Sequence record: PZ445554.1 | DNA: 64,000 bases | Direction: 5' to 3' (one strand) | Source of the DNA: a phage | Program-made: the position numbers and the translations under genes | Notes under the pieces: generated by a model | What the model was told of the DNA's origin: nothing | Seen by the model: only the letters and a program-made list of their open reading frames with translations | The model's database searches: none | Shown: positions 1 through 64,000 of the stretch, one piece after another | How the letters are laid out: the number at the start of each line of letters is the position of its first letter | How positions within the stretch are numbered: the first letter of the stretch is position 1

Positions 1-1237
1 ACAGAGACGTCAAGTCAAAACTCATAATATATCGACGAGCAATTGGTTTAGGTTCAAACACAAATGCACCCGGAAAACTCTGTTTAACGTGCGAACCTTG
101 TTGAGGAATAACCTTGTGTTCACCTTTCAATGAGTTAAAAATAATAGCATCCCAAGTTTTAATAGGACTCATTACACCAGAAAAAGGCATTTTAGCGTAA
201 TAAGACATACTTAAAACTAGATCGATAAACCCGCGAATTTTATCAATTGCTTGAACTGATTCTACGTCAATGATGTTATAACTAATGTATCGTTGATGAT
301 TAGTCTCACGAAGTTTATTAATAGGACCGTCGTACGGTAATTTACCTTTTTTGGTTTCATGCTGAGCAACTGATTCCAAAGAGAATGACGGCAAATTAGT
401 AAATGCGAATTTCTTATACAAATCTAAATAATCAAGAATAGATACGCCATCAATAGAATAAATTTCTTTGCTACCGTACATATTTTGAATTAGTTTAGAT
501 TTTACTCGACCGATTGGAGAGAAGCGTTTCATACTGCGTTCACCTAGAATCATTTTAACACGATTCATGATATATGGAACGTCAAATCCCTCAATATTCC
601 AACCAGTAAAAATAGCAGGTCGTTTCTGTTCCCAGAGATTGATATATTCCATGAGCATATCACGCTCATTATCAAATGGCATATAAATTACTCGGTCAAG
701 AATTTCTTGAGGAACTTCATCACCACCTTCACAGTCAAGCTTAGCAGCTAACTTTGCATCCCATTTTGATACTGAACCGTACATTGAATTCAAAAGGTCG
801 AAAACATAAAAACGATCGTCAATTGAATCGTAATGAGTGATAGCATCAATTTCATATTCTGCTTTCATTGGGTCAGGAAATTTATCACCAGTAACCTCAA
901 TGTCACAGTTAGCTACACGAACAAATTTTCGGTCATAAACAATTTCTGAACCATACGTATCACTGATATAAGCGAGTTTAAAATCGTTCATACCGAGAGC
1001 TTCGAGACCGATGTCTTCCATTCGCTTCATCCAATCTCGAGCATCTTTCATTGATGGAAATTTTTGAGGAGCGCAGTTTTTACCATAGATGTCTTTGTAT
1101 TTTGACTCTTCCTTACAATGCCTAAACATAGTTGGAAGATATTCTACTTCACGAGTACGTTCCTTTCCGTTTTCATCAATATAACGTTCAACAATGTTAT
1201 TTCCGACTGTTTCGATAGAGATATAAAATTCTTTCAT
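1..1237 (-). CDS. 43: DNA polymerase (T4 gp43-like), N-terminal part; gene continues past window start
   Basis: Minus-strand frame open to position 1; ATG near 1235-1237 gives MKEFYISIETVGN, which I recall as the T4 gp43 N-terminus; purine-rich RBS upstream. Confidence 0.9.
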   Translation of the reverse strand, partial: MKEFYISIETVGNNIVERYIDENGKERTREVEYLPTMFRHCKEESKYKDIYGKNCAPQKFPSMKDARDWMKRMEDIGLEALGMNDFKLAYISDTYGSEIVYDRKFVRVANCDIEVTGDKFPDPMKAEYEIDAITHYDSIDDRFYVFDLLNSMYGSVSKWDAKLAAKLDCEGGDEVPQEILDRVIYMPFDNERDMLMEYINLWEQKRPAIFTGWNIEGFDVPYIMNRVKMILGERSMKRFSPIGRVKSKLIQNMYGSKEIYSIDGVSILDYLDLYKKFAFTNLPSFSLESVAQHETKKGKLPYDGPINKLRETNHQRYISYNIIDVESVQAIDKIRGFIDLVLSMSYYAKMPFSGVMSPIKTWDAIIFNSLKGEHKVIPQQGSHVKQSFPGAFVFEPKPIARRYIMSFDLTSL

Positions 1238-1295
1238 AGATATTCCTTAGTTTATAGCCCGAGTTATTAGGCTCTTGATATATTATACTCCAATT

Positions 1296-1314
1296 AAGGG
1301 GGCCGAAGCCCCTT
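1296..1314 (-). terminator. Stem-loop (UUCG tetraloop on mRNA) between regA and 43
   Basis: GGGGC-UUCG-GCCCC on the minus strand; terminator or RNA stability element, or part of the gene 43 leader. Confidence 0.45.
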
Positions 1315-1316
1315 GC

Positions 1317-1685
1317 TTAATTACCAATCGTATATTTAGGAACGAGTTTCCATTCATGTTTTTGTTTAAAAGAAATAACTCGGAAGTTATTAGTTAAATC
1401 TTTCATAAAAGTTCTTTGACCGGGAACGATTTCAATCAGTCCCCAATCTTCTAATAGCCATGCAATCGAATCACGACGAACTTCATCTTCTTCTGTCATT
1501 TCAACTTGGCGACCATCCATACGAAGCATTTCTTTAAAATGAACGATATAGTATAGTCCTTTTTTCTGAAGAATATGACAGGACTGATACAGAACTTTAT
1601 CTTTATTATTAGCAATTCCCATACGAGTCAAAGTTTCTTTTACTTTCAGAAAATCTTCAGGTTTTTTAAGAGTAATTTCAATCAT
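1317..1685 (-). CDS. regA: Translational repressor RegA
   Basis: 122 aa ORF-track protein matches T4 RegA as I recall it; sits between 62 and 43 as in T4. Confidence 0.9.
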   Translation of the reverse strand: MIEITLKKPEDFLKVKETLTRMGIANNKDKVLYQSCHILQKKGLYYIVHFKEMLRMDGRQVEMTEEDEVRRDSIAWLLEDWGLIEIVPGQRTFMKDLTNNFRVISFKQKHEWKLVPKYTIGN

Positions 1686-1686
1686 T

Positions 1687-2250
1687 TTACCATTCCAATG
1701 CTAGTTTTTTGAGTTGTTTCTGTTCTTTTACGTTCTTAGTCACTTCTTTCAAAAAATCATCCGTGACTAAACCTTTTAGTTCTTTTAATACTAAAGGAAG
1801 TTTTCCATTTTTAGTAAGAATTGATTTATAGTTAATTGCATCATTTGTATTAACTTGATACCGCTTAGCAAGTAACTTAATAATCAATACTTCGGTGGAA
1901 TCTTCAACCAGTTTTGCCCATTTACCATATCTTTTACCACGAGGAACTGCAGCCATTAGATAATTAAAATGAGCTTCATCACTTAATCCAGAACCAATTA
2001 AATTCATAGCATATACAGCTGGCATGCACTCTGGAAATTGTGATAATGCATTTTCAACCATGAATTTTGAATAATCTTTTTGAGCAATAGAGCATTTAGT
2101 TTTATTATTAATAGCTCCAATTATTTCAAAAAATTCATTTTCAGCTTTTTCTTTAAAAGAATCAGCAGCGGATTGGACAGCTGTCCAATCTTTTGAATAC
2201 CAAGCAATCTGATGCTCGTTTAATTGAATATCATCTTCAAATAAGCTCAT
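1687..2250 (-). CDS. 62: Clamp loader small subunit gp62
   Basis: 187 aa, same length and position as T4 gp62; immediately downstream of 44. Confidence 0.88.
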
Positions 2251-2251
2251 A

Positions 2252-3211
2252 TCACTTCCACTGCATTTCGCACGCTAATTGAATGAAAAGATATGCTAAA
2301 TGTAATTCCGTATTAGCCGCAATTCCATGATACTGATTATTTTCACCAACAATTTCATACATACGAATAATACTTTGCGGAGTTACACGTGAATAGATTT
2401 CTTCGGCAAGTTTACCCACGAACCACGAATAATCAGCTGCATATTTTGGTGCTAAAGCTCTGAGTTGTTTAACATCTTTATTTTTGAGAGACTCAAGAAC
2501 ATCATCAATAGCACCACGATCGTTAGTAACCAGTGATAAAATACCAGCATCCAAAACACCTTTAGATGAATAACTATCGAGCTCGCCAATAGTTTTACGA
2601 AAATCAGGAAAATTCTTTTTAACCAAAGCTGCTACAACTTTCATATCAGTTATAGCAATTCCTTCATGCTTACAGATTTCAGTCAATCGACGAATCATCT
2701 GCTTCATCATTTCAATTTTATCTTCATCGGTCGGTTGACCGAATGTAATAACTCGACAGCGTGACTGAAGTGGTTTAATAATACCATCAATATTGTTAGC
2801 AGTAATAATAATACTACAGTTTGAACTATAAGCTTCCATAAAGGAACGAAGATGTCGCTGAGACTCTGCTAACCCTGAGCGGTCAAATTCATCAATAACG
2901 ATTACTTTTTGACGACCATCAAATGAAGCGGCGCTGGCAAAATTAGTCAAAGGACCACGAACGAAATCAATTTTACAATCTGACCCATTCACAAACATCA
3001 TATCAGCATTTACATCATGACACAATGCTTTTGCTACAGTTGTTTTACCTGTTCCTGGAGAAGGAGAATGAAGAATAATATGTGGAATCTTACCTTTACT
3101 TGTAATAGATTTAAAGGTTTCTTTATCAAAGGCGGGAAGAATACACTCATCGATAGTAGATGGACGATATTTCTGTTCAAGAATGTGTTCTTTTTCATTT
3201 ACGGTAATCAT
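2252..3211 (-). CDS. 44: Clamp loader large subunit gp44 (AAA+ ATPase)
   Basis: Walker A GTGKTT, Walker B IVIDEFD, SRC motif; 319 aa from internal Met MITVNEK (track ORF carries a 5-codon N-terminal extension). Confidence 0.9.
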
Positions 3212-3243
3212 AATTTCCTCATTCAAGTTTTAGTGTAAATTAT

Positions 3244-3261
3244 AAAGGGCCGAAGCCCTCT
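3244..3261 (-). terminator. Stem-loop (UUCG tetraloop) between 45 and 44
   Basis: GGGC-UUCG-GCCC flanked by A/U runs. Confidence 0.5.
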
Positions 3262-3262
3262 A

Positions 3263-3949
3263 TTAAAAATCGTGGGTAGAATCAGCTTCAAGAGCTACTA
3301 CATAATTCGCATGTTCACCTTCAAATTTAGCAGCACCTTGTTTACCTTTTGCCCAAAGCAGAAGTTTATAATTTCCTGGTTGCATTTTCATATTTGCCAT
3401 ATTGATAATGAAATTAAATGTATTTTCACCATCATAATCACCAAGAGTCAAAGAATATTTAACACGAGTCAGAGCAGAATCTTCTACTTTATTAAAACCG
3501 TTAATTACGATTTTACCTTCTTTTACCGTGATAGCAATTGTATCAATTTGCAGACCACGAGATACACGCAACAGTTGTTGAAGGTCTTCAGCTTTAATTT
3601 CAGTAACAACAGATGCTACCGGGAATGGAATTGGTTTATTAGGAGCAACTACTGTACTCGGATCGGCTGCTGGCCAAAAAATTGTTGAGCGGGCATCAGC
3701 AATTTTAATATTTCCATCTTCTGACTGGGAAATTTCTGCATCATCATTAACTAGAGACAGAATACCGAGAAAACCATTCAAATCGTAAATTGCTACATCA
3801 AAGTCAATAACGTCAGAAATATTTGCTTCCGCATAAGTTGTACCATTAACTGCACGAGTCATAATAAATTGACCTGATTTAAGCATAATACCAGAGTTAA
3901 TAGTAGCGAAATTTTTAAGCAGAGCAGTAGTATCTTTAGACAGTTTCAT
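3263..3949 (-). CDS. 45: Sliding clamp gp45
   Basis: 228 aa; sequence recognised as T4 gp45; conserved 45-44-62-regA-43 order. Confidence 0.9.
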   Translation of the reverse strand: MKLSKDTTALLKNFATINSGIMLKSGQFIMTRAVNGTTYAEANISDVIDFDVAIYDLNGFLGILSLVNDDAEISQSEDGNIKIADARSTIFWPAADPSTVVAPNKPIPFPVASVVTEIKAEDLQQLLRVSRGLQIDTIAITVKEGKIVINGFNKVEDSALTRVKYSLTLGDYDGENTFNFIINMANMKMQPGNYKLLLWAKGKQGAAKFEGEHANYVVALEADSTHDF

Positions 3950-3978
3950 GTAATTTCCTTCAATTCAAATGAGATTTA

Positions 3979-4003
3979 ATTTTATAACTAATTTAATAAA
4001 GCA
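3979..4003 (-). promoter_or_regulatory. Middle (MotA-dependent) promoter upstream of gene 45
   Basis: Minus strand MotA box TTGCTTTA, 12-nt spacer, -10 TAAAAT. Confidence 0.5.
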
Positions 4004-4004
4004 A

Positions 4005-4394
4005 TTAACGATTAAAATCAGCCGCAATTGTTTCCGCAACAATTTGTGCAGCAACAATTAGACGTTCATCTGCATTACCGCAATAATCATCTTCAAGGCG
4101 TTCACCACATGAAGTCATAATAAATTTAGCACCAGCGTTTAGGGATTCTATAGTATGTTTGCGCATTAGTTCAATCCATTTATTACTTACTTCACGATCG
4201 ATAGCTTCATAATACGCATGACGAGCAGGTGCAGATTTAATTTTGTTCTGAATAACTTCCATTGCGTTATCAGAAAGAGACAAAACCCATGCTCGACGAA
4301 TTTTATTTTGGTTTTGTGGATTTGATTCAGAACGCACGTGTTTTGGCTGAATATCTTTTACATCAACAGTATAATTCACAGTAATTTTAGTCAT
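4005..4394 (-). CDS. rpbA: RNA polymerase binding protein RpbA
   Basis: 129 aa ORF between 45 and 46, same size and position as T4 rpbA. Confidence 0.8.
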
Positions 4395-4403
4395 AATACA
4401 CCT

Positions 4404-4592
4404 TTAGTCATAATAATCAGTAACAGTCCAAGCTTCATTTCTATTGGACATTATTTTTGTATATTCTGCTTTAAATGCATTCTTAAGCATAGATTCAGTA
4501 ACTATATGCTCTTCATTAGAAAAATTATTTCTCAGAATATATCGTTTTATTTCAGGAATAGTTAATAGATGCTGTCCAGTTGAATATTCCAT
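4404..4592 (-). CDS. Hypothetical protein (position of T4 45.2)
   Basis: 62 aa ORF, ATG start, GGAGG RBS, tightly packed between rpbA and 46. Confidence 0.6.
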   Translation of the reverse strand: MEYSTGQHLLTIPEIKRYILRNNFSNEEHIVTESMLKNAFKAEYTKIMSNRNEAWTVTDYYD

Positions 4593-4609
4593 GTTTTTCC
4601 TCCATAGAG

Positions 4610-4633
4610 ATTATACTCTAATAAATTAAAGCA
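4610..4633 (-). promoter_or_regulatory. Middle (MotA-dependent) promoter
   Basis: Minus strand TGCTTTA, 11-nt spacer, TATAAT; leader to the next ATG is short. Confidence 0.4.
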
Positions 4634-4647
4634 TAATCTCTTATAAA

Positions 4648-6330
4648 TTAAACCATTACAGTAAATCGACCAACTTTCTTCATTTGAAGATGCTGACCGT
4701 ATTCTTGCGGGTCATGGTCTTTATGCGAAATTATAAAAACATTAGTGTTTTTCATTGAATTTATAATATTAGCTACACCTTTAATACCTTCGGCATCAAA
4801 TGACCCATCAAACACTTCATCGAGTATTAATGTACTAATACTAACACCAGATACAATAGAAGCAATATCACGCCAAGTAAATAAAAGAGCAATATCAATT
4901 CGCGCTTTTTCACCTTCACTAAATGAAGCATAACTAAAATCTTCGCGACCACGGGATTTAATTGTCTCATTAAATTCTTCATCTAATGTAAACACATAAT
5001 CCGCTTCCATTATTTTAAGATAATGGTTAATCTGCTTATTAAATAATGGAATGTACTTTTTAATAATAGCACCTTTAATACCAGAATCTTTGAGCATATC
5101 AGTCAAAATTCCTCGGTGGTATTTTTCCATTACTAAATTAGTTTTTGTCTTAACAATTTTATCAAGTTCTTCTTGAAGCAGTGCTATTTCATCAGCATGG
5201 TCAATAAACTCAGAAGATGCTTTTTCTATAGCCGCTTTAACCTTTTTAGCTTTATCTACTGCTGCGATCAGAGATTGCTTTTTATTGCGAATATCATTTG
5301 CCAACGACTGCTGGGTTTTAATATTATCTCGGTATTCATCAACAAGAACTTTTAAATTATCACGGTGTGTTGAAAGCTGTTCAAACGAATGCGTACATTC
5401 AGAAACTTTATCTTTAATTTTAGAAACAACTTTATCACCGGAACTTAATTGTGACAAACAGGTTGGACATAATCCACCTTCGTGATACATATTAATGACT
5501 TTATTATACGAGTCAATTTTTGATTTAATTAAAACTGCTTCTTGACCGATTTTATTAAATGCATCAGTCGGGTCTTCATCTAAAACAATATTAACTAATC
5601 TTTCATTAGCTTCTTCTATTTCAGATTTTAGCGTTCTAGCTTCTTTTGCCAAATCATCATACATATTTTGTAGACGCGTAAGGTTGTCACCCGTTAATTT
5701 TTTCTGGCGTTCAACGTTATCATTATATATTTTAATTTGTTGGATAATACTATCTTTTTTAACATCAAGCACTTGGTTTTGTGAATTTAATTCGCGTATT
5801 AGTGCTTTATTAAGCTTATCCATTTCAGCTAATGTTCCTACCTCGAGCAGGTCTTCCACAAGCTTTCTTCGCGCAGGGGTCGACAAACCCATGAAAGGGG
5901 TATACCCTGCTGTACCAAGGACAACAATCTGCTTGAAACTGGCATATGACATTCCGATAAGCTGTTCAAATTCTGCTTGGAAATCTTTACTACTGGCAGA
6001 TTCATTAAGACGTGTACCGTTAACGGTGATTTCGAAAACGTTTGGTTTTTGTCCTCTTTTGATATAGTACTTTTTCTCATCATATTCCATCCACAGTTCA
6101 ACTAAAAGTTCTTTCTTATTTGTGCTGTTTATTAATTGGCCTTTCTTTACATCACGAAATGGCTTGCCAAAAAGCCCAAATGTGATGGCTTCTAGCATAG
6201 TAGACTTACCACCGCCATTTCGTCCAGTAATAAGAGTTTTTTGAACCTTATCTAATTGAATGTCAATAGGATTTCCACCTACTGACATTATATTTTGATA
6301 CCTAACTCGGTTTAGTTTAAAATTCTTCAC
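4648..6330 (-). CDS. 46: Recombination endonuclease subunit gp46 (SbcC/Rad50-like ATPase)
   Basis: 560 aa; Walker A GRNGGGKST, long coiled-coil, zinc hook CPTC, C-terminal signature region; start codon appears to be GTG overlapping the upstream stop. Confidence 0.9.
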   Translation of the reverse strand: MKNFKLNRVRYQNIMSVGGNPIDIQLDKVQKTLITGRNGGGKSTMLEAITFGLFGKPFRDVKKGQLINSTNKKELLVELWMEYDEKKYYIKRGQKPNVFEITVNGTRLNESASSKDFQAEFEQLIGMSYASFKQIVVLGTAGYTPFMGLSTPARRKLVEDLLEVGTLAEMDKLNKALIRELNSQNQVLDVKKDSIIQQIKIYNDNVERQKKLTGDNLTRLQNMYDDLAKEARTLKSEIEEANERLVNIVLDEDPTDAFNKIGQEAVLIKSKIDSYNKVINMYHEGGLCPTCLSQLSSGDKVVSKIKDKVSECTHSFEQLSTHRDNLKVLVDEYRDNIKTQQSLANDIRNKKQSLIAAVDKAKKVKAAIEKASSEFIDHADEIALLQEELDKIVKTKTNLVMEKYHRGILTDMLKDSGIKGAIIKKYIPLFNKQINHYLKIMEADYVFTLDEEFNETIKSRGREDFSYASFSEGEKARIDIALLFTWRDIASIVSGVSISTLILDEVFDGSFDAEGIKGVANIINSMKNTNVFIISHKDHDPQEYGQHLQMKKVGRFTVMV

Positions 6331-6590
6331 AAAAGATTCCTTTTAATGTATCTTTTAGACCATTCTATCATATCATCATAATCTAAAAAGTATTCATCAA
6401 ATTCAGCCATGCAAACAACACCTTGTGCTGCTTTTGATGTGATATAAATTATTCCAACATATCTAGAATCTTCTTCGGTATAATCAATATTTGCTATGAA
6501 TTCATCATTAATGTCAAATGTCGAAAACTTCACAGTATGCATCCTTAATACAAGATACAGCCATATCTCGTAATGATTTAGGGGTGTCAT
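6327..6590 (-). CDS. Hypothetical protein (position of T4 46.1)
   Basis: 87 aa ORF; overlaps next ORF in a different frame. Confidence 0.5.
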   Translation of the reverse strand: MTPLNHYEIWLYLVLRMHTVKFSTFDINDEFIANIDYTEEDSRYVGIIYITSKAAQGVVCMAEFDEYFLDYDDMIEWSKRYIKRNLL

Positions 6591-6777
6591 TATCTAAAAT
6601 GTTGAAGTTAAAAGATACAGCCCAGTCAGTGCAGACCGTAACCTTTTTAATACAATTATCTTCAACTTCTAGTGGTTCAAACCAGTATTCAATAATTTCT
6701 TTATGACCAATATCATCTTTTACTTCGCATTCAAAATGCTGACTCATCATAACATTTTTAAATTCATCAAAAGTCAT
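6514..6777 (-). CDS. Hypothetical protein (position of T4 46.2)
   Basis: 87 aa ORF between 47 and 46.1-like ORF. Confidence 0.5.
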   Translation of the reverse strand: MTFDEFKNVMMSQHFECEVKDDIGHKEIIEYWFEPLEVEDNCIKKVTVCTDWAVSFNFNILDNDTPKSLRDMAVSCIKDAYCEVFDI

Positions 6778-7793
6778 TGTGTTGCCTCTACATATAGCTG
6801 ATTTGCATATTGAATAAGTGCTTCACGATCAGAATCAGTGATGTCTGGAATTGCATTAATATACTCTTCCATTAATGTCTGAAGCGATTGAACTTCAACT
6901 TCTTCACTGTCATCTGACTCGACAGAGTTATCAATCTTTGACACAACTCGTAATGAATGCACAACTTTTTCTAGTTCAGATTCGAATTTCGTCAGATTTT
7001 TGTCTACTTCAGTTACTATAACACGTACTGATAGATTTGTAAAATCTTTATAGTCAATTTTTCCTTTAAATGGATAATGAATTCTACGATGCCAGGTAGT
7101 ATTGTTTGGAATAAATTCCATTCGTTCTGTTTCTGTATCAAACATCCAGAACCCACGAGGGTCATTCTCGTCACCTGCTGTTAGTGTCCATGGTGTCCCA
7201 ATATATCTGACGTTTGCAGCCTCAGAAATAGTATGGAAGTGACCAGACCACACTTCTTTATAAGTCTTAAGGAAATCAGGTTCAAGACCGTGAGATTTCA
7301 TTCCTTTATAAAAATAAAATCCATTCAGTTCCCAGTGACCAACACAAAAAGAAGCAGATGAAGTTTTGATGTGTTCAAGAATTTCACCAGTATTTTCTTC
7401 GCACATCCAAGGAATTAAATCAATCAAACACCCGTCAAAATCTACTGTAGTAGGCTTATCATATACTTTAACATTAGGATATTTAGCCAAAAGCTCAGTA
7501 GAGGCATTTGGATGCATTACATTTTTGTAGTGGAGATCGTGATTTCCTACAATAGTATGTAATGTGATTCCAGCGTCATCAAGCATTTGAACTATTTCAC
7601 GGGCAAACTCCATAGTTTTATGTGTGATTGCTTTTCGCACATCAAAAATATCACCATATTGAATCCATACAGTAATTCCATTTTTCTTAGAATATTCTAT
7701 CGCTTGCTTAATTCCATCAATTTGAATACCGCGAATCCACTCATCATCAGCTTTAACGCCTAAATGCCAATCACCCAAGTTTAGTATTTTCAT
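6774..7793 (-). CDS. 47: Recombination endonuclease subunit gp47 (Mre11/SbcD-like phosphoesterase)
   Basis: 339 aa; calcineurin-like phosphoesterase motifs (GDWH, GDIFD, GNHD, GHWE, GHFH). Confidence 0.9.
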   Translation of the reverse strand: MKILNLGDWHLGVKADDEWIRGIQIDGIKQAIEYSKKNGITVWIQYGDIFDVRKAITHKTMEFAREIVQMLDDAGITLHTIVGNHDLHYKNVMHPNASTELLAKYPNVKVYDKPTTVDFDGCLIDLIPWMCEENTGEILEHIKTSSASFCVGHWELNGFYFYKGMKSHGLEPDFLKTYKEVWSGHFHTISEAANVRYIGTPWTLTAGDENDPRGFWMFDTETERMEFIPNNTTWHRRIHYPFKGKIDYKDFTNLSVRVIVTEVDKNLTKFESELEKVVHSLRVVSKIDNSVESDDSEEVEVQSLQTLMEEYINAIPDITDSDREALIQYANQLYVEATQ

Positions 7794-8394
7794 GGTGTCT
7801 TTTCCATCCTAATTTAGCTGCTTTTGAAACCAGTTCTTTAATTTTTCCTTTTGTCCATTCAGGACCAGGAGGTTCATGACATAACATTTGCTTAACTCCG
7901 TTATTATACCATTTTTTACCTTTATTATGTGATGAAGCTTTAAATTTATTTGACCTTCCTTTTGCATAACCTTCTGGAATATAAGGCAAAAAGGCAGATT
8001 TTCCTGTTAATGGATCATGTGAATGTATATTTCCTTTACAATTATGAGAACCATATAATGGATGATTTTGTCCTTTATTATCTCTTCCAAATGAACCTTT
8101 TGGAGCAGCATATGACATATTAAAGAATAATGGATTTTTAACTGCATCATGCAATCGTTGATAATATAACTCGCATTTAATAGCTTCTTCACGCGTATCA
8201 AATTCAGCTAAAATGCATGAATCAAATAAGTGAGGATTATCTGAAAGCTCTTTATTATAAATTTTCTTATACTTTTTAGATAAAACTGAACCATGATATC
8301 CAGCTAAATGCCTATCTAAAGACGTAGATCCAATATAAAAAGGAGGAAGTTTATCTCCACTATATATTGTTAAATAAGTTATATATTTTTTCAT
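7771..8394 (-). CDS. GIY-YIG family endonuclease-like protein (seg-like)
   Basis: 207 aa; N-terminal TIYSG...FYIGST...R..H followed by FDSCILAEF...E..YYQRL, which aligns with the I-TevI/Seg catalytic domain as I recall it; its 3' end overlaps the gene 47 start by 23 nt. Confidence 0.65.
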   Translation of the reverse strand: MKKYITYLTIYSGDKLPPFYIGSTSLDRHLAGYHGSVLSKKYKKIYNKELSDNPHLFDSCILAEFDTREEAIKCELYYQRLHDAVKNPLFFNMSYAAPKGSFGRDNKGQNHPLYGSHNCKGNIHSHDPLTGKSAFLPYIPEGYAKGRSNKFKASSHNKGKKWYNNGVKQMLCHEPPGPEWTKGKIKELVSKAAKLGWKRHHENTKLG

Positions 8395-8531
8395 ATATCA
8401 AGAACCGTCATTGAAATGCAAAATAAAATTATTGAAATAAATCCATCTGGAGTGCTAAAGAACCCAATCCAACATGCTCTAGTGAATAGATAAAATGCAA
8501 GAAAAAGTATCACATATCCAAGAAATATCAT
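8391..8531 (-). CDS. Small hydrophobic peptide (46 aa, predicted membrane)
   Basis: Below ORF-track cut-off; ATG with GGAG RBS 9 nt upstream; MIFLGYVILFLAFYLFTRACWIGFF...; stop overlaps the ATG of the downstream ORF (ATGA). Confidence 0.4.
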   Translation of the reverse strand: MIFLGYVILFLAFYLFTRACWIGFFSTPDGFISIILFCISMTVLDI

Positions 8532-8554
8532 TATATCAAACTCCGTATAAAGCT

Positions 8555-8572
8555 AAAGGGCCGAAGCCCTTT
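8555..8572 (-). terminator. Stem-loop (UUCG tetraloop) after a-gt
   Basis: AAAGGGC-UUCG-GCCCUUU on the minus strand. Confidence 0.5.
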
Positions 8573-9773
8573 ATTTTGTAATAATGTCAAACTGTTCTTT
8601 AAAGCAGAAGCTTGAATCTTGATGCTGATACAAAAATTCATATGCTTTTTCTCGCTCACGGTCATAAAGAGCTCGGTCAGATGACAGTTCTTTAATACGT
8701 TCAAATGTTGATTCCATGTCATTTTCATCAAACCAAATGATACCGCTATCATGCGAGGTCAAAGGAGTATTATCAACACGGAATTTTAAATTTTCGCCAG
8801 TAGATTTCCAAAATACCGGAATTGTTCCACATGCACCAAGCTCGAGATGAGTATATTCTAAAGAACGTTGTAGATATTTTTTATCCAACTTACTCAACTG
8901 ATAACCAAAACCGGATTTACTCATGCGTTCAAGCATTTCGCTATTTACATAACGGTCAAGAATTTGCGTTGGCAAATTAGGAGCAATTTTAATTTGGTCT
9001 ACTTGATGAAGACGATAATACTCGTATGGAATTCCTTTTTCTTTAATAGGAATGAACGCTGGAGAACGTTCCAGACCTTCCATAATAGTACTTAGTCCTG
9101 CAGGTTTAAGATGTTTTTCGTGAAAATCAAACATCTGATAAAAACCTTTCCATGTAGTCGTACGACCAATCCAACGATTGATATTCATGTTAATTTCAGA
9201 AACATCTTTCCAGTAGGTTGACCGAACCTTCGCAATATCCATAGGAGGCTGAAAGTTATATACTGTCGGCGCTTCTTCAATATCATCAAATAAAGAAACT
9301 GTTTCAGGATACCACTCTTTCATCAGAACTTTATTAAAATCACCATTATCAGAATGACTAAAAATAACATCAGCTCGACGAACAGTTTCTTCTAATCCCA
9401 AATTTCGGCGCAAAGAAAGAGAAGAGTGGTCATGTTGATAAACTACAACACGAACCGAAGGTTTAATGTTATCAATAATTTTTTTATAGTTATTAATAGT
9501 GTCTTCTTCAACTGAAGTAGCAGGAACTGAATTGATAATTAGAATATCACAATCATTTACCAGCTTAAGTGTTTTATCGTATTCTTTTGCCAATAAAACC
9601 GGAATTGAAAATGATTTATAATCATGTGCACAGTTACGAGTAAATGATTTATCTTTAGCATAAACCAAAGTTACTTCATGACCATTTTTAATAAACCAAT
9701 CACGTTGCTCAAGAGAAAATTTAGTTACACCACAACCTTCAAGACCCCGAGCCATAAAAATACATACTTTCAT
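8571..9773 (-). CDS. a-gt: DNA alpha-glucosyltransferase
   Basis: 400 aa; sequence recognised as T4 alpha-glucosyltransferase with several substitutions. Confidence 0.85.
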   Translation of the reverse strand: MKVCIFMARGLEGCGVTKFSLEQRDWFIKNGHEVTLVYAKDKSFTRNCAHDYKSFSIPVLLAKEYDKTLKLVNDCDILIINSVPATSVEEDTINNYKKIIDNIKPSVRVVVYQHDHSSLSLRRNLGLEETVRRADVIFSHSDNGDFNKVLMKEWYPETVSLFDDIEEAPTVYNFQPPMDIAKVRSTYWKDVSEINMNINRWIGRTTTWKGFYQMFDFHEKHLKPAGLSTIMEGLERSPAFIPIKEKGIPYEYYRLHQVDQIKIAPNLPTQILDRYVNSEMLERMSKSGFGYQLSKLDKKYLQRSLEYTHLELGACGTIPVFWKSTGENLKFRVDNTPLTSHDSGIIWFDENDMESTFERIKELSSDRALYDREREKAYEFLYQHQDSSFCFKEQFDIITK

Positions 9774-9824
9774 TTAATATCCTCTTTGTTTTGGTTTATT
9801 TTACCAAAAATTTATAAAGCAATA

Positions 9825-9840
9825 TAGGAGCCGAAGCTCC
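9825..9840 (-). terminator. Stem-loop (UUCG tetraloop)
   Basis: GGAGC-UUCG-GCUCC. Confidence 0.45.
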
Positions 9841-10013
9841 TATCCACATAATACGCCATACAGAGGCTCGTTAGAACTTTTAAATTTTATGCGCTTATAT
9901 GTTATAGTTCCTTCTGCTTTAGCTTTATCATGAGACTCTTTAAAGCGTCTCATCATTTCCTCTTTAGAGGAACGAATTTTATTATAATCTATTTCAGAAG
10001 TCTGGGTGTTCAT
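9840..10013 (-). CDS. Small hypothetical protein (57 aa)
   Basis: Below track cut-off; ATG start; stop lies at the edge of a tetraloop hairpin. Confidence 0.35.
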   Translation of the reverse strand: MNTQTSEIDYNKIRSSKEEMMRRFKESHDKAKAEGTITYKRIKFKSSNEPLYGVLCG

Positions 10014-10016
10014 CTT

Positions 10017-10223
10017 TCATAACTGCCACCATTTTTTAACTTGATAAGAATCAACCCACACTTTCATATTAGGGTCTGCTCTTACAATAGGAGGATTAAC
10101 TTCTTTAATTGAACTATCATGGTATTCTTTTTCAGAAATTTTCACACAAAGATGACCATTCAAAGATTCAGTAAATCCTGCATTAATTTTAAGACGCTTG
10201 AATTTTACGTGTGTAAGCATCAA
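10017..10223 (-). CDS. Hypothetical protein
   Basis: 68 aa ORF in the a-gt to 55 interval. Confidence 0.45.
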   Translation of the reverse strand: MMLTHVKFKRLKINAGFTESLNGHLCVKISEKEYHDSSIKEVNPPIVRADPNMKVWVDSYQVKKWWQL

Positions 10224-10506
10224 TCATATCCTCAATCTGCGATCTAGTAGTCTTCCAAAGAATACTAATGAGTTCATCGTTATATGGCTGTTTTAGAATA
10301 TCCCGACTTTTCTTGATAGCATATTCGTATTGAGCAAAATTATTATTTTCAGCTGCAATCTGAGCGTGCTTATAAAGACGATTCAGTTCGCGTTTGTTTT
10401 TATGCAATAACTTATTTGCTTTTCTTTCTGCTTCAAGACGGTTCTTTTCTTCAATAGAAGAAATAAGCTTTTCCACTTCATCATTAATTTCGGGTTTATC
10501 AGTCAT
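10189..10506 (-). CDS. Hypothetical protein (predicted helical)
   Basis: 105 aa ORF in the a-gt to 55 interval. Confidence 0.5.
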   Translation of the reverse strand: MTDKPEINDEVEKLISSIEEKNRLEAERKANKLLHKNKRELNRLYKHAQIAAENNNFAQYEYAIKKSRDILKQPYNDELISILWKTTRSQIEDMIDAYTRKIQAS

Positions 10507-10507
10507 A

Positions 10508-10753
10508 TTATTTCTCTAATATAAAATAAAAATCATCATCTGTTAAATGATACCGATAGTTTAATTCTACACCATTAGATTTAAAAGCGGTATCATACGG
10601 ATTTTCTGGATCAATATCAATGTCAAGAGCTAAAACCTCCCTGAGATACATTTTAAGTAAATAGGGAATAGCTTCAACTTCAGGTATTTCTTCCAAGAAT
10701 CCGGAGAGGTTAATCGTTAGCCTCATATAAAAAATCCAAACTAGGAGAATCAT
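10508..10753 (-). CDS. Hypothetical protein
   Basis: 81 aa ORF; N-terminus overlaps the 3' end of gene 55, so the true start is uncertain. Confidence 0.4.
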
Positions 10754-11267
10754 CTACAACACTTTTCTTTTCAGCCCCCGGTGTTCTATAGGTTGATTCT
10801 TCGTAATGCGTCATTTTATCGTAGATGTCTTGAATAAAAGTTTCATCTACTAACGCAACCATATCGTCGTCACGGCTGTCATAGACATTGTGAACGAAGT
10901 AACTATATTTCTTTGCAACTTCCTTACGTTCCTTTTTAATACGTTGGACGAATGCATTAAAACAAGCTTGAGTTATATATGCATGTGGGTTTTTATATTT
11001 CGTTTCATCAAAATTATGAAGCCCCTTAATAGAAGCTTCTATACCATCTGCAATCATTTCTTGTTTCCAAGATTGGGTGTATCCTGAAAAGTTGAAACGT
11101 TTAGATAAGCCTTCTGCAATAAGCATAATGGCTAATCCGATAGTATCATTCTGACGAACTACTTTATTTGGGTCTTTATTATTTGCTAATTCTGTTTTCC
11201 AATCAATAATAGCTTGTAAAAGCTCTTTATTGTTTACGTAATTATATTTAGGCTTAGTTTCTGACAT
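10710..11267 (-). CDS. 55: Late-transcription sigma factor gp55
   Basis: 185 aa from Met [17 protein letters not shown], recognised as T4 gp55; track ORF carries a 2-codon extension. Confidence 0.88.
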
Positions 11268-11345
11268 TTTCACCTCTTAGCTCAATTCATAGATCTATTA
11301 TATCATAATATTTGAAGATCTATCTTAAAGCATAGAGAATATCAG

Positions 11346-11615
11346 TTATCTAAGTAAGCAGTATGCTTGGAACACTTTCTCCATCATCTTTTTAAATTCA
11401 TGAATATCTATATAATGACTAGTTAGATCAGCATGATATAAAAAGTCTAAAAACTTTTCATGTGTACTAACATATTCACTTTCATTTAATTCAGAAACAT
11501 GACTTTCCCAATATCCAACACCAGTCTTATTTGGGAAAAATGAAATTTTCATGTATTGGTCAACATAGAAAATGCCATAATTTTCAATAGTAATAGAAAT
11601 ATTAATAAATTTCAT
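11346..11615 (-). CDS. Hypothetical protein (55.x region)
   Basis: 89 aa ORF. Confidence 0.5.
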   Translation of the reverse strand: MKFINISITIENYGIFYVDQYMKISFFPNKTGVGYWESHVSELNESEYVSTHEKFLDFLYHADLTSHYIDIHEFKKMMEKVFQAYCLLR

Positions 11616-11833
11616 ACATTCATCAACTTAGCCGCTTCAAGAGCTGCATCTAGTGAATCAAATTGATCAACATATTCAATCAATTCGCCGTAATTGGCAT
11701 ATAACCACCATTGGCTAAATTCATACTCAAGGATGAATCCGTTTCCTTCAATTTGAGTTAAACCAATGCCATTTGTATTTACTTCATATCCGGCAAGACG
11801 CAAATCGTTAATAAGAGCTTCGTTCATATTCAT
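11612..11833 (-). CDS. Hypothetical protein (55.x region)
   Basis: 73 aa ORF, 4-nt overlap with neighbours. Confidence 0.5.
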   Translation of the reverse strand: MNMNEALINDLRLAGYEVNTNGIGLTQIEGNGFILEYEFSQWWLYANYGELIEYVDQFDSLDAALEAAKLMNV

Positions 11834-12156
11834 ACCTTAGCAATTTTCAGGTCTGCAAATTTTTTCTTGCGTTGATTTTTCATGCGACGAATAGTTTTAT
11901 CGGAAATTTCATGCTTTTGATAAGCTTTAGATTCTACGCCAAAAGCTTTAACATCAAATTCCGACAAGATATATTGAACCAGCAATTCACGGACAGTATT
12001 ACGTCCAATCTTCTGATCATTCTGTTTCATCGTCTGATGAAGCTCTTTTTCCCATTTATCCAAAATTTGAGGAGTTACAATATCGCCTTTTTCTAGCAAA
12101 GAAACTACTTTATCATATGCGTAAGAATTAATGACGTTTTTAATTTGAATAGTCAT
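11830..12156 (-). CDS. Hypothetical protein (55.x region)
   Basis: 108 aa ORF, basic C-terminus. Confidence 0.5.
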   Translation of the reverse strand: MTIQIKNVINSYAYDKVVSLLEKGDIVTPQILDKWEKELHQTMKQNDQKIGRNTVRELLVQYILSEFDVKAFGVESKAYQKHEISDKTIRRMKNQRKKKFADLKIAKV

Positions 12157-12194
12157 ACATTATCCTCAATTACGTTAAAATTTTATTATCCAAA

Positions 12195-12210
12195 AAGGGC
12201 CGAAGCCCTT
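12195..12210 (-). terminator. Stem-loop (UUCG tetraloop)
   Basis: GGGC-UUCG-GCCC followed by U-rich tract. Confidence 0.5.
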
Positions 12211-12409
12211 AGCTAAACTTTTTGGCACCCTTCCAGCCTTCGTACATCATTGCGACTGACAATGACAAAGCTCCTTCACATGCTGCATACTTATTATTCC
12301 AGAACCAATTTAGAAAAACTTCATCCTCAATACCATTGTGTTTCATGTTCTGGAAAAATTTGGCGCGTTCTTCAGCAATTCGCTGCGATAATTTAGATTC
12401 AGGATTCAT
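12209..12409 (-). CDS. Hypothetical protein
   Basis: 66 aa ORF; tetraloop hairpin immediately downstream. Confidence 0.45.
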   Translation of the reverse strand: MNPESKLSQRIAEERAKFFQNMKHNGIEDEVFLNWFWNNKYAACEGALSLSVAMMYEGWKGAKKFS

Positions 12410-12625
12410 TTAAATTTCCCAATTACCATTTTCATCAATAAATTTAATCCAGTCATTTACTGACCACTTAGTTGTATCGCCTTTTGGAGTAGCATTTAAA
12501 GTATATAGCCCTTGCTTAAAAAGCATTCGTTTGATATTCATATTTTCCTCAGCTGTAACGATAACACTCGTTTGATTTACGTTTAGCAACTCGTTGAGAA
12601 GTATTATAATCAAAATCATCGTCAA
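12410..12625 (-). CDS. Hypothetical protein
   Basis: 71 aa ORF with hydrophobic N-terminus. Confidence 0.4.
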   Translation of the reverse strand: MTMILIIILLNELLNVNQTSVIVTAEENMNIKRMLFKQGLYTLNATPKGDTTKWSVNDWIKFIDENGNWEI

Positions 12626-12842
12626 TGTAAACTGATTTTTTCAACTTTCTTACTTCACCGCGTAATTGACGATTTAACTCATCTTTAACTTCTGAATCAA
12701 TACCTTTCATTCTACGCCATTTATCTGAGCGAAAAATGTTTTCAACCATATCTTTATGACTTACACCATCAGGAGCTTTACGCTTTCCGAAATAGTCATA
12801 ATCACGAACTTTCAAGTCTTTACGACGATACGTTTTACCCAT
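12549..12842 (-). CDS. Hypothetical basic protein
   Basis: Internal Met MGKTYRRKDLK with AAGGAAA RBS; Arg/Lys-rich. Confidence 0.4.
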   Translation of the reverse strand: MGKTYRRKDLKVRDYDYFGKRKAPDGVSHKDMVENIFRSDKWRRMKGIDSEVKDELNRQLRGEVRKLKKSVYIDDDFDYNTSQRVAKRKSNECYRYS

Positions 12843-13017
12843 GGAGTTTAATTTCCTTAGCAACTGAACTAAATGCAGCACGATCGCAAATCATGCGTTT
12901 ATGTAACTTGAGTATAATATAGCAAACTTCAAAACTATTTACATGAGTAACACGAACAGCATTACCATTAATGAGATAATACTGTCCCTTTTTAATTTCT
13001 TTATCAACTACAACCAT
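12835..13017 (-). CDS. Hypothetical protein
   Basis: 60 aa ORF directly downstream of an early-promoter cassette. Confidence 0.35.
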   Translation of the reverse strand: MVVVDKEIKKGQYYLINGNAVRVTHVNSFEVCYIILKLHKRMICDRAAFSSVAKEIKLHG

Positions 13018-13047
13018 ATCAATTCCTCAAAGGTAATTCATATGTTA

Positions 13048-13077
13048 ATAATACCATGGTTTGAACTTGTTGTAAAC
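13048..13077 (-). promoter_or_regulatory. Early promoter (GTTTAC -35, 18-nt spacer, TATTAT -10)
   Basis: Minus strand GTTTAC-N18-TATTAT upstream of ORF 12835-13017. Confidence 0.55.
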
Positions 13078-13156
13078 AACTTTGTGAAAAATATTTTAGG
13101 GAATGATAAGAAAGGAACGATAGCTTAGAATGGTAATATACAGAATGTGAGAAAGA

Positions 13157-13173
13157 AAGGCCCAGAGGGCCCG
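13157..13173 (-). terminator. Stem-loop after nrdH
   Basis: GGGCC-UCU-GGGCC followed by CUUUCUUUCU. Confidence 0.5.
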
Positions 13174-13175
13174 TC

Positions 13176-13499
13176 TTAATCTTCTATGATATCTCTATCA
13201 TATCCAAGTGAAATGAGAGTTTCTTTGAAGTGTTTAATGTTCTTTTGTCTAGAATCATTAATGAAAATGACTGGATAACGAATGTTAAGAGATGTGAATC
13301 CAGCGCGTTTAGCAAGAGATACAATCAGTGGACGATCATACTCAATCTTACCATTATTTGTAAGAACTTTATAGAAAGTAAAAGGAGCATTGAGCTCCTT
13401 TAGAAGTTTTGTAACTGATTGACATCCAGGACAACGACCTACTTCATCTGGAATTCCATAGACTTCAATCTTATTCTTTAAGTTCGAGTTTTGTTCCAC
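13176..13499 (-). CDS. nrdH: Glutaredoxin-like protein (NrdH-like)
   Basis: CPGC redox motif in a glutaredoxin-like context (KIEVYGIPDEVGRCPGCQ); no in-frame ATG near the domain start, so a GTG start with AAGGA RBS is proposed. Confidence 0.55.
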   Translation of the reverse strand: MEQNSNLKNKIEVYGIPDEVGRCPGCQSVTKLLKELNAPFTFYKVLTNNGKIEYDRPLIVSLAKRAGFTSLNIRYPVIFINDSRQKNIKHFKETLISLGYDRDIIED

Positions 13500-13761
13500 G
13501 AGAAATAATTCCTTGGTAAGCCCAATAAGGAGGATTAACAGAATCCTCGTCAGAGTTTTCTTCAGGAAAATAAACCTGGATAACAAATCCAGATGCATCA
13601 AAGGTAAAATAAACCGTAGGCAGTTCACCTAACAATTCGGCACGAGCATTAATTTCTTCGAGATCTCGTTCACGTCCAGCCCAAAAACTAGGATTTAGAC
13701 TACATTCGTAAAAATAATAGTCATTACCGAACATGTCAAAACCCTTCCAACTCTCTACCAC
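13471..13761 (-). CDS. Hypothetical acidic protein
   Basis: 96 aa ORF; stop overlaps the proposed nrdH start. Confidence 0.45.
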   Translation of the reverse strand: MVESWKGFDMFGNDYYFYECSLNPSFWAGRERDLEEINARAELLGELPTVYFTFDASGFVIQVYFPEENSDEDSVNPPYWAYQGIISRGTKLELKE

Positions 13762-13784
13762 ATACCGCTCAAAACTAATTATAA

Positions 13785-14000
13785 TTAAGCCTTTTTATCA
13801 AGAACAGAATTCAGCTTGTTAGTAATTTTATCCAGACGCTCATTGAACTCACTAGAAGATAAGCCCTTTTCTGGAGAAATCAAACTAATCACGAAAAATA
13901 TAGCAATAAAAGGAATAAGGAAAATAGCTCCAACTGCCATAAACAGAAAGAATGTTACAGTTGTAAGAAAATCAGCTAAACCTTTACGAAATTTATACAT
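13785..14000 (-). CDS. Small membrane protein
   Basis: 71 aa, one long hydrophobic segment. Confidence 0.45.
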   Translation of the reverse strand: MYKFRKGLADFLTTVTFFLFMAVGAIFLIPFIAIFFVISLISPEKGLSSSEFNERLDKITNKLNSVLDKKA

Positions 14001-14115
14001 ATTTTACCCTTAATTAATTAACCAAGCATTGATAAGCACTAAACTATATTGGGAATAAAATTCTGGACCAAAATGAAAAATCATATCATTTATAGTATCC
14101 ATAATATAATTCAAT

Positions 14116-14586
14116 TTAATCATGTTTCCACACCCCATCGGTATTTGACCAAAGCCGCTGATTATCTGATCCTCGCCACAGCTTTTTAGTCGGAAGATTT
14201 TTCTCATACTTCCCATCAATAATAACATCAACATATTTAAGCATTTCTAGTTGTTTAATATCTTCAAACTTATATCCTGTCCACAACCAAATGCTTTTAT
14301 TGGGATAAAGATTTTTTACTGTTTGAACGATGCAATGAATAACATCTCGGTTATCAGGATAGAGAGGGTCTCCTCCAGTTATAGTTAATCCTTCTATATA
14401 ATCATTATTCAAACATTCAATTAATTGTTCTAGTGTTTCACCAGTGAATGGAATACCATTTCTAGCATTCCATGTTGATTTATTATAACACCCTTCACAT
14501 TTATGCAAACAACCTGTAACGAAAAGAACGACCCTGCAACCAGGGCCATTCACAAAATCACAAGGATAAAATCTATCATAATTCAT
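14116..14586 (-). CDS. nrdG: Anaerobic ribonucleotide reductase activating protein (radical SAM)
   Basis: 156 aa; Cys-rich N-terminus (CRVVLFVTGCLHKCEGC); adjacent to nrdD. Confidence 0.85.
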   Translation of the reverse strand: MNYDRFYPCDFVNGPGCRVVLFVTGCLHKCEGCYNKSTWNARNGIPFTGETLEQLIECLNNDYIEGLTITGGDPLYPDNRDVIHCIVQTVKNLYPNKSIWLWTGYKFEDIKQLEMLKYVDVIIDGKYEKNLPTKKLWRGSDNQRLWSNTDGVWKHD

Positions 14587-16400
14587 TGATGCTTAACCCT
14601 ATGCATGATTTCTTTATTTTTACCGAGATTAAATCCGCGTTCGTTAGGATTTCCCAAATAACCACATGTTCTTCTTATTGTGTTCATCTTTTTAGGATCA
14701 GTTTCTCCACAAATAGAACAAACAAATCCGTTTTCAGTAGGAGTCATTTCATGGGTACTTCCGCATGTAAAACATTTATCTACCGGCATGTTAACACCAA
14801 AATAATCTAAATGTTGTGCAGCATAATCCCATACGGCCTCAAGACCCTTTAAGTTATTTTTCATATCAGGAAGTTCAACATAAGAAATGTGACCACCTGT
14901 CGCAATGAAATGATATGGCGCTTCACGAGAAATCTTTTCAAACGGAGTAATATTTTCTTCTACTGAGACATGGAAACTGTTAGTGTACCAGCCTTTATCG
15001 GTAACATCTTTTACGCTTCCATATTTTTCTGTATCGAGTTTACAGAAGCGATAACAAAGGTTTTCAGCAGGAGTCGAATATAAACTAAAAGCAAATCCGG
15101 TTCTTTCAGTCCACTGTTTAAGATGAGCATTCATTTTAGTTAAAATTTCTCGTCCAATATCACGACCGACAAGAATATTCAATTCGTGAATACCAATGTA
15201 TCCTAAAGACACTGAACTTCTACCGTTTTTAAATAACTCAATTATGTCGTCATCAGGTTTAAGACGAACCCCAAATGCACCTTCTTGGTAAAGAATAGGA
15301 GCAACAGTAGCTTTAACTCCTTTTAAGGAACTAATTCTACACATCAAAGCTTCAAAACATAAATCCATTCGTTCATTGAATAATTCAACAAATTTCTGTT
15401 CATTGAACTGTGTTCCAATATAAGAATCTAACGCGATGCGAGGAAGATTCAATGTTACAACACCAAGATTATTACGTCCATCAAGAATTTCATTGCCAGT
15501 CGAATCTTTCCATACGCTCAAGAAACTACGGCAACCCATTGGAGAAACAGGAACAGATGAACCAGTGATAGCTTTATTATTCTTAGCTGAAATAATATCA
15601 GGATACATTCTTTTGCTTGCACACTCTAGAGCAAGCTGCTTAATATCATAGTTCGGATCGTCTTTATAAAGATTAACACCTTCTTCAACGAACATAACAA
15701 GCTTAGGGAAAATAGGAGTTATCCCATCACGACCAAGACCTTTAATACGATTTTTCAGAATTGCTTTCTGAATCATTCGTTCAGTCCAGTCAGTTCCCGT
15801 ACCAAATGTAATTGTTACAAAAGGAGTCTGTCCGTTTGAACTAAAGAGAGTATTTACTTCATATTCATAAGCTTGGAATGCATCGTATACGTCTTTTTCT
15901 GTTTTAGATTGAGCATAATTCAACGCATCAGCGATTTGCCATTTTTCTGCATCCTCAATATGTTTTGCATAGGTGCGTTTAACATAAGGAGAAAGTACTT
16001 TATCTACATTCGCAAAAGTCGTTCCGCCGTATTGGTGAGAAGCAACCTGTGCAGTAATTTGTGCCATAATTGCAGTAGCAACGCCAATTGATTTAGGAGT
16101 TTCAATCTGTGCATTACCAAGCTTAAATCCGTTCTCAAGCATTCCTTTTAAATCTACTAAACAGCAATTAGTAAATGGAAGAGCAGGGGAATAATCAATA
16201 TCATGGAAATGAATAATTCCGCTTTCATGCGCTTTCATAATAAAAGACGGGACCATATTTTTGGCAATGTGTTTAGACACAATACCAGCCATAAGGTCCC
16301 GTTGAGTTGGAAAAACACGAGAATCTTTATTAGCATTCTCGTTTAAAAGGTCTTTATTAGTTTTATGAATCAATCCTTCAATTTCTTTTTCAATTGTCAT
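14583..16400 (-). CDS. nrdD: Anaerobic ribonucleoside-triphosphate reductase (glycyl radical enzyme), uninterrupted
   Basis: 605 aa continuous ORF; C-terminal zinc ribbon CFTCGS...CSICG and glycyl-radical motif RRTCGYLG. Confidence 0.9.
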   Translation of the reverse strand: MTIEKEIEGLIHKTNKDLLNENANKDSRVFPTQRDLMAGIVSKHIAKNMVPSFIMKAHESGIIHFHDIDYSPALPFTNCCLVDLKGMLENGFKLGNAQIETPKSIGVATAIMAQITAQVASHQYGGTTFANVDKVLSPYVKRTYAKHIEDAEKWQIADALNYAQSKTEKDVYDAFQAYEYEVNTLFSSNGQTPFVTITFGTGTDWTERMIQKAILKNRIKGLGRDGITPIFPKLVMFVEEGVNLYKDDPNYDIKQLALECASKRMYPDIISAKNNKAITGSSVPVSPMGCRSFLSVWKDSTGNEILDGRNNLGVVTLNLPRIALDSYIGTQFNEQKFVELFNERMDLCFEALMCRISSLKGVKATVAPILYQEGAFGVRLKPDDDIIELFKNGRSSVSLGYIGIHELNILVGRDIGREILTKMNAHLKQWTERTGFAFSLYSTPAENLCYRFCKLDTEKYGSVKDVTDKGWYTNSFHVSVEENITPFEKISREAPYHFIATGGHISYVELPDMKNNLKGLEAVWDYAAQHLDYFGVNMPVDKCFTCGSTHEMTPTENGFVCSICGETDPKKMNTIRRTCGYLGNPNERGFNLGKNKEIMHRVKHQ

Positions 16401-16870
16401 TTTAAACTCTTTCTAAGCTGCTTCTTAAATGAAGCTATTAACTGTGTTTTGGTGTCAGATTCATTATATTCAAATCCTCTTTGAAGCATCTCGGCCATCA
16501 TTTCCTCTTTTCCTAAACGAGAAAATTCCTTTGATTTATCTCCAACAAAGTTAGGGTGAATATTATTTTGGGTGTAATCGGATTTTAAATAAGTAAGTAA
16601 ATTTTCTAACCATTCAAGATAATCAACACCTTGTCCCTTTAAGCCAGAACGATTAAATTTGTGCTTCATTTGACCTTCTGCGGCATTGCAGAGATTACAA
16701 AGCAATCCACGTACCTTTCCTGCTTTTGGTCCATTTAATTCATGGTCATGATCAAGATGATTAGCTTGAACATCAGGATTTAGTTCTCGTTGGCAAATTA
16801 AGCATTTACCGTTTTGTGCATTATAAAATTTCTGTTTTTCTTCTTTGTATAATTTGCCAGTCAATAACAT
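16397..16870 (-). CDS. 49: Endonuclease VII (Holliday junction resolvase)
   Basis: 157 aa; recognised as T4 gp49, including the zinc-binding CLICQ...CNLCN region. Confidence 0.9.
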   Translation of the reverse strand: MLLTGKLYKEEKQKFYNAQNGKCLICQRELNPDVQANHLDHDHELNGPKAGKVRGLLCNLCNAAEGQMKHKFNRSGLKGQGVDYLEWLENLLTYLKSDYTQNNIHPNFVGDKSKEFSRLGKEEMMAEMLQRGFEYNESDTKTQLIASFKKQLRKSLK

Positions 16871-16912
16871 AATAAAACCCTTACCTTAAATAGATAAGGG
16901 TATTTATTATTT

Positions 16913-16960
16913 TTAAGTATTGTAAAACATTCGATGCAATCGTTTATACTGTCGAATCAT
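16913..16960. repeat. Direct repeat R1, copy a (48 bp)
   Basis: About 42/48 identical to 17130-17177; encodes the C-terminal 16 aa of the 58-aa ORF. Confidence 0.8.
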
Positions 16961-17089
16961 CTTTTTAGTAGGACGAGAATAGGTTCCTACGCAAGTGGTC
17001 ATATGAGGGTCCGTAGAATGTCCTTTAATAAAAAGTTTCCAAACCTTACCGCCATTTAACTTTTCAGTATAAACCAATTCGGTTTTCAT
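16913..17089 (-). CDS. Small chimeric ORF (58 aa) sharing its C-terminal 16 aa with the next gene
   Basis: Below track cut-off; ends MIRQYKRLHRMFYNT, matching the C-terminus of ORF 17130-17615 (MIRQYKRLHQMFYNT) through a 48-bp direct repeat. Confidence 0.35.
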   Translation of the reverse strand: MKTELVYTEKLNGGKVWKLFIKGHSTDPHMTTCVGTYSRPTKKMIRQYKRLHRMFYNT

Positions 17090-17100
17090 TAAAATGCCTT

Positions 17101-17123
17101 GTCAGAAAAAGAATTTTGAGTTT
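17101..17123. repeat. Direct repeat R2, copy a (23 bp), followed by a T7 run
   Basis: Exact copy of 17181-17203; lies in the leader of the 58-aa ORF. Confidence 0.8.
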
Positions 17124-17129
17124 TTTTTT

Positions 17130-17177
17130 TCAAGTATTATAAAACATTTGATGCAATCGCTTATATTGCCGAATCAT
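17130..17177. repeat. Direct repeat R1, copy b (48 bp)
   Basis: Encodes the C-terminus of ORF 17130-17615. Confidence 0.8.
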
Positions 17178-17615
17178 TTGGTCAGAAAAAGAATTTTGAG
17201 TTTCAAGCCATTCAATATATTCTGCCGCAGCTTGCATCAGGTTACCTTCATAATCATCAATATCTTTTTTCAATGCCACTTTAGCTAATGCATATGAAAT
17301 ACGTTCACCTTGAAAAGCGGCTTTAGGCTTCTGAACATCTTGGCTAGTTCTCTCTACAACTTCCTCGATTTCACCATTTTCAACGGATTCAGTATTCCAC
17401 AAACACCAATACGTAATTGGCTTATCATAGATGTTAATAATCTTTCCGTCGGAAAGTTCAATTTCAATAATTCCAGTGTCAGGCTCTATATCATCTTCAC
17501 ATTCTTTTGCAAGTTCACGAACTTTAAAGACAGTACCTGCACTAAGTTCCGGCCAGTAATTACATAGCCCTGTATCAACACGATTAATTCTAAACCACTT
17601 ATCTACTGTAATCAT
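17130..17615 (-). CDS. Hypothetical protein, 161 aa (position of T4 pin, Lon protease inhibitor)
   Basis: ATG MITVDKW with GGAG RBS; early-promoter cassette upstream; size and position fit pin but I cannot verify the sequence. Confidence 0.5.
   Translation of the reverse strand: MITVDKWFRINRVDTGLCNYWPELSAGTVFKVRELAKECEDDIEPDTGIIEIELSDGKIINIYDKPITYWCLWNTESVENGEIEEVVERTSQDVQKPKAAFQGERISYALAKVALKKDIDDYEGNLMQAAAEYIEWLETQNSFSDQMIRQYKRLHQMFYNT
17181..17203. repeat. Direct repeat R2, copy b (23 bp)
   Basis: Inside the coding region of ORF 17130-17615. Confidence 0.8.
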
Positions 17616-17655
17616 GTCCCATCTCCATATCAATTAAGTCATTTATCGTTGGTTC

Positions 17656-17685
17656 ATTATATACTGTTTCTTCATCAGTGTAAAC
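17656..17685 (-). promoter_or_regulatory. Early promoter (GTTTAC / TATAAT)
   Basis: Minus strand GTTTAC-N18-TATAAT about 40 nt upstream of ORF 17130-17615. Confidence 0.6.
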
Positions 17686-17738
17686 CGGTTCTTCCGGCTC
17701 TGGCTCTACAGTTTCCCATCTAGCCGCCCACCAAGGTT

Positions 17739-18059
17739 TTATAGCGTAATCCATTCTCGTACTGTCTGAGTTACTACACGTTCTCGAAGCTCAACCAGTT
17801 CAACGGTAGGAACTGCATAATACCAGTCAGAATGGTAAGAACCTGAGCGAGATTCATTTACAGCCACATGTACATTATGTTTTGGACTAAAATAAACACA
17901 CTGACGATATTGGCATTTACCATCTTGCACCCAGTCTTCTATTTCGATAGGTTTAAGATAGTCGGAAAAATCGAAATCATAGTTTTCCGAAAATGCATCA
18001 TGGTCTTCGATGATTTCACTCAGAACTGCATCAACATCTAATTTATTTTCAATAGTCAT
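17739..18059 (-). CDS. Hypothetical protein
   Basis: 106 aa ORF. Confidence 0.5.
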   Translation of the reverse strand: MTIENKLDVDAVLSEIIEDHDAFSENYDFDFSDYLKPIEIEDWVQDGKCQYRQCVYFSPKHNVHVAVNESRSGSYHSDWYYAVPTVELVELRERVVTQTVREWITL

Positions 18060-18070
18060 TTTTTCACCAA

Positions 18071-18280
18071 TTAATTTCGCAATTTATTAAGTTCTTCATA
18101 ATCAATCCAGGATTCTAATCCTGATGGCAAATCAGATTCAATTTCCCACAGAAGTTCTTCAATTTTATGAAGACGATCTAATTCTTCAGCTGGAATAGTA
18201 ACCATTGATGGAGCTCTTGATACACTAATATCGTAAATCATATTTACCCCAGTTTGACCATACAATCGCCGTATTTCCAC
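18071..18280 (-). CDS. Hypothetical protein
   Basis: 69 aa ORF. Confidence 0.45.
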   Translation of the reverse strand: MEIRRLYGQTGVNMIYDISVSRAPSMVTIPAEELDRLHKIEELLWEIESDLPSGLESWIDYEELNKLRN

Positions 18281-18459
18281 TTAGAAATAGACTTTTCGCC
18301 GTTAGAATAATAAACTTCGAGTTTAGCACGATTATTTTTAATTTGAATAACCTTGGCTGTCATTAAAGTTCCATACCCATAGTAAACTGCAACTTCATCA
18401 CCTACATATACCGCGCTTCCGCGGTAATCATGGATATAATCAGTTCCTTCGAGCATCAT
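18244..18459 (-). CDS. Hypothetical protein
   Basis: 71 aa ORF. Confidence 0.45.
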   Translation of the reverse strand: MMLEGTDYIHDYRGSAVYVGDEVAVYYGYGTLMTAKVIQIKNNRAKLEVYYSNGEKSISKWKYGDCMVKLG

Positions 18460-18719
18460 TTAAAGTATTCCCGCAATTGGTCAAATCCACCAATATGACT
18501 TCCATCAGGAGCAAATACCTGAGGCATTGTCAAGCCAATTTGAGTATCACGACCTAGTTTAGTCAGAAGCTCAGCAATTTTCTCATCGTCAAAAACACCT
18601 TTTTCCGGCATAATGTTGATAAACTCAAACGGCTGTTTCTTCACGGTCAAAAGACGTTTTGCATTATCGCAATACACACATTTATGGATGTTGCTATCAT
18701 AACCATATACTTTAAACAT
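18456..18719 (-). CDS. nrdC: Thioredoxin (glutaredoxin-like)
   Basis: 87 aa with CVYC redox motif; recognised as T4 thioredoxin. Confidence 0.85.
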   Translation of the reverse strand: MFKVYGYDSNIHKCVYCDNAKRLLTVKKQPFEFINIMPEKGVFDDEKIAELLTKLGRDTQIGLTMPQVFAPDGSHIGGFDQLREYFK

Positions 18720-18720
18720 A

Positions 18721-18963
18721 TTATTCCTTAATTCCTAGTACTTGTTTAAAAGTCTCGTCGTAATCAAGACTTTGACCCGTTTGTTCTTTATGTTTGTATA
18801 TAATATCACTTACTTCTGATAGCATATTTTTATATGAACGAGTTAAAGCAGATTTAAGCACGCTGTATCTATCAGGAAATTTACCGTGTTCATTATAATA
18901 AGCTATTGCTAATTCACGGACTGCCTTTTCGGCAGTCTCCATATATTCTTTACGCTTGGTCAT
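18721..18963 (-). CDS. Hypothetical protein
   Basis: First ATG in ORF ([14 protein letters not shown]); track start is a non-ATG codon. Confidence 0.45.
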
Positions 18964-19264
18964 TTTCTTCTCGGTCAAATCGGTGTTTACAATGGCGACA
19001 TTTATAACGAAGATTATTAGTCTGCCAATGGACTAATTGCACCTGTTCAGTTCCACATTCAGGGCAATTAGGAACGTTTTTAGAAGCACGTTCGCGGCGT
19101 TCAACCATGACCATTACAGAATCCCAATTAATAGGGCTGCTATAATCATCACAACCATGAATCTTTCCACGCATTTCCAGATCGTCTTCTTCACCAGCCA
19201 TAATAATTTTAATTAGACTAGAATTACTTGAAGCTGCAATGTCTTCTAATAGACGCTTTTTCAT
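18950..19264 (-). CDS. Hypothetical protein with C-terminal zinc ribbon
   Basis: 104 aa; CPECG...CRHCKH four-Cys motif. Confidence 0.5.
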
Positions 19265-20190
19265 TTCAATACCTCAATAGCATTACGTAAACCATTTGCT
19301 TTTGCATTAAGAGCTTTTAACAATTTGGTGTGTTCTTCAATTTGGGCTTCAACTTCAATCAAACGAGCATTGAGATATTCACGTTCTTCGCTCAAGTTAT
19401 CAACCTTTTCTACTTTAGGTTCTTTTACAACTGGCTTATACGTATTAGGGTTCTTCAGTTTAATTAGAATGCGTGAACTGTATAACATTGAACCATTATC
19501 TTCGGTTTCATCATGCATTTCTACTACGTCCATGATTTTTAACATCATGCGAAGTTTATAAGACAACGAACGAATAGTTTTGTTGTGCTTATTAATTTCT
19601 CTAGCTGTCATGGTGCCGAGATTACGTGAGTAATAATAAGGAACCTGGATATTAATTAATACTGATGAACCACCTGGCTTGTGTGTTACTTCATCAGCAA
19701 TAACCCAGTCCTTAACATGAACTGTATTTGTACGGTCATCGCCCATGGTAAACAGTTTGCGAGCATGCTTAAAAAGCATATTCACTTGAGTATTGAATTG
19801 ACAAGCAAATTTATCAGCAAATTTAGTTTCAGGAATGGTAGATAACCAATCAGCCAAATGGGTCTTTTTAACATCGTTAATAATAGTAAATTCAACCAAA
19901 TCGGTTATAGATGTCGCAGATTTAATGAAGCTCGGCTTCATAAAGTTTTTAATGTTATCGCGAGCTACAGTAGAAGATAACATACGAGAACGTTTAAACC
20001 ATTCAAGCAAATTGCCTAACGAATGAGAATAAGCGTTTTGAGTATCTTTACAGATATGATTTTCCTGGCCAACATATTGAAGGAAATCACGAAGAATATT
20101 ATTGATTACTGCTCTGTGCCCGATCTGATAATTACGGTGTTTAGTAATAAGACTGTCAAAATAATCAATATAATGTTTACGAGTTTTCAT
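19261..20190 (-). CDS. Hypothetical protein, member 1 of a tandem paralog family with C-terminal coiled coil
   Basis: 309 aa; shares a KIMDVVEMH-type block and a heptad-rich C-terminal helix with the next two ORFs. Confidence 0.55.
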   Translation of the reverse strand: MKTRKHYIDYFDSLITKHRNYQIGHRAVINNILRDFLQYVGQENHICKDTQNAYSHSLGNLLEWFKRSRMLSSTVARDNIKNFMKPSFIKSATSITDLVEFTIINDVKKTHLADWLSTIPETKFADKFACQFNTQVNMLFKHARKLFTMGDDRTNTVHVKDWVIADEVTHKPGGSSVLINIQVPYYYSRNLGTMTAREINKHNKTIRSLSYKLRMMLKIMDVVEMHDETEDNGSMLYSSRILIKLKNPNTYKPVVKEPKVEKVDNLSEEREYLNARLIEVEAQIEEHTKLLKALNAKANGLRNAIEVLK

Positions 20191-20242
20191 GTTCTTCTCA
20201 CTTGGTTAATGGTTTATACTCCGAGCCATCCTTGGCTTTAAA

Positions 20243-21244
20243 TTACTTAATTAACTGTAAAGCTTGTTCAAGACGATCCAGGCGATTAACAGATTCTTCC
20301 CAAATCCTTTTAGCCTGCTCATATTCTTTCTGTGCTTTATTAGAAATTTCTAGAACTTCTTTATAAGCTTTTTCTAGTGCAATAACTTCTGGACGAATTT
20401 CTATCGGTTCAGGTGAATCGTCAAGACATTCCATTAGTTCCTCAAGGGTAGTTTCTTCTTTAGGAGTATTCACAATTTCATCACATTTTTGTTGGTAAAT
20501 TTCTTTATCAGTCGGTGAGTACGCACACTTTACTTCACGAAGACTAACTACAATTTTATATCCTTCCCAACCGCATATATTCTTAAAAGGATAAGTATGA
20601 ATATTTTCTACTGTTTCCATACAAAGTAATGCAGTCTCTAACTGACGAGTTATATCACTAGCAATTGAGAAAAATTTATTAATGTTCTTTTGATTAGCTT
20701 CTGGTGTAAAAAATTCATAATTCACAAAAATAGCTACTTTATTTTTATCAAGTTCATATTCTTTTATGATAATCATATCAGAAGCCAAAGGATGAATTTG
20801 ACGATAATCGCCATAGCATAATTTAGAAGCTGATTTCAAAATTTGCTTCTTGAAAAGTCTAAAATTACTAACCCAACGACGAGTAAAAATATTCTCAGGG
20901 TCTTCTTTAATATTAAGATGATAAGAATTAACATCACCGAACCAATTGTATCCTACTACATCTTTAGTTCGTTTAATTTCTTTCCCAAATTTACTAAGAA
21001 TATCTTGATTAACTAAATATGAAAGAAGACGAGACCCTTTAAAGGTTTCCTTAATATCATCTTTATCTGCACGACTAGAAATTTTATGAACTTCATGAAT
21101 AAATTTGCTGGAAGAAACAATACTTGCATCAGTATTATTGAGCCATTGATTGATAATGGAAATAACGCTATTCTGACTAGACATAGGTTTAACTTTATCA
21201 TCAATAACGCTATTGAATGATTTGATATATTCGTTACGAGTCAT
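20243..21244 (-). CDS. Hypothetical protein, paralog family member 2
   Basis: Start at Met MTRNEYIKSF with GAGGAG RBS and an early promoter immediately upstream; C-terminal coiled coil. Confidence 0.55.
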   Translation of the reverse strand: MTRNEYIKSFNSVIDDKVKPMSSQNSVISIINQWLNNTDASIVSSSKFIHEVHKISSRADKDDIKETFKGSRLLSYLVNQDILSKFGKEIKRTKDVVGYNWFGDVNSYHLNIKEDPENIFTRRWVSNFRLFKKQILKSASKLCYGDYRQIHPLASDMIIIKEYELDKNKVAIFVNYEFFTPEANQKNINKFFSIASDITRQLETALLCMETVENIHTYPFKNICGWEGYKIVVSLREVKCAYSPTDKEIYQQKCDEIVNTPKEETTLEELMECLDDSPEPIEIRPEVIALEKAYKEVLEISNKAQKEYEQAKRIWEESVNRLDRLEQALQLIK

Positions 21245-21272
21245 ATTAATCTCCTCAGTAGAAAGTAAGAAC

Positions 21273-21302
21273 ATTATACCACATCCTTGTGGCAAAGTAA
21301 AC
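21273..21302 (-). promoter_or_regulatory. Early promoter (GTTTAC / TGGTATAAT)
   Basis: Minus strand GTTTAC-N18-TATAAT with TG extension, upstream of ORF 20243-21244. Confidence 0.6.
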
Positions 21303-22321
21303 TAGTTCAGTGCATTTAGTGCATTATTCAGTTTAGAACGTTGCTTTGCCAGATTTTGAACCCTTGACTGAGCTTGTTCTAACACCTTTTCAGCTTCTAG
21401 CACTTCATTGGTCGCTTTAACGAGTTCATCATCTACTGCCTTGATAGACTTCTCAATCGCATCCGCGTGCCATTTTTCAACGGGTTTAAGACTCGGATTT
21501 TCAACAGGAAGAAAATTCACTTTATTGAATTTCCATGCATCTTTATTACCTGAACTATACATCCAAAATTTAGGATCGTTTGATGAGTAATTAGATAAAT
21601 TTAAGTTATCTTGCACTTCTTGCTTTTTCTCTTGCGGGACTTCGTCCTTTCTCAAAAAATCGTATTTAAATGAAACGACCATATCAAGTTCATATGTTGT
21701 TGTATGTTCCCAATTTCGCTCAAAACGAGGTAAAATCTTAGAATGAACAGCGGCAACAACATCCATATACTTAAATGCTTCTGTCAACTGCGATTTAAGG
21801 CATTCACAAATTGAAAGAGAATTTTTTGTATTAGGTTTAAAGCTAATTCGCGCAGTTCTATTATTTTCTTTTAATGGTCTTACTTCCATCTGAAGAGTAT
21901 AACCATCAAATTTCAGGTTCTTTAAGTTAATGTCAGAACCTTTTAATCGACTAGCCGTCGACAAAATTTGCTTTAATTGTTTACGGAATAGAGCAATAAA
22001 TCTCCATTCAATACGATAATGATTTGGATTGAAAAATCCAGATGATAAATCGACCTTACTCTGACCAACACCTTGAACAAATAGAGGATTTTTATAATCA
22101 ATAGTTTTACAGAAATCGGTGAGCTGCTCACGAGCAGTCATTTGTGTAATATACCCCGCTTTACTAAAATGACGTAATAATTCACTGCTATTTAGATATT
22201 TAAAGTGAATAGCACGATTAACTTTATCAGGGTCTAAATTATTTTCACACAAAAATGTCATAACATTACGAGTATCGCTGCCAGTACGAACCATATCTTC
22301 AATTTGAGAACGAGTTTTCAT
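21302..22321 (-). CDS. Hypothetical protein, paralog family member 3
   Basis: 339 aa; KYMDVVAAVH block; C-terminal coiled coil. Confidence 0.55.
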   Translation of the reverse strand: MKTRSQIEDMVRTGSDTRNVMTFLCENNLDPDKVNRAIHFKYLNSSELLRHFSKAGYITQMTAREQLTDFCKTIDYKNPLFVQGVGQSKVDLSSGFFNPNHYRIEWRFIALFRKQLKQILSTASRLKGSDINLKNLKFDGYTLQMEVRPLKENNRTARISFKPNTKNSLSICECLKSQLTEAFKYMDVVAAVHSKILPRFERNWEHTTTYELDMVVSFKYDFLRKDEVPQEKKQEVQDNLNLSNYSSNDPKFWMYSSGNKDAWKFNKVNFLPVENPSLKPVEKWHADAIEKSIKAVDDELVKATNEVLEAEKVLEQAQSRVQNLAKQRSKLNNALNALN

Positions 22322-22329
22322 GGTGTTCC

Positions 22330-23217
22330 TTAAGATTTAAGTAAATCAACAATTTTAATTAACTTTTCACGCTCAGATTTAGCTTTACTACTCAGTCCAG
22401 ATAGTCTGAAAATTTCATCATCATATTGTTGAATAGAAATATTCAGCTCTTCAATCTGTTTATTAAAATAATCAATTTGTTCAGAATGTTTTTCGTTACT
22501 ACGAAATGGTACAGGTTTTGTAGGCAATTTAGTTGAATTGGATTCATCCGGGCGATAAATTAAAATACAACTTGAACCAATCGGACATTTAGCACCAGAT
22601 GAATATTCTAACGTTCCAGCTTCTTTTAAAACTTCAAAAGCTAAACAGAGATGATGCCCCATATTGACATAATCTGTAGAGCGAGCTCTGATATAATAAT
22701 CATCGCCGCGAATACTAAATTTAAAGCATTTAAGGTCTTCTGTATTATTGGTCTTAAAAATCATTTGTTTATCTAGACCTTTAGCTAATCGAGCGCCTAA
22801 TGCTAATAATCGTCGTTGATTTTCCCACAAATCCGCAATCATTTGATCGAATGATAATTTCGGCATTAGTCGACCATAAAGGTCATATCCTTTATTATAA
22901 TTGCGAAGGATTTCACTCGCATTAATACGAGACAACGCTCCAATTTTATTAAGGGCTTTCATGATGCGATTAGATAAACCCATTCCAGACCCGTTTGTTC
23001 GTTGTAAATGTTTATCTAATCCAAACCCAATATCAACTTTAAATTTATCTAAAATTTCAGCATGAACATCTCTGTCAATAACATTCAAATCCAAAGTTGG
23101 GTTAAATCTATGAAAAAATTTATCTGGCTCTCCACGACGAAGTACAGTCCATTCATTTAATTTTTTATTAACTAAAGATTTAATTACTGCGTTGACATTA
23201 TTAATTACTACTGACAT
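22330..23217 (-). CDS. Hypothetical protein with C-terminal coiled coil (possible 4th family member)
   Basis: Start at ATG MSVVINN (track start is TTG); similar size and C-terminal helix, family membership less clear. Confidence 0.5.
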   Translation of the reverse strand: MSVVINNVNAVIKSLVNKKLNEWTVLRRGEPDKFFHRFNPTLDLNVIDRDVHAEILDKFKVDIGFGLDKHLQRTNGSGMGLSNRIMKALNKIGALSRINASEILRNYNKGYDLYGRLMPKLSFDQMIADLWENQRRLLALGARLAKGLDKQMIFKTNNTEDLKCFKFSIRGDDYYIRARSTDYVNMGHHLCLAFEVLKEAGTLEYSSGAKCPIGSSCILIYRPDESNSTKLPTKPVPFRSNEKHSEQIDYFNKQIEELNISIQQYDDEIFRLSGLSSKAKSEREKLIKIVDLLKS

Positions 23218-23228
23218 ATTTTCCTCAC

Positions 23229-23633
23229 TCAATTTTCAATTTTACTAAATACACAGAATATGATGGAAAAGACTATATAAGCACCGCATACAGATTGAAC
23301 TAATACCATTCCAAAGAACCAAACAATATTATCAAACAGTGTCTGTTTTACGTCGAAAGGACGTAAACTTACAGTAATATTATCACCTTTTTCTATTGAA
23401 GAATACATCTCTGGTGAAATATATTCGCTAAATCTATAACCGTCTTTGAGTTCATATACGGCAATAAACGATAAACTAGACCCCTTTCCTTGAGTTCCTG
23501 TAAGGGTATTAACTACAGTAACATCATAATCTTTATAATGCATATAATCATTAATTGCGTAATAACCATATGCAACTACTACACATAAACAGCATATCAA
23601 TAAATTCAATCTTTTAATTATCAACTGTTTCAT
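23229..23633 (-). CDS. Membrane protein (N- and C-terminal hydrophobic segments)
   Basis: 134 aa, two predicted transmembrane helices. Confidence 0.5.
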   Translation of the reverse strand: MKQLIIKRLNLLICCLCVVVAYGYYAINDYMHYKDYDVTVVNTLTGTQGKGSSLSFIAVYELKDGYRFSEYISPEMYSSIEKGDNITVSLRPFDVKQTLFDNIVWFFGMVLVQSVCGAYIVFSIIFCVFSKIEN

Positions 23634-23691
23634 AATAATAATCTCAATTAAAAGGGCTTAGAACCATTATACCATCCTTGGTATAAAGCGG

Positions 23692-24219
23692 TTATGCGAG
23701 TACCGTCTTTAACCGTTCTTCAAACTTCCGAAGAGTATTTTGGCGTTCAGCTCTTTGCTTTTTGTAAGTTTCAATACGCTCTGAAATGAGATTGTATCGT
23801 TCATTTACTGATTCTTTCATAAAATCAGGAATTTCACGAGAAGCTTTAATCTCGTCAAATTTATCAATAACAGCTTGCTCTTCAGCAATTAAGTTATCAT
23901 ACATCAAAATATCTTTCTTGATGAACTCAATATCTTCTTGAGTTACACGAGATAATTTAGATGCTTTATCCTTTTTGTACTGTTCGTTAGTATCACGAGA
24001 CCAGTGTAATGTACGATTTTTATTCGTATTCTTGTAAATTTCTACAATACCAATCTCATCGATAATAACGATCCAATTCCAACGGGATTTGTAAATTTGT
24101 CCTCCATCAACCGTGATTTCACCTCCGATTGAGATGTCATTAAAGAACTTGCTTTGTGCTTCAGATTTAAATTTACCATCGTTGTAATTTACCAGGTTGA
24201 AAATATCTTTAGCGTTCAT
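23692..24219 (-). CDS. Hypothetical protein with C-terminal coiled coil
   Basis: 175 aa; early-promoter cassette directly upstream. Confidence 0.5.
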   Translation of the reverse strand: MNAKDIFNLVNYNDGKFKSEAQSKFFNDISIGGEITVDGGQIYKSRWNWIVIIDEIGIVEIYKNTNKNRTLHWSRDTNEQYKKDKASKLSRVTQEDIEFIKKDILMYDNLIAEEQAVIDKFDEIKASREIPDFMKESVNERYNLISERIETYKKQRAERQNTLRKFEERLKTVLA

Positions 24220-24247
24220 TTTGTGTTCCTCCGTAGTTGATAGTTGT

Positions 24248-24277
24248 ATAGTACCACAGAGGAACAGTCTTGTAAAC
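24248..24277 (-). promoter_or_regulatory. Early promoter cassette
   Basis: GTTTAC-N18-TACTAT plus conserved initial transcribed block ACAACTATCAAC. Confidence 0.6.
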
Positions 24278-24279
24278 CA

Positions 24280-24582
24280 CTAAAAGAAACTTCTTTCACA
24301 ATTTTTTCCACTGAACCACGCGCTCACTGCTTTCTTAGTCTCAGGAGCAGTGTTATCCATAAACCATTCAAAGGCAGCCTTTTTATGATTCTGGAGGGCT
24401 TCTCGGGCTTTAATCTGCTCACGGTCTATTAACACTAACATATGAGCCTTTCTTGTCACCAAGGGCTTCTTATGATTCTTGGAGTATTCCCAGTCATTTG
24501 TCCAACGCATTGTCGTTGCGAACTGATGAACCGCGTCTTTAATTTTAGTTTCGTAAATTTCACGAGCCTTTGAGTATAACAT
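24280..24582 (-). CDS. Hypothetical protein
   Basis: Start at second ATG, which has a GGAGG RBS. Confidence 0.45.
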   Translation of the reverse strand: MLYSKAREIYETKIKDAVHQFATTMRWTNDWEYSKNHKKPLVTRKAHMLVLIDREQIKAREALQNHKKAAFEWFMDNTAPETKKAVSAWFSGKNCERSFF

Positions 24583-24683
24583 CACTACCTCCATTTACCA
24601 GTTTAATTCTAATCATCTTTTTGATGGCAGTCCATATAATCTATTTCTGAACTGCCTTTTTGTCATAGAAGGCCTCTTATGAA

Positions 24684-25652
24684 TTATTTCAGAAGAGTAA
24701 CCTCAGCAATTTCTTCCCAACCGTTTTTGTCGGTCATAATAAAGTCAGCAAGATAAAGTGCAGTACGCAGTGAAACATTGCGTAAACGATTAACATTGAC
24801 TTTCATCCATGATAATGCTTTATAAGTTTCTTCATCAGAAAGACCGCGCTTTTGCATCATGTCAGTTGAAAGAATAACATCTTCAACCCTGACCATAATT
24901 TCTTCATTAGTGTGAACACCCAAATCCAAATAAACTGAGCGGGACACTAATGCTTGTAAATGTGGAGCAAGTTTAGTACCACGGTCTAATTCGCGGTCAA
25001 TATCAACGTTTGTGATAAAAACAATTGTTCCTTTAAATTCAAACTCACGGTCAATGCCTTTTTCTTCTAAGTAAGAAGATGCAGTACTCCAGCAGACTTT
25101 ACGGGTCTCTCCAGTGTCCAGAGCAGCTTTCAGAAGATTAAGAATGTCCATATCAGAGAAAACATCCACATCATCAATCAAAAGGACAGAATTCTCTTCA
25201 CGATTATTCCAAAGCTGCTCATAAAGACCGATACCAGAGATTTTACCATTAATGCTTTTATACTCAATGTATCCAATATCATTTGCTTTATTTAAAGCTT
25301 TATCTAAAGAATACGTTTTACCAATACCCGCCGCACCAGAGATAATTAATGAACGAATGTTTCCGTTAATAATACCATTCGTCATCATTCCCATAACATT
25401 AAATCTTTTATTAATGCGGGTTTTCATATCTTCATATGATTCTTTAACTTCTTCAACTTTTACGCCATCATATGAAATGTCTGATTTGTAAACCCAAACA
25501 CCGCGACGTTTACCGTCAATTTCAACAAAAACTTTACCATCTCCTTGTGCATCTACCGGAGCATTATCTGGGAACCATTCGCCTAAGAGCTCAAAAGTTC
25601 CAGAGATTTCTTTACCGAAGTAGATACCCTTATTGATAGTTACAGTTTTCAT
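24684..25652 (-). CDS. P-loop ATPase (AAA-like) with N-terminal extra domain
   Basis: Walker A GAAGIGKT and Walker B LLIDDVD; start at first ATG with GGAGA RBS; early promoter upstream. Confidence 0.6.
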   Translation of the reverse strand: MKTVTINKGIYFGKEISGTFELLGEWFPDNAPVDAQGDGKVFVEIDGKRRGVWVYKSDISYDGVKVEEVKESYEDMKTRINKRFNVMGMMTNGIINGNIRSLIISGAAGIGKTYSLDKALNKANDIGYIEYKSINGKISGIGLYEQLWNNREENSVLLIDDVDVFSDMDILNLLKAALDTGETRKVCWSTASSYLEEKGIDREFEFKGTIVFITNVDIDRELDRGTKLAPHLQALVSRSVYLDLGVHTNEEIMVRVEDVILSTDMMQKRGLSDEETYKALSWMKVNVNRLRNVSLRTALYLADFIMTDKNGWEEIAEVTLLK

Positions 25653-25686
25653 TTTATTCTCCAAATCCGTATCAGTTGATAGTTGT

Positions 25687-25716
25687 ATAGTACCATAAAG
25701 CTTTATGCTTGTAAAC
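25687..25716 (-). promoter_or_regulatory. Early promoter cassette
   Basis: Same 45-bp cassette; between nucleotidyltransferase and ATPase ORFs. Confidence 0.6.
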
Positions 25717-25746
25717 CGTTTTGTGAAAAATTTTTGAAATAAAAAA

Positions 25747-25764
25747 GGGAGCCCGAAGGCTCCC
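25747..25764 (-). terminator. Stem-loop (UUCG tetraloop) upstream of the nucleotidyltransferase ORF end
   Basis: GGGAGCC-UUCG-GGCUCCC followed by a U-run on the minus strand. Confidence 0.6.
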
Positions 25765-25766
25765 TA

Positions 25767-26780
25767 TCATTTATAATAACTTCGGTGGTTTTCAAGATAG
25801 ACCTTCTCAAGGAAGTCATCCCAGAAACCCATGTCTACTTTTTGCTGCATACCGTTCTTAGAAGCTTCAGTAGATGCTGCTTCTACTTGATCGACCACAT
25901 CTTCCAAAAACTCTTGAACTGTTTTAAATGGATGCTTACCCAACTTCACGTCGAGAATAAATGGAGCATCTTGGAGTGGATAAACCAAGTCACCGGTTTT
26001 GTAAATTTCCAATAGTTGAAGTCCACCACGACAAGCATGGCTCAGAGCTTTCCAGTCAATACCTTCATTGGCTTCGGCCTTACGAGCACGTTCACCATAT
26101 TCAGCATCTAATTTGTTCAGTGACTGCTTAAGCTCAATAAGAGAAAGAGTTGTCTGATATTTACGACCCAACACAGTGTAGAACGTTTGTGGGCCTGTTT
26201 TCTCATGATTATAGAACACCCATTCACAGAATTCGTTTTCTGGAAGACGATGCTTAATATCTTCAACTTTAGTACGACGCTGCTTAATGGAACCGTCTTC
26301 TTGGTAATCAACCCATTGCTCAGGGATTTGATTAACTACTTTCAATACATCACGTAATGCAGCCAAACGAGAACCCTTGACACCGTATTTAGAAGCTTGC
26401 TTACGGACATATCCTAAATAGGATTTCATGTTAGTCGTATAAAAACGAGAACGGTTGTCTTGAATAAACTTCCACACGTCAGGCAAATCAGATTTAACCA
26501 CTAGCTCAGGTGGAGTGTGAAGCATATCCAATGCTACAGTTTCACCATCTGCTGCTAATTTAAAGAAATATTTAAGACTGTATAGTTCATGGTCAATATC
26601 ATCTTTAGTGTTTTTAGATGATGTGTTGTTAGTGTTTTTACTCATGTGCTCTTTGACATTTCCGATAAGAATATCGCGAGCAGGAGGAACAAAGATTTCT
26701 TTAAAATCTATATCAGATTCTGGGGTAGAAGTTCCATAAAGATGACTACCAAAATAGCTTTTCATTACTGTTTTCATCAT
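25767..26780 (-). CDS. Predicted nucleotidyltransferase (Pol-beta superfamily fold)
   Basis: N-terminal FGSHLYGTSTPESDIDF, i.e. G-S, ten residues, D-x-D, the signature of minimal nucleotidyltransferases; 337 aa. Confidence 0.55.
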   Translation of the reverse strand: MMKTVMKSYFGSHLYGTSTPESDIDFKEIFVPPARDILIGNVKEHMSKNTNNTSSKNTKDDIDHELYSLKYFFKLAADGETVALDMLHTPPELVVKSDLPDVWKFIQDNRSRFYTTNMKSYLGYVRKQASKYGVKGSRLAALRDVLKVVNQIPEQWVDYQEDGSIKQRRTKVEDIKHRLPENEFCEWVFYNHEKTGPQTFYTVLGRKYQTTLSLIELKQSLNKLDAEYGERARKAEANEGIDWKALSHACRGGLQLLEIYKTGDLVYPLQDAPFILDVKLGKHPFKTVQEFLEDVVDQVEAASTEASKNGMQQKVDMGFWDDFLEKVYLENHRSYYK

Positions 26781-27238
26781 TCAGCCTTATATTCAATAAC
26801 AGGACATACTTTAGCTTTACGAGCTTTTAAAAATTCAACGATAACCGATTTCTTGGGTTGAATAGGAGGTAAACCTTTATACGCCCTATCAATATTTTCT
26901 ACGTGTAAAGCATAATCCTTTTTCCATTTATAATCTTTATATTTTTCACGCAAATGTGCAGGAATAACAAATGAACCAATAATAAGTAAAACAACCAAAA
27001 GCGCAAGTATAAATGCCGATGGAAGAAGAGTCCATAAACTACCAAAAATAAGCCAGCGCTGTAAACTTTCTGCACAAATAATTGTTAGCCCTACGAGTAT
27101 AGCACACCCAAAAATAGAAACGAAAAATGTAGGGATAACAATAGACCAAAAATATGCGCATAGTGTCTTAGGTCGTTGCCATTCATCGTTAAACAATTTG
27201 AATAATTTATAATGCCAAGAGTTTTCATTAATAATCAT
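26777..27238 (-). CDS. Integral membrane protein
   Basis: 153 aa with about three hydrophobic helices. Confidence 0.5.
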   Translation of the reverse strand: MIINENSWHYKLFKLFNDEWQRPKTLCAYFWSIVIPTFFVSIFGCAILVGLTIICAESLQRWLIFGSLWTLLPSAFILALLVVLLIIGSFVIPAHLREKYKDYKWKKDYALHVENIDRAYKGLPPIQPKKSVIVEFLKARKAKVCPVIEYKAE

Positions 27239-27240
27239 AA

Positions 27241-27762
27241 TTATCCTTTCATTGAAGGTGTAACAGTTGTTAAATACTTAATCATAGCTTCAGCTTCTGA
27301 TTTTGATAATGAAATTTCTCCATTGTTTTGACGAATAGAAATAAAATCCGGATGACGGTCACCACCAGCTTTTAAAACACACATATAAGTATCAACTTCG
27401 CCTTCAATATTTGAAATGATTGAAGCAGTTCCACATGAATGCGGTTTTTGATAAATCAATACAGCTTTTCTTCCGCCATTTGACTGCTCATAGGCTTTTA
27501 ATACATCAAGCAAATCAGTTCTTTTATCAATAGCTAAAATGTTATTTTCATCTTCAATGTTAAATCCTTCAGATACTTCATAAAGCGTTACCCATAAATC
27601 ACCAATGTCAATAACAGCATTTACTTTTCCACGGCTTTCAAGAGTATGACAAATTTTCTTGATTTCGTCATAACTCATTTTAATAATATCATCTCCTTGA
27701 CTAAGGAAGATGTCATTTTTAAATTCAACACGAATTAAACCACTTCCACTTGAAATAAACAT
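27241..27762 (-). CDS. Hypothetical protein (paralog of next ORF)
   Basis: 173 aa; C-terminus EAEAMIKYLTTVTPSMKG resembles that of the 181-aa neighbour. Confidence 0.5.
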   Translation of the reverse strand: MFISSGSGLIRVEFKNDIFLSQGDDIIKMSYDEIKKICHTLESRGKVNAVIDIGDLWVTLYEVSEGFNIEDENNILAIDKRTDLLDVLKAYEQSNGGRKAVLIYQKPHSCGTASIISNIEGEVDTYMCVLKAGGDRHPDFISIRQNNGEISLSKSEAEAMIKYLTTVTPSMKG

Positions 27763-27768
27763 ATTTCC

Positions 27769-28314
27769 TCACTTTGAAATCATAGTTGGAATAACAGAAT
27801 CAAGATAAGTCTTTAACGCAATAGCTTCATCTTTGTTTAATGTAATGATATGTGATCGAAAATCGTCAATTTGACGAATAGATACTACATCTCCCTCTTC
27901 ATAGCATTTTGACACATTTAAAATAGTTTCATCATTCTGATTATAGGAGTTAGTAATAATAGCATTGCAATTTTTGAGCCATTTTAAACTATGTTTTCTT
28001 TCATTAGAATAATAAAAATATTTAATCTTAGCTATAAAACTATCCCAATGGATAACTGATAAACACATTGACTCACTTTTAATATTAAATCCTGGGCATG
28101 AAGAATAAAAATGAATTTTGTGCTCATCATTGATGCTTACTATTTTATCAGTATAAGGATATTCAATTTGGGTTAAATGAATAATTTCACTAGGTGTAAA
28201 ATACAGCATATCGTCTTCTTGCGTCAAACGATACATATTATTTACTTTTTCTATAGCCAATTCACCAAAAAGTGGACTAACTTCTAATACTAATCGTTTC
28301 GCCTCGCTCATCAT
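27769..28314 (-). CDS. Hypothetical protein (paralog of previous ORF)
   Basis: 181 aa; C-terminus EAIALKTYLDSVIPTMISK. Confidence 0.5.
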   Translation of the reverse strand: MMSEAKRLVLEVSPLFGELAIEKVNNMYRLTQEDDMLYFTPSEIIHLTQIEYPYTDKIVSINDEHKIHFYSSCPGFNIKSESMCLSVIHWDSFIAKIKYFYYSNERKHSLKWLKNCNAIITNSYNQNDETILNVSKCYEEGDVVSIRQIDDFRSHIITLNKDEAIALKTYLDSVIPTMISK

Positions 28315-28446
28315 TACATACTCCTTTGAATCATATCAATAATATTGTTCACCAGATTATAGGTAAACAAAGGATAATTATATTGAATCATCACATACAC
28401 AACAAACAAAATTTTCATTCTCTTCTCCTCAGCAGTTGACAAGATT

Positions 28447-28476
28447 ACTATACCATAACCTTGCCAACTTGTAAAC
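28447..28476 (-). promoter_or_regulatory. Early promoter cassette
   Basis: GTTTAC-N18-TATAGT with TG extension. Confidence 0.55.
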
Positions 28477-28478
28477 CA

Positions 28479-28652
28479 TTAAATGACGTTTTCGATAAAA
28501 TTCTGAAGCTTTGTATGAGCATCAACCATGATTTTCATTTCTTCTTTGGCGAAAGCTATACCTCTTTCCCGAGAAGAACATTCATAGTCAGAAACTGCAT
28601 TAGCGTATTCTTCAATTAGCTTCATTAAAAACATCTGCTTTTCAGTTTTCAT
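28479..28652 (-). CDS. Small helical protein (57 aa), family member
   Basis: Below track cut-off; MKTEKQMFLMKLIEEY, same pattern as neighbouring 60-aa ORFs. Confidence 0.4.
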   Translation of the reverse strand: MKTEKQMFLMKLIEEYANAVSDYECSSRERGIAFAKEEMKIMVDAHTKLQNFIENVI

Positions 28653-28836
28653 TATTCCACCTAATCATTTCAAGATATTGAACTAACTTAGCTTTAGATT
28701 TATCCAAATCCTTTTTAGCTGCTTCTATACCGTCGTATGAATATCCTTCACAATGCTCAACTGCTAATTGATATGAATCTATTTCAATATCACGTGCTAA
28801 TTTAATGATTTTTTCAAACTGTTCGCGTGTTAGCAT
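28642..28836 (-). CDS. Small helical protein, family member
   Basis: 64 aa; MLTREQFEKIIKL. Confidence 0.5.
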   Translation of the reverse strand: MLTREQFEKIIKLARDIEIDSYQLAVEHCEGYSYDGIEAAKKDLDKSKAKLVQYLEMIRWNNEN

Positions 28837-28838
28837 AC

Positions 28839-29042
28839 TTAAACTCTCGTATTATGATCGATAATTTCATCAAGAAACATATCTAACGCTTCTACAGCAT
28901 TATTAACTTTATCTTCAAGTTCTTCAATACCTTTATTTGCAATGCCTGACGAAAACCAAGCAAAGTCACTAAGTTCCTCATCTGCTTTACGAATTAAAGC
29001 TACCAATTCCTTAATTTTATCCGCTTGTTCGATACTAATCAT
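28839..29042 (-). CDS. Small helical protein, family member
   Basis: Start at internal Met [13 protein letters not shown]; track start is GTG. Confidence 0.45.
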   Translation of the reverse strand: MISIEQADKIKELVALIRKADEELSDFAWFSSGIANKGIEELEDKVNNAVEALDMFLDEIIDHNTRV

Positions 29043-29230
29043 TATTCTACCACATATGAAAGAGAGAATATTGCACACGCCATGTGAGTTGCAACTTCAT
29101 CACACATATTATAACGTTTCTTAAGAAGTTCTACAAGTTCTTCACTAGTAACTTCATCCATGTCGACGAAAAAATCACCATTAATGATGACGTAGATATT
29201 TCCTTCTTGATTGAGTGCTTCAATTTTCAT
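29042..29230 (-). CDS. Small hypothetical protein
   Basis: Start at Met [10 protein letters not shown] with GAGGAG RBS; the longer track ORF would run through the promoter cassette. Confidence 0.45.
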
Positions 29231-29258
29231 GATGTTCTCCTCTTTATCTGATAGTTGT

Positions 29259-29288
29259 ATAGTACCACAACTCAAACGGAAAGTAAAC
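29259..29288 (-). promoter_or_regulatory. Early promoter cassette
   Basis: GTTTAC-N18-TACTAT; tetraloop hairpin just upstream. Confidence 0.6.
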
Positions 29289-29304
29289 CGGTAAAATGAA
29301 AAAA

Positions 29305-29320
29305 GTCTCCCGAAGGAGAC
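29305..29320 (-). terminator. Stem-loop (UUCG tetraloop)
   Basis: GUCUCC-UUCG-GGAGAC then UUUUUU. Confidence 0.6.
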
Positions 29321-29325
29321 TAATG

Positions 29326-29712
29326 TTATTCGAGGGAAAGAAGATACTTACTCTGGTAAAACATTCCAGTAATATCATCTATCGTGCTTTGAATGGCTGG
29401 AGGCATTTCTTTATAAATGCTGTTAGATTGGTCTAGTATACGATCAATCATTTTAATTGTGTCGGTAGGAAGTTTACTGGCATTTGGAATTGAAGGTGTG
29501 TATTTTCTACCAGAATACCCCAAATATTGCTCACCAAATTTATCAATCAAATCTGGCAACTCGGAGAAAATAAAATCGTATGCTTTGTGTCTAGCATAAC
29601 TTTTAGTTTCAAAATGCGCAGAATGAAAATAAGCTTGTGCAGCCATTAATAAACCTAAGTATTCATCTGCCTTTGAAGGTTTTCCACTTTGTGAAAAGTC
29701 GCTGAATTTCAT
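29326..29712 (-). CDS. Hypothetical protein (position of T4 rI.-1)
   Basis: 128 aa ORF immediately downstream of rI. Confidence 0.55.
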
Positions 29713-30002
29713 TCAGTCTCCAATTTAATATTCATAATTCTAGCGTATGATTGTGCCATCTCCGCGCCTCGTTCTATACATTCAAAATCAGAAGAGCACG
29801 GGTCATTTTTATAGGTCGTTCTCATAAAACTATAGAATTGTTCAGACGATTCTACGCTTTTATTTTCAAAAAGCATATAAACGTGTCTAATACCAGATTC
29901 CATAAATTTATCAAAATGAGGATCGACATTCGCTTCAATCGGTGGAGATAAAGCAAACGCTAATCCTAGCATGGCAAATAGTGCCGTTGCTTTTAAGGCC
30001 AT
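29709..30002 (-). CDS. rI: Lysis inhibition regulator RI
   Basis: 97 aa with N-terminal signal-anchor MALKATALFAMLGLAFALSPP; recognised as T4 RI. Confidence 0.85.
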   Translation of the reverse strand: MALKATALFAMLGLAFALSPPIEANVDPHFDKFMESGIRHVYMLFENKSVESSEQFYSFMRTTYKNDPCSSDFECIERGAEMAQSYARIMNIKLETE

Positions 30003-30014
30003 AAAGGCCTCCTA

Positions 30015-30227
30015 TCATTTTTGTCCTGTATTTACTTTATGCCGATGCACGGCCTTAACTTTATCAAGGTATTTTTCAAAATTTCGCAATCTAGTATAGT
30101 CTGCCGGAGATTGATTGAGTGATACTTCTCGACGCAAAGCTGAAATAACATTTCCAACTTCCCTACGAATTTCATCTAATTGAAGCACAGTAAGATTGCG
30201 AAGTTGCTTTTCAGTTAATTGTAGCAT
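30015..30227 (-). CDS. Hypothetical protein (position of T4 rI.1)
   Basis: 70 aa ORF. Confidence 0.5.
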
Positions 30228-30269
30228 ATATACCCCTTTAGTTAGATAAACCTATTTATAACTTTTGCA

Positions 30270-30851
30270 CTAACCGAGCTTTTTAGTTAATTCATTCCAA
30301 TGTTTTCTACACAAGGAAACATAAATTTCATCGCCAATACAGATTTGATTACCCTCTTTAACTGGTGTTCCATCTTCCATTAATCGAGCTGTCATAATCG
30401 CTTTTTTACCACAATGACAAACTGCTTTTAGTTCAATAAGTTTATCTGCAATCGCCAAAAGTTCTTTAGAACCTTCAAACAATTTTCCAGCGAAATCAGT
30501 CCTTAGCCCATAAGCCATAACAGGAACATTATATGTATCAACAATTCGACTTAATTGATGCACTTGTTCAGTTTTTAAAAACTGAGCTTCATCTACAAAT
30601 ACGCAATGAATATCTTTTTGTGCTTCAGCCCATTTATAGAACTCAAAAATATCCATATCATCTGTAATAATATTCGCTTCCTGCTTAATTCCAATGCGAG
30701 AAACGACTTCACAGACAGAATCGCGAGTATCAATAGCAGGCTTAAGAACTAATACACTCATTCCACGTTCTTTATAATTATGTGCAGCAGTCAAAAGAGA
30801 AGCAGATTTTCCAGCATTCATTGCTGCATAAGTAAAAATTAAACTCGCCAT
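30270..30851 (-). CDS. tk: Thymidine kinase
   Basis: 193 aa; P-loop AAMNAGKS and C-terminal Cys cluster typical of thymidine kinases. Confidence 0.88.
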   Translation of the reverse strand: MASLIFTYAAMNAGKSASLLTAAHNYKERGMSVLVLKPAIDTRDSVCEVVSRIGIKQEANIITDDMDIFEFYKWAEAQKDIHCVFVDEAQFLKTEQVHQLSRIVDTYNVPVMAYGLRTDFAGKLFEGSKELLAIADKLIELKAVCHCGKKAIMTARLMEDGTPVKEGNQICIGDEIYVSLCRKHWNELTKKLG

Positions 30852-30852
30852 C

Positions 30853-31041
30853 TTAGTCCTTAGTTAAATTTTCTAAATATGTTTCTAAATCATTTTCAGC
30901 TTTATCGATAGATTTTACTAATTCGTAATATGTTTCGGCATCTCCATATTCAGAAGATATTTCAAAAGACAAATCCTTTTCTAAACTAATAATTTCACCA
31001 ACTAAAAATAATATTTCGTTCTTTTGTTCGCGAGTAATCAT
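30853..31041 (-). CDS. Small helical protein, family member
   Basis: 62 aa; MITREQKNEILFL. Confidence 0.5.
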   Translation of the reverse strand: MITREQKNEILFLVGEIISLEKDLSFEISSEYGDAETYYELVKSIDKAENDLETYLENLTKD

Positions 31042-31223
31042 AAGGAATTTATATAATTAATAAGTTCTTGTTCTTTATTATCGAATTCTTTAGAAAGTTC
31101 TTCGTACTCGTTTGCACTAAAAGGACCGCATTCATTACAAACTTTTTCCAATTCGCTATTTTTATCCATAACTTCGTGGATAAGAGAAAAGAGTTTGTCT
31201 TTTTGTTCTTTGCTTAGGCTCAT
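31038..31223 (-). CDS. Small helical protein, family member
   Basis: 61 aa; MSLSKEQKDKLFSL. Confidence 0.5.
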   Translation of the reverse strand: MSLSKEQKDKLFSLIHEVMDKNSELEKVCNECGPFSANEYEELSKEFDNKEQELINYINSL

Positions 31224-31393
31224 ATATTAATTTCCAGAAGTTTTAAAATAATTCGCTTTTGCTTAAATATTTCCATAGTTAAATGATCAGTATCTTTTTG
31301 ACCAATTCCAATGGCAAAACCTTTATTAGCAGCGAGTTCAATTAAATTATCAAGTTCACGTAACACTTCGTACTGTAACTCAGAACTATTCAT
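31220..31393 (-). CDS. Small hypothetical protein (57 aa)
   Basis: Below track cut-off; ATGA start/stop overlaps with both neighbours. Confidence 0.4.
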   Translation of the reverse strand: MNSSELQYEVLRELDNLIELAANKGFAIGIGQKDTDHLTMEIFKQKRIILKLLEINI

Positions 31394-31602
31394 TTCGGTT
31401 TACCTTCTTTAACGAAATCTGGATAAGGATAAAATCCCGAATAAAATCCTTCACCTTTATGATTGATGCATCCTTTATTAGAACAATAGCACCAATAATC
31501 GAAATCACAAGCCATTTCATCGTTGCATAAAGCAAAAACAACCGGCCACTTACACTTTTCACAATGGGCATTTTTAAGAATACTAGTTTGGCTCATAACC
31601 AT
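31390..31602 (-). CDS. Small Cys-rich protein
   Basis: 70 aa with nine Cys (CEKC...C...C.C...C). Confidence 0.5.
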   Translation of the reverse strand: MVMSQTSILKNAHCEKCKWPVVFALCNDEMACDFDYWCYCSNKGCINHKGEGFYSGFYPYPDFVKEGKPK

Positions 31603-31805
31603 GTCACCTTTAAGCAGTATTCTTCTACATGCTGTTTACGACCTTTCTTATCAATAAAGGTATATTCAACGAATGTTCCAATGTAGTCTTTATCTACATC
31701 ATGTGGACTATTAATTGGACATTTAGTACGGCAAATGCGTTCCCATTGACGAATAATTACTGCCTTATTCTTTGGGTCATACGGATGTGGATAATGTATA
31801 TTCAT
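31593..31805 (-). CDS. Small Cys/His-containing protein
   Basis: Start at first ATG MNIHYPHPYD. Confidence 0.45.
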   Translation of the reverse strand: MNIHYPHPYDPKNKAVIIRQWERICRTKCPINSPHDVDKDYIGTFVEYTFIDKKGRKQHVEEYCLKVTWL

Positions 31806-32269
31806 AATAACGGTTCCCAATCAACAATCACAATTTCTAATTTAGAGGAATATGTATCTAAAATCCCCTCAATAATATCCCAGTTCCCTTTACCTATGCC
31901 TGCACCAATCCTAGGCATATAGATTGTAGGTTTAATCAGTTTATTTTCACCAAACTCATTTAATTCTAACATACAATTCATTAAAGCGGAATACTCAAAA
32001 TTTGGCCCCGGTTGAAATTGAGTATAAAGATTGAAGCAGTAAGCTTTATGAGTCCTAAAGTATTTTTCATAGACTGAGTAAGAACCGAGTTTAGTTACAT
32101 CGCCCCATTCTGTCTGTAATTTATCAGCTTCCAAAATTTTAGGGAAAGCTTTGGTTAATTGACCCGCTACGCCTGAACCCATAGTATGAAAACAATTGCA
32201 TCCATGCGCAATATTTTTACCTTCAGCGAAAAGGGCGACAATATCGCCCTTGATATATTTTACAATCAT
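31802..32269 (-). CDS. Macro-domain-like protein (possible ADP-ribose binding or processing)
   Basis: 155 aa; GDIVALFAEGKNIAHGCN...MGSGVAG and IYMPRIGAGIGKG resemble macro-domain N- and C-terminal motifs; assignment by eye only. Confidence 0.45.
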   Translation of the reverse strand: MIVKYIKGDIVALFAEGKNIAHGCNCFHTMGSGVAGQLTKAFPKILEADKLQTEWGDVTKLGSYSVYEKYFRTHKAYCFNLYTQFQPGPNFEYSALMNCMLELNEFGENKLIKPTIYMPRIGAGIGKGNWDIIEGILDTYSSKLEIVIVDWEPLL

Positions 32270-32613
32270 CTAGTACTCAATCCTCGATTATAAGAATCTA
32301 CCAAACGGTCAACCATTGAATGACAAGCGGCTTTATCTTTCTCCTCCGCAACTGAGCATTCTAAGGTATTCCACTTTTTAGCATATCGTTTTAATAATGT
32401 ATCGTTTTTGTATCTGCTTGATTTATCTCTTTCTCCGTCTTTATATGCATATATTAATTTCTGTGCAAATTCAGCTTGGCATGCTTTATTTTTCCCACAA
32501 TAATCTGCCGCAGTGCGGTTTACATATTCTCTAATTTCAGTATATGATGTATCTGCTGATGCAGAAGCAGAAAATGAAATTAATCCTATACATAAAACCA
32601 AAATTTTAGTCAT
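32266..32613 (-). CDS. Secreted Cys-containing protein
   Basis: 115 aa with signal peptide MTKILVLCIGLISFSASASA. Confidence 0.5.
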   Translation of the reverse strand: MTKILVLCIGLISFSASASADTSYTEIREYVNRTAADYCGKNKACQAEFAQKLIYAYKDGERDKSSRYKNDTLLKRYAKKWNTLECSVAEEKDKAACHSMVDRLVDSYNRGLSTR

Positions 32614-33151
32614 TTACTATTTCCAAAAGTTTATTATTTTTAAGGTAATTAGCCTTTTCTAGGACTTCAGAAGCATATTTAGAACCTGCTTTAACATTCC
32701 ATCCCGAATTATAAGAGGATATTGCTTTTCTTATATCGCCCTTATGTATATTTAACCAATAAGAAAGTTCAATGTACGCCCAGGAAGCTGAATTGGATCG
32801 TTTATTCAACATTCTTTTTATTTCAGCATCAGTCATATTATAACCAAGTTCCTTAACTCTCGCTCGCATAGTAGGCAAATAATTTTGGAACATTCCATAA
32901 GCGTGATGCTTTGGTTTAGATTTTAAATTAACTCCGCCAGAGCTTTCTTGCCATAAAATGGCTGCCATTATATGACCTAATCCGCTCTTGTGGATATTTT
33001 TATGTGTTTTATATTTTCCATCCTTAGAAAATTGTTCCCCGAATTGATACGCGTAACGCATGTTATCGAGTTGGACATTACTGAAAGTATGCTCGGAGCT
33101 ATGTGCCATCATTGAAATGGCCAATAGACCAGCGAGTAGTGCTTTTCTCAT
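32606..33151 (-). CDS. Secreted lytic-transglycosylase-like (lysozyme-fold) protein
   Basis: Signal peptide MRKALLAGLLAISMMAHS; WQESSGG...AYGMFQ and YNSG motifs resemble SLT-domain catalytic motifs. Confidence 0.5.
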   Translation of the reverse strand: MRKALLAGLLAISMMAHSSEHTFSNVQLDNMRYAYQFGEQFSKDGKYKTHKNIHKSGLGHIMAAILWQESSGGVNLKSKPKHHAYGMFQNYLPTMRARVKELGYNMTDAEIKRMLNKRSNSASWAYIELSYWLNIHKGDIRKAISSYNSGWNVKAGSKYASEVLEKANYLKNNKLLEIVND

Positions 33152-33158
33152 GCTTACC

Positions 33159-33620
33159 TCATTGAGTTTTAATTACTGCTTTAGAAGCCTTTCCTGGTAA
33201 ACGACGACTGTTAATAATTGCCATCCTACATTGAAGTGACGGGTCTTTGAACTTCTCGTTAGGTTTACAAACTGTAAATCCAAGCCAAAGATTTCCATCT
33301 GTGATTTCTAAACGTCCAGGACGATATTCAACCCCATCAATAAAATCCTCGTCAATGTCAGGACGCGGAGGCATACTCAGGAATTCATTAACTTCTAAAA
33401 CATGGTCTTTTATTTTATGGAATAATTCAAAAACATATGTCTCATCAATCTCCCGCTGAATTGCGCGATCAAGAAGATGCTGAGAATATTTTAGATGAAA
33501 CGATGAGACCCTTGCTGCTTTTGATGCCTCACGAATCTCATTGTTAATTTGACGAAACTCCGACTCAAAGTGACGACGAAGCTTATTTCGACGGATAAAA
33601 ACTTCTGTATTGATAGTCAT
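33159..33620 (-). CDS. regB: Endoribonuclease RegB
   Basis: 153 aa; recognised as T4 RegB; early promoter directly upstream. Confidence 0.85.
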   Translation of the reverse strand: MTINTEVFIRRNKLRRHFESEFRQINNEIREASKAARVSSFHLKYSQHLLDRAIQREIDETYVFELFHKIKDHVLEVNEFLSMPPRPDIDEDFIDGVEYRPGRLEITDGNLWLGFTVCKPNEKFKDPSLQCRMAIINSRRLPGKASKAVIKTQ

Positions 33621-33647
33621 GTTGTTCTCCTCTTAACTGATAGAAAA

Positions 33648-33677
33648 ATTATACCACAGTCAAGAGGAAAAGTAAAC
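33648..33677 (-). promoter_or_regulatory. Early promoter upstream of regB
   Basis: GTTTAC-N18-TATAAT with TG extension. Confidence 0.65.
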
Positions 33678-33679
33678 AG

Positions 33680-33958
33680 TTATTCTTTAAATCTAATCAA
33701 TTTATTCATAGACTTTGAAACTTCTGCACGAACCTCATGTAGATTTTTGAGCTGTTCAAGACGCTGCGTATAGTAAGCAATTTCATCTTCTTCGAGACAG
33801 TCCTGCGAATCTTCTTTAAGATAACGTGCATAGTCCTGAAAAGCGTTACGGATTACTTCCTGGAAGTCATCAAGACTTTGAATTTTCTTAGGAGCAGCAG
33901 ATACACGACGAGGGGCAGTATAATACTCATAACCAAACCCTGCGCTTAATTGAGCCAT
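33680..33958 (-). CDS. Hypothetical protein (vs.3 position)
   Basis: Start at first [16 protein letters not shown]; track start is GTG. Confidence 0.45.
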
Positions 33959-34224
33959 TAGTATTTTTCCTCTGGTTGGAACACTGCACGACAAGCCCAC
34001 ATACTGGCTTCTTTGAGTTTCGTTTTAGCAATAGTTAACTGATCGAGGCTTTCGGCGTAATTCTTCGCGAGTTCATCATCTTCACAGCTATCAAATGCTT
34101 CCCAAAATTCATCGTATAAAGCATCAAAGATAAGTCCTAAACGAACTTCAGCGTCTTTAATAGCATTTACTTTACCGATTTTTTCGTCGGTATGTGGCTT
34201 ATAACCTTTAATATCTTCAATCAT
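33958..34224 (-). CDS. Hypothetical protein (vs.4 position; possible Acb2-like cyclic-dinucleotide sponge)
   Basis: 88 aa from [12 protein letters not shown] with GAGG RBS; assignment by position only. Confidence 0.35.
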
Positions 34225-34438
34225 ATTTGACTTCCTCACCAGTACATAAATCGTATTCAACTAAACGAATAGGTTCATGAATGCCATATCCCTGAACAGA
34301 AATTTCTGTAGTAGGATAAATTCCATTAATATCACCCATGTTCCATGCTTCGTTAAATTGCTGTTCGCCTGAATTACTAAACCATTCAGCGAAAGCATTT
34401 AGCACATCTTCAGAACCTTCAATAATTATCTTTGCCAT
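34217..34438 (-). CDS. Hypothetical protein
   Basis: 73 aa acidic ORF. Confidence 0.45.
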   Translation of the reverse strand: MAKIIIEGSEDVLNAFAEWFSNSGEQQFNEAWNMGDINGIYPTTEISVQGYGIHEPIRLVEYDLCTGEEVKYD

Positions 34439-34800
34439 TACAAACTCTCGGTAAAGGTACGAGCGATAACATCGCGCTGCTGTTCCGGAGTCAGAGAGTT
34501 AAAGCGAACTGCATAACCGGATACACGGATGGTCAGCTGCGGATATTTTTCCGGATGCTTAACTGCATCTTCCAGAGTTTCGCGACGCAGAACGTTAACG
34601 TTCAGGTGTTGACCACCTTCAATTTTAACTGTAGGCTGTTGCTCAATTTCAATTTCACGGGCATGCAAACCGTAGAAAATTTCTGGGTCTACAAAAGAGT
34701 CCTCTTTAAAGGTTTTGGAGACAATAATTCGTGCTTGAATACCATCTTCAAAATAAATAGTACCTTTATGTGTGCCTTCAAGAATTTGATATGCTTTCAT
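34438..34800 (-). CDS. Autonomous glycyl radical cofactor (GrcA/YfiD-like)
   Basis: C-terminal [25 protein letters not shown] matches the glycyl-radical motif of GrcA/PflB C-terminus. Confidence 0.8.
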
Positions 34801-34807
34801 ATAAACC

Positions 34808-35188
34808 TCAATTAGAAAATAAATTTATCCAAGATTGTTCTTTAATTAAAAATGGCTCAGAATCATATGCCATTAAACTTTGCGTAATTAATCCTTTAAA
34901 AGGTCCATCAATAAATTCCATGGTAAAATATGGAATTTTATTCATTAGCCGTGCATTAGGAGCAGTGCACAAAACTCTGCATCCTTTGAATACGCCTTTT
35001 TGTAATTTGTATTGCTTAGGATAAAATTCACTTAAAATGTTATTTTTTGCCAAAATTTCAAAATGATTCACCAATTTATTTTTAATAGTTTTTGGCGAAA
35101 AATAAAGATATTCGAAAAGCTGAGTGTCTGTCATCATTGCATTCCAATCACAAAAAATTGAGGACGAGTAATACCACCAATGCAACAT
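34808..35188 (-). CDS. Hypothetical protein
   Basis: 126 aa ORF; start uncertain. Confidence 0.4.
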
Positions 35189-35673
35189 TTACTATTACAG
35201 CAGTAGTGTACAGTGTCAATATGGACACTATAAATCTTATCCATATCAGGAGATTTGACAGGCTCATCAATTATATACAAAATTCGCGAAAGCGATAAAC
35301 CTCTGAACTTGCTTCCTTTATTACCAATAAAACTGCGCACAGAATCAGTAAATAAACGAAAACGTATATCATCATTAGAATAACGCGAAAATTCCTTTTT
35401 AATGTTATTTGCAGAAATTTTAGCGTAAGCTGAAGTATTAGAAAGAACAATAACTGTTCCGCCATCATACAGCCAATTAGCAGCAAAGTTAGTCACAGCA
35501 ATTGATTTACCAGATTGACGTCCACCGTCTAGTCGAAGTGTGCAGTACTGTTTAAGTAATTCTTCAAATGGCGGGATATATTCGTTTTTACAAATTTCTT
35601 CTACTCTAGCATCAGAATGGTGTGTAAAAGCATTCATCAGGGATAGATAAGGACCAGTTAAAAATGTTCTCAT
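35134..35673 (-). CDS. Small P-loop NTPase-like protein
   Basis: 179 aa; GGRQSGKS (Walker A-like) and ILYIIDEP (Walker B-like). Confidence 0.5.
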   Translation of the reverse strand: MRTFLTGPYLSLMNAFTHHSDARVEEICKNEYIPPFEELLKQYCTLRLDGGRQSGKSIAVTNFAANWLYDGGTVIVLSNTSAYAKISANNIKKEFSRYSNDDIRFRLFTDSVRSFIGNKGSKFRGLSLSRILYIIDEPVKSPDMDKIYSVHIDTVHYCCNSKCCIGGITRPQFFVIGMQ

Positions 35674-35813
35674 TTCTTCTCTCTAAGTTTGGGCCATTCC
35701 ATGGCGCATGAATTGTCCATTTCTGTATTTACCCATTACCGCGCTTTGGCTCGACCTTATCACAGGTTGGCGGGAATCCCTCATAGAATCATGAGGTCCA
35801 GGTTGTTCCCATA

Positions 35814-36287
35814 TTATTTGAACGATTTAACGTACTGAATAGAACCTTTACTATTCACGAAAGCGATTTTACCATTTTTATTATACATGGTAGCAGTACG
35901 TTGATAGCCATAAGTTTGTTTACCAGATTGATAACCAACTAATGCAAAATTATCTTCACCCATTTTATTCTGTTTAGCGCGAATGCGTTCATGACCATGT
36001 GCCATAAGAACCTTAGCATCACCAGTTGCAATGGATCGACGAGTTTTTTCATCTTCAACTGTATTAACAAAGTCGTCAAATGAATCAAATTTAGCATGAG
36101 ATTTATTATACAATTTTCCATCTACTGCATAATTATATCCCTGTACATCCATCTCAACTTCTGTACCATCATCCAATACAGCAGTGATTTTTTGACCTTT
36201 TTTAAATTTCAAAAGATCAGTAAAAGATTCAGCAATAATTTGAGAATTAATAGCTGCTTCAGTAATAAATTCTTGATATGTTTTCAT
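35814..36287 (-). CDS. Internal protein (IP-like) with capsid targeting sequence
   Basis: N-terminus MKTYQEFITEA is the T4 internal-protein targeting leader cleaved by the prohead protease; AAGGAAA RBS. Confidence 0.65.
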   Translation of the reverse strand: MKTYQEFITEAAINSQIIAESFTDLLKFKKGQKITAVLDDGTEVEMDVQGYNYAVDGKLYNKSHAKFDSFDDFVNTVEDEKTRRSIATGDAKVLMAHGHERIRAKQNKMGEDNFALVGYQSGKQTYGYQRTATMYNKNGKIAFVNSKGSIQYVKSFK

Positions 36288-36296
36288 ATGTTTCCT

Positions 36297-36713
36297 TTAA
36301 ATGTAAATATTTTTGCCGTAATACTTGTACCAGTGTGGCTTCATTAAAATTTTTTCATCAAGTCGTTGTTGACTCAATTTAATAGCTGATTTGCATGGAT
36401 TATAATCATTTTTCCATTCTGCTGGAATATCGCTGATGTCAGGAACTTCAGTATCTTTTATACTGAACCCGCGTTTTAAGCATTCCGTTATAATGTCTAA
36501 TTGACGCTTTCGCAAAAATTCTAACTTATCGTAAAAGAAAGTAACATGACCAGAACCTAAAATAAATTTAGAAGATATTTTAAAATCTTTAACGCGCTTA
36601 CCGTTTGCCACATGCTTACGAACTATACCAAAAACACGTGGCAATTCACGGTATTCTGCTATTAAATGTTGATCAGCAAGTTCAGATACTAAAGTCAAAT
36701 TAATACGAGTCAT
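36297..36713 (-). CDS. denV: Endonuclease V (pyrimidine dimer DNA glycosylase)
   Basis: 138 aa; [17 protein letters not shown] recognised as T4 DenV with substitutions. Confidence 0.88.
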
Positions 36714-36738
36714 TTTATCCCTCCAAGTAACTGTGAAT

Positions 36739-36768
36739 ATACTATCACAATTCTAGGAGAAAGTAAAC
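36739..36768 (-). promoter_or_regulatory. Early promoter upstream of denV
   Basis: GTTTAC-N18-TAGTAT. Confidence 0.55.
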
Positions 36769-36772
36769 AACT

Positions 36773-37303
<531 letters not shown>

Positions 37304-37759
37304 TTAAAAGAGGTTGTTCATTATTCGGTAAAGTGAAGGACCCATCACATATTGCCACTGAGTACGAGGAATAAGAGCAAAAGCATCCATCTCTGGAATC
37401 ATAACGCCATCTTTATTTTCAAAATAAGACTCACAATAGCAATTTCTGAACATCTCATGCTCTACTGGAATCGTATAATAAAATAACTGTAAGTCTTTAT
37501 TACTAGAATATTTAAATACACCTAGGTCTTCTAGAAGGTCTGGATTATAATTGCTAAAACCAGTCTCTTCTAAGCATTCTCTTCGTGCTGCATCTAGTGC
37601 GCTTAAATCAGAATTTTCTACGCGGCCCTTTGGAATATCCCAACGATGTGCCATCATTCCAGGCTTACGAGAACCAGTAACCCGACCCATAAATAAATCT
37701 TTATCTTCTGTCATAAAGATAATACCAGCTGATAATGTTTTCATTTTAATTTCCTGCAT
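37304..37759 (-). CDS. nudE: Nudix hydrolase
   Basis: 151 aa; Nudix box GRVENSDLSALDAARRECLEETGF. Confidence 0.8.
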   Translation of the reverse strand: MQEIKMKTLSAGIIFMTEDKDLFMGRVTGSRKPGMMAHRWDIPKGRVENSDLSALDAARRECLEETGFSNYNPDLLEDLGVFKYSSNKDLQLFYYTIPVEHEMFRNCYCESYFENKDGVMIPEMDAFALIPRTQWQYVMGPSLYRIMNNLF

Positions 37760-38229
37760 TCAGTGATAAAGTTATTTAAATTTTGAGCATATTTCTTTTC
37801 ATCAAAAATCTTTTGTTGTCTGCGTAACCGCCATGGCATTTCAATGAACACACACCATATTCCGGATAATATTGCTGCAGTAAAAATATTAACAAATATA
37901 GTACAAAGAGCCCAATCTCCTATTCTGTCCATTGGATTTTTTCCAAAGAAGTAAAATACGAATGATGACGCAGGAAGACTAATGATATACCACAGAAGCA
38001 TATTCTTATCCGTAAACCATTCAGCGTTCGTTAACTTAGCACGACCGTTTTGAATACAAACGAATTTATCGTCTGTTACAGTAGATGGCTTAACTGCTTG
38101 ATATCCCATTCTAAACTCCCTAATCAACAAATTTTTCATATCTTCGGAACAGCCATTCCAATCAACTCTATCAACTGGAATGCCATCATCTCCATCATCT
38201 AAATCATACCAGCGAGTTTTTAAAATCAT
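37741..38229 (-). CDS. Membrane protein, tandem paralog array member
   Basis: 162 aa; hydrophobic helices; C-terminus NNFITECRKLK. Confidence 0.5.
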   Translation of the reverse strand: MILKTRWYDLDDGDDGIPVDRVDWNGCSEDMKNLLIREFRMGYQAVKPSTVTDDKFVCIQNGRAKLTNAEWFTDKNMLLWYIISLPASSFVFYFFGKNPMDRIGDWALCTIFVNIFTAAILSGIWCVFIEMPWRLRRQQKIFDEKKYAQNLNNFITECRKLK

Positions 38230-38600
38230 TTAATTTTCCTGCAATCACTCACAAACTCTTCCATTGATTCTTTTTCAATATAAGACATGTAGTTATTATA
38301 TTCTTTTAATTGTATTTTGTAATCTTTTTTTCTTTGCCAATTTATTTTAAAATTATCATAATGAAAATATAACATGGTACCAAAGAATGAAAATAATGAA
38401 ATCGCTATAGTATAATGAAGTTCACTCCAAACTTCTATTATATCTATTATACCGCTGACGTTACTACGGATGTTTAAAATAAAACAGTCAATTAACAATC
38501 CAATAAGACTACCTGCAAGAGCTGCAAATGCTGATACGGCAAGAATTAATAGTGCCTCTGGAAACGAATATTTAACTTTATTTAGTTTTGGCTTTTGCAT
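38226..38600 (-). CDS. Membrane protein, tandem paralog array member
   Basis: 124 aa; C-terminus EEFVSDCRKIK. Confidence 0.5.
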   Translation of the reverse strand: MQKPKLNKVKYSFPEALLILAVSAFAALAGSLIGLLIDCFILNIRSNVSGIIDIIEVWSELHYTIAISLFSFFGTMLYFHYDNFKINWQRKKDYKIQLKEYNNYMSYIEKESMEEFVSDCRKIK

Positions 38601-38995
38601 CGTGATTCCTTAACAAATTTCATAATTTCATCAAATTCATACGCAGCAAGTTTAAGCTGATGTTCCTTTTTAATCTTTTTACACTGAGCTTTCCATTCGC
38701 GTACGCGTTTACGATAATGTCTTCCTTGATACCAGTATCCTACCCAATTTACAGGTACTAATAAAAATGGAACTACTAATGGAAGAATTAATACTAACAG
38801 AAATACTGCGTCTGATTCAATATCAGTAGTAACATCTATAACTATTCCAATAATCATTAGGATTATAAATGATACAGCTGTCACAGGACCTACTAATACA
38901 TCAGTAGGAATTAGCTGGCGCTTTAATTCATACTTCAACGGTTTACTTGGAAGGTATAGTGATGGTTTTGACATATTCTCTACATTCCTTAACAA
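38582..38995 (-). CDS. Membrane protein, tandem paralog array member
   Basis: 137 aa; C-terminus MKFVKESRCKSQN. Confidence 0.5.
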   Translation of the reverse strand: MLRNVENMSKPSLYLPSKPLKYELKRQLIPTDVLVGPVTAVSFIILMIIGIVIDVTTDIESDAVFLLVLILPLVVPFLLVPVNWVGYWYQGRHYRKRVREWKAQCKKIKKEHQLKLAAYEFDEIMKFVKESRCKSQN

Positions 38996-39551
38996 ATTTT
39001 TCTAATAATAAATCGCTTTCAAAATTGGGATTTTCTACGAATTTATCAAAAAGATCATCAACAATAGTTAAGATATTCTTTTTACTAAGAATACGTTTAT
39101 TTTCATGCTTCGTTTCAGAATCAACTATAAGAGTAAAGAAATATTTCTTTCCCTGAAATTTTACCGTAGTATCAATATAAAATAAATTTGACTTTTGTAA
39201 ATTACGTTTAAACCATGCGTCGCTTAAACTATAAACACCGAGATAATCAAAATCGTCGTTTAAATAACATACGGTCCATTCAGGAGAAATGAAATCAGTA
39301 AATTCAACATCAAAATCGCATGTCAATGAATAAATTGATTCAATACTGTTAATAAGTATTCCAGGACGTATTAAAGACTTTTTACCTCTGGAAAATCTTC
39401 CAGAAAGACTTTCATCAGTTTCATATGAAGAACCCCAATAATAATTACGTCCTTCTGCCATACGTTTAAGAGCATTTAGCAATTGGTCTGGAACATCAAC
39501 CTGTCTTTGGAACTCTTCAAACATTGAATTGAAATCACTTTGCATTTTCAT
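38943..39551 (-). CDS. Hypothetical soluble protein sharing the C-terminal motif of the array
   Basis: 202 aa; C-terminal EKFVKECREYVK. Confidence 0.5.
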   Translation of the reverse strand: MKMQSDFNSMFEEFQRQVDVPDQLLNALKRMAEGRNYYWGSSYETDESLSGRFSRGKKSLIRPGILINSIESIYSLTCDFDVEFTDFISPEWTVCYLNDDFDYLGVYSLSDAWFKRNLQKSNLFYIDTTVKFQGKKYFFTLIVDSETKHENKRILSKKNILTIVDDLFDKFVENPNFESDLLLEKFVKECREYVKTITIPSK

Positions 39552-39571
39552 TCCTATTTACTCCAAGTAAT

Positions 39572-39587
39572 AGGGGCCGAAGCCCCT
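39572..39587 (-). terminator. Stem-loop (UUCG tetraloop)
   Basis: AGGGGC-UUCG-GCCCCU. Confidence 0.5.
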
Positions 39588-39592
39588 TATCA

Positions 39593-40186
39593 TTATTTCA
39601 GAGAATTAATATATTCCTGAACATCGGCAGAGGTAGTTTCAACCCCAGAAATATTACCATTAAAGGTTTCAACTCGAGCAAGAGTATCTTCAATATCAAC
39701 CTTAGTCAGTGCTGCAATTTCAACTACATCATCAGCAGTACTAATTCCAAGTGCATTCGCTGCACGAGTTTCACGGATATATTCCAATTTAACTGCAAGT
39801 TCTTGGCGAGCATCATCTAACTCAACTACTTTCTTGGCGATTTCAATTCGCATTTCAGCATACCCATCAGCTTTAGTAGTCAACTGCTCAGCTGTTCGAC
39901 GATATAGCAAGCCGAGTTTAGCATGCATTGTTACATCTTGACCTTCGGAAAGAAGCTTGCGAATTTCACGCTCTTTTGATTCAGCCTGTTTATTCTTTTC
40001 AACAATAAGTTCACGAATACGCTTTTCTTCATTAATAGATTTAACAGAAGCAGTTTTTAGATCTTTAATCTTATCAAGTAGTTTTGCTGCTGCAGCAGTA
40101 TACTGTTCTTCAACAGATAGATTTTTAGCCATAGCAGAACCAAGTTTAGTGCGAATAAACTCAACAATTTTCTTCAGTGTGTTCAT
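39593..40186 (-). CDS. Coiled-coil protein (PspA/IM30-like appearance)
   Basis: 197 aa, almost entirely heptad-repeat helix. Confidence 0.45.
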
Positions 40187-40229
40187 AGTATTTCCTTAGG
40201 TTAATTAAGATTTAAAATCCATGAGAGTA

Positions 40230-40406
40230 TTATACTCCGGATAGTTTGTAAACTATTTCAACATCGCCTTTTGCTGCTTTATAACCTTCAGCCCAAGATA
40301 CAACCGAGTTTTTATCTGAAGATTCAAATTCTGGCATTGGGCTTTCGCCAATGTTCACGCAGTATGTTTCTTCATTTTCGTCAAACCAAATAATTAAAGT
40401 AGTCAT
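40230..40406 (-). CDS. Small hypothetical protein (58 aa)
   Basis: Below track cut-off; ATG with GGAGA RBS. Confidence 0.4.
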   Translation of the reverse strand: MTTLIIWFDENEETYCVNIGESPMPEFESSDKNSVVSWAEGYKAAKGDVEIVYKLSGV

Positions 40407-40475
40407 TTATTTCTCCGTTTTCTGTATTTGTTTTGATAAGTCTATAATAACACCGTCCTTGGCGTTTGTACACAA

Positions 40476-40751
40476 TTATTTCATATTATTGAAATATTCT
40501 TCTGCAATTTCGTCGTTATCATGGTAAACTTTAGAAGACAGTTTAACATAACCTTCAGCAGTGAACATGTTAATCACAACCTTTACAGTATACCACTGAC
40601 CGTCTTCATTACCCATTACTGCATAAGTTTCAAACATCGGATGGTCAGGACCGATAACTTTAATATCATTCACCGTACGACCAAAATCTTCTGAAACACA
40701 TTTCATAAAGAAGTTGAACAGTTCACCGTAATTATCCATTTCATTCTCCAA
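40476..40751 (-). CDS. Hypothetical protein
   Basis: 91 aa ORF directly downstream of an early-promoter cassette. Confidence 0.55.
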   Translation of the reverse strand: MENEMDNYGELFNFFMKCVSEDFGRTVNDIKVIGPDHPMFETYAVMGNEDGQWYTVKVVINMFTAEGYVKLSSKVYHDNDEIAEEYFNNMK

Positions 40752-40782
40752 GTTGTTTTCTGTATCAGCAGTTGATAGTTGT

Positions 40783-40812
40783 ATAGTACCATGGAAGAAC
40801 AGGGATGTAAAC
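40783..40812 (-). promoter_or_regulatory. Early promoter cassette
   Basis: GTTTAC-N18-TACTAT with conserved downstream block. Confidence 0.6.
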
Positions 40813-40922
40813 AGTTTTGTGAAAAAATTTTTAAAAAGTTTTAGGGAATTCTAGGGTCAGGAGGGGCAATTAAAAGGTAGGATAATATATTATAAAGGGT
40901 ATAAACTAAATGATGCCTAGAG

Positions 40923-40938
40923 AGGCCCGAAAAGGCCT
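40923..40938 (-). terminator. Stem-loop, second of twin terminators
   Basis: AGGCC loop GGCCU. Confidence 0.45.
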
Positions 40939-40950
40939 AGATACCAAAAA

Positions 40951-40972
40951 GCCCCAACCTTTCGGTCGGGGC
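40951..40972 (-). terminator. Rho-independent terminator (GAAA tetraloop plus U-run)
   Basis: Minus strand GCCCCGACC-GAAA-GGUUGGGGC followed by UUUUUGG. Confidence 0.65.
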
Positions 40973-40979
40973 TAAGCCT

Positions 40980-41255
40980 TGCGGCAACCTTGTCGGGGTT
41001 CCACCTGCTAAGGCAAGTGTTTGTACGAAACGCCGGGACTTGAACCCGGTTATTAAGTAGTTGACGCTACTCAATATTTTTAAAAGGCCATATCTCGACC
41101 ATATCCGAACGTTCCGTCAAAAACGCTACTCGGCTTACGGCAAAGATATTTCCTCGAATCGATAATTCGGTGCGCCGTTTCTGCTGTGATGTAAGAGGGC
41201 ATCAATAAACGCAAAGATTATTAACGCAATTCCTTACTCAGGGAACATCAGTCCG
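40980..41255 (-). ncRNA. Putative small stable RNA region (tRNA-like T-arm motif), ending at twin terminators
   Basis: No convincing ORF; GGTTCAAGTCCCGG T-arm-like element on the minus strand; two consecutive hairpins follow; position next to the tRNA cluster. Confidence 0.3.
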
Positions 41256-41260
41256 ACGAC

Positions 41261-41815
41261 TTACCGGTAGCGACCCGGTTTCTCATTTGGTATTTCAAAT
41301 TGTGTAGATTTAGTATCTAATTTTTTAACTATGGAACTTATGTCATGAAAGAAAAACCATTCACCATTTATATGGTCCTGATTATAAATGCTGTGCATAT
41401 ATTTTTCAAGTTCTACTGCATCCTGGGAATATCTAAATGATACTATTTTAAAACTTTTAAACGGTGAAAATGTATTTGCTGTTATAACTCTAACATCAGG
41501 TTCTATACTTCTTCCTATTTTATAATAATTAGGATTTGTAGTATCTACCATTATGTATACGAAAGCCTGTCGATAGCTTTTTTCTATATCAAATTCATCT
41601 TTAAATTTCAAAAGATTTAGGGCGGCAGTCCTACAAAATACTTTCCATTTTGACAAGCGTTTGGCTTTAGTCATAGAAAAGAATTTTTTCTTATCTGTTA
41701 TTTTAAGAAAAGCAACATTTTCAATTAGTTCTTGTGTTATTTCAAAATTACCATGGTATATTAATCCAGCTTTTATAGCCAAATTAATTTGGTCCCAGTC
41801 TACATCACTTCTCAT
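41261..41815 (-). CDS. T5orf172-type (GIY-YIG-like fold) domain protein inside the tRNA cluster
   Basis: 184 aa; FVYIMVDTTNPNYYKIGRS...R...ELEKYMHSIYNQDHINGEWFFF matches the T5orf172/MUG113 domain pattern as I recall it. Confidence 0.55.
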   Translation of the reverse strand: MRSDVDWDQINLAIKAGLIYHGNFEITQELIENVAFLKITDKKKFFSMTKAKRLSKWKVFCRTAALNLLKFKDEFDIEKSYRQAFVYIMVDTTNPNYYKIGRSIEPDVRVITANTFSPFKSFKIVSFRYSQDAVELEKYMHSIYNQDHINGEWFFFHDISSIVKKLDTKSTQFEIPNEKPGRYR

Positions 41816-41836
41816 AATATTATTCTCTCAATAATT

Positions 41837-41913
41837 TGGCCAGGGTGAAAGGATTCTAACCTTTAACCTGCGGTTTAGAGGACCGCTACTCTATACAATT
41901 GAGTTACACCCCG
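41837..41913 (-). tRNA. tRNA-Arg (anticodon UCU)
   Basis: Clean cloverleaf on minus strand, anticodon loop CCUCUAA, encoded CCA. Confidence 0.8.
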
Positions 41914-42039
41914 TAATTAGTTCACAGCAATACCTACTCCAACAATCAAGATGTCTTCACACGAAATTAAGAGAAGAGTGATCAGTTCAACCCCTATAAT
42001 CGCGTCAAGTAGATATTAATGTGACAACTGTCACAAGTT

Positions 42040-42114
42040 TGGCGGACGTGATAGGATTCGAACCTATAACCAATCGCTTAACAGGCGATCGCTCTGCCAT
42101 TGAGCTACACATCC
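42040..42114 (-). tRNA. tRNA-Asn (anticodon GUU)
   Basis: Cloverleaf GGAUGUG...GUCCGCCA, anticodon loop CUGUUAA, T-loop UUCGAAU. Confidence 0.75.
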
Positions 42115-42118
42115 AAAT

Positions 42119-42205
42119 TGGTGGGGAGTGGTGGAGTCGAACCACCCGAGTCGCAATGACAATGAATTTACAGTCCACACCGCTACCTCTACGGGATAAC
42201 TCCCC
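42119..42205 (-). tRNA. tRNA-Tyr (anticodon GUA), long variable arm
   Basis: Type II tRNA, anticodon loop CUGUAAA, overall layout like bacterial tRNA-Tyr. Confidence 0.7.
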
Positions 42206-42218
42206 CTAATTCGTAATT

Positions 42219-42293
42219 TGGTGACCCTGGGTGGAATTGAACCACCATCTGGCGATTATGAGTCGCTTGCTTGAACCTTCCAGCTACAGGGCC
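42219..42293 (-). tRNA. tRNA with anticodon CAU (Ile2 or Met)
   Basis: Acceptor GGCCCUG/CAGGGUC, anticodon loop CUCAUAA, encoded CCA. Confidence 0.6.
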
Positions 42294-42294
42294 T

Positions 42295-42370
42295 TGGTGC
42301 TGATTGACGGAATCGAACCGCCGACGTCCTCATTACAAGTGAGGTGCTCTACCTACTGAGCTAAATCAGC
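42295..42370 (-). tRNA. tRNA-Thr (anticodon UGU)
   Basis: Acceptor GCUGAUU/AAUCAGC, anticodon loop CUUGUAA. Confidence 0.8.
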
Positions 42371-42375
42371 AAAAC

Positions 42376-42465
42376 TGGCGGAGGCGATAGGATTTGAACC
42401 TATGAGTCGCCGGAGCGACTGCCGGTTTTCAAGACCGGTGCATTAAACCACTCTGCCACGCCTCC
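42376..42465 (-). tRNA. tRNA-Ser (anticodon UGA), long variable arm
   Basis: Acceptor GGAGGCG/CGCCUCC, anticodon loop CUUGAAA, 17-nt variable arm. Confidence 0.8.
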
Positions 42466-42467
42466 AG

Positions 42468-42541
42468 TCTCCGTGGCAGGATTTGAACCTACGACATTCT
42501 GCTCCCAAAGCAGACGCTCTACCAAACTGAGCTACACGGAG
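42468..42541 (-). tRNA. tRNA-Pro (anticodon UGG), CCA not encoded
   Basis: Acceptor CUCCGUG/CACGGAG, anticodon loop UUUGGGA. Confidence 0.75.
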
Positions 42542-42551
42542 TAAATTAAAT

Positions 42552-42625
<74 letters not shown>

Positions 42626-42630
42626 AAATT

Positions 42631-42717
42631 TGGTGCGAGAAGTGGGACTCGAACCCACAAGGAAATCATTCCGCAGCATTTTAAGTGCTGTGCCTTTACC
42701 AATTTGACCATTCTCGC
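42631..42717 (-). tRNA. tRNA-Leu (anticodon UAA), long variable arm
   Basis: Acceptor GCGAGAA/UUCUCGC, anticodon loop CUUAAAA. Confidence 0.8.
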
Positions 42718-42718
42718 G

Positions 42719-42791
42719 CTGGGAATAAAGGACTCGAACCTTTGCATCCTGGAATCAAAATCCAGTGCCTTACCAACTTGGCTAATTCCCA
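42719..42791 (-). tRNA. tRNA-Gln (anticodon UUG), CCA not encoded
   Basis: Acceptor UGGGAAU/AUUCCCA, anticodon loop UUUUGAU; abuts tRNA-Leu. Confidence 0.75.
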
Positions 42792-42860
42792 ATTATTAAC
42801 AAAGGCTCTCTAACAAGAACCCTTGATGATAGAGGGTATTAATCAGTGCGGTATGAGTTA

Positions 42861-42885
42861 ATAATAACAAATAATTCTTAAAGCA
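42861..42885 (-). promoter_or_regulatory. Middle promoter upstream of the tRNA cluster
   Basis: Minus strand TATGCTTTA, 12-nt spacer, TATTAT; about 60 nt upstream of tRNA-Gln. Confidence 0.45.
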
Positions 42886-42888
42886 TAT

Positions 42889-43176
42889 TTACCATTTATG
42901 CTGATACATATTTACGATGCATTCAAGACCCAAAGGATTCTTGAAAATATCATATTCAAGAGGACCTTTTTCTGTTTCAATAAAGAAATCAAAATTTACT
43001 GTGTTAAATTTACGGTCTTCCTTCACTAATTTAACTTGAGAAGATGAACGGTCAACATAAACCTTTTCAACTTCAAAACATGTTAAAATGCCATAATCAT
43101 CAATCAAGGCTTTAGCTGCTTCTTGATCATATTTATATCCATTTTCAATGGATGATACTTTAGCATAAAGAATCAT
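42889..43176 (-). CDS. Hypothetical protein
   Basis: 95 aa ORF upstream of the tRNA cluster. Confidence 0.5.
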   Translation of the reverse strand: MILYAKVSSIENGYKYDQEAAKALIDDYGILTCFEVEKVYVDRSSSQVKLVKEDRKFNTVNFDFFIETEKGPLEYDIFKNPLGLECIVNMYQHKW

Positions 43177-43213
43177 TATCAGCCTCTATCAACGATAGTA
43201 TGAGTATGGGCAT

Positions 43214-43588
43214 TTACGATTTGCCACCAATCAAAGCGATTGGAACCATAATCCGGTTTATTTCATTTTCTTTAATGATATCACGTAGTTTATCTTCTGT
43301 TTCAGCATACGCAATTAAATCATCATATCCACCACAAGGATAATAATTATCACCTGCAAATAAAAGAAAATTTACCTTAGATGGATTTACGTAATAATGG
43401 TCTTTAGGATATTTAGTTCCTCTCCAATCAGTTACTTCAACATAACGGTAAGAAAATCCATTTTTACTTTCAATCCAACTCCACGCTTCAAAAGGAGTAT
43501 TAAAAACTTTATCAGGTATTAAATTACCTTCAAAATGAGAAGGATTTGCATAATCCCCAGCATAAACATAATATTCGTTAATACTCAT
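43214..43588 (-). CDS. Hypothetical protein
   Basis: 124 aa ORF. Confidence 0.5.
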   Translation of the reverse strand: MSINEYYVYAGDYANPSHFEGNLIPDKVFNTPFEAWSWIESKNGFSYRYVEVTDWRGTKYPKDHYYVNPSKVNFLLFAGDNYYPCGGYDDLIAYAETEDKLRDIIKENEINRIMVPIALIGGKS

Positions 43589-43774
43589 TTATTCACCTTT
43601 AGAAATTTTATCCATAACAATAGCAATTAAACCAATTAAAAATGCTACTACAAGTGAAAACACATTTTCTGCTGTAGTCAATAATCCACATATAAATCCA
43701 ACAAACATTGAAAAACTAAAAGCGGAAGCAGAAATTGCAATAGCAACATTTCGAATTAATTCACAACGTTTCAT
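43589..43774 (-). CDS. Small membrane protein
   Basis: 61 aa, two hydrophobic helices; early promoter upstream. Confidence 0.5.
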   Translation of the reverse strand: MKRCELIRNVAIAISASAFSFSMFVGFICGLLTTAENVFSLVVAFLIGLIAIVMDKISKGE

Positions 43775-43802
43775 TTTATTCTCCTCAGTAGTAGATAGGG
43801 TA

Positions 43803-43832
43803 ATAGTATCACTACCCTATCTAAAAGTAAAC
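43803..43832 (-). promoter_or_regulatory. Early promoter cassette
   Basis: GTTTAC-N18-TACTAT (TGATACTAT). Confidence 0.55.
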
Positions 43833-44066
43833 TTATTTTTTACGAAAAATTGATTTATTTTCTGCTGCCCATTTTTCAATAACTGCAGCAGGACCAGTAA
43901 CAACAATTTTATCACCGTAATCTTCTGCGGCGAGTTGACCGAAATTATCTAATGCATCACGAAGAACTCCATGAGGCATTTCACCCATTTTATCTTTCTT
44001 GCCAGTGTAAATAAACTCAACTTTTACATCAGCAGTTTCAGCAATAAATTCTTGGTAAGTTTTCAT
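43833..44066 (-). CDS. Internal protein I-like (capsid targeting sequence)
   Basis: Met MKTYQEFIAE leader; position matches T4 ipI. Confidence 0.6.
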   Translation of the reverse strand: MKTYQEFIAETADVKVEFIYTGKKDKMGEMPHGVLRDALDNFGQLAAEDYGDKIVVTGPAAVIEKWAAENKSIFRKK

Positions 44067-44100
44067 TTTGATTTCCATTTGGTTTTGTTTTGATAGGGTA

Positions 44101-44130
44101 ATAGTATCACAACTAAAACCCTATGTAAAC
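44101..44130 (-). promoter_or_regulatory. Early promoter upstream of IPI-like gene
   Basis: GTTTAC-N18-TACTAT. Confidence 0.55.
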
Positions 44131-44142
44131 AACTTTGTGAAA

Positions 44143-44400
44143 TTATTTTAAATCTTCTAATCGTTTCTTCATCTTAGAACCGTTCTTAGCGATTTCGCCT
44201 GCATCAGAGCATAATGCTAAAAGCGCTTTAACTTTAGTTTGATCTCCTTTAAAAGATGAAGGATCAACAGCAGCAGCAAGTTCTTTAATACGAGAGAAAA
44301 GGCGCTCAGCTTCAGCTAAAGCCATTCCAAGCTTTACTTCCATACCGTGGGAAGATTCAGTAATAGTAGTTTTTGTAGCAAACTCTTTGAAAGTTTTCAT
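44143..44400 (-). CDS. Internal-protein-like small protein (CTS-like leader)
   Basis: 85 aa; N-terminus MKTFKEFATK resembles the internal-protein targeting leader. Confidence 0.5.
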   Translation of the reverse strand: MKTFKEFATKTTITESSHGMEVKLGMALAEAERLFSRIKELAAAVDPSSFKGDQTKVKALLALCSDAGEIAKNGSKMKKRLEDLK

Positions 44401-44430
44401 TTTATTTTCCTAATTAATTTTGATGAGATA

Positions 44431-44460
44431 ATAGTATCACTACCTCATCAGTATGTAAAC
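44431..44460 (-). promoter_or_regulatory. Early promoter upstream of IP-like gene
   Basis: GTTTAC-N18-TACTAT. Confidence 0.55.
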
Positions 44461-44472
44461 AACTTTGTGAAA

Positions 44473-45157
<685 letters not shown>

Positions 45158-45158
<1 letters not shown>

Positions 45159-45883
45159 TATAGTACCTTTAGTGTATTTTTAATTTTAGAAAAAAGTTCT
45201 TCAAGAGAACCATCGTTTGTAATTACTAAATCGCCATCACGAATTGGCAATCCAGCTTCTGTAATATGTGTATCATTGGATTTTTGACCAGGACGAACTA
45301 CATGAATTACTGTAGCACCCATCGCCCTAGCCGCATCCATTTCATGATCTTGACGGGTATCAGGAACGATATAATAATCATAACCTGAGTTAAATTTATC
45401 AAGATAATCTAAAGCAAATAATTTTACCCAGTACATGCGGTCGAAGTTATTAACAATCAAATCCGTACCTAGGGCTTGCATCAGACGACGGACTGACCAT
45501 TGATCTTCAATATTATTTATAACGTCAATAATCTTGTTAAATGCTACGGAATTAACTGATTCTTGTCCTTCGTCATCAAAAACAAACACACCTTTAATTG
45601 GGCTTTTACCATTAAGATAGCAAAATGCTTGTTCCATAATCGTGATTACTTCTAATTTAGTCAGATTTAAATTAGTCTCACGATCATAGTCAATTCCTTC
45701 AAACTCTTTACGAGTTAAGCAAGGATAGTCAGTGTTTGCTGCAAATACTCCCCATGCATAAGCCAATGCATCCTTAATAGGACCGGCAAGTTGGTATTTA
45801 ACTGCAGAATAATTGCTCATGATAAAATCAGCAGTAGTATCTTTTCCACTACGCTTTACACCGCTTAAAAAGATTAGTTTCAT
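45158..45883 (-). CDS. 1: Deoxynucleoside monophosphate kinase
   Basis: 241 aa from Met MKLIFLSGVKRSGKDT (P-loop); track ORF has a 13-codon extension. Confidence 0.88.
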
Positions 45884-45932
45884 GTGTTTCTCCTCAAATT
45901 TAATTAAGATTATAACACACAAAACTGAAGCA

Positions 45933-46463
45933 TTAAACTTCTGCTATAATTTTACCATCTTTTTCTACTTGAAAATACGTATAAGGAATCGTAGCTGTAC
46001 ATACTAAAGCCGGGTCTGAATCTTCTGTGTAGCTAAATTCTACTTCAGATAGGTCAGAAACCCAAGGCTTATAAAAATTTATTGACATCACGATTTCAGT
46101 TTTGCTATTATCTAAGATGTAAAGCGTAATGTACTCAGGACCTGTTTTTTGAGCAGTATTTTCACCTGTAAGATAGTTGCTAGTTCCTAGCATCCATTCA
46201 TACATTCCTATCCATGACTTAAGTTCTTCATCAACTATAAATCTCACAATGAGTGGATCATACTCAAATGTAACACCTGGACGTTGTGCTCGACCCAGGC
46301 CAAATGGCCCAGTCACGGTATCAGTAACAGGTATTCTAATTCCTGGAATAGGAACTGACTGAGCATTTAAAGTAAAAGCAGATGTAGTATTACTATGTGG
46401 TATTGATACTACAAAGTTAGTTGTATTTGCTTGGTTAAAAATTTGTTGCAGAGCTTGCGACAT
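45933..46463 (-). CDS. 3: Tail completion / sheath stabiliser gp3
   Basis: 176 aa from Met MSQALQQIFNQ; track ORF starts at an upstream non-ATG codon. Confidence 0.8.
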   Translation of the reverse strand: MSQALQQIFNQANTTNFVVSIPHSNTTSAFTLNAQSVPIPGIRIPVTDTVTGPFGLGRAQRPGVTFEYDPLIVRFIVDEELKSWIGMYEWMLGTSNYLTGENTAQKTGPEYITLYILDNSKTEIVMSINFYKPWVSDLSEVEFSYTEDSDPALVCTATIPYTYFQVEKDGKIIAEV

Positions 46464-46569
46464 ATATTCCTCATAATGCTTTATAACTGTTGGTGGTATA
46501 ATGGGTCTAAGTCCCTTCCATTCAATTCCATTTAGAACAAACAACAGAAAAGAATGGAAGATAATAGAA

Positions 46570-47394
46570 TTAGATATTTGACCAGACTTTGTTTGCAGAG
46601 AAACGTTTTCCTTTTGAAACGAACTGCTGAAGTGGCATTAACACAACGTTCGCCCAGTCTTTCGGGGCGATTTCAACAAGGCTACCCATAACATTACCAG
46701 GTATATATGCCTTAATCATTTGGTCTGCACCCCTAAATCCTTTCACTTGACTCCAATCAATTTTTAATTTCGTTTTATTAGTAATAGTCGGTGTATTTGC
46801 ATATTGCTTTAAAAGCTCTTCTAGGAATTGCTGGCGAGCTTTAGGTGGAATATAGTGCAAGTTCAATCCGTACATTAAATTATGCTTACCTAAACCAAGG
46901 TAAATTATTAAAGGAAATTTATCCCAGTAAGGAAGAGTTTCCTTGTGTTTAGCATCATAAGCAAAAGCATATATTCGTCCCGGCTGCGGGCGAACAACTT
47001 TATGTCCTTTTACTTGCTTAATAGTTTCAGCAAACCACTTTCTGGTTTTATTATTAATTGCTGCACCTTCATTACGAATTTTATCACGCAATGTTTGTCT
47101 GAATGAATTTATCATAAGCAGTTGTCTTTCTTGCTTATTGAGTTTATTCATTGGTTTTGATTCAAGCTTTTGAATCTTTTCAGCCGTTTTAATTCCTGAA
47201 GCATATTTTGACATTGCCGAAGTAAACGTAGAGTATTTGATTCCTCTTTCTTCAGCAAATTGCTTTCCTGTCATTCCTTTTGCTTTGGCCTTTTTATATT
47301 CAAGACCTATCTGAATCCATTTCTTTTCGTTTAATGATTGCTTAACCTTTGGAACTTGGGGAGTGCTTTCATTAATTATTTGAAAAATAGCCAT
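46570..47394 (-). CDS. 2: DNA end protector protein gp2
   Basis: 274 aa, basic; same size and position as T4 gp2. Confidence 0.8.
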
Positions 47395-47846
47395 TATGCC
47401 CCCTTAAAGCCAAGAGCTCGTAATCCATCTTCTGTTAGAATTCTAAATTTTATTCCACGCTTTTCAGCTAAAGATTGTGCTGCTTTCCATTTGTCGGTAT
47501 TAACAGACCAGGTATAAATTTCATTCATAAATCTTTTCTTCGCTGCGGTTGTTAGATGTGCTGGTTTAACCGGTGGTTGTGTTTCTTTTTTAGGTTTTAT
47601 TTCAATAAAAAATTCTTGTCCAGAAGAATCTTTCATCCAAATATCCATGAAGTATCTACGTTTTTTTCCTTCTGCATTACAAAAATAAGGAATTACTGCT
47701 GTTTCACTACCCCATGCAATAATTTCTGGATTTTTATCTAACCATTCAAAAAAGAATTTTTCCCAATTTGATCTATACGTAATTTTTTTAGGGTCACCTC
47801 TATACTTTGATATATTTTTAGGAACCCATTTTCCAGAATATGCCAT
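47394..47846 (-). CDS. 4: Head completion protein gp4
   Basis: 150 aa; late promoter and AAGGAG RBS upstream. Confidence 0.8.
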
Positions 47847-47857
47847 TGGATTCTCCT

Positions 47858-47865
47858 TATAAATA
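47858..47865 (+). promoter_or_regulatory. Late promoter (TATAAATA) for gene 53
   Basis: Plus strand TATAAATA about 29 nt upstream of the gene 53 ATG. Confidence 0.6.
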
Positions 47866-47872
47866 GATAATA

Positions 47873-47880
47873 TATTTATA
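47873..47880 (-). promoter_or_regulatory. Late promoter (TATAAATA) for gene 4
   Basis: Minus strand TATAAATA about 27 nt upstream of the gene 4 ATG; divergent from the gene 53 promoter. Confidence 0.55.
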
Positions 47881-47893
47881 AACAGGAGGGCCC

Positions 47894-48484
47894 ATGCTCT
47901 TTACATTTTTTGATCCGATTGAATATGCGGCCAAAACGGTGAATAAAAACGCGCCGACTATTCCTATGACAGATATTTTTAGAAACTATAAAGACTATTT
48001 TAAACGCGCTCTTGCGGGATACCGCTTACGTACTTATTATATCAAAGGTTCACCACGCCCGGAAGAATTAGCAAATACTATATATGGAAATCCACAGCTG
48101 TATTGGGTTTTATTGATGTGTAATGATAATTATGATCCGTATTATGGATGGATTACTTCACAAGAAGCAGCTTATCAAGCATCTATACAAAAATACAAAA
48201 ATGTAGGTGGAGACCAAATAGTATATCATGTGAATGAGAACGGTGAAAAATTTTATAATTTAATATCATACGATGATAATCCATATGTTTGGTATGATAA
48301 AGGTGATAAAGCTAGAAAATATCCTCAATATGAAGGAGCACTTGCTGCTGTTAATACGTATGAAGATGCTGTTCTTGAAAATGAAAAACTTCGTCAAATA
48401 AAAATAATAGCAAAATCAGACATTAATTCATTTATGAACGACCTTATACGTATAATGGAGAAATCTTATGGAAATGATAAGTAA
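47894..48484 (+). CDS. 53: Baseplate wedge protein gp53
   Basis: 196 aa; AGGAGG RBS; late promoter TATAAATA upstream. Confidence 0.85.
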   Translation: MLFTFFDPIEYAAKTVNKNAPTIPMTDIFRNYKDYFKRALAGYRLRTYYIKGSPRPEELANTIYGNPQLYWVLLMCNDNYDPYYGWITSQEAAYQASIQKYKNVGGDQIVYHVNENGEKFYNLISYDDNPYVWYDKGDKARKYPQYEGALAAVNTYEDAVLENEKLRQIKIIAKSDINSFMNDLIRIMEKSYGNDK

Positions 48485-50195
48485 TAACCTTAATTGGTTT
48501 GTTGGTGTTGTTGAAGATAGAATGGACCCATTAAAATTAGGTCGTGTTCGTGTTCGTGTGGTTGGTCTGCATCCACCTCAAAGAGCACAAGGTGATGTAA
48601 TGGGTATTCCAACTGAAAAATTACCATGGATGTCAGTTATTCAACCTATAACTTCTGCAGCAATGTCTGGAATTGGAGGTTCCGTTACTGGACCGGTAGA
48701 AGGAACTAGAGTTTATGGTCATTTTTTAGACAAATGGAAAACTAACGGAATTGTCCTTGGCACGTATGGTGGAATAGTTCGCGAAAAACCGAATAGACTT
48801 GAAGGATTTTCTGACCCAACTGGTCAATATCCTAGACGTTTAGGAAATGATACTAACGTATTAAACCAAGGCGGAGAAGTAGGATATGATTCGTCTTCTA
48901 ACATTATCCAAGATAGTAACTTAGACACCGCAATAAATCCCGATGATAGACCGCTATCAGAAATTCCAACTGATGATAATCCAAATATGTCAATGGCTGA
49001 AATGCTTCGCCGTGATGAAGGATTAAGACTAAAAGTTTATTGGGATACAGAAGGATATCCAACAATTGGTATTGGTCATCTTATCATGAAGCAGCCAGTT
49101 CGTGATATGGCTCAAATTAATAAAGTTTTATCAAAACAAGTTGGTCGTGAAATTACTGGAAACCCAGGTTCTATTACAATGGAAGAAGCGACGACTTTAT
49201 TTGAACGTGATTTGGCTGATATGCAACGGGACATTAAATCACATTCTAAAGTAGGACCAGTCTGGCAAGCTGTCAACCGTTCTCGTCAAATGGCGTTAGA
49301 AAATATGGCATTTCAAATGGGTGTTGGCGGTGTAGCTAAATTTAACACAATGTTAACTGCTATGTTAGCCGGAGATTGGGAAAAAGCATATAAAGCCGGT
49401 CGTGATTCATTGTGGTATCAACAAACAAAAGGCCGTGCATCCCGTGTTACCATGATTATTCTTACGGGGAATTTGGAATCATATGGTGTTGAAGTGAAAA
49501 CCCCGGCTAGGTCTCTATCAGCAATGGCTGCTACTGTAGCTAAATCTTCTGACCCTGCTGACCCTCCTATTCCAAATGACTCGAGAATTTTATTCAAAGA
49601 ACCAGTTTCTTCATATAAAGGCGAATATCCTTATGTGCATACAATGGAAACTGAAAGCGGACATATTCAGGAATTTGATGATACTCCTGGGCAAGAACGA
49701 TACAGATTAGTTCATCCGACTGGAACTTATGAAGAAGTATCACCGTCAGGAAGAAGAACAAGAAAAACTGTCGATAATTTGTATGATATAACCAACGCTG
49801 ATGGTAATTTTTTGGTAGCCGGTGATAAAAAGACTAACGTCGGTGGATCAGAAATTTATTACAACATGGATAATCGTTTACATCAAATCGATGGAAGCAA
49901 TACAATATTTGTACGTGGCGATGAAACTAAGACAGTTGAAGGTAATGGAACTATCCTAGTTAAAGGTAATGTTACTATTGTAGTTGAAGGTAATGCTGAC
50001 ATCACAGTTAAAGGAGATGCTACCACTTTAGTTGAAGGTAATCAAACTAATACAGTAAATGGAAATCTTTCTTGGAAAGTTGCTGGGACAGTTGATTGGG
50101 ACGTTGGTGGTGATTGGACAGAAAAAATGGCATCTATGAGTTCTATTTCATCCGGTCAATACACAATTGATGGATCGAGGATTGACATTGGCTAA
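48468..50195 (+). CDS. 5: Baseplate hub and tail lysozyme gp5
   Basis: 575 aa; central T4-lysozyme-like domain (MAEMLRRDEGLRLKVYWDTEGYPTIGIGHL) and C-terminal VxGxxxxx beta-helix repeats. Confidence 0.92.
   Translation: MEMISNNLNWFVGVVEDRMDPLKLGRVRVRVVGLHPPQRAQGDVMGIPTEKLPWMSVIQPITSAAMSGIGGSVTGPVEGTRVYGHFLDKWKTNGIVLGTYGGIVREKPNRLEGFSDPTGQYPRRLGNDTNVLNQGGEVGYDSSSNIIQDSNLDTAINPDDRPLSEIPTDDNPNMSMAEMLRRDEGLRLKVYWDTEGYPTIGIGHLIMKQPVRDMAQINKVLSKQVGREITGNPGSITMEEATTLFERDLADMQRDIKSHSKVGPVWQAVNRSRQMALENMAFQMGVGGVAKFNTMLTAMLAGDWEKAYKAGRDSLWYQQTKGRASRVTMIILTGNLESYGVEVKTPARSLSAMAATVAKSSDPADPPIPNDSRILFKEPVSSYKGEYPYVHTMETESGHIQEFDDTPGQERYRLVHPTGTYEEVSPSGRRTRKTVDNLYDITNADGNFLVAGDKKTNVGGSEIYYNMDNRLHQIDGSNTIFVRGDETKTVEGNGTILVKGNVTIVVEGNADITVKGDATTLVEGNQTNTVNGNLSWKVAGTVDWDVGGDWTEKMASMSSISSGQYTIDGSRIDIG
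49930..50060 (+). repeat. 24-bp periodic coding repeats (gp5 beta-helix)
   Basis: Recurring GTTGAAGGTAAT / GTTAAAGG units encoding VxGxxxxx octapeptide repeats. Confidence 0.7.
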
Positions 50196-50229
50196 TATAC
50201 TTCCAATGAGCGCTGATTTAGGAGAATCC

Positions 50230-50724
50230 ATGGAAGGTTCTTCTATCGACGTCACCTTTACCGCTCAATTAGAAACAGGTGAAACGTTAGTATCTATAAA
50301 TATAACTAGTTACGAAGAAACTCCTGGGGTTTTAGTAGAAGAAAATCGCTTATATGGAACATATGAATCTGTGTTTGGATTTGGAAATGACGCGTTGAAA
50401 TATCGTTTAGTTGATGAATTTAAAACTGCTGCTTCATGGGAAGACCTTCCAACTGATTCTAATACTCAGTTATATTTATGGAAAGCTCCTCAAAACCTCC
50501 AGAAGACATTCACTTACGAAGTAACATTAATATATGACTACCAAGAACAAAGTGAATCTGGAGGTTCTGGCAGTAATTCTAGATCATCTTCTGATACTAC
50601 TGAACCGACAGATCCTCCTGCTCTAGTAAGAAAAACTCTCGTTAAAAATTATACTAAAACTATAGTTGGAAATTGGAGTCGTTGGGCTAATAAATTAAGA
50701 AGCTATGTGTATGAGAGGTCATAG
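50230..50724 (+). CDS. Hypothetical protein (position of T4 5.1)
   Basis: Start at Met [10 protein letters not shown] with GGAG RBS; the longer track ORF overlaps the gene 5 end. Confidence 0.5.
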
Positions 50725-51018
50725 ATGTCAGGATTAAGTTATGATAAATGTGTTACTGCTGGTCATGAAGCATGGCCTCCAACAGTTGTGAATGCTACAC
50801 AAAGTAAAGTATTCACTGGAGGAATTGCTGTTCTCGTAGCAGGTGATCCAATTACAGAACATACAGAAATTAAAAAGCCATATGAAACACATGGCGGAGT
50901 GACACAACCCAGAACTTCTAAGGTATATGTCACTGGAAAGAAAGCTGTTCAAATGGCTGATCCAATATCATGCGGTGATACTGTGGCTCAGGCATCATCT
51001 AAAGTATTCATTAAATAG
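50725..51018 (+). CDS. 5.4: PAAR-repeat spike tip protein gp5.4
   Basis: 97 aa; recognised as T4 gp5.4-like. Confidence 0.8.
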
Positions 51019-51026
51019 GATTTAAA

Positions 51027-53009
51027 ATGGCAAATACCCCTGTAAATTATCAATTAACAAGAACAGCAAATGCTATTCCCGAGATATTCGTCGGGGGTAC
51101 GTTTGCTGAAATAAAACAAAACCTCATTGAATGGCTTAATGGCCAAAATGAATTTTTGGATTATGATTTTGAAGGCTCAAGATTAAACGTTCTGTGTGAC
51201 CTTTTGGCTTATAATACATTGTACATTCAGCAGTTTGGTAATGCTGCTGTGTATGAAAGCTTTATGCGTACTGCTAACTTACGAAGTTCAGTTGTTCAAG
51301 CTGCACAAGATAACGGATATTTACCTACTTCAAAATCCGCTGCGCAGACCGAAATTATGTTAACATGCACCGACGCATTGAATAGGAATTACATTACTAT
51401 TCCTCGCGGAACTCGCTTTTTAGCATATGCAAAAGATACTTCTGTTAATCCATATAACTTTGTATCTACCGAAGATGTTATTGCTATTCGTGATAAAAAT
51501 AACCAATATTTTCCACGATTAAAATTGGCCCAAGGACGTATAGTAAGAACTGAAATCATTTATGATAAATTGACACCTATTATCATTTATGATAAAAATA
51601 TTGATAGAAACCAGGTTAAATTATACGTTGATGGAGCGGAATGGATTAACTGGACAAGAAAGTCAATGGTTCATGCTGGTTCTACATCAACAATTTACTA
51701 CATGCGTGAAACTATTGATGGAAACACTGAATTCTATTTTGGCGAAGGTGAAATTTCCGTTAATGCTTCTGAAGGAGCTCTAACTGCTAACTATATTGGA
51801 GGTCTTAAACCTACCCAGAACTCTACTATTGTTATTGAGTACATCAGTACTAACGGTGCAGATGCGAACGGCGCAGTCGGATTTTCATATGCAGATACAT
51901 TGACAAATATAACTGTCATCAACATTAATGAAAACCCAAATGATGACCCAGATTTTGTTGGGGCTGATGGCGGTGGCGATCCAGAAGATATTGAGCGTAT
52001 TCGCGAATTAGGTACTATTAAACGCGAAACCCAGCAACGCTGCGTAACCGCAACTGACTATGATACATTTGTCTCAGAAAGATTTGGTTCTATTATTCAA
52101 GCTGTTCAGACTTTCACTGATTCTACTAAACCCGGGTATGCATTTATTGCTGCTAAACCTAAATCAGGATTGTATTTAACTACTGTGCAACGTGAAGATA
52201 TTAAAAATTATCTCAAAGACTATAATTTAGCTCCTATTACGCCATCAATTATTTCTCCTAATTATCTTTTTATTAAGACTAATTTAAAAGTCACATATGC
52301 TTTAAATAAACTACAAGAATCCGAACAGTGGCTTGAAGGTCAAATAATTGATAAAATTGATCGCTATTATACCGAAGATGTAGAAATTTTTAACTCGTCT
52401 TTTGCCAAGTCTAAAATGTTAACTTACGTAGATGATGCAGATCATTCTATCATTGGTTCATCAGCTACTATTCAAATTGTTCGTGAAGTACAAAACTTCT
52501 ATAAAACGCCTGAAGCAGGTATTAAATACAATAATCAAATAAAAGATCGTTCTATGGAATCTAATACGTTTTCATTTAATTCTGGACGAAAGGTTGTAAA
52601 TCCTGATACTGGTTTAGAAGAAGATGTATTATATGACGTTCGTATAGTATCAACAGACCGAGATTCTAAAGGAATTGGTAAAGTTATTATTGGTCCATTT
52701 GCTTCTGGCGATGTTACAGAAAATGAAAACATTCAGCCGTATACGGGCAACGATTTTAACAAATTAGCAAATTCTGATGGACGCGACAAATACTATGTTA
52801 TCGGTGAAATAAATTATCCAGCTGACATGATTTATTGGAATATCGCTAAAATTAATTTAACATCTGAAAAATTTGAAGTTCAGACTATTGAATTATATTC
52901 TGACCCAACCGATGATGTTATCTTTACTCGCGATGGTTCACTGATTGTATTTGAAAATGACTTACGTCCACAATACTTAACTATCGATTTGGAGCCTATA
53001 TCACAATGA
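51027..53009 (+). CDS. 6: Baseplate wedge protein gp6
   Basis: 660 aa, size and order as in T4. Confidence 0.88.
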   Translation: MANTPVNYQLTRTANAIPEIFVGGTFAEIKQNLIEWLNGQNEFLDYDFEGSRLNVLCDLLAYNTLYIQQFGNAAVYESFMRTANLRSSVVQAAQDNGYLPTSKSAAQTEIMLTCTDALNRNYITIPRGTRFLAYAKDTSVNPYNFVSTEDVIAIRDKNNQYFPRLKLAQGRIVRTEIIYDKLTPIIIYDKNIDRNQVKLYVDGAEWINWTRKSMVHAGSTSTIYYMRETIDGNTEFYFGEGEISVNASEGALTANYIGGLKPTQNSTIVIEYISTNGADANGAVGFSYADTLTNITVININENPNDDPDFVGADGGGDPEDIERIRELGTIKRETQQRCVTATDYDTFVSERFGSIIQAVQTFTDSTKPGYAFIAAKPKSGLYLTTVQREDIKNYLKDYNLAPITPSIISPNYLFIKTNLKVTYALNKLQESEQWLEGQIIDKIDRYYTEDVEIFNSSFAKSKMLTYVDDADHSIIGSSATIQIVREVQNFYKTPEAGIKYNNQIKDRSMESNTFSFNSGRKVVNPDTGLEEDVLYDVRIVSTDRDSKGIGKVIIGPFASGDVTENENIQPYTGNDFNKLANSDGRDKYYVIGEINYPADMIYWNIAKINLTSEKFEVQTIELYSDPTDDVIFTRDGSLIVFENDLRPQYLTIDLEPISQ

Positions 53010-56000
53010 CAGTAAAAGCACCTTCAGTCACTAGTCTCAGAATTTCCAAGTTATCCGCAAATCAGGTGCAAGTACGCTGGGATGACGTTGGTGCTAATTT
53101 CTACTATTTTGTAGAAATCGCTGAGACAAAAACAAACTCGGGGGAAAATCTCCCGAGTAATCAATACAGATGGATTAACTTAGGATATACTGCAAATAAC
53201 AGCTTCTTTTTTGATAATGCTAATCCATTGACATCGTACATTATCAGAGTAGCTACAGCTGCGCAAGATTTTGAGCAGTCTGATTGGATTTATACCGAAG
53301 AGTTTGAAACTTTTGCTACAAATGCTTATACATTTCAAAACATGATTGAAATGCAATTAGCCAATAAATTCATTCAGGAAAAATTTACTCTTAATAATTC
53401 TGATTATGTTAATTTTAATAATGACACTATAATGGCTGCATTGATGAATGAATCATTTCAATTCAGCCCATCGTATGTTGATGTTTCATCAATAAGTAAT
53501 TTTATTATTGGTGAAAATGAGTATCATGAAATACAAGGTTCTATTCAGCAAGTGTGTAAGGATATTAACCGAGTTTATTTGATGGAATCAGAAGGAATTC
53601 TATATCTTTTTGAGCGCTATCAACCTGTAGTTAAAGTATCCAATGATAAAGGACAAACCTGGAAAGCCGTAAAGCTCTTCAATGACCGTGTAGGATATCC
53701 TTTATCTAAGACAGTATATTACCAATCTGCGAACACAACATACGTTCTAGGATACGACAAGATTTTCTATGGCGGCCGTAAATCGACTGACGTTAGATGG
53801 TCAGCAGATGATGTCAGATTCAGTTCGCAGGATATAACATTTGCTAAACTTGGTGACCAGTTACATTTAGGATTTGATGTAGAAATTTTTGCCACTTACG
53901 CGACTTTACCAGCGAATGTATACCGCATTGCAGAAGCTATTACTTGTACAGATGATTACATTTACGTTGTTGCCAGAGATAAAGTTAGATATATAAAAAC
54001 GAGTAATGCACCTATAGATTCTGACCCGTTATCACCAACATACTCGGAAAGACTTTTTGAACCTGATACAATGACTATAACTGGAAATCCTAAAGCAGTA
54101 TGCTATAAAATGGATTCTATCGGTGATAAAGTTTTTGCTCTTATTATTGGTGAAGTTGAAACATTAAATGCCAATCCGAGAACTTCAAAAATAATTGATT
54201 CTGCTGATAAAGGAATATATGTTTTAAATCATGACGAAAAAACATGGAAAAGAGTTTTCGGTAATACCGAAGAAGAAAGAAGACGTATTCAACCTGGATA
54301 CGCAAACATGTCAACTGACGGTAAATTAGTTTCTCTGTCTTCGAGTAATTTTAAATTTTTAAGTGATAATGTTGTTAATGACCCTGAAACTGTGGTGAAA
54401 TATCAGTTAATCGGTGCTGTTAAATATGAATTTCCCCGTGAATGGTTAGCTGATAAGCATTATCATATGATGGCATTTATAGCGGATGAAAAATCTGATT
54501 GGGAGACTTTTACTCCTCAACCAATGAAATACTACGCAGAACCGTTCTTTAATTGGTCTAAAAAATCTAACACACGCTGTTGGATAAACAACTCTAATAG
54601 AGCTGTAGTAGTTTATGCTGATTTAAAATACACTAAAGTTATAGAAAATATTCCGGAAACATCACCAGATAGATTAGTTCATGAATACTGGGATGATGGT
54701 GATTGTACGATAGTAATGCCAAATGTTAAATTCACGGGATTTAAAAAATATGCGTCTGGGATGCTTTTTTATAAATCTTCTGGTGAAATAATTTCTTATT
54801 ATGATTTTAACTATCGTGTGAGAGATACAGTAGAAATTATTTGGAAGCCGACTGGAGTATTTTTAAAAGCATTTTTACAAAACCAAGAGCATGAGACTCC
54901 TTGGTCGCCAGAAGAAGAGCATGGATTAGCTGACCCTGATTTAAGACCATTAATTGGCACAATGATGCCTGATTCTTATTTGTTGCAGGATTCGAATTTT
55001 GAGGCATTTTGTGAAGCATATATTCAATATCTTTCTGACGGATACGGAACTCAGTATAATAATTTACGAAATTTAATTCGTAATCAGTATCCACGAGAAG
55101 AGCATGCGTGGGAATATTTGTGGTCAGAGATATATAAAAGAAACATTTATTTAAATGCTGACAAACGTGATGCTGTTGCAAGATTTTTTGAATCACGTAG
55201 TTATGATTTTTATTCTACTAAAGGAATTGAAGCATCATACAAATTTCTTTTTAAAGTTCTTTATAATGAAGAAGTTGAAATTGAAATTGAATCTGGAGCT
55301 GGTACTGAATATGATATAATCGTTCAATCTGATTCTTTGACTGAGGATTTAGTAGGACAAACGATTTATACAGCTACAGGAAGATGTAATGTTACTTATA
55401 TAGAAAGAAGCTATTCTAATGGTAAATTGCAATGGACCGTAACTATTCATAATCTTTTGGGACGATTAATTGCTGGTCAAGAAGTTAAAGCAGAAAGACT
55501 CCCTAGTTTCGAAGGCGAAATTATTCGCGGGGTTAAAGGAAAGGATTTGCTTCAAAACAATATAGACTATATTAATAGAAGTAGATCATACTATGTAATG
55601 AAAATTAAATCCAATTTACCTTCTTCCCGCTGGAAATCTGACGTTATTCGTTTTGTTCATCCAGTAGGATTTGGATTTATAGCAATCACGCTTTTAACTA
55701 TGTTTATTAATGTCGGTTTAACTCTTAAACACACAGAGACAATAATTAATAAATATAAAAACTACAAATGGGATTCTGGATTACCTACTGAATACGCAGA
55801 TCGTGTAGCTAAATTGACTCCAACTGGTGAAATTGAGCATGATTCGGTAACAGGCGAAGCAATTTATGAGCCTGGCCCAATGGCTGGTGTAGAATATCCT
55901 CTTCCTGATGACTATAATGCTGAAAATAACAATTCAATATTTCAAGGTCAATTGCCGTCTGAACGACGTAAATTAATGAGTCCTTTATTTGATGCATCTG

Positions 56001-56107
56001 GAACAACATTTGCGCAATTTAGAGATTTAGTTAATAAACGTCTAAAAGACAATATAGGAAATCCGAGAGACCCTAAAAATCCAACACAGGTTAAAATAGA
56101 TGAATGA
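53006..56107 (+). CDS. 7: Baseplate wedge initiator gp7
   Basis: 1033 aa, size and order as in T4. Confidence 0.88.
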   Translation: MTVKAPSVTSLRISKLSANQVQVRWDDVGANFYYFVEIAETKTNSGENLPSNQYRWINLGYTANNSFFFDNANPLTSYIIRVATAAQDFEQSDWIYTEEFETFATNAYTFQNMIEMQLANKFIQEKFTLNNSDYVNFNNDTIMAALMNESFQFSPSYVDVSSISNFIIGENEYHEIQGSIQQVCKDINRVYLMESEGILYLFERYQPVVKVSNDKGQTWKAVKLFNDRVGYPLSKTVYYQSANTTYVLGYDKIFYGGRKSTDVRWSADDVRFSSQDITFAKLGDQLHLGFDVEIFATYATLPANVYRIAEAITCTDDYIYVVARDKVRYIKTSNAPIDSDPLSPTYSERLFEPDTMTITGNPKAVCYKMDSIGDKVFALIIGEVETLNANPRTSKIIDSADKGIYVLNHDEKTWKRVFGNTEEERRRIQPGYANMSTDGKLVSLSSSNFKFLSDNVVNDPETVVKYQLIGAVKYEFPREWLADKHYHMMAFIADEKSDWETFTPQPMKYYAEPFFNWSKKSNTRCWINNSNRAVVVYADLKYTKVIENIPETSPDRLVHEYWDDGDCTIVMPNVKFTGFKKYASGMLFYKSSGEIISYYDFNYRVRDTVEIIWKPTGVFLKAFLQNQEHETPWSPEEEHGLADPDLRPLIGTMMPDSYLLQDSNFEAFCEAYIQYLSDGYGTQYNNLRNLIRNQYPREEHAWEYLWSEIYKRNIYLNADKRDAVARFFESRSYDFYSTKGIEASYKFLFKVLYNEEVEIEIESGAGTEYDIIVQSDSLTEDLVGQTIYTATGRCNVTYIERSYSNGKLQWTVTIHNLLGRLIAGQEVKAERLPSFEGEIIRGVKGKDLLQNNIDYINRSRSYYVMKIKSNLPSSRWKSDVIRFVHPVGFGFIAITLLTMFINVGLTLKHTETIINKYKNYKWDSGLPTEYADRVAKLTPTGEIEHDSVTGEAIYEPGPMAGVEYPLPDDYNAENNNSIFQGQLPSERRKLMSPLFDASGTTFAQFRDLVNKRLKDNIGNPRDPKNPTQVKIDE

Positions 56108-57104
56108 TTCAAGTGTTATCTATCGTGCGATAGTTACTTCAAAATTTAGAACAGAAAAAATGTTGAATTTTTATAATTCAATTGGAAGTGGTCCGGATAA
56201 AAACACTATCTTTATCACATTTGGAAGATCAGAACCGTGGTCATCAAATGAAAATGAGGTGGGCTTTGCCCCACCTTATCCAACCGATTCTGTATTAGGC
56301 GTAACTGACATGTGGACGCATATGATGGGAACAGTAAAGGTTCTTCCATCAATGCTTGACGCAGTTATTCCTCGTCGAGATTGGGGAGATACTAGATATC
56401 CGGATCCATACACATTTAGAATTAACGATATTGTAGTGTGTAACTCAGCTCCTTACAACGCTACTGAATCAGGCGCAGGGTGGTTAGTATATCGTTGTTT
56501 AGATGTTCCTGATACTGGAATGTGTTCAATCGCATCTTTAACTGATAAGGATGAATGCCTTAAATTAGGCGGAAAATGGACACCTTCTGTTAGGTCAATG
56601 ACTCCTCCTGAAGGTCGAGGAGATGCTGAAGGAACAATTGAACCTGGGGACGGGTATGTATGGGAATATCTTTTTGAGATTCCGCCTGATGTATCTATAA
56701 ATAGATGCACGAATGAATATATCGTGGTTCCTTGGCCTGAGGAATTAAAAGAAGACCCGACTAGATGGGGATATGAAGATAATCTCACTTGGCAACAAGA
56801 TGATTTTGGATTAATTTACCGGGTTAAGGCAAATACTATCCGTTTTAAAGCATATTTAGATTCAGTTTATTTTCCTGATGCTGCATTGCCAGGAAATAAA
56901 GGATTTAGACAAATATCAATAATCACGAATCCTCTTGAAGCTAAAGCTCATCCAAATGACCCAAACGTTAAAGCTGAAAAGGATTATTATGATCCAGAAG
57001 ATTTAATGAGGCATTCGGGCGAAATGATTTATATGGAAAATAGGCCACCTATTATCATGGCAATGGATCAAACAGAAGAAATCAATATTCTGTTTACATT
57101 TTAA
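56100..57104 (+). CDS. 8: Baseplate wedge protein gp8
   Basis: 334 aa; followed by a terminator hairpin with U-run. Confidence 0.88.
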   Translation: MNDSSVIYRAIVTSKFRTEKMLNFYNSIGSGPDKNTIFITFGRSEPWSSNENEVGFAPPYPTDSVLGVTDMWTHMMGTVKVLPSMLDAVIPRRDWGDTRYPDPYTFRINDIVVCNSAPYNATESGAGWLVYRCLDVPDTGMCSIASLTDKDECLKLGGKWTPSVRSMTPPEGRGDAEGTIEPGDGYVWEYLFEIPPDVSINRCTNEYIVVPWPEELKEDPTRWGYEDNLTWQQDDFGLIYRVKANTIRFKAYLDSVYFPDAALPGNKGFRQISIITNPLEAKAHPNDPNVKAEKDYYDPEDLMRHSGEMIYMENRPPIIMAMDQTEEINILFTF

Positions 57105-57109
57105 ATTAA

Positions 57110-57133
57110 GGGAGCCCATGGGCTCCCTTTTTT
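57110..57133 (+). terminator. Rho-independent terminator after gene 8
   Basis: GGGAGCC-CAUG-GGCUCCC followed by UUUUUU. Confidence 0.7.
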
Positions 57134-57136
57134 CTT

Positions 57137-57144
57137 TATAAATA
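57137..57144 (+). promoter_or_regulatory. Late promoter (TATAAATA) for gene 9
   Basis: Plus strand TATAAATA about 25 nt upstream of the gene 9 ATG. Confidence 0.6.
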
Positions 57145-57168
57145 TTATAAACTCATAAGGAAACCGCT

Positions 57169-58035
57169 ATGTTCATTCAAGAACCAAAGAAATTGATTGA
57201 TACCGGCGAAATTGGTAACGCTTCTACTGGTGATATCTTATTCGACGGTGGTAATAAAATTAATAGTGATTTTAATGCAATTTATAACGCGTTTGGCGAT
57301 CAGCGTAAAATGGCAGTAGCAAATGGCACTGGCGCTGACGGGCAAATTATCCATGCTACTGGGTATTATCAAAAACACTCTATTACAGAGTACGCAACTC
57401 CAGTGAAAGTTGGCACTAGACATGATATTGATACCTCTACTGTAGGTGTTAAAGTTATTATTGAAAGAGGCGAACTCGGCGATTGTGTTGAATTCATTAA
57501 CTCTAATGGATCAATATCAGTTACTAATCCTTTAACAATTCAAGCTATTGATTCAATTAAAGGTGTTTCAGGTAATTTAGTAGTAACTAGCCCATATAGT
57601 AAAGTAACTTTACGCTGTATTTCATCTGATAATTCTACATCGGTTTGGAATTATTCTATTGAAAGTATGTTTGGACAAAAGGAATCACCAGCTGAAGGTA
57701 CATGGAATATTTCTACATCCGGATCAGTTGATATTCCACTATTTCATCGCACTGAATACAATATGGCTAAATTGTTAGTTACGTGCCAATCGGTAGATGG
57801 AAGAAAAATTAAAACGGCAGAAATAAATATTCTTGTAGATACTGTTAATTCAGAAGTCATTTCTTCTGAATATGCTGTCATGCGGGTTGGAAATGAAACA
57901 GAAGAAGACGAAATCGCTAATATTGCATTTAGTATTAAAGAAAATTATGTAACGGCAACTATAAGTTCTTCAACTGTCGGTATGAGATCAGCAGTTAAAG
58001 TTATCGCTACGCAGAAAATCGGGGTGGCTCAATAA
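57169..58035 (+). CDS. 9: Baseplate wedge / long tail fiber connector gp9
   Basis: 288 aa; late promoter TATAAATA about 25 nt upstream. Confidence 0.88.
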   Translation: MFIQEPKKLIDTGEIGNASTGDILFDGGNKINSDFNAIYNAFGDQRKMAVANGTGADGQIIHATGYYQKHSITEYATPVKVGTRHDIDTSTVGVKVIIERGELGDCVEFINSNGSISVTNPLTIQAIDSIKGVSGNLVVTSPYSKVTLRCISSDNSTSVWNYSIESMFGQKESPAEGTWNISTSGSVDIPLFHRTEYNMAKLLVTCQSVDGRKIKTAEINILVDTVNSEVISSEYAVMRVGNETEEDEIANIAFSIKENYVTATISSSTVGMRSAVKVIATQKIGVAQ

Positions 58036-59840
58036 TGAAACAAAATATTAATATCGGTAATGTTGTAGATGATGGTACCGGTGACTACCTGCGTAAAGGT
58101 GGTATAAAAATAAATGAAAACTTTGATGAGCTTTATTACGAGCTTGGTGATGGAGATGTTCCATATTCAGCCGGTGCCTGGAAAACTTATAATGCTTCAT
58201 CAGGACAAACATTAACAGCAGAATGGGGAAAATCATATGCTATTAACACTTCATCTGGAAGAGTAACTCTACAACTTCCTAAAGGAACCGTTAATGATTA
58301 TAATAAAGTAATTAAAGCTAGGGATGTATTTGCAACATGGAATGTTAATCCAGTTACTCTAGTAGCCGCTTCTGGTGATACTATTAAAGGATCATCGTCA
58401 TCAGTTGAAATTAATGTTCAATTTAGCGATTTAGAGTTAGTTTATTGTGCTCCAGGACGTTGGGAATATGTCAAAAACAAACAAATTGACAAAATTATTA
58501 GTTCAGATATTAGTAATGTAGCACGTAAAGAATTTTTAGTCGAAGTTCAAGGACAAACAGACTTTTTAGATGTTTTCCGCGGAACTAGCTATAATGTTAA
58601 TAACATCCGAGTAAAACACCGTGGTAATGAATTATATTACGGCGATGTATTTAGTGAAAACAGTGACTTTGGCTCTCCTGGGGAAAATGAAGGAGAATTG
58701 ATTCCTCTTGATGGATTTAATATTAGGTTAAGACAGCCTTGTAATATTGGTGACACTGTTCAAATTGAAACATTTATGGATGGTATATCACAATGGAGAA
58801 GTTCATATACAAGACGCCAAATAAAAGTATTAGATTCAAAATTAACGTCAAAAACTTCTTTAGAAGGAAGTATTTACGTTACTGATTTATCAACAATGAA
58901 ATCAATTCCATTCTCTGCATTTGGATTAATTCCTGGAGAACCTATTAATCCTAATTCTCTTGAAGTTCGTTTTAATGGAATTTTACAACAACAAGCTGGA
59001 ACAGCAGGATATCCTCTGTTTTTGTGTGAAGGTGCTAACTCAGATACGCAAGCAGGATGTATATCTCTTGGTGGTGAATGGAAAGAATCGAACACAGATT
59101 ATTCTATAGAATATGAAGATGGAAAACCTGTCAGTCTTTTATTTGATAGAAAATTTGAATCAGGTGATATAATCGTTATAACATGGTTTAATAATGATTT
59201 AGGAACTCTTTTAGAAAAAGATGACATTATTGAATTAACTGATGACCGTTATGTTAGTAAAGGATCATCTACTGAAGTTACTGGGGATGTAGCCTTAACA
59301 GATTTTGATAAAATCGGTTGGCCAAATGTTGAAAAAGTTGATTCTTATACTAGAACGTATAATTCAATATCATCTATTTTCGACAGCATTTATCCTGTTG
59401 GTTCAATTTATGAAAATGCTATAAACCCAAATAATCCGGTGACTTATATGGGATTTGGTTCATGGAAATTATTTGGTAAAGGACAAGTTTTAGTAGGATG
59501 GAATGATGATGTTACGGATCCAAACTTTGCTTTAAACAATAATGATTTAGATTCTAGCGGAAATCCTTCACATACTGCCGGTGGAACAGTTGGTACAACA
59601 TCAGTAACGCTTGAAAACGCAAATCTTCCTGCGACTAAAACTGATGAAAGAGTTTTAATTGAAGACGAAAATGGATCAGTTATTATTGGAGGATGTCAAT
59701 ATGACCCAGACGAAACTGGTCCTATATATACAAAATATCGTGAAGACTACGCAACAACAAACTCTTCACATACTCCTCCTACTAATATTAGTAATATTCA
59801 ACCGTCTATTACTGTATACCGTTGGATAAGGATTGCATAA
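58035..59840 (+). CDS. 10: Baseplate wedge / short tail fiber attachment gp10
   Basis: 601 aa, size and order as in T4. Confidence 0.88.
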
Positions 59841-60499
59841 TGAGTTTACTTAATAATAAAGCGGGAGTTATTTCCCGCTTAGCAGATTTTCTTGGTTTTA
59901 GAACTAAGAAAAATGATATTTCGGTTATGAATAATCAGCCGGTAGGCGCTGTAACAATTTCACAAATAGCAAAAGGTTTTTATGACTCAAATGTAGAATC
60001 TGCTATCAATGATGTTAGAAATATGGCAGAGCAACAGGTTGGAGCTGTATTAATTAATATAAGCGGCGTATCTCCTACTGGCGTGCAACAAACCGACTAT
60101 TGGTCATTTGAAGGAACTGTTACTGATACTTCAGCCAAACCAGGTGACCCAGTTATTGTTAACATGTTTGGTATTCCGGTTAAAGCTACTAATGGAATGA
60201 CTTCAATTGAATTTACTAGTGCTGTTAGAACAGCTCTACAGGAAATGGTTGTAAAATTTATTGCAATTGATTCATTTGAAGACCATCCTACTATAGGGAA
60301 TAAAATACAAGTTAAGTATTTAGATAACCAAGAACATATCTTAGAGCAATACTCTGATAAAGGAATTACTTTCAAACAAGAAATAATTTCTCCTTCTAAA
60401 CCCGGGTATGGAACTTGGCAATTATTAGGTGCGCAAACTGTTACGCTAGATAGTCATACACAACCTACAGTATTTTATTATTTTGAGAGAATAGCATGA
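59840..60499 (+). CDS. 11: Baseplate wedge protein gp11
   Basis: 219 aa from Met [14 protein letters not shown]; start overlaps the gene 10 stop. Confidence 0.85.
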
Positions 60500-62046
60500 G
60501 TAACAATACATATCAGCACGTATCAAATGAATCAAAATATGTTAAATTCGATCCCACTGGATCGAATTTTCCTGGCACTGTTACGACAGTACAGTCTGCA
60601 TTATCAAAAATAAGTAATATCGGCGTAAATGGTATTCCTGATGCAACTATGGAAGTTAAAGGAATAGCAATGATTGCATCAGAGCAAGAGGTTTTAGATG
60701 GAACAAATAATTCTAAAATCGTTACACCAGCTACATTAGCAACAAGATTATTGTATCCAAATGCTACTGAAACTAAATATGGTTTAACGCGCTATTCAAC
60801 AAATGAAGAAACATTAGAAGGCTCAGATAATAATTCATCAATAACGCCGCAAAAACTGAAATACCATACTGATGATGTGTTCCGAAATAGATATTCATCT
60901 GAGTCATCAAACGGGGTTATTAAAATATCATCTACGCCTGCAGCTTTGGCTGGTGTCGATGATACTACGGCGATGACTCCGTTGAAAACCCAAAAACTTG
61001 CAATAAAATTAATTTCACAAATAGCTCCTTCAGAAGACACTGCAACAGAATCGGTGAGAGGAGTAGTTCAATTATCTACTGTTGCACAAACTCGTCAAGG
61101 AACTCTCCGCGAAGGATATGCAATTTCCCCATATACCTTTATGAATTCTGTTGCAACACAAGAATATAAGGGTGTTATACGTCTAGGAACACAAGCAGAA
61201 ATTAATAATAATTTGGGGGATGTTGCAGTAACAGGTGAAACACTAAATGGTCGAGGAGCTACCGGTTCTATGCGTGGGGTAGTAAAATTAACGACGCAGG
61301 CCGGTATTGCTCCTGAAGGCGATAGCTCTGGGGCATTAGCCTGGAACGCAGACGTAATTAATACTCGTGGTGGACAAACTATTAATGGTTCTTTAAATTT
61401 AGATCATCTCACAGCAAATGGAATTTGGTCGCGCGGCGGAATGTGGAAAAATGGCGATCAACCTGTTGCCACTGAAAGATACGCGTCCGAAAGAGTTCCA
61501 GTTGGAACTATTATGATGTTTGCGGGTGATTCAGCACCTCCAGGTTGGATTATGTGTCATGGTGGAACCGTGTCAGGTGACCAATTTCCTGATTATAGAA
61601 ACGTAGTTGGAACAAGATTTGGTGGCGATTGGAATAATCCTGGCATTCCTGATATGCGGGGTCTTTTCGTCAGAGGAGCTGGCACAGGCGGTCATATTTT
61701 AAATCAACGAGGACAAGATGGTTATGGAAAGGATAGACTTGGCGTAGGATGTGACGGAATGCATGTTGGCGGTGTTCAAGCACAACAAATGTCATACCAT
61801 AAACACGCTGGTGGTTGGGGAGAATATAACAGAAGTGAAGGTCCATTTGGCGCGTCTGTTTATCAAGGATATCTTGGAACTAGAAAATATTCCGACTGGG
61901 ATAACGCTTCATACTTCACCAATGATGGATTTGAATTAGGTGGACCGAGAGATGCCCTTGGTACACTTAATCGCGAAGGATTAATTGGTTATGAAACTAG
62001 ACCATGGAATATATCATTAAACTATATTATTAAAGTTCATTACTAA
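60496..62046 (+). CDS. 12: Short tail fiber protein gp12
   Basis: 516 aa; Gly-rich C-terminal receptor-binding region. Confidence 0.85.
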
Positions 62047-63513
<1,467 letters not shown>

Positions 63514-63516
63514 CAT

Positions 63517-63532
63517 GGGGCCGCAAGGCCCC
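63517..63532 (+). terminator. Stem-loop (GCAA tetraloop) after wac
   Basis: GGGGCC-GCAA-GGCCCC; no strong U-run. Confidence 0.5.
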
Positions 63533-63544
63533 AAAGGATTTTAA

Positions 63545-64000
<456 letters not shown>

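Follow-up and report, generated by a model that had tools for sequence, protein, structure and literature searches.

A probable Seg-like GIY-YIG homing endonuclease gene inserted between genes 47.1 and 47 of Tequatrovirus phages

We analysed a stretch of 64,000 nucleotides of phage DNA (sequence record PZ445554.1), the whole of which is called the window here, and found in it an ORF of 207 aa that, with a probability of about 0.75, is a free-standing homing endonuclease gene (HEG) of the GIY-YIG/T4 Seg family, precisely inserted between genes 47.1 and 47 of Tequatrovirus. Sequence comparison and structural modelling indicate that its product consists of an N-terminal catalytic domain and a SegE-like C-terminal putative DNA-binding region. 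The nuclease activity of this product, the position of its target site and its homing are those that we infer by analogy with SegA to SegG. The gene is an uncharacterised member of the well-known GIY-YIG/Seg class, and no concept is changed by it.

In T-even phages, free-standing homing endonucleases are a cause of marker exclusion and of locus-specific mosaicism; to our knowledge, studies of them have been confined to the T4 set (SegA-G and MobA-E) and a few others. The HEG described here would be a frequent, intact and selected member of the Seg family, located at a locus that is empty in T4 and beside an essential recombination nuclease gene. Full-text searches of the literature found no paper describing a HEG at 47.1/47, and the gene is unmentioned in the T4 mobile-element review.

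Organisation of the 47.1/47 locus

All the genes hereabouts are on the minus strand. The features of the locus, in positions of the window, are as follows.

10710-11273, minus strand: gene 55
8571-9773, minus strand: a-gt, 400 aa (Pfam AGT, E=1.8e-237)
8554-8573, minus strand: GGGC-UUCG-GCCC tetraloop hairpin between a-gt and 47.1
8391-8531, minus strand: gene 47.1, ATG ORF of 46 aa, hydrophobic, predicted membrane protein (phrog_6693, 1.5e-31; nucleotides identical to T4)
7771-8394, minus strand: ATG ORF of 207 aa, the probable Seg-like GIY-YIG homing endonuclease gene (HEG)
8104-8394, minus strand: predicted N-terminal catalytic domain of the HEG product, about aa 1-97
7774-8103, minus strand: C-terminal putative DNA-binding region of the HEG product, about aa 98-207 (SegE profile alignment)
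7794-8394, minus strand: 601-bp segment without a T4 counterpart (alignment to T4)
8388-8394, minus strand: left ATGAAAA repeat, at the HEG start
7787-7793, minus strand: right ATGAAAA repeat, at the gene 47 start
7776-7785, minus strand: four silent substitutions in codons 3-6 of gene 47
6774-7793, minus strand: gene 47, 339 aa, Mre11/SbcD-like nuclease subunit (Pfam Metallophos), the presumed target

The order of the locus in the direction of transcription is 55, the small a-gt.x ORFs, a-gt, the hairpin, 47.1, the HEG and 47, and gene 47 is followed downstream by 46.2, 46.1 and 46. The hairpin, which is the same in T4, is given for context only. An earlier sequence-only reading had the 207-aa ORF overlapping the start of gene 47 and preceded by a hydrophobic ORF of 46 aa to which it is coupled. 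Both features were borne out, as the overlap between the HEG and gene 47 in the ORF list is 23 nt (7771-7793) and the stop codon of 47.1 and the ATG of the HEG have an ATGA in common at 8391-8394. With no stop codon of its own, the HEG ends at a TGA within the GGTGAT of gene 47, which encodes the Gly-Asp of the gene 47 GDWH motif.

Comparison with T4 (NC_000866), where the order is a-gt, 47.1 and 47, showed that 47.1 of T4 directly abuts 47 with no 207-aa ORF between them and that the stop of 47.1 and the start of 47 overlap in the same ATGA. Direct alignment showed that the window matches T4 without a difference over the final ~300 nt of a-gt and the whole of 47.1, up to ...GATATATGAAAA, and that homology to T4 restarts beyond the insert, at ATGAAAAT of gene 47, a gene that is 98% identical to T4 gene 47. 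The insert relative to T4 is 601 bp long and is flanked by 7-nt ATGAAAA repeats, so that the HEG uses the start context that is that of gene 47 in T4; the boundaries of the insert are ambiguous within the repeat. The sequence now preceding gene 47 is the 3' end of the HEG (...TTAGGATGGAAAAGACACC ATG).

The nucleotide sequence of 47.1 is identical to that of T4 47.1 (46 aa, labelled 'predicted membrane protein' in T4), and 47.1 adjoins gene 47 also in insert-less phages of other genera. These comparisons identify the 46-aa ORF as gene 47.1, a resident gene of T4 that is a neighbour of the mobile element and not a component of it, because its ATGA coupling to gene 47 is the same in HEG-less phages. 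The sequence-only reading had considered that the 207-aa ORF might itself be the conserved 47.1, which is instead the small, T4-identical ORF. Its proposal of a variable element in the interval between a-gt and 47 agrees with the comparison across T-even genomes, in which T4 and most of its relatives lack the HEG; a free-standing HEG would be expected to show such a pattern of presence and absence.

No T4 late promoter (TATAAATA) was found in or near the HEG, and sigma-70-like promoter matches near it were no commoner than in shuffled sequence. Some phage endonuclease genes are described as having an RNA hairpin that sequesters the ribosome-binding site; at the 47.1/HEG and HEG/47 junctions, the folding was no better than that of shuffled sequences. 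Having no recognisable promoter of its own, the HEG is presumably read from a-gt/47.1 transcripts, and read-through from these transcripts with translational coupling to 47.1 is the likeliest mode of its expression. The HEG would have taken over the ATGA context by which the translation of 47 is coupled to that of 47.1 in T4, and its 3' end would now supply the ribosome-binding region of gene 47.

Relationship of the product to GIY-YIG endonucleases

Alignment of the HEG product with 32 homologues (identity down to 32%) showed that residues Y7, T9, Y11, G13, P17, Y20, I21, G22 and S23, and further along Y33, G35, S39, E49, L56, F57, A71, E75 and N92, are invariant in all of them. The I5-T6-Y7 and Y20-I21-G22 motifs lie on predicted strands 4-11 and 19-25, respectively, while E75 is located within helix 68-81 and N92 after this helix. 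These two residues are probably the equivalents of the catalytic E75 and N90 of I-TevI, an assignment made by position and fold rather than by residue-level superposition. An arginine (R28) is present at the column expected for R27 of I-TevI, where about 26 of the 32 homologues have a lysine or an arginine and the others an asparagine or a glutamate. Inspection of the sequences of T4 SegA to SegE revealed no obvious arginine at the position of I-TevI R27.

The Pfam search gave a GIY-YIG match to residues 4-84 (E=5.8e-4) with a score of 20.6 bits, which is below the gathering threshold of 22.6 for PF01541. T4 SegE, a proven endonuclease, is also below this cut-off with 21.6 bits, and the sub-threshold score says more about the sensitivity of the Pfam model to the Seg branch than about membership. 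The GIY-YIG core that had been recognised in the letters of the 207-aa ORF was thus upheld by the invariant motifs and by the full-length profile similarity to SegE, even though it scores under the Pfam cut-off, and profile searches gave GIY-YIG matches to both Pfam (20.6 bits) and SegE. When the family profile was searched against T4 proteins, the E-values, which refer to a database of ten T4 protein sequences (hmmsearch), were 3e-14 for SegE over its full length, 1e-7 for SegG, 1e-6 for SegB, 1e-6 for SegC and 3e-4 for SegA. The comparison with SegA by hhalign gave a probability of 91%.

A database search returned 169 homologues at E<=1e-3, many of them with NUMOD3 modules; Pfam GIY-YIG was found in 12 of the 32 homologues and NUMOD3 in 13. 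The best PHROG match was to phrog_10820 (1e-93), which is labelled 'HNH endonuclease', and a weaker match was obtained to phrog_314, 'homing endonuclease'. The source names of the protein cluster are 'hypothetical protein', 'HNH endonuclease', 'GIY-YIG domain-containing protein' (UniRef) and 'putative homing endonuclease' (BASEL), with no seg name among them. The name 'HNH endonuclease' (RefSeq, phrog_10820) was rejected as wrong, as no Pfam HNH match was found at E<=1 and the fold, the motifs and the structural neighbours are those of GIY-YIG proteins. The RefSeq/PHROG label is therefore due for correction from HNH endonuclease to GIY-YIG (Seg-like) homing endonuclease. NCBIfam gave no meaningful match, a profile search of PDB sequences with the HEG family found nothing, and tblastn revealed no paralogue of the HEG within the window.

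The AlphaFold2 model, built on the homologue alignment, has pLDDT values of 91-98 for residues 1-95, which are predicted to adopt the beta-beta-alpha-alpha-beta-alpha layout of GIY-YIG domains. When the model was compared with viral models (BFVD) by Foldseek, nearly all of the neighbours that have a name were GIY-YIG, NUMOD or Seg-like homing endonucleases, and about one in three of the best 50 had no name. The C-terminal region is modelled as two beta-hairpin modules, ...LPYIPEGYAKGR and KKWYNNG...PPGPEWTKGK, plus a disordered tail, and the Pfam search with the C-terminal half alone gave no match.

Occurrence among phages and selective constraint

DNA of the HEG was found at an identity of at least 95% in 69 phage records, and a 120-nt probe across the HEG/47 junction was found in 70. 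The uninterrupted junction of the T4 type between 47.1 and 47 is present in about 520 Tequatrovirus records, including those of T4, T2, RB3, RB14 and RB32. The HEG is thus carried by about 12% of the sequenced Tequatroviruses, on diverse flanking haplotypes, while about 85% of the sequenced relatives of T4 are without it. Within Tequatrovirus its identity is 96-100%, similar to that of its flanks. Frameshifted copies are present in some records (ESh16, ZCEC15 and KMB22); the frameshifts are all in A-runs and these copies are not judgeable. Two other candidate decayed copies were rejected: the 'partial' HEG of Shigella phage KNP5 is due to an assembly gap of Ns, and the split HEG of KPV15 is likely a sequencing error, the adjacent essential gene 47 being also frameshifted.

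Comparison of the alleles of SH-2 and Killian with the copy of the window revealed 18-23 nucleotide substitutions (3-4%) that change only 4-5 amino acids. The dN/dS between natural alleles is about 0.07 over the full length of the protein, catalytic domain included, which by sequence comparison places the HEG protein under purifying selection. This constraint, together with the 169 homologues and the confident predicted fold, refutes the view of the 207-aa ORF as a chance ORF or an annotation artefact, a view to which we give almost no credence and to which the many records where the ORF is a 'hypothetical protein' or is unannotated could have lent support.

The same data bear on whether the HEG is a catalytically dead or domesticated relic, immobile and kept because it provides the ribosome-binding and start context of gene 47 or because it acts as a DNA-binding regulator, as in the autorepression by I-TevI. 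The position of the catalytic arginine is not conserved in the family and the Pfam GIY-YIG score is under the cut-off, but the proven Seg enzymes are likewise without an obvious arginine there and likewise under the cut-off. An imprecise deletion would be harmful, since the 3' end of the HEG overlaps and precedes gene 47, and a diversity like that of the flanks suggests that the HEG has long been resident and has not swept recently. However, a dN/dS of this order over the catalytic domain as well as the rest of the protein, the invariance of the GIY, YIG, Glu and Asn residues even in the most distant of the 32 homologues, and a patchy distribution on different flanking haplotypes, which fits mobility, all argue against a relic, and we consider this explanation unlikely.

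If the HEG is an active Seg-like homing endonuclease, its enzyme would, in a mixed infection, cut both strands of the DNA of a HEG-less co-infecting phage at a specific site in the 47.1/47 region. Repair from the HEG-carrying genome would then copy the HEG and its flanking markers into the recipient (intronless homing, seen as marker exclusion). The phage's own genome would be protected by the insertion, by four silent changes in gene 47, or by both. The system would be convenient experimentally, as T4 is a natural recipient and the HEG-less phages with the variant described below are candidate resistant controls.

Polymorphism at the 5' end of gene 47

Gene 47 of the window differs from that of T4 by silent substitutions at nt 9, 10, 15 and 18 (ATACTAAACTTG instead of the T4-type ATTTTAAATTTA), and the next difference is at nt 124. 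All the HEG-carrying phages examined have these four clustered silent changes, in codons 3-6. Comparison of four HEG-carrying with seven T4-type HEG-less genomes, over 1.4 kb upstream and 1.5 kb downstream, showed that the only fixed differences in these 2.9 kb of mosaic flanks are those at nt 9, 15 and 18 of gene 47. Position 10 differs too, except in RB14, a HEG-less phage with the base of the HEG-carrying phages and thus an intermediate form. Were the differences placed at random, four or more of them would fall in the first 18 nt with a probability of about 7e-4. QL01 is distinguished from its HEG-less relatives by a similar cluster (nt 9, 10, 12, 15 and 18 of gene 47).

The same silent variant was read in the sequences of at least four HEG-less phages (SHFML-26, BCPEco_001, YwIITB1 and UGKSEcP1), where it is located on different haplotypes, and it is probably present, judging by BLAST identity only, in three more (BCPSen_003, PBM-1 and EPIMAM01). 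In these HEG-less carriers the variant could be the scar of an excision, an allele that existed beforehand or the outcome of selection for resistance. The signature was not replicated in Gelderlandvirus, as the HEG-carrying SEA1 and the HEG-less UoN_LG358_1 do not differ at nt 1-68 of gene 47, so that the pattern does not hold generally. Moreover, linkage between the cluster and the HEG is expected from proximity alone, because the cluster is within 18 bp of the insert.

From the sequences, the candidates for the origin of the cluster are a cleavage-resistant variant of the target, a remnant of the gene 47 of a donor and a marker of an excision scar. That it could mark a cleavage-resistant target is something that we infer only weakly because of the automatic linkage, the HEG-less carriers, the identity of SEA1 to its HEG-less relative and the distant cutting by Seg enzymes, whose cleavage sites are usually separated from the gene by hundreds of bp or more (PMC2988022).

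Tequatrovirus may possibly hold three stages of the life cycle of the HEG at one site, with a target in the first ~20 bp of gene 47, although we regard this as a tentative reading that is rather doubtful. The stages would be sensitive and empty (T4-type ATTTTAAATTTA, about 85% of records), occupied (about 12%), and empty with the ATACTAAACTTG variant (at least four and probably seven phages). Precise excision from one 7-bp ATGAAAA repeat to the other could account for the last class. Loss of the HEG would be tolerated only if precise, as the HEG lacks a stop of its own and gene 47 now takes its ribosome-binding region from it. If the reading of three stages were true, the target would be just before the GDWH metal-binding motif of the essential Mre11-like gene 47, a gene whose product resects the breaks on which homing depends.

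Related genes in other genera

Related genes, 59-76% identical, are located directly against the start of gene 47 in three other genera, as follows.

Gelderlandvirus SEA1: homologue with a 23-nt overlap with gene 47, neither a-gt nor 47.1 being present upstream
Dhakavirus QL01 (=L023): homologue with a 23-nt overlap with gene 47
Jiaodavirus KPV15: homologue directly against gene 47

The upstream neighbours of these gene 47-adjacent homologues differ between genera and, as the position at gene 47 is the same, the association is with the 5' end of gene 47. A paralogue in Yersinia phage TG1, located upstream of a topoisomerase gene, has the same N-terminal domain and a NUMOD3 C-terminus. In these sequences the C-terminal region varies with the locus, and different C-terminal modules at other loci are as expected if the C-terminus sets the locus.

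These comparisons also bear on the role of the enzyme. An active GIY-YIG nuclease could have a main role other than homing at this locus, as a weapon between phages or as a driver of anti-defence recombination that cuts competitor genomes elsewhere, the position at gene 47 being incidental. It would accord with such a role that the cleavage sites of Seg enzymes can be far from their genes (PMC2988022), that two recent papers report benefits to phages from SegB-driven amplification (PMC13096335) and from interference competition by homing endonucleases (PMC11620839), and that the polymorphism at nt 9-18 of gene 47 is the only one within +/-1.4 kb that associates with the HEG. However, the presence of related genes against the start of gene 47 in four genera with differing upstream neighbours argues for a locus-specific association with the 5' end of this gene, and the C-terminal DNA-binding modules are different in those family members that occupy other loci. 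We consider a main role other than homing at this locus quite improbable, and a Seg-family HEG inserted at 47.1/47 remains our preferred reading.

Comparison with T4 Seg enzymes and I-TevI

The HEG product (207 aa) and T4 SegE (205 aa) have the same two-part architecture, and the family profile can be aligned with SegE from the YIG motif as far as the C-terminus, a stretch that contains the repeated WxNNG...PxG(F/W)xKG(R/K) modules. Both genes are free-standing between conserved genes, SegE between inh and uvsW and the HEG at 47.1/47. However, the pairwise identity of the two proteins is only about 27%, the motif following YIG is GYHGSV rather than DGYLGSG in the comparison of the HEG product with SegE, and the Pfam SegE_GIY-YIG model matches SegE and not the HEG product.

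I-TevI, the archetypal GIY-YIG homing endonuclease (catalytic domain, PDB 1LN0), is intron-encoded whereas the HEG is free-standing. Its DNA-binding region, which is composed of a Zn-finger, NUMOD3 and an HTH, differs from the C-terminus of the HEG product, and the conservation of an equivalent of I-TevI Arg27 in the HEG product is uncertain.

Free-standing Seg enzymes cut HEG-less relatives and are inherited preferentially (PMC2988022). SegF and SegG of T4 provide cases of intronless homing, with targets in genes 56 and 32, respectively, for which cleavage sites, co-conversion tracts and resistant polymorphisms have been mapped experimentally, whereas the HEG is known by an ambiguous sequence signature only. 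The segF gene overlaps the conserved gene 56, just as the HEG abuts and overlaps gene 47, which is essential or near-essential. The presence of SegF and SegG, like that of the HEG, varies between T-even phages, and the outcome expected of all three is marker exclusion of the neighbouring alleles.

A mosaic a-gt gene and T4-identical starts of gene 47

Comparison of the a-gt gene of the window (8571-9773) with that of T4 showed that it is a mosaic. Its initial ~900 nt were 74-91% identical to T4, whereas identity reached 99.6-100% across 47.1 and the final ~460 nt of a-gt. This change from a divergent to a near-identical segment places a recombination boundary within the a-gt gene, upstream of the insert that carries the endonuclease gene by a few hundred bp.

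On the other side of the insert, the initial ~30 nt of gene 47 in records L013-L015 (positions 3001-3030) were exactly those of T4, although gp47 of these phages is only 72-73% identical to gp47 of the window. A T4-identical start in so divergent a gene points to nucleotide-level constraint on the 5' end of gene 47, or to its gene conversion.

Variation of the endonuclease gene among related phages

The endonuclease gene is frameshifted in ESh16, ZCEC15 and KMB22 (records L045, L046 and L047). An A6 to A7 change near nt 478 of the gene was common to two of these phages, and an A5 to A4 change, also within an A-run, was located near nt 550. A further assembly, P0124, has the same 194-aa product as the A5 to A4 allele. 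These A-run frameshifts may be either genuine decay or sequencing errors.

Two phages that lack the endonuclease gene and have the variant gene 47 start contain an extra 855-nt ORF at 46.1/46, an interval that T4 and the window leave empty. It is annotated as "homing endonuclease" in SHFML-26 and as "hypothetical protein" in BCPEco_001.

L038 (SHFML-26), 3024-3120+: variant gene 47 start, with 46.1/46 ORF
L041 (BCPEco_001), 3024-3120+: variant gene 47 start, with 46.1/46 ORF

Other differences from T4

The homing endonuclease gene set of the window is widely unlike that of T4, since mobB (in T4, within the a-gt/a-gt.2 interval), mobC, segC/5.3 and the nrdD group I intron with I-TevII are missing. 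Comparison with T4 also revealed replacements at mobD and segB.

9774-9839, 14566-14586, 15862-15865, 50721-50726: junctions where T4 elements are missing
26777-27762, (-): two ORFs replacing mobD
41261-41815, (-): 184-aa ORF with T5orf172/MUG113 domains, in the tRNA cluster at the segB position

The 184-aa ORF encodes a putative GIY-YIG-related endonuclease, and T4 homology at the tRNA cluster is interrupted between 41293 and 42274. At the mobD position, the 173-aa ORF is y05I-like (PF24449/PF24448; putative transcription factor), and the 153-aa protein weakly matched two membrane-protein families, under the Pfam cut-offs.

Hairpins with a UUCG tetraloop flank a-gt.

9824-9843, (-): AGGAGC-UUCG-GCUCCU, upstream of a-gt
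8554-8573: GGGC-UUCG-GCCC, downstream of a-gt, identical in T4

Both are stable intercistronic hairpins of the kind typical of T4.

Follow-up and report, generated by a model that had tools for sequence, protein, structure and literature searches.

Repeats beside the endonuclease VII gene of a T4-like phage as probable footprints of two successive rearrangements at the pin/DUF7279 boundary

Introduction

How did two neighbouring genes of a T4-like phage come to end in the same C-terminus, and to which of them did that C-terminus originally belong? The question is raised by a locus beside gene 49 (recombination endonuclease VII) in a 64,000-nt stretch of phage DNA, hereafter the window, whose genome is T4-like (Tequatrovirus) and is read here opposite to the direction of its early genes. 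A preliminary description, made from the letters of the window alone, had noticed a 48-bp repeat shared by a 58-aa ORF and the larger ORF next to it, together with a second repeat of 23 bp, and had read both as a recombination or insertion scar that created a new small gene from an unrelated N-terminus and a neighbour's C-terminal tail. Here we compare the locus with those of related phages and arrive at a history in which the scar stands and the direction of the borrowing is reversed.

Results

Gene order and repeats at the locus

The genes and the stem-loop of the locus, all on the minus strand, were as follows:

14583-16400, minus strand: nrdD, an uninterrupted 605-aa ORF
16397-16870, minus strand: gene 49, recombination endonuclease VII (Pfam PF02945 and PF09124; T4 synteny)
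16877-16901, minus strand: stem-loop just upstream of gene 49 (-18.2 kcal/mol, z = -4.6)
16913-17089, minus strand: 58-aa small gene of the DUF7279 / phrog_3272 family (profile matches)
17130-17615, minus strand: pin (PinA, inhibitor of host Lon protease), 161 aa, ATG at 17615 (PF10465, phrog_2167)
17599-17754, minus strand: gene 49.1
17739-18059, minus strand: gene 49.2

This order is that of T4 apart from the added small gene, with pin in the orthologous position downstream of gene 49.1 and upstream of gene 49. Elsewhere in the region, the T4 record has nrdD in two pieces with I-TevII inside and mobC downstream, whereas the window's nrdD (14583-16400) is unbroken, and two different small ORFs (69 and 71 aa, at 18071-18459) fill the position of T4 gene 49.3, where the ORF of relatives is annotated 'antitoxin from a toxin-antitoxin system'.

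Both ORFs, the 58-aa one and the larger one at 17130-17615, were present as described and share the C-terminus MIRQYKRLH(R/Q)MFYNT, followed by the stop codon. The longer repeat was recovered with 42/48 identical bases at a spacing of 217 (16913-16960 vs 17130-17177), and a longer match with the same spacing of 217 spans 16904-16960 and 17121-17177 (49/57, 86%). The shorter repeat proved exact over its full length (23/23): the 23-mer GTCAGAAAAAGAATTTTGAGTTT stands at 17101-17123 and again at 17181-17203, at a spacing of 80; the match stops at both ends, and the 64-kb window holds no third copy. When 16000-18500 was shuffled 200 times, the longest exact repeat in direct orientation measured 11.3 on average and was never above 15, against the 23 observed. 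One detail needed correcting, in that the homopolymer after the 23-mer had been given as T7 and is T10 (17121-17130). Listed from pin towards gene 49, the parts of the repeat region are:

17181-17203, minus strand: 23-mer copy 1, coding, pin codons (E138)T139-D145 (ETQNSFSD), from the alignment
17178-17180, minus strand: fusion-junction codon CAA (Q146), with CGA at the same position in T4, from the alignment
17130-17177, minus strand: tail copy 1, captured, pin codons M147-T161 and stop TGA (42/48 to 16913-16960)
17121-17130, minus strand: A-run (T10 on the plus strand), which would join the fused pin to a re-acquired cassette
17101-17123, minus strand: 23-mer copy 2, non-coding relic of pin codons 138-145 (repeat search and alignment)
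17089-17100, minus strand: relic of the original short-pin end, AAG GCA TTT TAA (KAF and stop), from the alignment
16961-17097, minus strand: 137 bp absent from T4/T2/T6, whose deletion creates the fusion of pin to the tail, from the alignment
16913-16960, minus strand: tail copy 2, native, small-gene codons M44-T58 and stop TAA (42/48 to 17130-17177)

The last base of the A-run doubles as part of the pin stop codon, and the length of the run varies from A5 to A11 among relatives, with A6 the commonest in the sample and A10 in the window. The difference between A10 and the usual A6 may be a true length polymorphism or sequencing noise; the run is non-coding and neither ORF is affected. The second 23-mer and the bases that follow it, AAGGCATTTTAATG, make up a 37-bp relic of an original pin 3' end that is now non-coding, and alignment shows the bases at 17089-17100 to be the real pin 3' end in pSs-1, HY01, JEP6, and SP1.

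The small gene as the original owner of the tail

Profile searches separated the two parts of the larger protein. It matched PF10465 (Inhibitor_I24) with 155.9 bits against a cut-off of 27 (E 7e-46) over residues 4-140 only, and phrog_2167 over residues 1-146 (E 3.5e-62), while residues 146-161, beyond the point where the Pin models end (~140-146), match phrog_3272. The protein is 91% identical to T4 Pin (PinA, UniProt P07068), an orthologue of 161 aa with the same fusion junction and the same tail. Lon binding and inhibition have been demonstrated for T4 Pin only (PMC8835725 and references therein), and the form of PinA used in that biochemistry is the fused 161-aa protein (PMC8835725). We found no solved structure for Pin; in a structure model of mean pLDDT 62.6 the tail prolongs the long C-terminal helix at pLDDT ~50, and its packing on Pin is not readable at these values.

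The 58-aa ORF, in turn, matched positions 1-58 of the 59 in phrog_3272 (E 3.4e-34) and model positions 1-53 of Pfam DUF7279 (PF23945; 62.7 bits against a cut-off of 24.5), with the shared tail inside both family models. Because this is a full-length family match that includes the tail, the ORF is an established gene and no novelty. Its product is 100% identical to RB33_080 and to the SP1 protein, and further members are pSs-1 gp91 and JS98 orf76, whose record notes similarity to RB32 ORF078c. AlphaFold predicted three beta-strands and a C-terminal helix at residues 42-56 (best model pLDDT 81.8, the other four 52-67), such that the shared tail is essentially this predicted helix, which is amphipathic and basic. 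A fold search of the model against the PDB returned nothing significant (best E 0.27), so that no function can be proposed from the fold. An exhaustive profile search with the DUF7279 alignment recovered only about five credible representatives, all of 29-61 aa, and a word-indexed search with the small protein found only 10 clusters, all DUF7279; representatives this few and short indicate that the tail is no widespread module. The profile search also returned four long hits, which look spurious, with many short matched stretches. The window holds no further DUF7279 paralog or copy of the tail.

Comparison across genera established the direction in which the tail moved. The DUF7279 tail, RPTK(K/R)-IR--KR-HR-FYN, occurs in Tequatrovirus, Dhakavirus (JS98), Gaprivervirus (VR7), Mosigvirus (JK36, ST0), and Gelderlandvirus (S16), and DUF7279 keeps it even in phages without pin (ST0, S16). 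The Pins of JS98, VR7, and pSs-1, on the other hand, end in SFSD(E/R)(A/V)F and the Pin of Mosigvirus JK36 in ...ERRLS, each followed by its stop codon and each lacking the tail. Since the tail is conserved in the DUF7279 proteins of five genera and missing from outgroup Pins, it is native to the small gene and was acquired by pin. The proposal that a new 58-aa gene was made by adding the larger neighbour's C-terminus to an unrelated N-terminus had in its favour that the tail is common to both ORFs and that the small ORF's N-terminus is indeed unrelated to Pin, but we consider it very improbable against a Pfam Pin model that stops at residue 140, outgroup Pins without the tail, and a small protein that belongs to its family from end to end, with the tail inside both models and kept in five genera even where pin is missing. 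One of the two genes is thus chimeric, as had been supposed; it is pin and not the 58-aa ORF.

Three layouts and an in-frame deletion of 137 bp

Base-by-base analysis of 22 Tequatrovirus loci resolved three layouts, represented by 7 window-type, 9 fused, and 6 split loci. The split layout, which is ancestral and which many phages retain, occurs in pSs-1, HY01, JEP6, KIT03, UFV06, and SP1; there Pin has 148 aa and ends in ...ETQNSFSDRAF, and the start of the small gene overlaps the pin stop as TAATG. The fused layout occurs in T4, T2, T6, BF15, and EC121, with a 161-aa Pin and no small gene; in T4, pin lies directly beside the gene 49 hairpin, without the small gene, the second 23-mer, and the A-run. 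The window layout, which runs from a fused pin through the A-run and the second 23-mer plus AAGGCATTTTAATG to an intact small gene, is also found in G9062, RB33, L14, a48, 232Ecol030PP, and an IMG/VR contig (L009). A fourth layout, in GiZh, consists of a 148-aa Pin alone, the small gene having been removed between two GTTTTA hexamers.

The fused layout equals the split layout minus exactly 137 bp (window 16961-17097), a deletion that places the last 16 codons of the small gene (15 residues and the stop) directly after pin codon 146. Because 137 leaves a remainder of 2 on division by 3, it offsets the +2 frame shift of the overlapping TAATG genes and the fusion is in frame; unfused neighbours therefore exist alongside a fused form that is the same sequence less one contiguous, frame-restoring segment. 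On these alignments the window's pin is the fused form, that is, Pin residues 1-146 followed by a 15-residue tail from the neighbouring small gene. We found no description of the origin of the T4 Pin tail in the open-access literature, nor any mention there of DUF7279 or of a pin gene fusion.

The layouts are common, although the record counts are approximate and include GenBank/RefSeq duplicates. The diagnostic junction of the window layout (Pin tail, A-run, 23-mer, small-gene start) was covered in 114 phage records, RB33 included, and the small gene was present at ≥80% identity in 195 records, which gives roughly 80 split genomes. The T4-type junction was covered in ~390 records, a count that is again approximate because the search joins pieces and split genomes also cover the T4 junction query; once these are discounted, roughly 300 fused genomes are left. 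An IMG/VR scan with Pin returned only 5 loci. The preliminary description had allowed that the arrangement might be a conserved and known feature of T-even genomes, and the truth lies in between: it is deposited in all of those 114 records and absent from T4. That the repeats come from mis-assembly, for which one could argue that short near-identical repeats and a homopolymer are error-prone contexts, is scarcely credible when the same junction recurs in 114 phage records from many laboratories and hosts as well as in the IMG/VR contig.

The layouts also differ in how the small gene is presented to ribosomes. In the window it is the relic TAA that overlaps the small-gene ATG as TAATG, a Shine-Dalgarno-like AAGG supplied by the relic lies 7 nt upstream of that ATG (AGGA in most relatives), and the small gene has lost its translational coupling to pin. 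At this site window-type genomes (RB33, L14, a48) and SP1 have AAGG or AGGA where ordinary split genomes have CGAGCG or CGAGCA, that is, up to four changes within six bases of an otherwise conserved stretch, with a better Shine-Dalgarno as the result; such an improvement would make sense if it evolved after the coupling to pin was lost.

A probable two-step history

We consider it likely, at roughly 85%, that the repeats are the footprints of two successive rearrangements at the pin/DUF7279 boundary of a T4-like genome. The starting point would have been a 148-aa pin ending in SFSDRAF and overlapping, through TAATG, a 58-aa gene just upstream of the gene 49 hairpin. The first rearrangement, the 137-bp deletion, would have cost pin its last three codons and the small gene its first 43, leaving pin fused in frame to the small gene's last 16 codons, which is the layout of T4/T2/T6 and their 161-aa PinA. 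In the second, a fused-pin genome would have regained an intact small-gene cassette, joined at the A-tract after the pin stop codon; this cassette would start within pin codon 138 and thus carry the 37-bp relic of the original pin end. An ancestral-layout phage infecting the same cell most likely supplied the cassette by illegitimate crossover, and the join we favour runs from the end of the fused pin (…ACTTGAAAA…) to pin codon 138 of a split-type genome (…GCTTGAAAC…), which would give the order 23-mer, tail, A-run, 23-mer, small gene, tail. We infer both the place of the re-acquisition in this order and its mechanism.

The first step left a uniform signature. Among fused and window-type genomes the junction position is identical in 16/16 Pin tails, and all 16 carry CAA (Gln) where 13/13 small-gene tails have CGA (Arg); with the same junction and a shared CAA, the fused pins of T4 and the window go back to a single fusion. 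The two tails within the window have separate sources, however. Compared with the small-gene tail of pSs-1, the Pin tail of the window has 2/48 differences (46/48 identical; BF15 Pin tail: 1/48), and compared with the window's own small-gene tail it has 6/48, which indicates that the two come from different lineages.

The second step is recorded in the cassette, from the second 23-mer to the small-gene stop. Its mean diversity among the 7 window-type genomes is 0.45%, whereas the pin body varies by 6.6% and split genomes differ by 5.5% in the cassette. A near-invariant cassette set in flanks that are diverse and mosaic points to a single, fairly recent origin, presumably followed by spread through homologous recombination. 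Both parents of the proposed crossover have CTTGAAA at the predicted sites, but a simple exchange there would leave A3, whereas runs of A5-A11 are seen, which speaks against it; the breakpoint lies in this variable A-run and cannot be placed exactly within it. SP1 is the only ancestral-layout genome with the same cassette allele (5/215 differences from the window's), and may be kin to the donor lineage or else have arisen from a window-type genome by exchange between the two 23-mers. With SP1 open to both readings no clear donor is identified, flank similarity being uninformative on this point because the flanks are mosaic; the same mosaicism precludes a tree of the layouts. Gene conversion could also blur allele sharing.

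We conclude that the repeats are passive scars that serve as substrates for ordinary homologous recombination. Exchange between the two 23-mers would delete 80 bp and restore the ancestral layout, and exchange between the two tails would delete 217 bp and give the T4 layout, so that the window layout is a hub, convertible to either of the others in one recombination step. The reading of the repeats as a recombination scar is supported.

Similar instability in other phages

The boundary between pin and DUF7279 genes has been rearranged elsewhere as well. In Mosigvirus (JK36, L007:906-1680) pin lies between two DUF7279 paralogs in the order A, pin, B, gene 49. ST0 (L008:1501-1671) carries a chimera of A with the B tail and has lost pin through a crossover between DUF7279 tails at ACTTTTATA, as seen at the DNA level. 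In a Mosigvirus metagenome contig (L027) pin continues, from a junction at ACGTTT, into the last 9 codons of B, also at the DNA level, a case that in this single contig reads as Pin acquiring a DUF7279 tail for a second time and independently; no such fusion was found among isolated phage records. In two further loci (L028 and L029) paralog A reads through into pin to give a 191-aa fusion and B is absent, again as seen in the DNA, and B has likewise been lost from mar005P1 and AV113.

Pin itself varies in structure. In JS98 (L004:1029-1504) and VR7 (L005:1056-1501) it exists as two ORFs in swapped order, with a 57-aa ORF that matches Pin residues 102-146 (E 1e-10) located upstream of an ORF of 90-100 aa, whose JS98 version (100 aa) is similar to Pin residues 21-79 (E 2e-4). 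The arrangement resembles a Pin that was split and permuted, as tandem duplication and trimming would give, and PHROG divides Pin in agreement with such a split, into phrog_10788 (N half) and phrog_9092 (C half). A 1494-bp ENA contig (P0030) encodes a 142-aa protein composed of Pin residues 1-83 and a Peptidase_S24 (LexA-like) C-terminus, which may be a real chimera or a misassembly. Two groups of Mosigvirus Pins (P0032 and P0035, of 55 and 142 member sequences, e.g. Shigella phage ESh15) have a 43-aa N-terminal extension with no recognisable domain; probably the annotated start of these lies too far upstream and takes in a degraded DUF7279 paralog A.

The hairpin boundary

The stem-loop upstream of gene 49, whose extended pairing (~16870-16910) covers the start region of that gene, lies outside the repeats and forms a fixed right-hand boundary that is invariant across all layouts. 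Gene 49 was reportedly among the first examples of a hairpin that sequesters a ribosome-binding site, in work of Barth and co-workers from 1988. Sequestering hairpins of this kind, bypassed from a late promoter, are an established device of T4 (PMC2988022). The small gene stands immediately upstream of the hairpin in pSs-1, G9062, JS98, VR7, JK36, and ST0, though not in S16. On the coding strand, 16900-17210 contains no sigma-70-like promoter, and all ORFs from nrdD to gene 49.2 are assigned, with no HNH or GIY-YIG homing endonuclease among them.

Discussion

Among alternative accounts the one that comes closest to the two-step history takes the same events in another order, with a tandem duplication first: the unit from the 23-mer through the small-gene stop (~217 bp) would have doubled in an ancestral-layout genome, the first copy would then have lost the 137 bp, and T4-type genomes would have derived later from the window layout by recombination between the tails. 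Such a duplication yields the exact structure observed; the repeat order (23-mer, tail, 23-mer, ..., tail) fits a duplicated unit that lost an internal stretch, a single homologous exchange separates the window layout from each of the other two, the two 23-mers have stayed identical to each other in the window, G9062, and RB33, and the split, order-swapped Pin of JS98 and VR7 is of the kind that such duplication produces. We nonetheless regard this order as possible rather than probable, on account of the alleles. The first tail carries another lineage's allele, being of pSs-1 type at the three positions where the window's own small-gene tail departs from that type (CGG CAA TAT AAG vs CGA CAG TAT AAA), with 1-2/48 differences as against 5-6/48, which would be unexpected had both tails come from one genome; the cassette, moreover, varies by 0.45% where fused-pin tails vary by 3.2% and occur in far more genomes, which suggests that the fused layout is older. 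The contrast between identical 23-mers (0/23) and diverged tails (6/48) is not statistically decisive alone.

A different kind of account would make the capture adaptive, with the DUF7279 helix as a portable functional module (for instance with the same host target) that adds an activity to Pin, and with both genes kept in the window since both are useful. Pin has been fused twice to a DUF7279 tail, at different junctions, in Tequatrovirus and in the Mosigvirus contig; DUF7279 genes adjoin pin in four genera and on both sides in Mosigvirus; the tail is a predicted amphipathic, basic helix; and the fused form is the commonest layout. We think this unlikely, however, because the small gene is repeatedly lost by deletions that make no fusion (GiZh, mar005P1, L028), the Mosigvirus fusion is a single metagenome contig with no counterpart in phage records, the Pin model is of low confidence at the tail (pLDDT ~50), no fold or sequence relative yields a function, and the changes seen in Pin tails mostly replace an amino acid (M/K, R/Q, H/N, and the fixed R to Q; one is synonymous). 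Non-synonymous and synonymous differences stand at 4:1 in Pin tails and at 1:3 in small-gene tails, very few sites in either case, which hints that the tail may be under weaker constraint on Pin than on the small gene; the repeated losses without fusion likewise fit the tail as a neutral by-product, and we infer that it is neutral on Pin. The fuller version, in which the helix was captured at least twice by Pin as a portable module, shares a host target such as Lon, and makes of the window layout a reversible switch, is somewhat more doubtful still. Very little, finally, speaks for a PeSL-type regulatory shuffling cassette (early promoter and stem-loop) or for the product of a homing endonuclease. 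Such cassettes are indeed at work in the hyperplastic region to which the locus belongs in T4-type genomes (PMC2839356), and VR7 has an HNH endonuclease gene two ORFs upstream, but the repeats are coding sequence with no sigma-70-like promoter in or beside either of them, the lone stem-loop lies outside them, and the window has no endonuclease gene between nrdD and 49.2; we hold both ideas to be highly improbable.

The two-step history that we prefer needs only processes already familiar in these phages. Deletions and duplications at short homologies are known in T4 from classical rII work. They are also the subject of Singer et al. 1982 and Mosig et al. 1998, as cited in PMC2839356. Like those deletions, several at this locus end in direct repeats of 6-9 nt (GTTTTA in GiZh, ACGTTT in the Mosigvirus contig, ACTTTTATA in ST0), whereas the 137-bp T4-type deletion has no clear microhomology at its ends. 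PeSL shuffling (Arbiol et al. 2010, PMC2839356; Comeau et al. 2014, PMC4122927) resembles what we see in that small non-essential ORFs are gained and lost in the hyperplastic region through short flanking repeats, by the phage's own recombination machinery, for which short patches of homology suffice. Unlike the promoter and stem-loop cassettes of that system, the repeats here are the 3' end of a gene and part of pin, and the outcome includes an in-frame gene fusion. The locus is accordingly routine phage mosaicism by known recombination processes, with no new element or mechanism.

If the portable-module reading were true, DUF7279 proteins and Pin would share a target in the host, for instance Lon, and the window layout would toggle Pin with and without its tail, naturally and reversibly. 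On the history preferred here, the locus offers a compact and well-sampled case of short homologies making, removing, and remaking small genes and fusions in T4-type phages. It also means that the T4 PinA of Lon-protease biochemistry is a chimera, whose 15 C-terminal residues come from a gene that T4 has lost. For mapping of the Pin-Lon interface and for genome annotation, this tail is foreign to the ancestral inhibitor, and natural tail-less Pins of 148 aa are common enough to serve as ready-made controls.

Follow-up and report, generated by a model that had tools for sequence, protein, structure and literature searches.

Four adjacent genes of a T4-like phage

The window, a 64,000-nucleotide stretch of phage DNA (record PZ445554.1), belongs to a Tequatrovirus, a T4-like phage, and the region considered here shows 96–97% nucleotide identity with Tequatrovirus genomes. 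It contains four consecutive minus-strand genes, designated A to D (Table 1), which an earlier note on this DNA had located correctly and whose T4 counterparts, by orthology and T4 annotation, are nrdC.3, nrdC.4, nrdC.5 and nrdC.6, respectively. The product of gene C is syntenic with T4 NrdC.5 and shares 92.6% amino-acid identity with it. These genes sit in the plastic nrdC–mobD region, which is rich in counter-defence genes, and transposon insertion showed that all four are dispensable in T4.

Table 1. Location of the four genes, their conserved motifs and tail helices, and the promoter preceding gene B
Feature	Position in the window	Strand	Basis
Gene A, T4 nrdC.3 orthologue, 309 aa	19261..20190	-	T4 annotation; phrog_1435; paralogue of B
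Gene B, T4 nrdC.4 orthologue, 333 aa	20243..21244	-	T4 annotation; phrog_1435, E = 8e-167
Gene C, T4 nrdC.5 orthologue, 339 aa	21302..22321	-	Pfam PF23882 (DUF7235), 412.1 bits, E = 2e-123, full length
Gene D, T4 nrdC.6 orthologue, 295 aa	22330..23217	-	phrog_2257; most diverged member of the superfamily
Motif 1 (F/L-K-x-S/G-x-L/I-S/T...A-R-D/E-x-L-x-x-F)	A 19942–19998; B 20987–21043; C 22112..22168; D 22897–22953	-	hhalign, MAFFT
Motif 2 (F-x-x-x-x-K-x-I-L-x-x-A-x-R/K-L-x-x-G)	A 19738–19797; B 20807–20863; C 21932..21988; D 22771–22827	-	hhalign
Motif 3 (KYMDVVAAVH in C)	A 19513–19539; B 20597–20626; C 21743..21772	-	hhalign, MAFFT
Heptad helix of A, aa 261–309	19264..19410	-	Core 86% hydrophobic; reached by 3/2000 shuffles
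Heptad helix of B, aa 285–333	20246..20392	-	Heptad analysis
Heptad helix of C, aa 285–339	21305..21469	-	Heptad analysis and AF2
Heptad helices of D, aa 245–295, break at SGLSS	22333..22485	-	Heptad analysis and AF2
T4 early-type sigma-70 promoter, GTTTACT-17 nt-TGgTATAAT, in the C–B intergenic region just upstream of B	21273..21301	-	Promoter match

Databases hold these proteins apart. Up to E = 1, the DUF7235 model (gathering score 30 bits) matched none of A, B and D; precomputed Pfam assignments place the A/B type in PF26897 and D in PF26899, and the three are tied to DUF7235 at the profile–profile level only. A single superfamily is thus spread over three separate families in both Pfam and PHROGs, and DUF7235 is matched by seven of the 14 members of our broad family alignment. 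Two other assignments were discarded. Many GenBank records label these genes as thioredoxin because 'nrdC.x' gene names were propagated, and none of the four proteins has a thioredoxin-family match in Pfam or NCBIfam. A tyrosine recombinase N-terminal SAM-like domain appeared in gene A only, below threshold (Pfam E = 0.039, NCBIfam E = 0.001), and in one of 14 family members.

The four genes form one superfamily

Plain BLASTP joined A and B (E = 6.7e-8 over 270 aa) and returned nothing significant for the pairs A–C, A–D, B–C, B–D and C–D. These five blanks, and the three families kept apart by Pfam and PHROGs, would suit the view that no genuine family exists and that the proteins resemble each other only in the composition of their coiled-coil tails. 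Profile comparisons make this extremely unlikely. With hhalign, the A/B family aligned with the C family (94.5%, E = 7.8e-8, 252 columns), and an ABC profile with the D profile over the core containing motifs 1 and 2 (90.3%, E = 1.5e-6). The earlier note had proposed an alignment check for similarity beyond a low-complexity coiled coil, and such similarity persisted after removal of the tails, at E = 3.5e-6 to 1.8e-5 over 136–148 columns for A/B against C and at E = 3.5e-5 for ABC against D, whereas tail-less control profiles against nrdC.8 gave E = 0.2–0.8. The sequence link of D to the others consists of a core alignment of 67–91 columns, complemented by structural and transitive evidence, including a bridging protein, IME523 gp085, that scored 59 bits with the ABC HMM and 23 bits with the D HMM. 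The tandem family described in the earlier note is therefore real and extends beyond the coiled coil: nrdC.3–nrdC.6 are ancient tandem paralogues that constitute one small superfamily confined to T4-like phages.

The neighbouring gene nrdC.8 (23692–24219) was evaluated as a further member and rejected, since hhalign gave E = 0.069 over no more than 26 columns, all in the tail, and the core comparisons are the controls above, at E = 0.2–0.8. nrdC.8 does possess a heptad tail.

Architecture and predicted fold

Each protein opens with a helical segment at the N terminus, which is followed by a compact alpha/beta core with the three conserved motifs, then by a disordered linker, a short KPxE..H motif and, at the C terminus, an amphipathic heptad helix of 45–58 residues. 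The four have in common an N-terminal MKTR/MTR, the three internal motifs, the KPxE..H ahead of the tail and the tail itself. The internal block noticed previously (KIMDVVEMH / LCMETVENIH / KYMDVVAAVH) corresponds to motif 3 and falls in the same alignment columns in MAFFT and hhalign; the AF2 model places it where the helix preceding the second beta-hairpin ends. Conversely, the description of variable N-terminal domains joined to a common tail did not hold, because the proteins are homologous over essentially their whole length in hhalign and MAFFT alignments, so that the heads appear to be diverged homologues rather than unrelated domains.

Two AF2 models, one of C and one of D, were of moderate quality (pLDDT 69 and 77) and showed their secondary-structure elements in the same order, in agreement, together with the ABC–D profile match, with the earlier suggestion that the fourth gene shares the architecture of the others. 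Both models matched the same three BFVD structures in Foldseek searches, those of Cronus A0A2S1GM98 (E = 9.5e-8 for C and 3.2e-4 for D), Mineola A0A2Z4QAR2 (6.9e-7 and 2.8e-4) and PM2 A0A0A0PZG4 (1.4e-5 and 6.5e-7), which also argues against a likeness confined to tail composition. The comparison of C with D was indirect, through these common matches, with TM-scores of 0.3–0.5, and D matched a C-family member at E = 0.12.

A structural match also raised the idea that the alpha/beta core mimics a phage structural protein of the tail terminator or tail completion type, serving as a decoy that occupies immune sensors for virion proteins. We regard this as very unlikely: the match came from one moderate-quality model with marginal scores, two-layer alpha+beta sandwiches of this kind are common, and Dsr1, the host protein neutralised by T4 NrdC.5 (see below), is published as being triggered by the major capsid protein rather than by a terminator.

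C-terminal heptad helices

As previously noted, all four genes end in a heptad helix of 40–50 residues; the pattern runs unbroken over 42–49 residues, and 83–93% of the a/d core positions are hydrophobic, compared with 20–30% elsewhere. Only 0–6 of 2000 shuffles reached such values at 49 residues. Every protein contains at least four uninterrupted heptads with a hydrophobic core, which we take to define a coiled coil, and the tails are long, solvent-exposed helices in the AF2 models, that of C being a single continuous helix (residues 281–338, pLDDT 85–92). From this heptad pattern, the tails are predicted to drive oligomerisation.

The paralogues might then act as a single hetero-oligomeric coiled-coil complex bearing several heads, assembled through homologous tails. 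Counted from the terminal LK, the four tails keep one and the same heptad register, those of A/B and C are significantly similar on their own (E = 7.8e-5), the genes adjoin and are co-transcribed, and the B tail is almost invariant among orthologues (99.4% identity, dN/dS 0.01). However, plasmid-borne nrdC.5 alone sufficed to restore infection (PMC9391042), some genera contain a single member, and the tails differ substantially among paralogues, that of D giving no significant match to the ABC tails (E = 0.003, 10% probability). We consider such a complex improbable, and favour the separate action of each paralogue.

Expression signals

The earlier note assigned each gene its own ribosome-binding site, which is correct for B (GAGGAG, just before the ATG at 21244), C (AGGA) and D (GAGGA); gene A has merely a weak GAG/GAGAAG. 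It also predicted an early promoter for at least one gene, and B has one of the T4 type, for which GTTTAC at -35 and an extended TGnTATAAT at -10 are the defining elements. It lies at 21301–21273, is the best promoter match of the region (10/12, extended -10) and drives B and, presumably, A. A second T4-type early promoter site, at 24276–24248 upstream of nrdC.8, could serve D and C. Srikant et al. termed nrdC.5 an early gene (PMC9391042).

Distribution and evolution

The superfamily is tiny, with 22 representatives among 1.84 billion (1.84e9) proteins, all from T4-like phages. Copy number is four in Tequatrovirus, three in Mosigvirus, Dhakavirus and Gaprivervirus, and one in Marfavirus and Kanagawavirus; natural fusions and frameshifts also occur in the family. 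Within Tequatrovirus, nrdC.3 exists as two deep alleles, with 356 records showing at least 90% identity and 289 showing 60–80%.

Gene-wide dN/dS of the four genes was 0.13–0.28, as compared with 0.01–0.08 for the neighbours, or 2–10 times that of most of them (nrdC, nrdC.1, nrdC.8–nrdC.11). The stretch from motif 1 to motif 2 was the most constrained (0.00–0.04 in C and D), and no segment exceeded about 0.5 except one linker of D, whose 19 codons gave 0.94. The genes had been described as diversifying under selection; dN/dS is raised, yet it stays below 1 in every segment, and therefore an arms-race signature is not demonstrated.

A probable role in immune evasion

The four genes had also been proposed to encode host-takeover or anti-defence effectors, and for one member this agrees with published work: T4 nrdC.5 expressed by itself enables a deletion phage to plate again on dsr1 cells, thereby neutralising the SIR2-type abortive-infection protein Dsr1 (PMC9391042; Srikant, Guegler and Laub 2022). 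Gene C is, by orthology, a putative anti-Dsr1 factor. For nrdC.3, nrdC.4 and nrdC.6 the role is extrapolated from nrdC.5, and because this paralogue is published as blocking Dsr1, A, B and D are good candidates for immune-evasion proteins. Among their neighbours in the region, gp49.2 inhibits OLD and nrdC.1 inhibits Septu. In the literature searched we found no published mechanism for NrdC.5.

We consider it probable, with moderate confidence, that these are early, non-essential paralogues that associate through their tails and whose heads block immune sensors, C acting against Dsr1 and A, B and D against other targets. Each protein would be produced early in infection and would self-associate by way of its tail, as coiled-coil dimers or larger oligomers, so that its head could bind and block a host immune sensor before the sensor fires. 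A, B and D would present diverged surfaces on the same scaffold, directed at further defence proteins or at different variants of Dsr1. If the paralogues target different defences, this would account for the differences in copy number and alleles between phage lineages.

A different reading places the primary role of the family outside defence, in host takeover, in the control of macromolecular machinery of the host or the phage, or in nucleoid or RNA polymerase binding, with the anti-Dsr1 activity of nrdC.5 as a side effect or as a neofunctionalisation specific to one lineage; we deem this unlikely. We tentatively advance a broader possibility, which we would not yet call probable: NrdC.3–NrdC.6 may represent an unrecognised superfamily of coiled-coil-anchored immune-sensor blockers of T4-like phages, with rapidly exchangeable surfaces on a conserved scaffold made up of the motif 1–2 core and an oligomerising tail. 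Each paralogue, and each deep allele (the two nrdC.3 types being examples), might disarm a different defence protein, and duplication, fusion and loss inside the array might tune host range.

Counter-defence genes have been slow to find because most lack recognisable domains. Paralogy to a proven anti-Dsr1 protein yields three concrete candidates among uncharacterised T4 genes, to which the nrdC.3 alleles add more, and the structural hypothesis of a conserved core, variable surfaces and a coiled-coil tail is directly testable in the best-studied phage model. The analysis also corrects two database faults, namely a family split over three unrelated DUFs and PHROGs, and the thioredoxin mislabels. 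Its scope is narrow, covering few T4-like genera, and the functional fact on nrdC.5 was already published.

Comparison with known systems

The closest known protein is T4 NrdC.5 itself (DUF7235/PF23882), of which gene C is the orthologue, in the equivalent place in the genome, and A, B and D are paralogues that share its architecture; the window phage, however, is not T4. DSAD1 of SPbeta-like phages resembles NrdC.5 in neutralising a SIR2-type, NAD+-depleting abortive-infection protein (DSR2), and is reported to do so by direct binding, the mechanism proposed here for NrdC.5. We found no sequence or fold similarity between the family and DSAD1.

The T4 internal proteins IPI, IPII and IPIII offer an analogy of logic only. 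They are likewise a dispensable accessory family of T-even phages, with one common module and diverged bodies, and its members counter different defences (IPI, GmrSD; IPIII, a system of ECOR17). They have no sequence relationship to NrdC.3–NrdC.6, and their module is an N-terminal capsid-targeting sequence for injection, whereas that of NrdC.3–NrdC.6, the products of early genes, is a C-terminal heptad helix. Finally, gp49.2 (anti-OLD) and NrdC.1 (anti-Septu) share with NrdC.3–NrdC.6 the same neighbourhood, an early accessory character and the lack of known domains, but they are small unrelated proteins, whereas the four genes described here encode paralogues of 300–340 aa.

Identity and neighbourhood of the four genes

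By comparison with the annotated T4 genome, the four consecutive minus-strand genes, here called A to D, are orthologues of nrdC.3 to nrdC.6, with nrdC.2, nrdC.1 and nrdC downstream of them and nrdC.7 to nrdC.11 upstream. The 3.97-kb region matched 657 phage records, the best at 96–97% nucleotide identity, and nearly all of these are T4-like phages of Escherichia, Shigella, Salmonella or Yersinia. PHROGs places A and B in phrog_1435, C in phrog_2351 and D in phrog_2257; in Pfam, C is DUF7235, and newer releases assign A/B-type proteins to PF26897 and D to PF26899. Orthologues of all four genes widely carry the label 'thioredoxin' in GenBank and public phage records. No thioredoxin domain was detectable in any of the four, and the label appears to have been propagated from the 'nrdC.x' locus names.

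Directly upstream of the array, nrdC.10 (AAA/STAND-like ATPase) and nrdC.11 (RlaP-type nucleotidyltransferase) are strongly conserved, with dN/dS of 0.05–0.07. Elsewhere in the window, the 3' end of a pin-like ORF recurs as a 57-nt direct repeat (86% identity). The repeat flanks a 58-aa ORF whose last 15 residues (MIRQYKRLH.MFYNT) are those of the pin-like ORF. Taken with a perfect 23-nt repeat, this resembles the trace left where a small gene cassette was inserted.

Coordinates in the window of the four genes and of other features of the region
Feature	Coordinates	Strand	Basis or description
A, nrdC.3 orthologue	19261-20190	minus	comparison with annotated T4 genome
B, nrdC.4 orthologue	20243-21244	minus	comparison with annotated T4 genome
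C, nrdC.5 orthologue	21302-22321	minus	comparison with annotated T4 genome
D, nrdC.6 orthologue	22330-23217	minus	comparison with annotated T4 genome
Two-allele locus, nrdC.2 and nrdC.3	18950-20190		
A-B spacer	20191-20242		upstream of A
Best sigma-70-type match	21301-21273		C-B spacer, upstream of B
Second early-like site	24276-24248		upstream of nrdC.8
nrdC.10 and nrdC.11	24684-26780		
58-aa ORF	16913-17089		
Pin-like ORF	17130-17633		
57-nt direct repeat	16904-16960 / 17121-17177		86% identity
23-nt repeat	17101-17123 / 17181-17203		perfect

A, B and C form a paralogous family

The earlier note had read the region as a tandem family with a shared internal block and a C-terminal coiled coil, and profile comparison confirmed it. 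Plain pairwise BLASTP among the four proteins linked only A and B (E = 6.7e-8, 24% identity over 270 residues), in agreement with their common PHROGs assignment. Likewise, hmmsearch of all ORFs of 31 comparison loci with single-family or merged profiles produced no cross-family matches, and the family profiles found no additional members in the window. With family alignments drawn from Tequatrovirus, Gaprivervirus and Dhakavirus loci, hhalign aligned the A/B family with the C family over 252 columns (probability 94.5%, E = 7.8e-8), with the block KIMDVVEMH / KYMDVVAAVH in register. The similarity is not just that of a coiled coil, since it persisted when the tails (the C-terminal heptad helix of each protein) were cut off (E = 3.5e-6 to 1.8e-5 over 136–148 columns); the same tail-less profiles against the unrelated neighbour nrdC.8, used as a control, gave E = 0.2–0.8. 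The outcome that the earlier note named as refuting, no significant likeness beyond the coiled coil, was thereby not borne out.

Plain MAFFT aligned five features across A, B and C-family proteins: an N-terminal M(K)TR; motif 1, FKxSRxLS...ARDxLxxF; motif 2, F....KxILxxAxRL..G; motif 3, L..A..YMDVVE, which is the block already mentioned; and a KP[VI]E..H motif, followed by the tail ending AL..LK. No DNA repeats longer than about 19–35 nt were found between the four genes, indicating that the duplications are ancient. We consider it almost certain that A, B and C are true paralogues.

A tyrosine-recombinase SAM-like domain in A was rejected, being shown by only one of 14 family members. PADLOC and NCBIfam gave no meaningful match for the family, and sequence-profile searches of the PDB with the C, D and merged A+B+C (ABC) profiles returned only weak, unrelated matches, mostly coiled coils on the tail.

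D is very probably a diverged member

The relation of D to shallow profiles was not significant (E = 0.015–0.17). Run exhaustively against 1.84 billion proteins with HMMER, the merged ABC profile recovered no more than 22 representatives. A broader profile, made by adding distant full-length representatives to the merged one, matched the D family with 90.3% probability and E = 1.5e-6 over the motif-1/motif-2 core, and with E = 3.5e-5 without tails. The D tail alone was not significantly similar to the ABC tails in profile comparison (E = 0.003).

In the AF2 models of C and D (pLDDT 69 and 77, respectively), the elements follow one another in an identical order. N-terminal helices come first, then the helix of motif 1 and a small beta element; next are a helix pair with motif 2 and a beta-hairpin, and after these the helix of motif 3 and a second beta-hairpin, which lead into a disordered linker and a long C-terminal helix. 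Foldseek searches of BFVD with the two models gave significant matches in common, all to uncharacterised T4-like phage proteins of 309–374 aa, from Erwinia phage Cronus (E = 9.5e-8 with C and 3.2e-4 with D), Klebsiella phage Mineola (6.9e-7 and 2.8e-4) and Pectobacterium phage PM2 (1.4e-5 and 6.5e-7). Additionally, gp085 of Enterobacter phage IME523, which adjoins nrdC.2 and thus occupies the syntenic position, scored 59 bits with the ABC HMM and 23 bits with the D HMM, and was among the top Foldseek matches of the D model (E = 8.4e-7). We regard D as a diverged family member, somewhat less certain than the other three, and a true family of all four genes as very likely.

C-terminal tails

As the earlier note had proposed, all four proteins end in a heptad helix, with an unbroken pattern over the last 42–49 residues and an identical register when counted back from the terminal K. 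Core positions are 83–93% hydrophobic, as compared with 20–30% elsewhere, and only 0–6 of 2000 shuffles reached this at 49 residues. The A/B and C tails matched each other with E = 7.8e-5, a likeness that exceeds that of generic coiled coils. In the AF2 model, the C tail is a single 58-residue helix (pLDDT 85–92) not packed on the core, which looks like an oligomerising helix in a monomer model and would imply self-association.

The tail of nrdC.8 is similar to that of the family and the rest of its product unrelated; it was rejected as a fifth member because the likeness is confined to the tail. Two other proteins carry family-type tails on unrelated N-termini: Klebsiella phage Marfa gp082 (144 aa, L032:4272-4706; ...NGLFALK) and P0181 (173 aa), which has the exact nrdC.5 tail. 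Together they raise the idea that the tail may be a portable module; P0181 was nevertheless set aside as evidence of modularity, as a possible assembly chimera (803-nt contig, N-terminus without match in the comparison loci).

Expression signals

The start codons proposed previously were correct (ATG at 21244 for B and at 23217 for D). Of the claim that each gene has its own ribosome-binding site and that there is an early promoter, the sites of B (GAGGAG), C (AGGA) and D (GAGGA) and the promoter of B held; for A there is just a weak GAG/GAGAAG. The best sigma-70-type match of the region, GTTTACT-17-TGgTATAAT, is a predicted promoter of the T4 early pattern, and the second early-like site could be the promoter for nrdC.8, nrdC.7, D and C. 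Promoter-like matches were overall no commoner than in shuffled sequence (24 found vs 26.5 expected), and we therefore give weight only to the strong site upstream of B. The A-B spacer contains TTTAAA-18-TATAAA with a CCAAGGATGG core and resembles the B promoter in a degenerate form, which would fit a promoter duplicated along with its gene.

Copy number, alleles and selection

Copy number varies between genera: Tequatrovirus has all four genes; Mosigvirus has three (nrdC.6, a diverged nrdC.5 and nrdC.3), as do Dhakavirus and Gaprivervirus (nrdC.6, nrdC.5 and nrdC.4); a single full-length member is present in Marfavirus and in Kanagawavirus. Each gene has about 470–650 orthologues in Tequatrovirus, where two deep alleles of nrdC.3 occur (at least 90% identity in 356 records, 60–80% in 289) that differ mainly at residues 76–255. 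Jointly, nrdC.2 and nrdC.3 form a deep two-allele locus, on average about 76% identical to other Tequatroviruses and with dS of 0.66–0.95, as compared with about 0.15 for neighbouring genes, suggesting old alleles exchanged through recombination.

Rearrangements also occur. In P0056 (299 aa, on a 167-kb contig), nrdC.4 is deleted and the middle of NrdC.5 continues in frame into the C-terminal half of NrdC.3; in another phage nrdC.4 is split into ORFs of 193 and 158 aa (L008:7054-8086). Near its 3' end (L001:12067-12140, vs window 22333-22470), nrdC.6 of the T4 reference NC_000866 has a 1-nt deletion, reading GCTG-ATATT in place of GCTGAATATT, which shortens the annotated protein to 275 aa without the heptad tail; the DNA past the deletion still encodes the tail perfectly. 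The gene is 891 nt in the T4 annotation of the HIDEN-SEQ supplement, and the deletion probably reflects an error in the reference sequence or a mutation of a laboratory strain.

In a crude Nei-Gojobori estimate by gene and segment from five Tequatrovirus loci, without a site-model test, gene-wide dN/dS of the four genes was 0.13–0.28, that of 49.2, 49.3, nrdC, nrdC.1 and nrdC.8 to nrdC.11 was 0.00–0.08, and the pin-like ORF, nrdC.2 and nrdC.7 were intermediate (0.14–0.21). The motif-1/motif-2 stretch was the most constrained part (0.00–0.04 in C and D) and the B linker and tail were almost invariant; the N-terminal helices of B and C (0.33–0.50) and the beta region of A (0.23–0.48) were the least constrained. 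The four are accessory genes that evolve faster than most neighbours. Of the suggestion that they diversify under selection, the raised dN/dS stands; positive selection was not demonstrated, as no gene or segment exceeded 1 in these five loci.

Possible function and relation to known systems

All four genes are non-essential in T4, tolerating insertions at 79–97 of 82–101 sites (supplement of bioRxiv 10.1101/2025.11.20.689424). An evolved T4 clone with deletions no longer infects ECOR17, and T4 nrdC.5 supplied by itself let a deletion phage plate again on cells that carry dsr1 (Srikant, Guegler and Laub, eLife 2022, PMC9391042). C is 92.6% identical to T4 NrdC.5. Further genes with a demonstrated counter-defence role lie in the same neighbourhood: gp49.2 inhibits OLD (PMC13096335) and nrdC.1 inhibits Septu (bioRxiv 10.1101/2025.11.20.689424). 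The TPR sensor of Dsr1, a SIR2-type abortive-infection protein, is reported to recognise the phage major capsid protein (2026 preprint, PMC12803255). Our literature search found no study on the mode of action of NrdC.5, no functional study for nrdC.3, nrdC.4, nrdC.6 or their Pfam families, and no paper stating the relationship of the four genes.

The earlier note's functional interpretation, host-takeover or anti-defence effectors, is supported in part only. We give roughly even chances to the whole family acting in counter-defence, its members binding sensors as coiled-coil oligomers, and hold the combined statement, a paralogous family with this activity, to be rather probable. As members of one superfamily, nrdC.3, nrdC.4 and nrdC.6 become reasoned candidates for counter-defence proteins.

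Long annotated as ORFs of T4, and with a function already published for one of them, these genes do not constitute a new system. What appears to be new is their union in one superfamily with a common architecture, a family split by Pfam and PHROGs and mislabelled 'thioredoxin' in many GenBank records.

Follow-up and report, generated by a model that had tools for sequence, protein, structure and literature searches.

The window, which is the whole 64,000-nucleotide stretch of phage DNA analyzed here (sequence record PZ445554.1), contains the T4 tk.4 (adfM) ortholog, which lies on the minus strand at 31802..32269. Its 155-residue product is a stand-alone macro domain protein that is 100% identical to T4 Tk.4, and alignments assign it a Gln-type active site like that of SCO6735, not a DarG-type (Lys) one. 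Tk.4 is probably a phage-made stand-alone macrodomain ADP-ribosyl-glycohydrolase that would cleave the thymidine-linked ADP-ribose (ADPr) made by DarT2 by a Gln-type route. The macrodomain identity of this protein and its anti-DarTG2 role are already known: Tk.4 was recorded as an A1pp/macro domain in 2006, and tk.4 was renamed adfM, for anti-DarT factor Macrodomain, in the HIDEN-SEQ preprint of November 2025 (bioRxiv 10.1101/2025.11.20.689424).

The tk.4 reading frame has an ATG start and encodes a protein of 17.5 kDa with a calculated pI of 5.9. It is clearly a genuine coding gene, since tblastn with Tk.4 finds relatives in 2751 phage records and both flanking genes are joined to tk.4 by ATGA stop/start overlaps. 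Upstream lies vs (32266..32613, minus strand), encoding the valyl-tRNA synthetase modifier, whose TGA stop overlaps the tk.4 ATG at 32266–32269; this overlap is consistent with co-transcription and translational coupling of the two genes. Downstream lies tk.3 (31593..31805, minus strand), whose ATG overlaps the tk.4 TGA at 31802–31805. It encodes a 70-residue DUF7202 protein with three Cys and four His that is also 100% identical to its T4 counterpart. A scan of the window between positions 30 and 35 kb for promoters and terminators returned sites no commoner than in shuffled sequence; a good match to a sigma-70-like site is found upstream of regB (33676..33648, minus strand).

The window phage is a Tequatrovirus, that is, a T4-like phage. 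Tk.4 shows 100% identity to ORF 60.5 of T4 X04567 by tblastn, and 100% protein identity over all 155 residues to tk.4 of NC_000866. Full-length identity, together with the placement of tk.4 between tk.3 and vs, puts the gene in the same orthologue group. The gene order tk ... tk.3, tk.4, vs, vs.1, regB is common to both phages and the flanks of tk.4 are ~98–99% identical at the DNA level, although between tk.2 and tk.3 the window phage has 367 bp more than T4, a cassette of two ORFs.

The genetic evidence on tk.4 comes from a single source, a preprint that is not peer-reviewed. T4 lacking both adfA and adfN had been found to remain resistant to DarTG2, so that a further factor was expected (PMC11825919). 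In a transposon screen of T4 on a DarTG2 host, tk.4 was the sole significant hit, and its clean deletion renders T4 sensitive to DarTG2 (bioRxiv 10.1101/2025.11.20.689424). The proposal in the preliminary description of this DNA that the protein could be a counter-defence enzyme acting against DarT-type systems agrees with this published role of the identical T4 protein. The same preprint gives the enzymatic mechanism only as “likely,” and a search of the literature open to searching turned up no assay of Tk.4 biochemistry.

Sequence profiles and the predicted fold both identify a macro domain. The Pfam Macro profile (PF01661) matches Tk.4 with 27.7 bits (E=2.9e-6) against a gathering cut-off of 22 bits, covering 112 of 118 profile positions (2–113). 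Searches of the PDB with Tk.4 alone (phmmer) retrieve BT1257 (1.3e-9), Poa1p (2.8e-6), DarG (5e-4), and TARG1 (6e-4), while a 54-homologue profile retrieves BT1257 (1.4e-17), TARG1 (3e-15), SCO6735 (8e-14), and DarG of Mycobacterium tuberculosis (1.3e-13), with BT1257, TARG1, SCO6735, Poa1p, and DarG all within 1e-17 to 1e-12. The AlphaFold2 model (pLDDT 95.7, pTM 0.90), with six strands and five helices, has the three-layer alpha/beta/alpha macrodomain fold. Its top 50 Foldseek matches in the PDB, all at a probability of 1.00, are macrodomains or designs on macrodomain scaffolds, and its matches include TARG1, Poa1p, BT1257, and DarG. DarG is the only NCBIfam model to match Tk.4 and the only PADLOC match (E=1.3e-9, 36 bits), in both cases restricted to the macro part of DarG. 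The macro-domain call of the preliminary description had been made by eye from the motifs GD, AHGCN, MGSGVAG, and P.IGAGIGKG, all of which are found in Tk.4, and it is confirmed by the Pfam, phmmer, and 54-homologue profile results and by the model.

Both Gly-rich ligand loops are conserved among Tk.4 homologues, and the protein is predicted to bind ADP-ribose. The GD motif occupies residues 8–9 and the AHGCN motif residues 21–25, the latter including H22-G23-C24-N25 (32195..32206, minus strand), which was aligned with SCO6735 by hhalign. N25 also aligns with the Asn of PhiKZ AdfM that is altered in N23A, a mutation that weakens PhiKZ AdfM (PMC13309987). Gly-rich loop 1, M30-G-S-G-V-A-G36 (32162..32182, minus strand), is the putative macrodomain loop contacting ADP-ribose; its counterpart in alignments with TARG1, DarG, and SCO6735 is the MGAG/WGKG loop, and its G33 and A35 are invariant among homologues. 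The next segment, Y82-T83-Q84 (32018..32026, minus strand), was aligned by hhalign with TARG1, SCO6735, and T. aquaticus DarG and by hmmsearch with BT1257 and TARG1. Q84 falls where TARG1 and DarG have their catalytic Lys (K84 and K80, respectively) and where SCO6735 has its essential Gln85. Phosphate-binding loop 2, P119-R-I-G-A-G-I-G-K-G128 (31886..31915, minus strand), was located from alignments to SCO6735 and TARG1. Its G124 aligns with SCO6735 G128, while its G126 stands at the place of the second catalytic residue of TARG1, D125, a position that is Ala or Gly across the Tk.4 family. From these active-site alignments, for which hhalign and MAFFT were relied on, we infer that Q84 and N25 are catalytic.

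SCO6735 of Streptomyces coelicolor (PDB 5E3B) and BT1257 of Bacteroides (PDB 2FG1/2AFC), the latter being the best PDB match to Tk.4 by sequence, are stand-alone Gln-type macrodomains of the TARG1 class. Like Tk.4 they are ~150 residues long, have no adjoining DarT, and contain the active-site H, N, and Q and the Gly of P-x-I-G-x-G. Tk.4 H22/N25/Q84/G124 correspond in hhalign to SCO6735 H24/N27/Q85/G128, so Tk.4 has the SCO6735 set of active-site residues, and these residues are kept in 114, 118, 119, and 119, respectively, of 119 homologues; Q84 is likewise present at 80 of the 80 best bacterial loci. SCO6735 is a hydrolase of thymidine-linked ADPr in DNA; mutagenesis, including data for G128E, shows that it needs H24, N27, Q85, and G128, the Q85A/E mutants being dead (PMC9411070). 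However, identity of Tk.4 to SCO6735 and BT1257 is only ~23–26%, and the two proteins have I-G-Q where Tk.4 has Y-T-Q, H-V/I-C-N-D where Tk.4 has H-G-C-N-C, and a 5-residue insertion after the Gln that is absent from Tk.4. Without this insertion Tk.4 does not have the extended central loop of SCO6735, and neither of the DNA-binding lysines K34 and K89 is present: K34 aligns with Tk.4 S32, and K89 lies within the missing 5-residue loop.

The Lys-type TARG1/DarG class supplies the nearest structure to Tk.4, but the catalytic Lys and the resolving Asp of this class are not found in Tk.4. TARG1/OARD1 (PDB 4J5S) heads the Foldseek matches (E=1e-9), has an hhalign probability of 98%, and has the P-R-I-G-x-G loop in common with Tk.4; it differs in that its catalytic K84 and D125 are replaced by Q84 and G126 and in having Ser35 where Tk.4 has Asn. 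DarG (T. aquaticus, 5M31/5M3E; M. tuberculosis, 5M3I) is of the same fold and class (Foldseek 1e-7, hhalign 97.8%). Nevertheless, DarG and PhiKZ gp104 carry a catalytic Lys and a Trp (FPTKKHW and FPTKDNW) in place of YTQFQPG in Tk.4, and the thymine-stacking W83 of DarG aligns with Tk.4 P87. Tk.4 scores only 30.3 bits with the NCBIfam DarG model (NF048014), whose cut-off is 250, over positions 2–146 of 338; by this coverage and the length of 155 residues, the C-terminal DarT-binding domain of DarG is absent from Tk.4. There is no DarT gene beside tk.4, whose phage neighbours are tk.3 and vs. PhiKZ gp104 is a true DarG-type protein and a distant relative of Tk.4: its match to DarG is at 9e-25, that of Tk.4 only at 5e-4 to 6e-3, and a BLASTP comparison of Tk.4 with gp104 yields an alignment of just 23 residues. 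In vitro, gp104 strips DNA of the ADPr that DarT2 has added (PMC13309987). DarT2-made thymidine-ADPr is the target common to DarG, gp104, and Tk.4, on biochemical grounds for the first two and on genetic grounds for Tk.4. The name AdfM, which gp104 also bears, now spans two only distantly related macrodomain lineages.

In the mechanism proposed here, DarT2, the host toxin of the DarTG2 defence, would place ADP-ribose on thymidines of single-stranded phage DNA. With this ADP-ribose bound between the two Gly-rich loops, Tk.4 would hydrolyse the thymine–ribose bond, releasing free ADP-ribose and restoring replicable DNA. By an SCO6735-like route, the Asn would place the Gln, which would in turn position the substrate or the transition state, and the attack would come from an activated water; Tk.4 is not predicted to use the Lys-type chemistry seen in TARG1 and DarG. 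Counted against the enzymatic proposal are the missing equivalents of TARG1 K84/D125, DarG W83, and SCO6735 K34/K89, as well as the pI of 5.9.

A non-enzymatic contribution is possible, since SCO6735 that has lost catalysis can still inhibit DarT through interaction (PMC9411070). That Tk.4 protects chiefly by binding without catalysis, either sequestering or occluding DarT2 or masking ADP-ribosylated sites, appears unlikely to us. Precedents exist in the DarG C-terminal domain and in the dead SCO6735, and in vitro inhibition of DarT has been seen with each of the inactive mutants SCO6735 Q85A, DarG K80A, and TARG1 K84A, SCO6735 being the strongest (PMC9411070); the absence of the canonical catalytic Lys and Asp from Tk.4 would also suit a binder. 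However, H22, N25, Q84, and G124 are invariant or nearly so down to ~35% identity, including in bacterial relatives without a nearby DarT, a pattern that fits an enzyme and not a toxin binder, and the DarT-binding domain of DarG has no counterpart in the 155-residue Tk.4. We give still less credence to a Poa1p-like role, in which Tk.4 would be an ADP-ribose-1''-phosphate phosphatase or O-acetyl-ADP-ribose deacetylase tidying NAD-derived metabolites, the DarTG2 phenotype being secondary. The yeast phosphatase Poa1p (PDB 6LFQ–6LFU) resembles Tk.4 in its N-terminal half and in the H-x-C-N-C motif (HSCNC in Poa1p, HGCNC in Tk.4), and it has the highest TM-score of the Foldseek matches (0.80), but the good sequence alignment (phmmer E=2.8e-6) is limited to residues 3–98, Poa1p has a Ser at the position of the invariant Gln of Tk.4, and its substrate is a small molecule. 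PHROG 335 and RefSeq apply the label “phosphatase,” which traces back to nothing more than the earlier domain name A1pp. A Pakpunavirus homologue lies beside NAMPT and PRPP synthetase, and homologues are found near Pnkp and Rnl1 in several distant T4-like phages, which would suit this role; yet there is no evident Tpt1/KptA-type source of ADPr-1''-P near tk.4, and the one phenotype found by experiment is specific to DarTG2.

As T-even phages have genes for three ADP-ribosyltransferases (references cited in PMC9503650), Tk.4 could be imagined to erase ADP-ribosylation of protein or RNA, whether the phage's own Alt/ModA/ModB marks or those of other defences such as CmdTAC, or to degrade Thoeris-type signals. 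Against this role, Alt and Mod modify arginine, and macrodomains are not known to cleave the arginine-ADPr linkage. In its favor, SCO6735 and TARG1 act on Asp/Glu-ADPr proteins as well, removing the modification (PMC9411070), and uracil-ADPr on RNA is reversed by TARG1-like macrodomains (PMC13036486). However, CmdTAC strongly defends against wild-type T4, which carries tk.4 (PMC11618068), and we regard this reading, including the regulator role and the action on Thoeris-type systems raised in the preliminary description, as unsupported and very improbable.

The preliminary description had placed the macro-domain protein next to Cys-rich small proteins. The adjacency is real, with three Cys in Tk.3 and seven in the following ORF, but the functional link that it implied is unsupported. 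The 367-bp cassette (31225..31591, minus strand) is missing at this place in T4, as seen from an indel in the blastn comparison of the window with T4. Its two ORFs, which belong to PHROGs 2306 and 3452, encode 57 residues (31220..31393, minus strand) and a 70-residue Phage_zn_bind protein (Pfam PF23895) with seven Cys (31390..31602, minus strand), the latter being the next gene after tk.3. The cassette is found in 444 phage records. A link between the macrodomain and the Cys-rich neighbours was rejected because the 7-Cys ORF cassette is absent from T4, whose Tk.4 works, because the DarTG2 screen yielded no hit besides tk.4, and because the neighbours of Tk.4 homologues differ in a Vequintavirus, a Felixounavirus, a Pakpunavirus, and a Vibrio T4-like phage. 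In slur16 one unrelated Zn-binding family (PF23903) is found two genes from the Tk.4 homologue, the sole such case in the distant phages compared.

In bacteria, the relatives of Tk.4 are stand-alone proteins of ~150 residues, and the genes around them are a varied set of housekeeping genes. At the 80 best bacterial loci, tblastn with a single DarT2 query, a search of limited sensitivity, found no match within 4 kb. An origin of Tk.4 as an orphan DarG antitoxin is unsupported, given that Tk.4 does not qualify as a DarG and that its bacterial relatives have no DarT2 within 4 kb by that one query. The homologues labelled as bacterial (MAG Bacilli and Culicoidibacterales) both actually lie on T4-like phage contigs that carry Rnl1, Pnkp, a Dda-like helicase, and dCMP deaminase.

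We tentatively suggest that the T4-type and PhiKZ-type AdfM proteins could have been recruited independently to one counter-defence role, gp104 being a truncated DarG-type (Lys) antitoxin macrodomain and Tk.4 descending from an extensive bacterial family of Gln-type stand-alone proteins. As part of this same speculative reading, Tk.4 may be a broad-spectrum ADP-ribose eraser that protects beyond DarTG2, since its closest characterised relatives, SCO6735 and TARG1-like proteins, also cleave Asp/Glu-ADPr proteins and uracil-ADPr RNA. If this is true, T-even phages with Tk.4 could resist ADP-ribosyltransferase defences that target RNA or protein. Phage enzymes that erase the ADP-ribose mark set host range and are therefore relevant to the choice and engineering of therapeutic T4-like phages.

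The tk.4 gene (31802..32269, minus strand) is an ATG-initiated ORF of 155 codons, with GAGGA located 11 nt 5′ of the start codon, and encodes a 17.5 kDa protein with a pI of 5.9. All of the macro-domain motifs quoted in the preliminary description are present: GD (residues 8–9), AHGCN (21–25), MGSGVAG (30–36), and PRIGAGIGKG (119–128). The protein has been described before as T4 Tk.4/AdfM (NP_049723; “ORF 60.5” of X04567), to which it is 100% identical. RefSeq labels the T4 protein “phosphatase; contains A1pp phosphatase motif,” and other records use “macro domain protein” or “Poa1p-like family protein.” The phage is a Tequatrovirus with approximately 96–97% identity over 20 kb to JK38, teqskov, and KAW1E185. 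Its minus-strand genes run tk, tk.1, tk.2, two additional small ORFs, tk.3, tk.4, vs, vs.1 (SLT domain), and regB, with stop and start codons overlapping as ATGA at both vs/tk.4 (32266–32269) and tk.4/tk.3 (31802–31805). A good sigma-70-like match (TTTACT, a 17-nt spacer with TG, TATAAT) lies just upstream of regB at 33676..33648 (minus strand) and may drive the co-directional regB-vs.1-vs-tk.4 run; across the 30–35 kb region scanned, promoter-like sites overall did not exceed the frequency seen in shuffled sequence.

Four independent routes identify Tk.4 as a macro domain, bearing out an assignment first made here by eye and present in the literature for tk.4 orthologues since 2006 (PMC1524935). 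The Pfam Macro profile (PF01661) matches at 27.7 bits (gathering cut-off 22; E = 2.9e-6) over 112 of its 118 positions. In a phmmer search of all PDB chains, nothing but macrodomains matched at E<0.01, including BT1257 (1.3e-9), Poa1p (2.8e-6), SCO6735 (3.3e-4), Taq DarG (5.2e-4), and TARG1 (6e-4). A profile built from 54 Tk.4 homologues gave stronger matches (BT1257, 1.4e-17; TARG1, 3e-15; SCO6735, 8e-14; Poa1p, 1e-13; Mtb DarG, 1.3e-13). The AlphaFold2 model based on the same alignment is very confident (pLDDT 95.7, pTM 0.90), and its best Foldseek matches in the PDB are macrodomain structures rather than an unrelated fold: TARG1 (1e-9), Poa1p, BT1257, Taq and Mtb DarG, and SCO6735, each with a probability of 1.00. 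In NCBIfam (30 bits) and likewise in PADLOC (36 bits, E = 1.3e-9), DarG is the sole model matching Tk.4, in each case through its N-terminal macro part only.

The suggestion that this protein counters DarT-type defenses has been published for the identical T4 protein. T4 lacking both adfA and adfN is still resistant to DarTG2, from which a further factor was predicted (PMC11825919). In a HIDEN-SEQ preprint of November 2025, a T4 transposon library on a DarTG2-expressing host yielded one significant gene, tk.4; a clean knockout was DarTG2-sensitive, the gene was renamed adfM, and enzymatic removal of ADP-ribose from DNA by AdfM was described as one that “seems likely” (bioRxiv 10.1101/2025.11.20.689424).

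The active site offers a more specific reading. In profile-profile and profile-sequence alignments, T83-Q84 of Tk.4 falls on T83-K84 of TARG1, and it likewise aligns with T79-K80 of Taq DarG; the catalytic lysine of the class is therefore glutamine in Tk.4. The second catalytic residue of TARG1, D125, corresponds to G126, and the base-stacking W83 of DarG to P87. All 119 homologues, with identities as low as approximately 35%, keep Q84. In 185,579 genomes of bacteria and archaea, we found at least 525 loci with Tk.4-like proteins; the best 80 of these, at 35–43% identity, are nearly all stand-alone ORFs of approximately 150 aa, and Q84 is present in all 80 bacterial loci, which were fetched by patterns not containing this residue. 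One DarT2 query (E≤1) found no match within 4 kb of any of the best 80, and neighbors at sampled loci were unrelated housekeeping genes, with an integrase in one case.

A precedent for glutamine exists in SCO6735, a stand-alone macrodomain from Streptomyces coelicolor that cleaves thymidine-linked ADP-ribose on DNA, where Asn27 is thought to fix Gln85 in the correct rotamer, G128E impairs activity, and an activated water has been proposed as the nucleophile (PMC9967889, PMC9411070). When its PDB sequence was aligned to the Tk.4 family, also with MAFFT, H24, N27, Q85, and G128 corresponded to H22, N25, Q84, and G124 of Tk.4; at the sequence level the two active-site arrangements match. An I-G-Q-H-G motif is common to SCO6735 and BT1257, the best PDB sequence match. 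Tk.4 differs in lacking the five-residue insertion that follows the glutamine in SCO6735 (and includes K89), and in having S32 in place of K34. Our preferred reading is that Tk.4 is a TARG1-class hydrolase of the Gln type, the substrate of which would be dT-ADPr in DNA; the fold, the identity to T4 Tk.4, and the DarTG2 genetics are shown, whereas the catalytic chemistry is inferred.

Inhibition of DarT2 without catalysis is plausible as a side contribution, given that catalytically dead SCO6735 inhibits DarT (PMC9411070), although strict conservation of the catalytic-site residues in bacterial relatives with no DarT2 match within 4 kb speaks for an enzyme. It is very improbable that Tk.4 is instead a Poa1p-like small-molecule phosphatase or deacetylase: the two share an HxCNC motif and some Tk.4 homologues lie near NAD-salvage or RNA-repair genes, but Poa1p lacks the glutamine and the sole phenotype found for tk.4 is DarTG2-specific. 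We give equally little credence to the proposal that Tk.4 erases the phage's own Alt/Mod marks or counters other ADP-ribose-based defenses. Alt and Mod modify arginine, and cleavage of arginine-ADPr is not a known macrodomain activity; wild-type T4 is still blocked by CmdTAC (PMC11618068). On the other side, U-ADPr on RNA is reversed by TARG1-like enzymes (PMC13036486), which makes a wider substrate range conceivable, and by this analogy Tk.4 may possibly act on substrates beyond dT-ADPr. A 151-aa Nudix protein (37304..37759, minus strand), at the position of T4 e.1/NudE.1 and adjoining the lysozyme gene e (36773..37267), could dispose of the free ADP-ribose that the macrodomain releases; activity of T4 NudE.1 on ADP-ribose is stated in the title of Xu et al. 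2002, a reference of PMC1524935.

Homologues in other phages occur in varied settings. In distant T4-like phages, represented by Vibrio phage CZ01 and two further loci, the homologue lies near Pnkp (PseT), Rnl1, and a Dda-like helicase, which is not so in T4. The two further loci are on T4-like phage contigs binned into MAGs labeled Bacilli and Culicoidibacterales, and two GenBank MAG records thus contain phage DNA. In Pseudomonas phage PsIn (Pakpunavirus; NC_073622, 71196–76669; neighborhood at 607–2980 of the extracted locus), the macrodomain gene is one small ORF downstream of genes for nicotinamide phosphoribosyltransferase and a PRPP-synthetase-family protein, an arrangement that points to a connection with NAD salvage in this lineage. 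The homologue of Escherichia typing phage 1 (KP869100, Felixounavirus; locus 2495–3280) has 261 aa, with the macro domain at residues 25–141 followed by a C-terminal extension of approximately 110 aa that has no Pfam match.

The adjacency of Cys-rich small proteins to tk.4 holds, whereas a functional link to the macrodomain finds no support. Tk.3 (DUF7202; 3 Cys, 4 His; 31593..31805, minus strand) overlaps the tk.4 stop codon and is followed by a 70-aa protein with 7 Cys (Phage_zn_bind PF23895, phrog_2306; 31390..31602, minus strand) and a 57-aa ORF (phrog_3452; 31220..31393, minus strand), all three in PHROGs of unknown function. The latter two ORFs lie in a 367-bp two-gene segment (31225–31591) between tk.2 and tk.3 that is found in 444 phage records, is absent from T4 at this position, and constitutes a small hyperplastic spot. 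A functional tie was rejected because T4 lacks this cassette yet has a functional Tk.4, the DarTG2 screen gave tk.4 alone, and other genes adjoin homologues in distant phages. Tk.1 and Tk.2 (30853..31041 and 31038..31223, minus strand; both DUF7438, phrog_653) are tandem paralogues of approximately 61 aa with a 4-nt overlap. Copy number differs among relatives: the interval from tk to tk.4 holds only four small genes in bov10K1 but five in the window. Elsewhere, ten tRNA genes (Arg, Asn, Tyr, Met, Thr, Ser, Pro, Gly, Leu, Gln) occupy 41837–42791 (minus strand). T4 has eight, so this phage appears to carry additional genes (Asn, Tyr, Met).

Another group independently chose the name AdfM for PhiKZ gp104, which strips DarT2-made ADP-ribose from ssDNA in vitro, an activity weakened by N23A (Cell Reports 2026, PMC13309987). 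This protein matches the DarG macrodomains strongly (Mtb, 9e-25; Taq, 3e-19) and contains their F-P-T-K-x-x-W motif, whereas Tk.4 reaches only 6e-3 (Mtb) and 5e-4 (Taq) against the same chains. Between Tk.4 and gp104, BLASTP aligned 23 residues (E = 0.005) and hhalign gave 96% probability. These comparisons mark gp104, and not Tk.4, as a DarG-type “orphan antitoxin.” AdfM thus covers two distantly related macrodomain lineages, those of gp104 (DarG-type, Lys) and Tk.4 (Gln-type). The shared name is a nomenclature trap when annotation is transferred, and the Gln-type active site is the single point at which this analysis exceeds the existing annotation.
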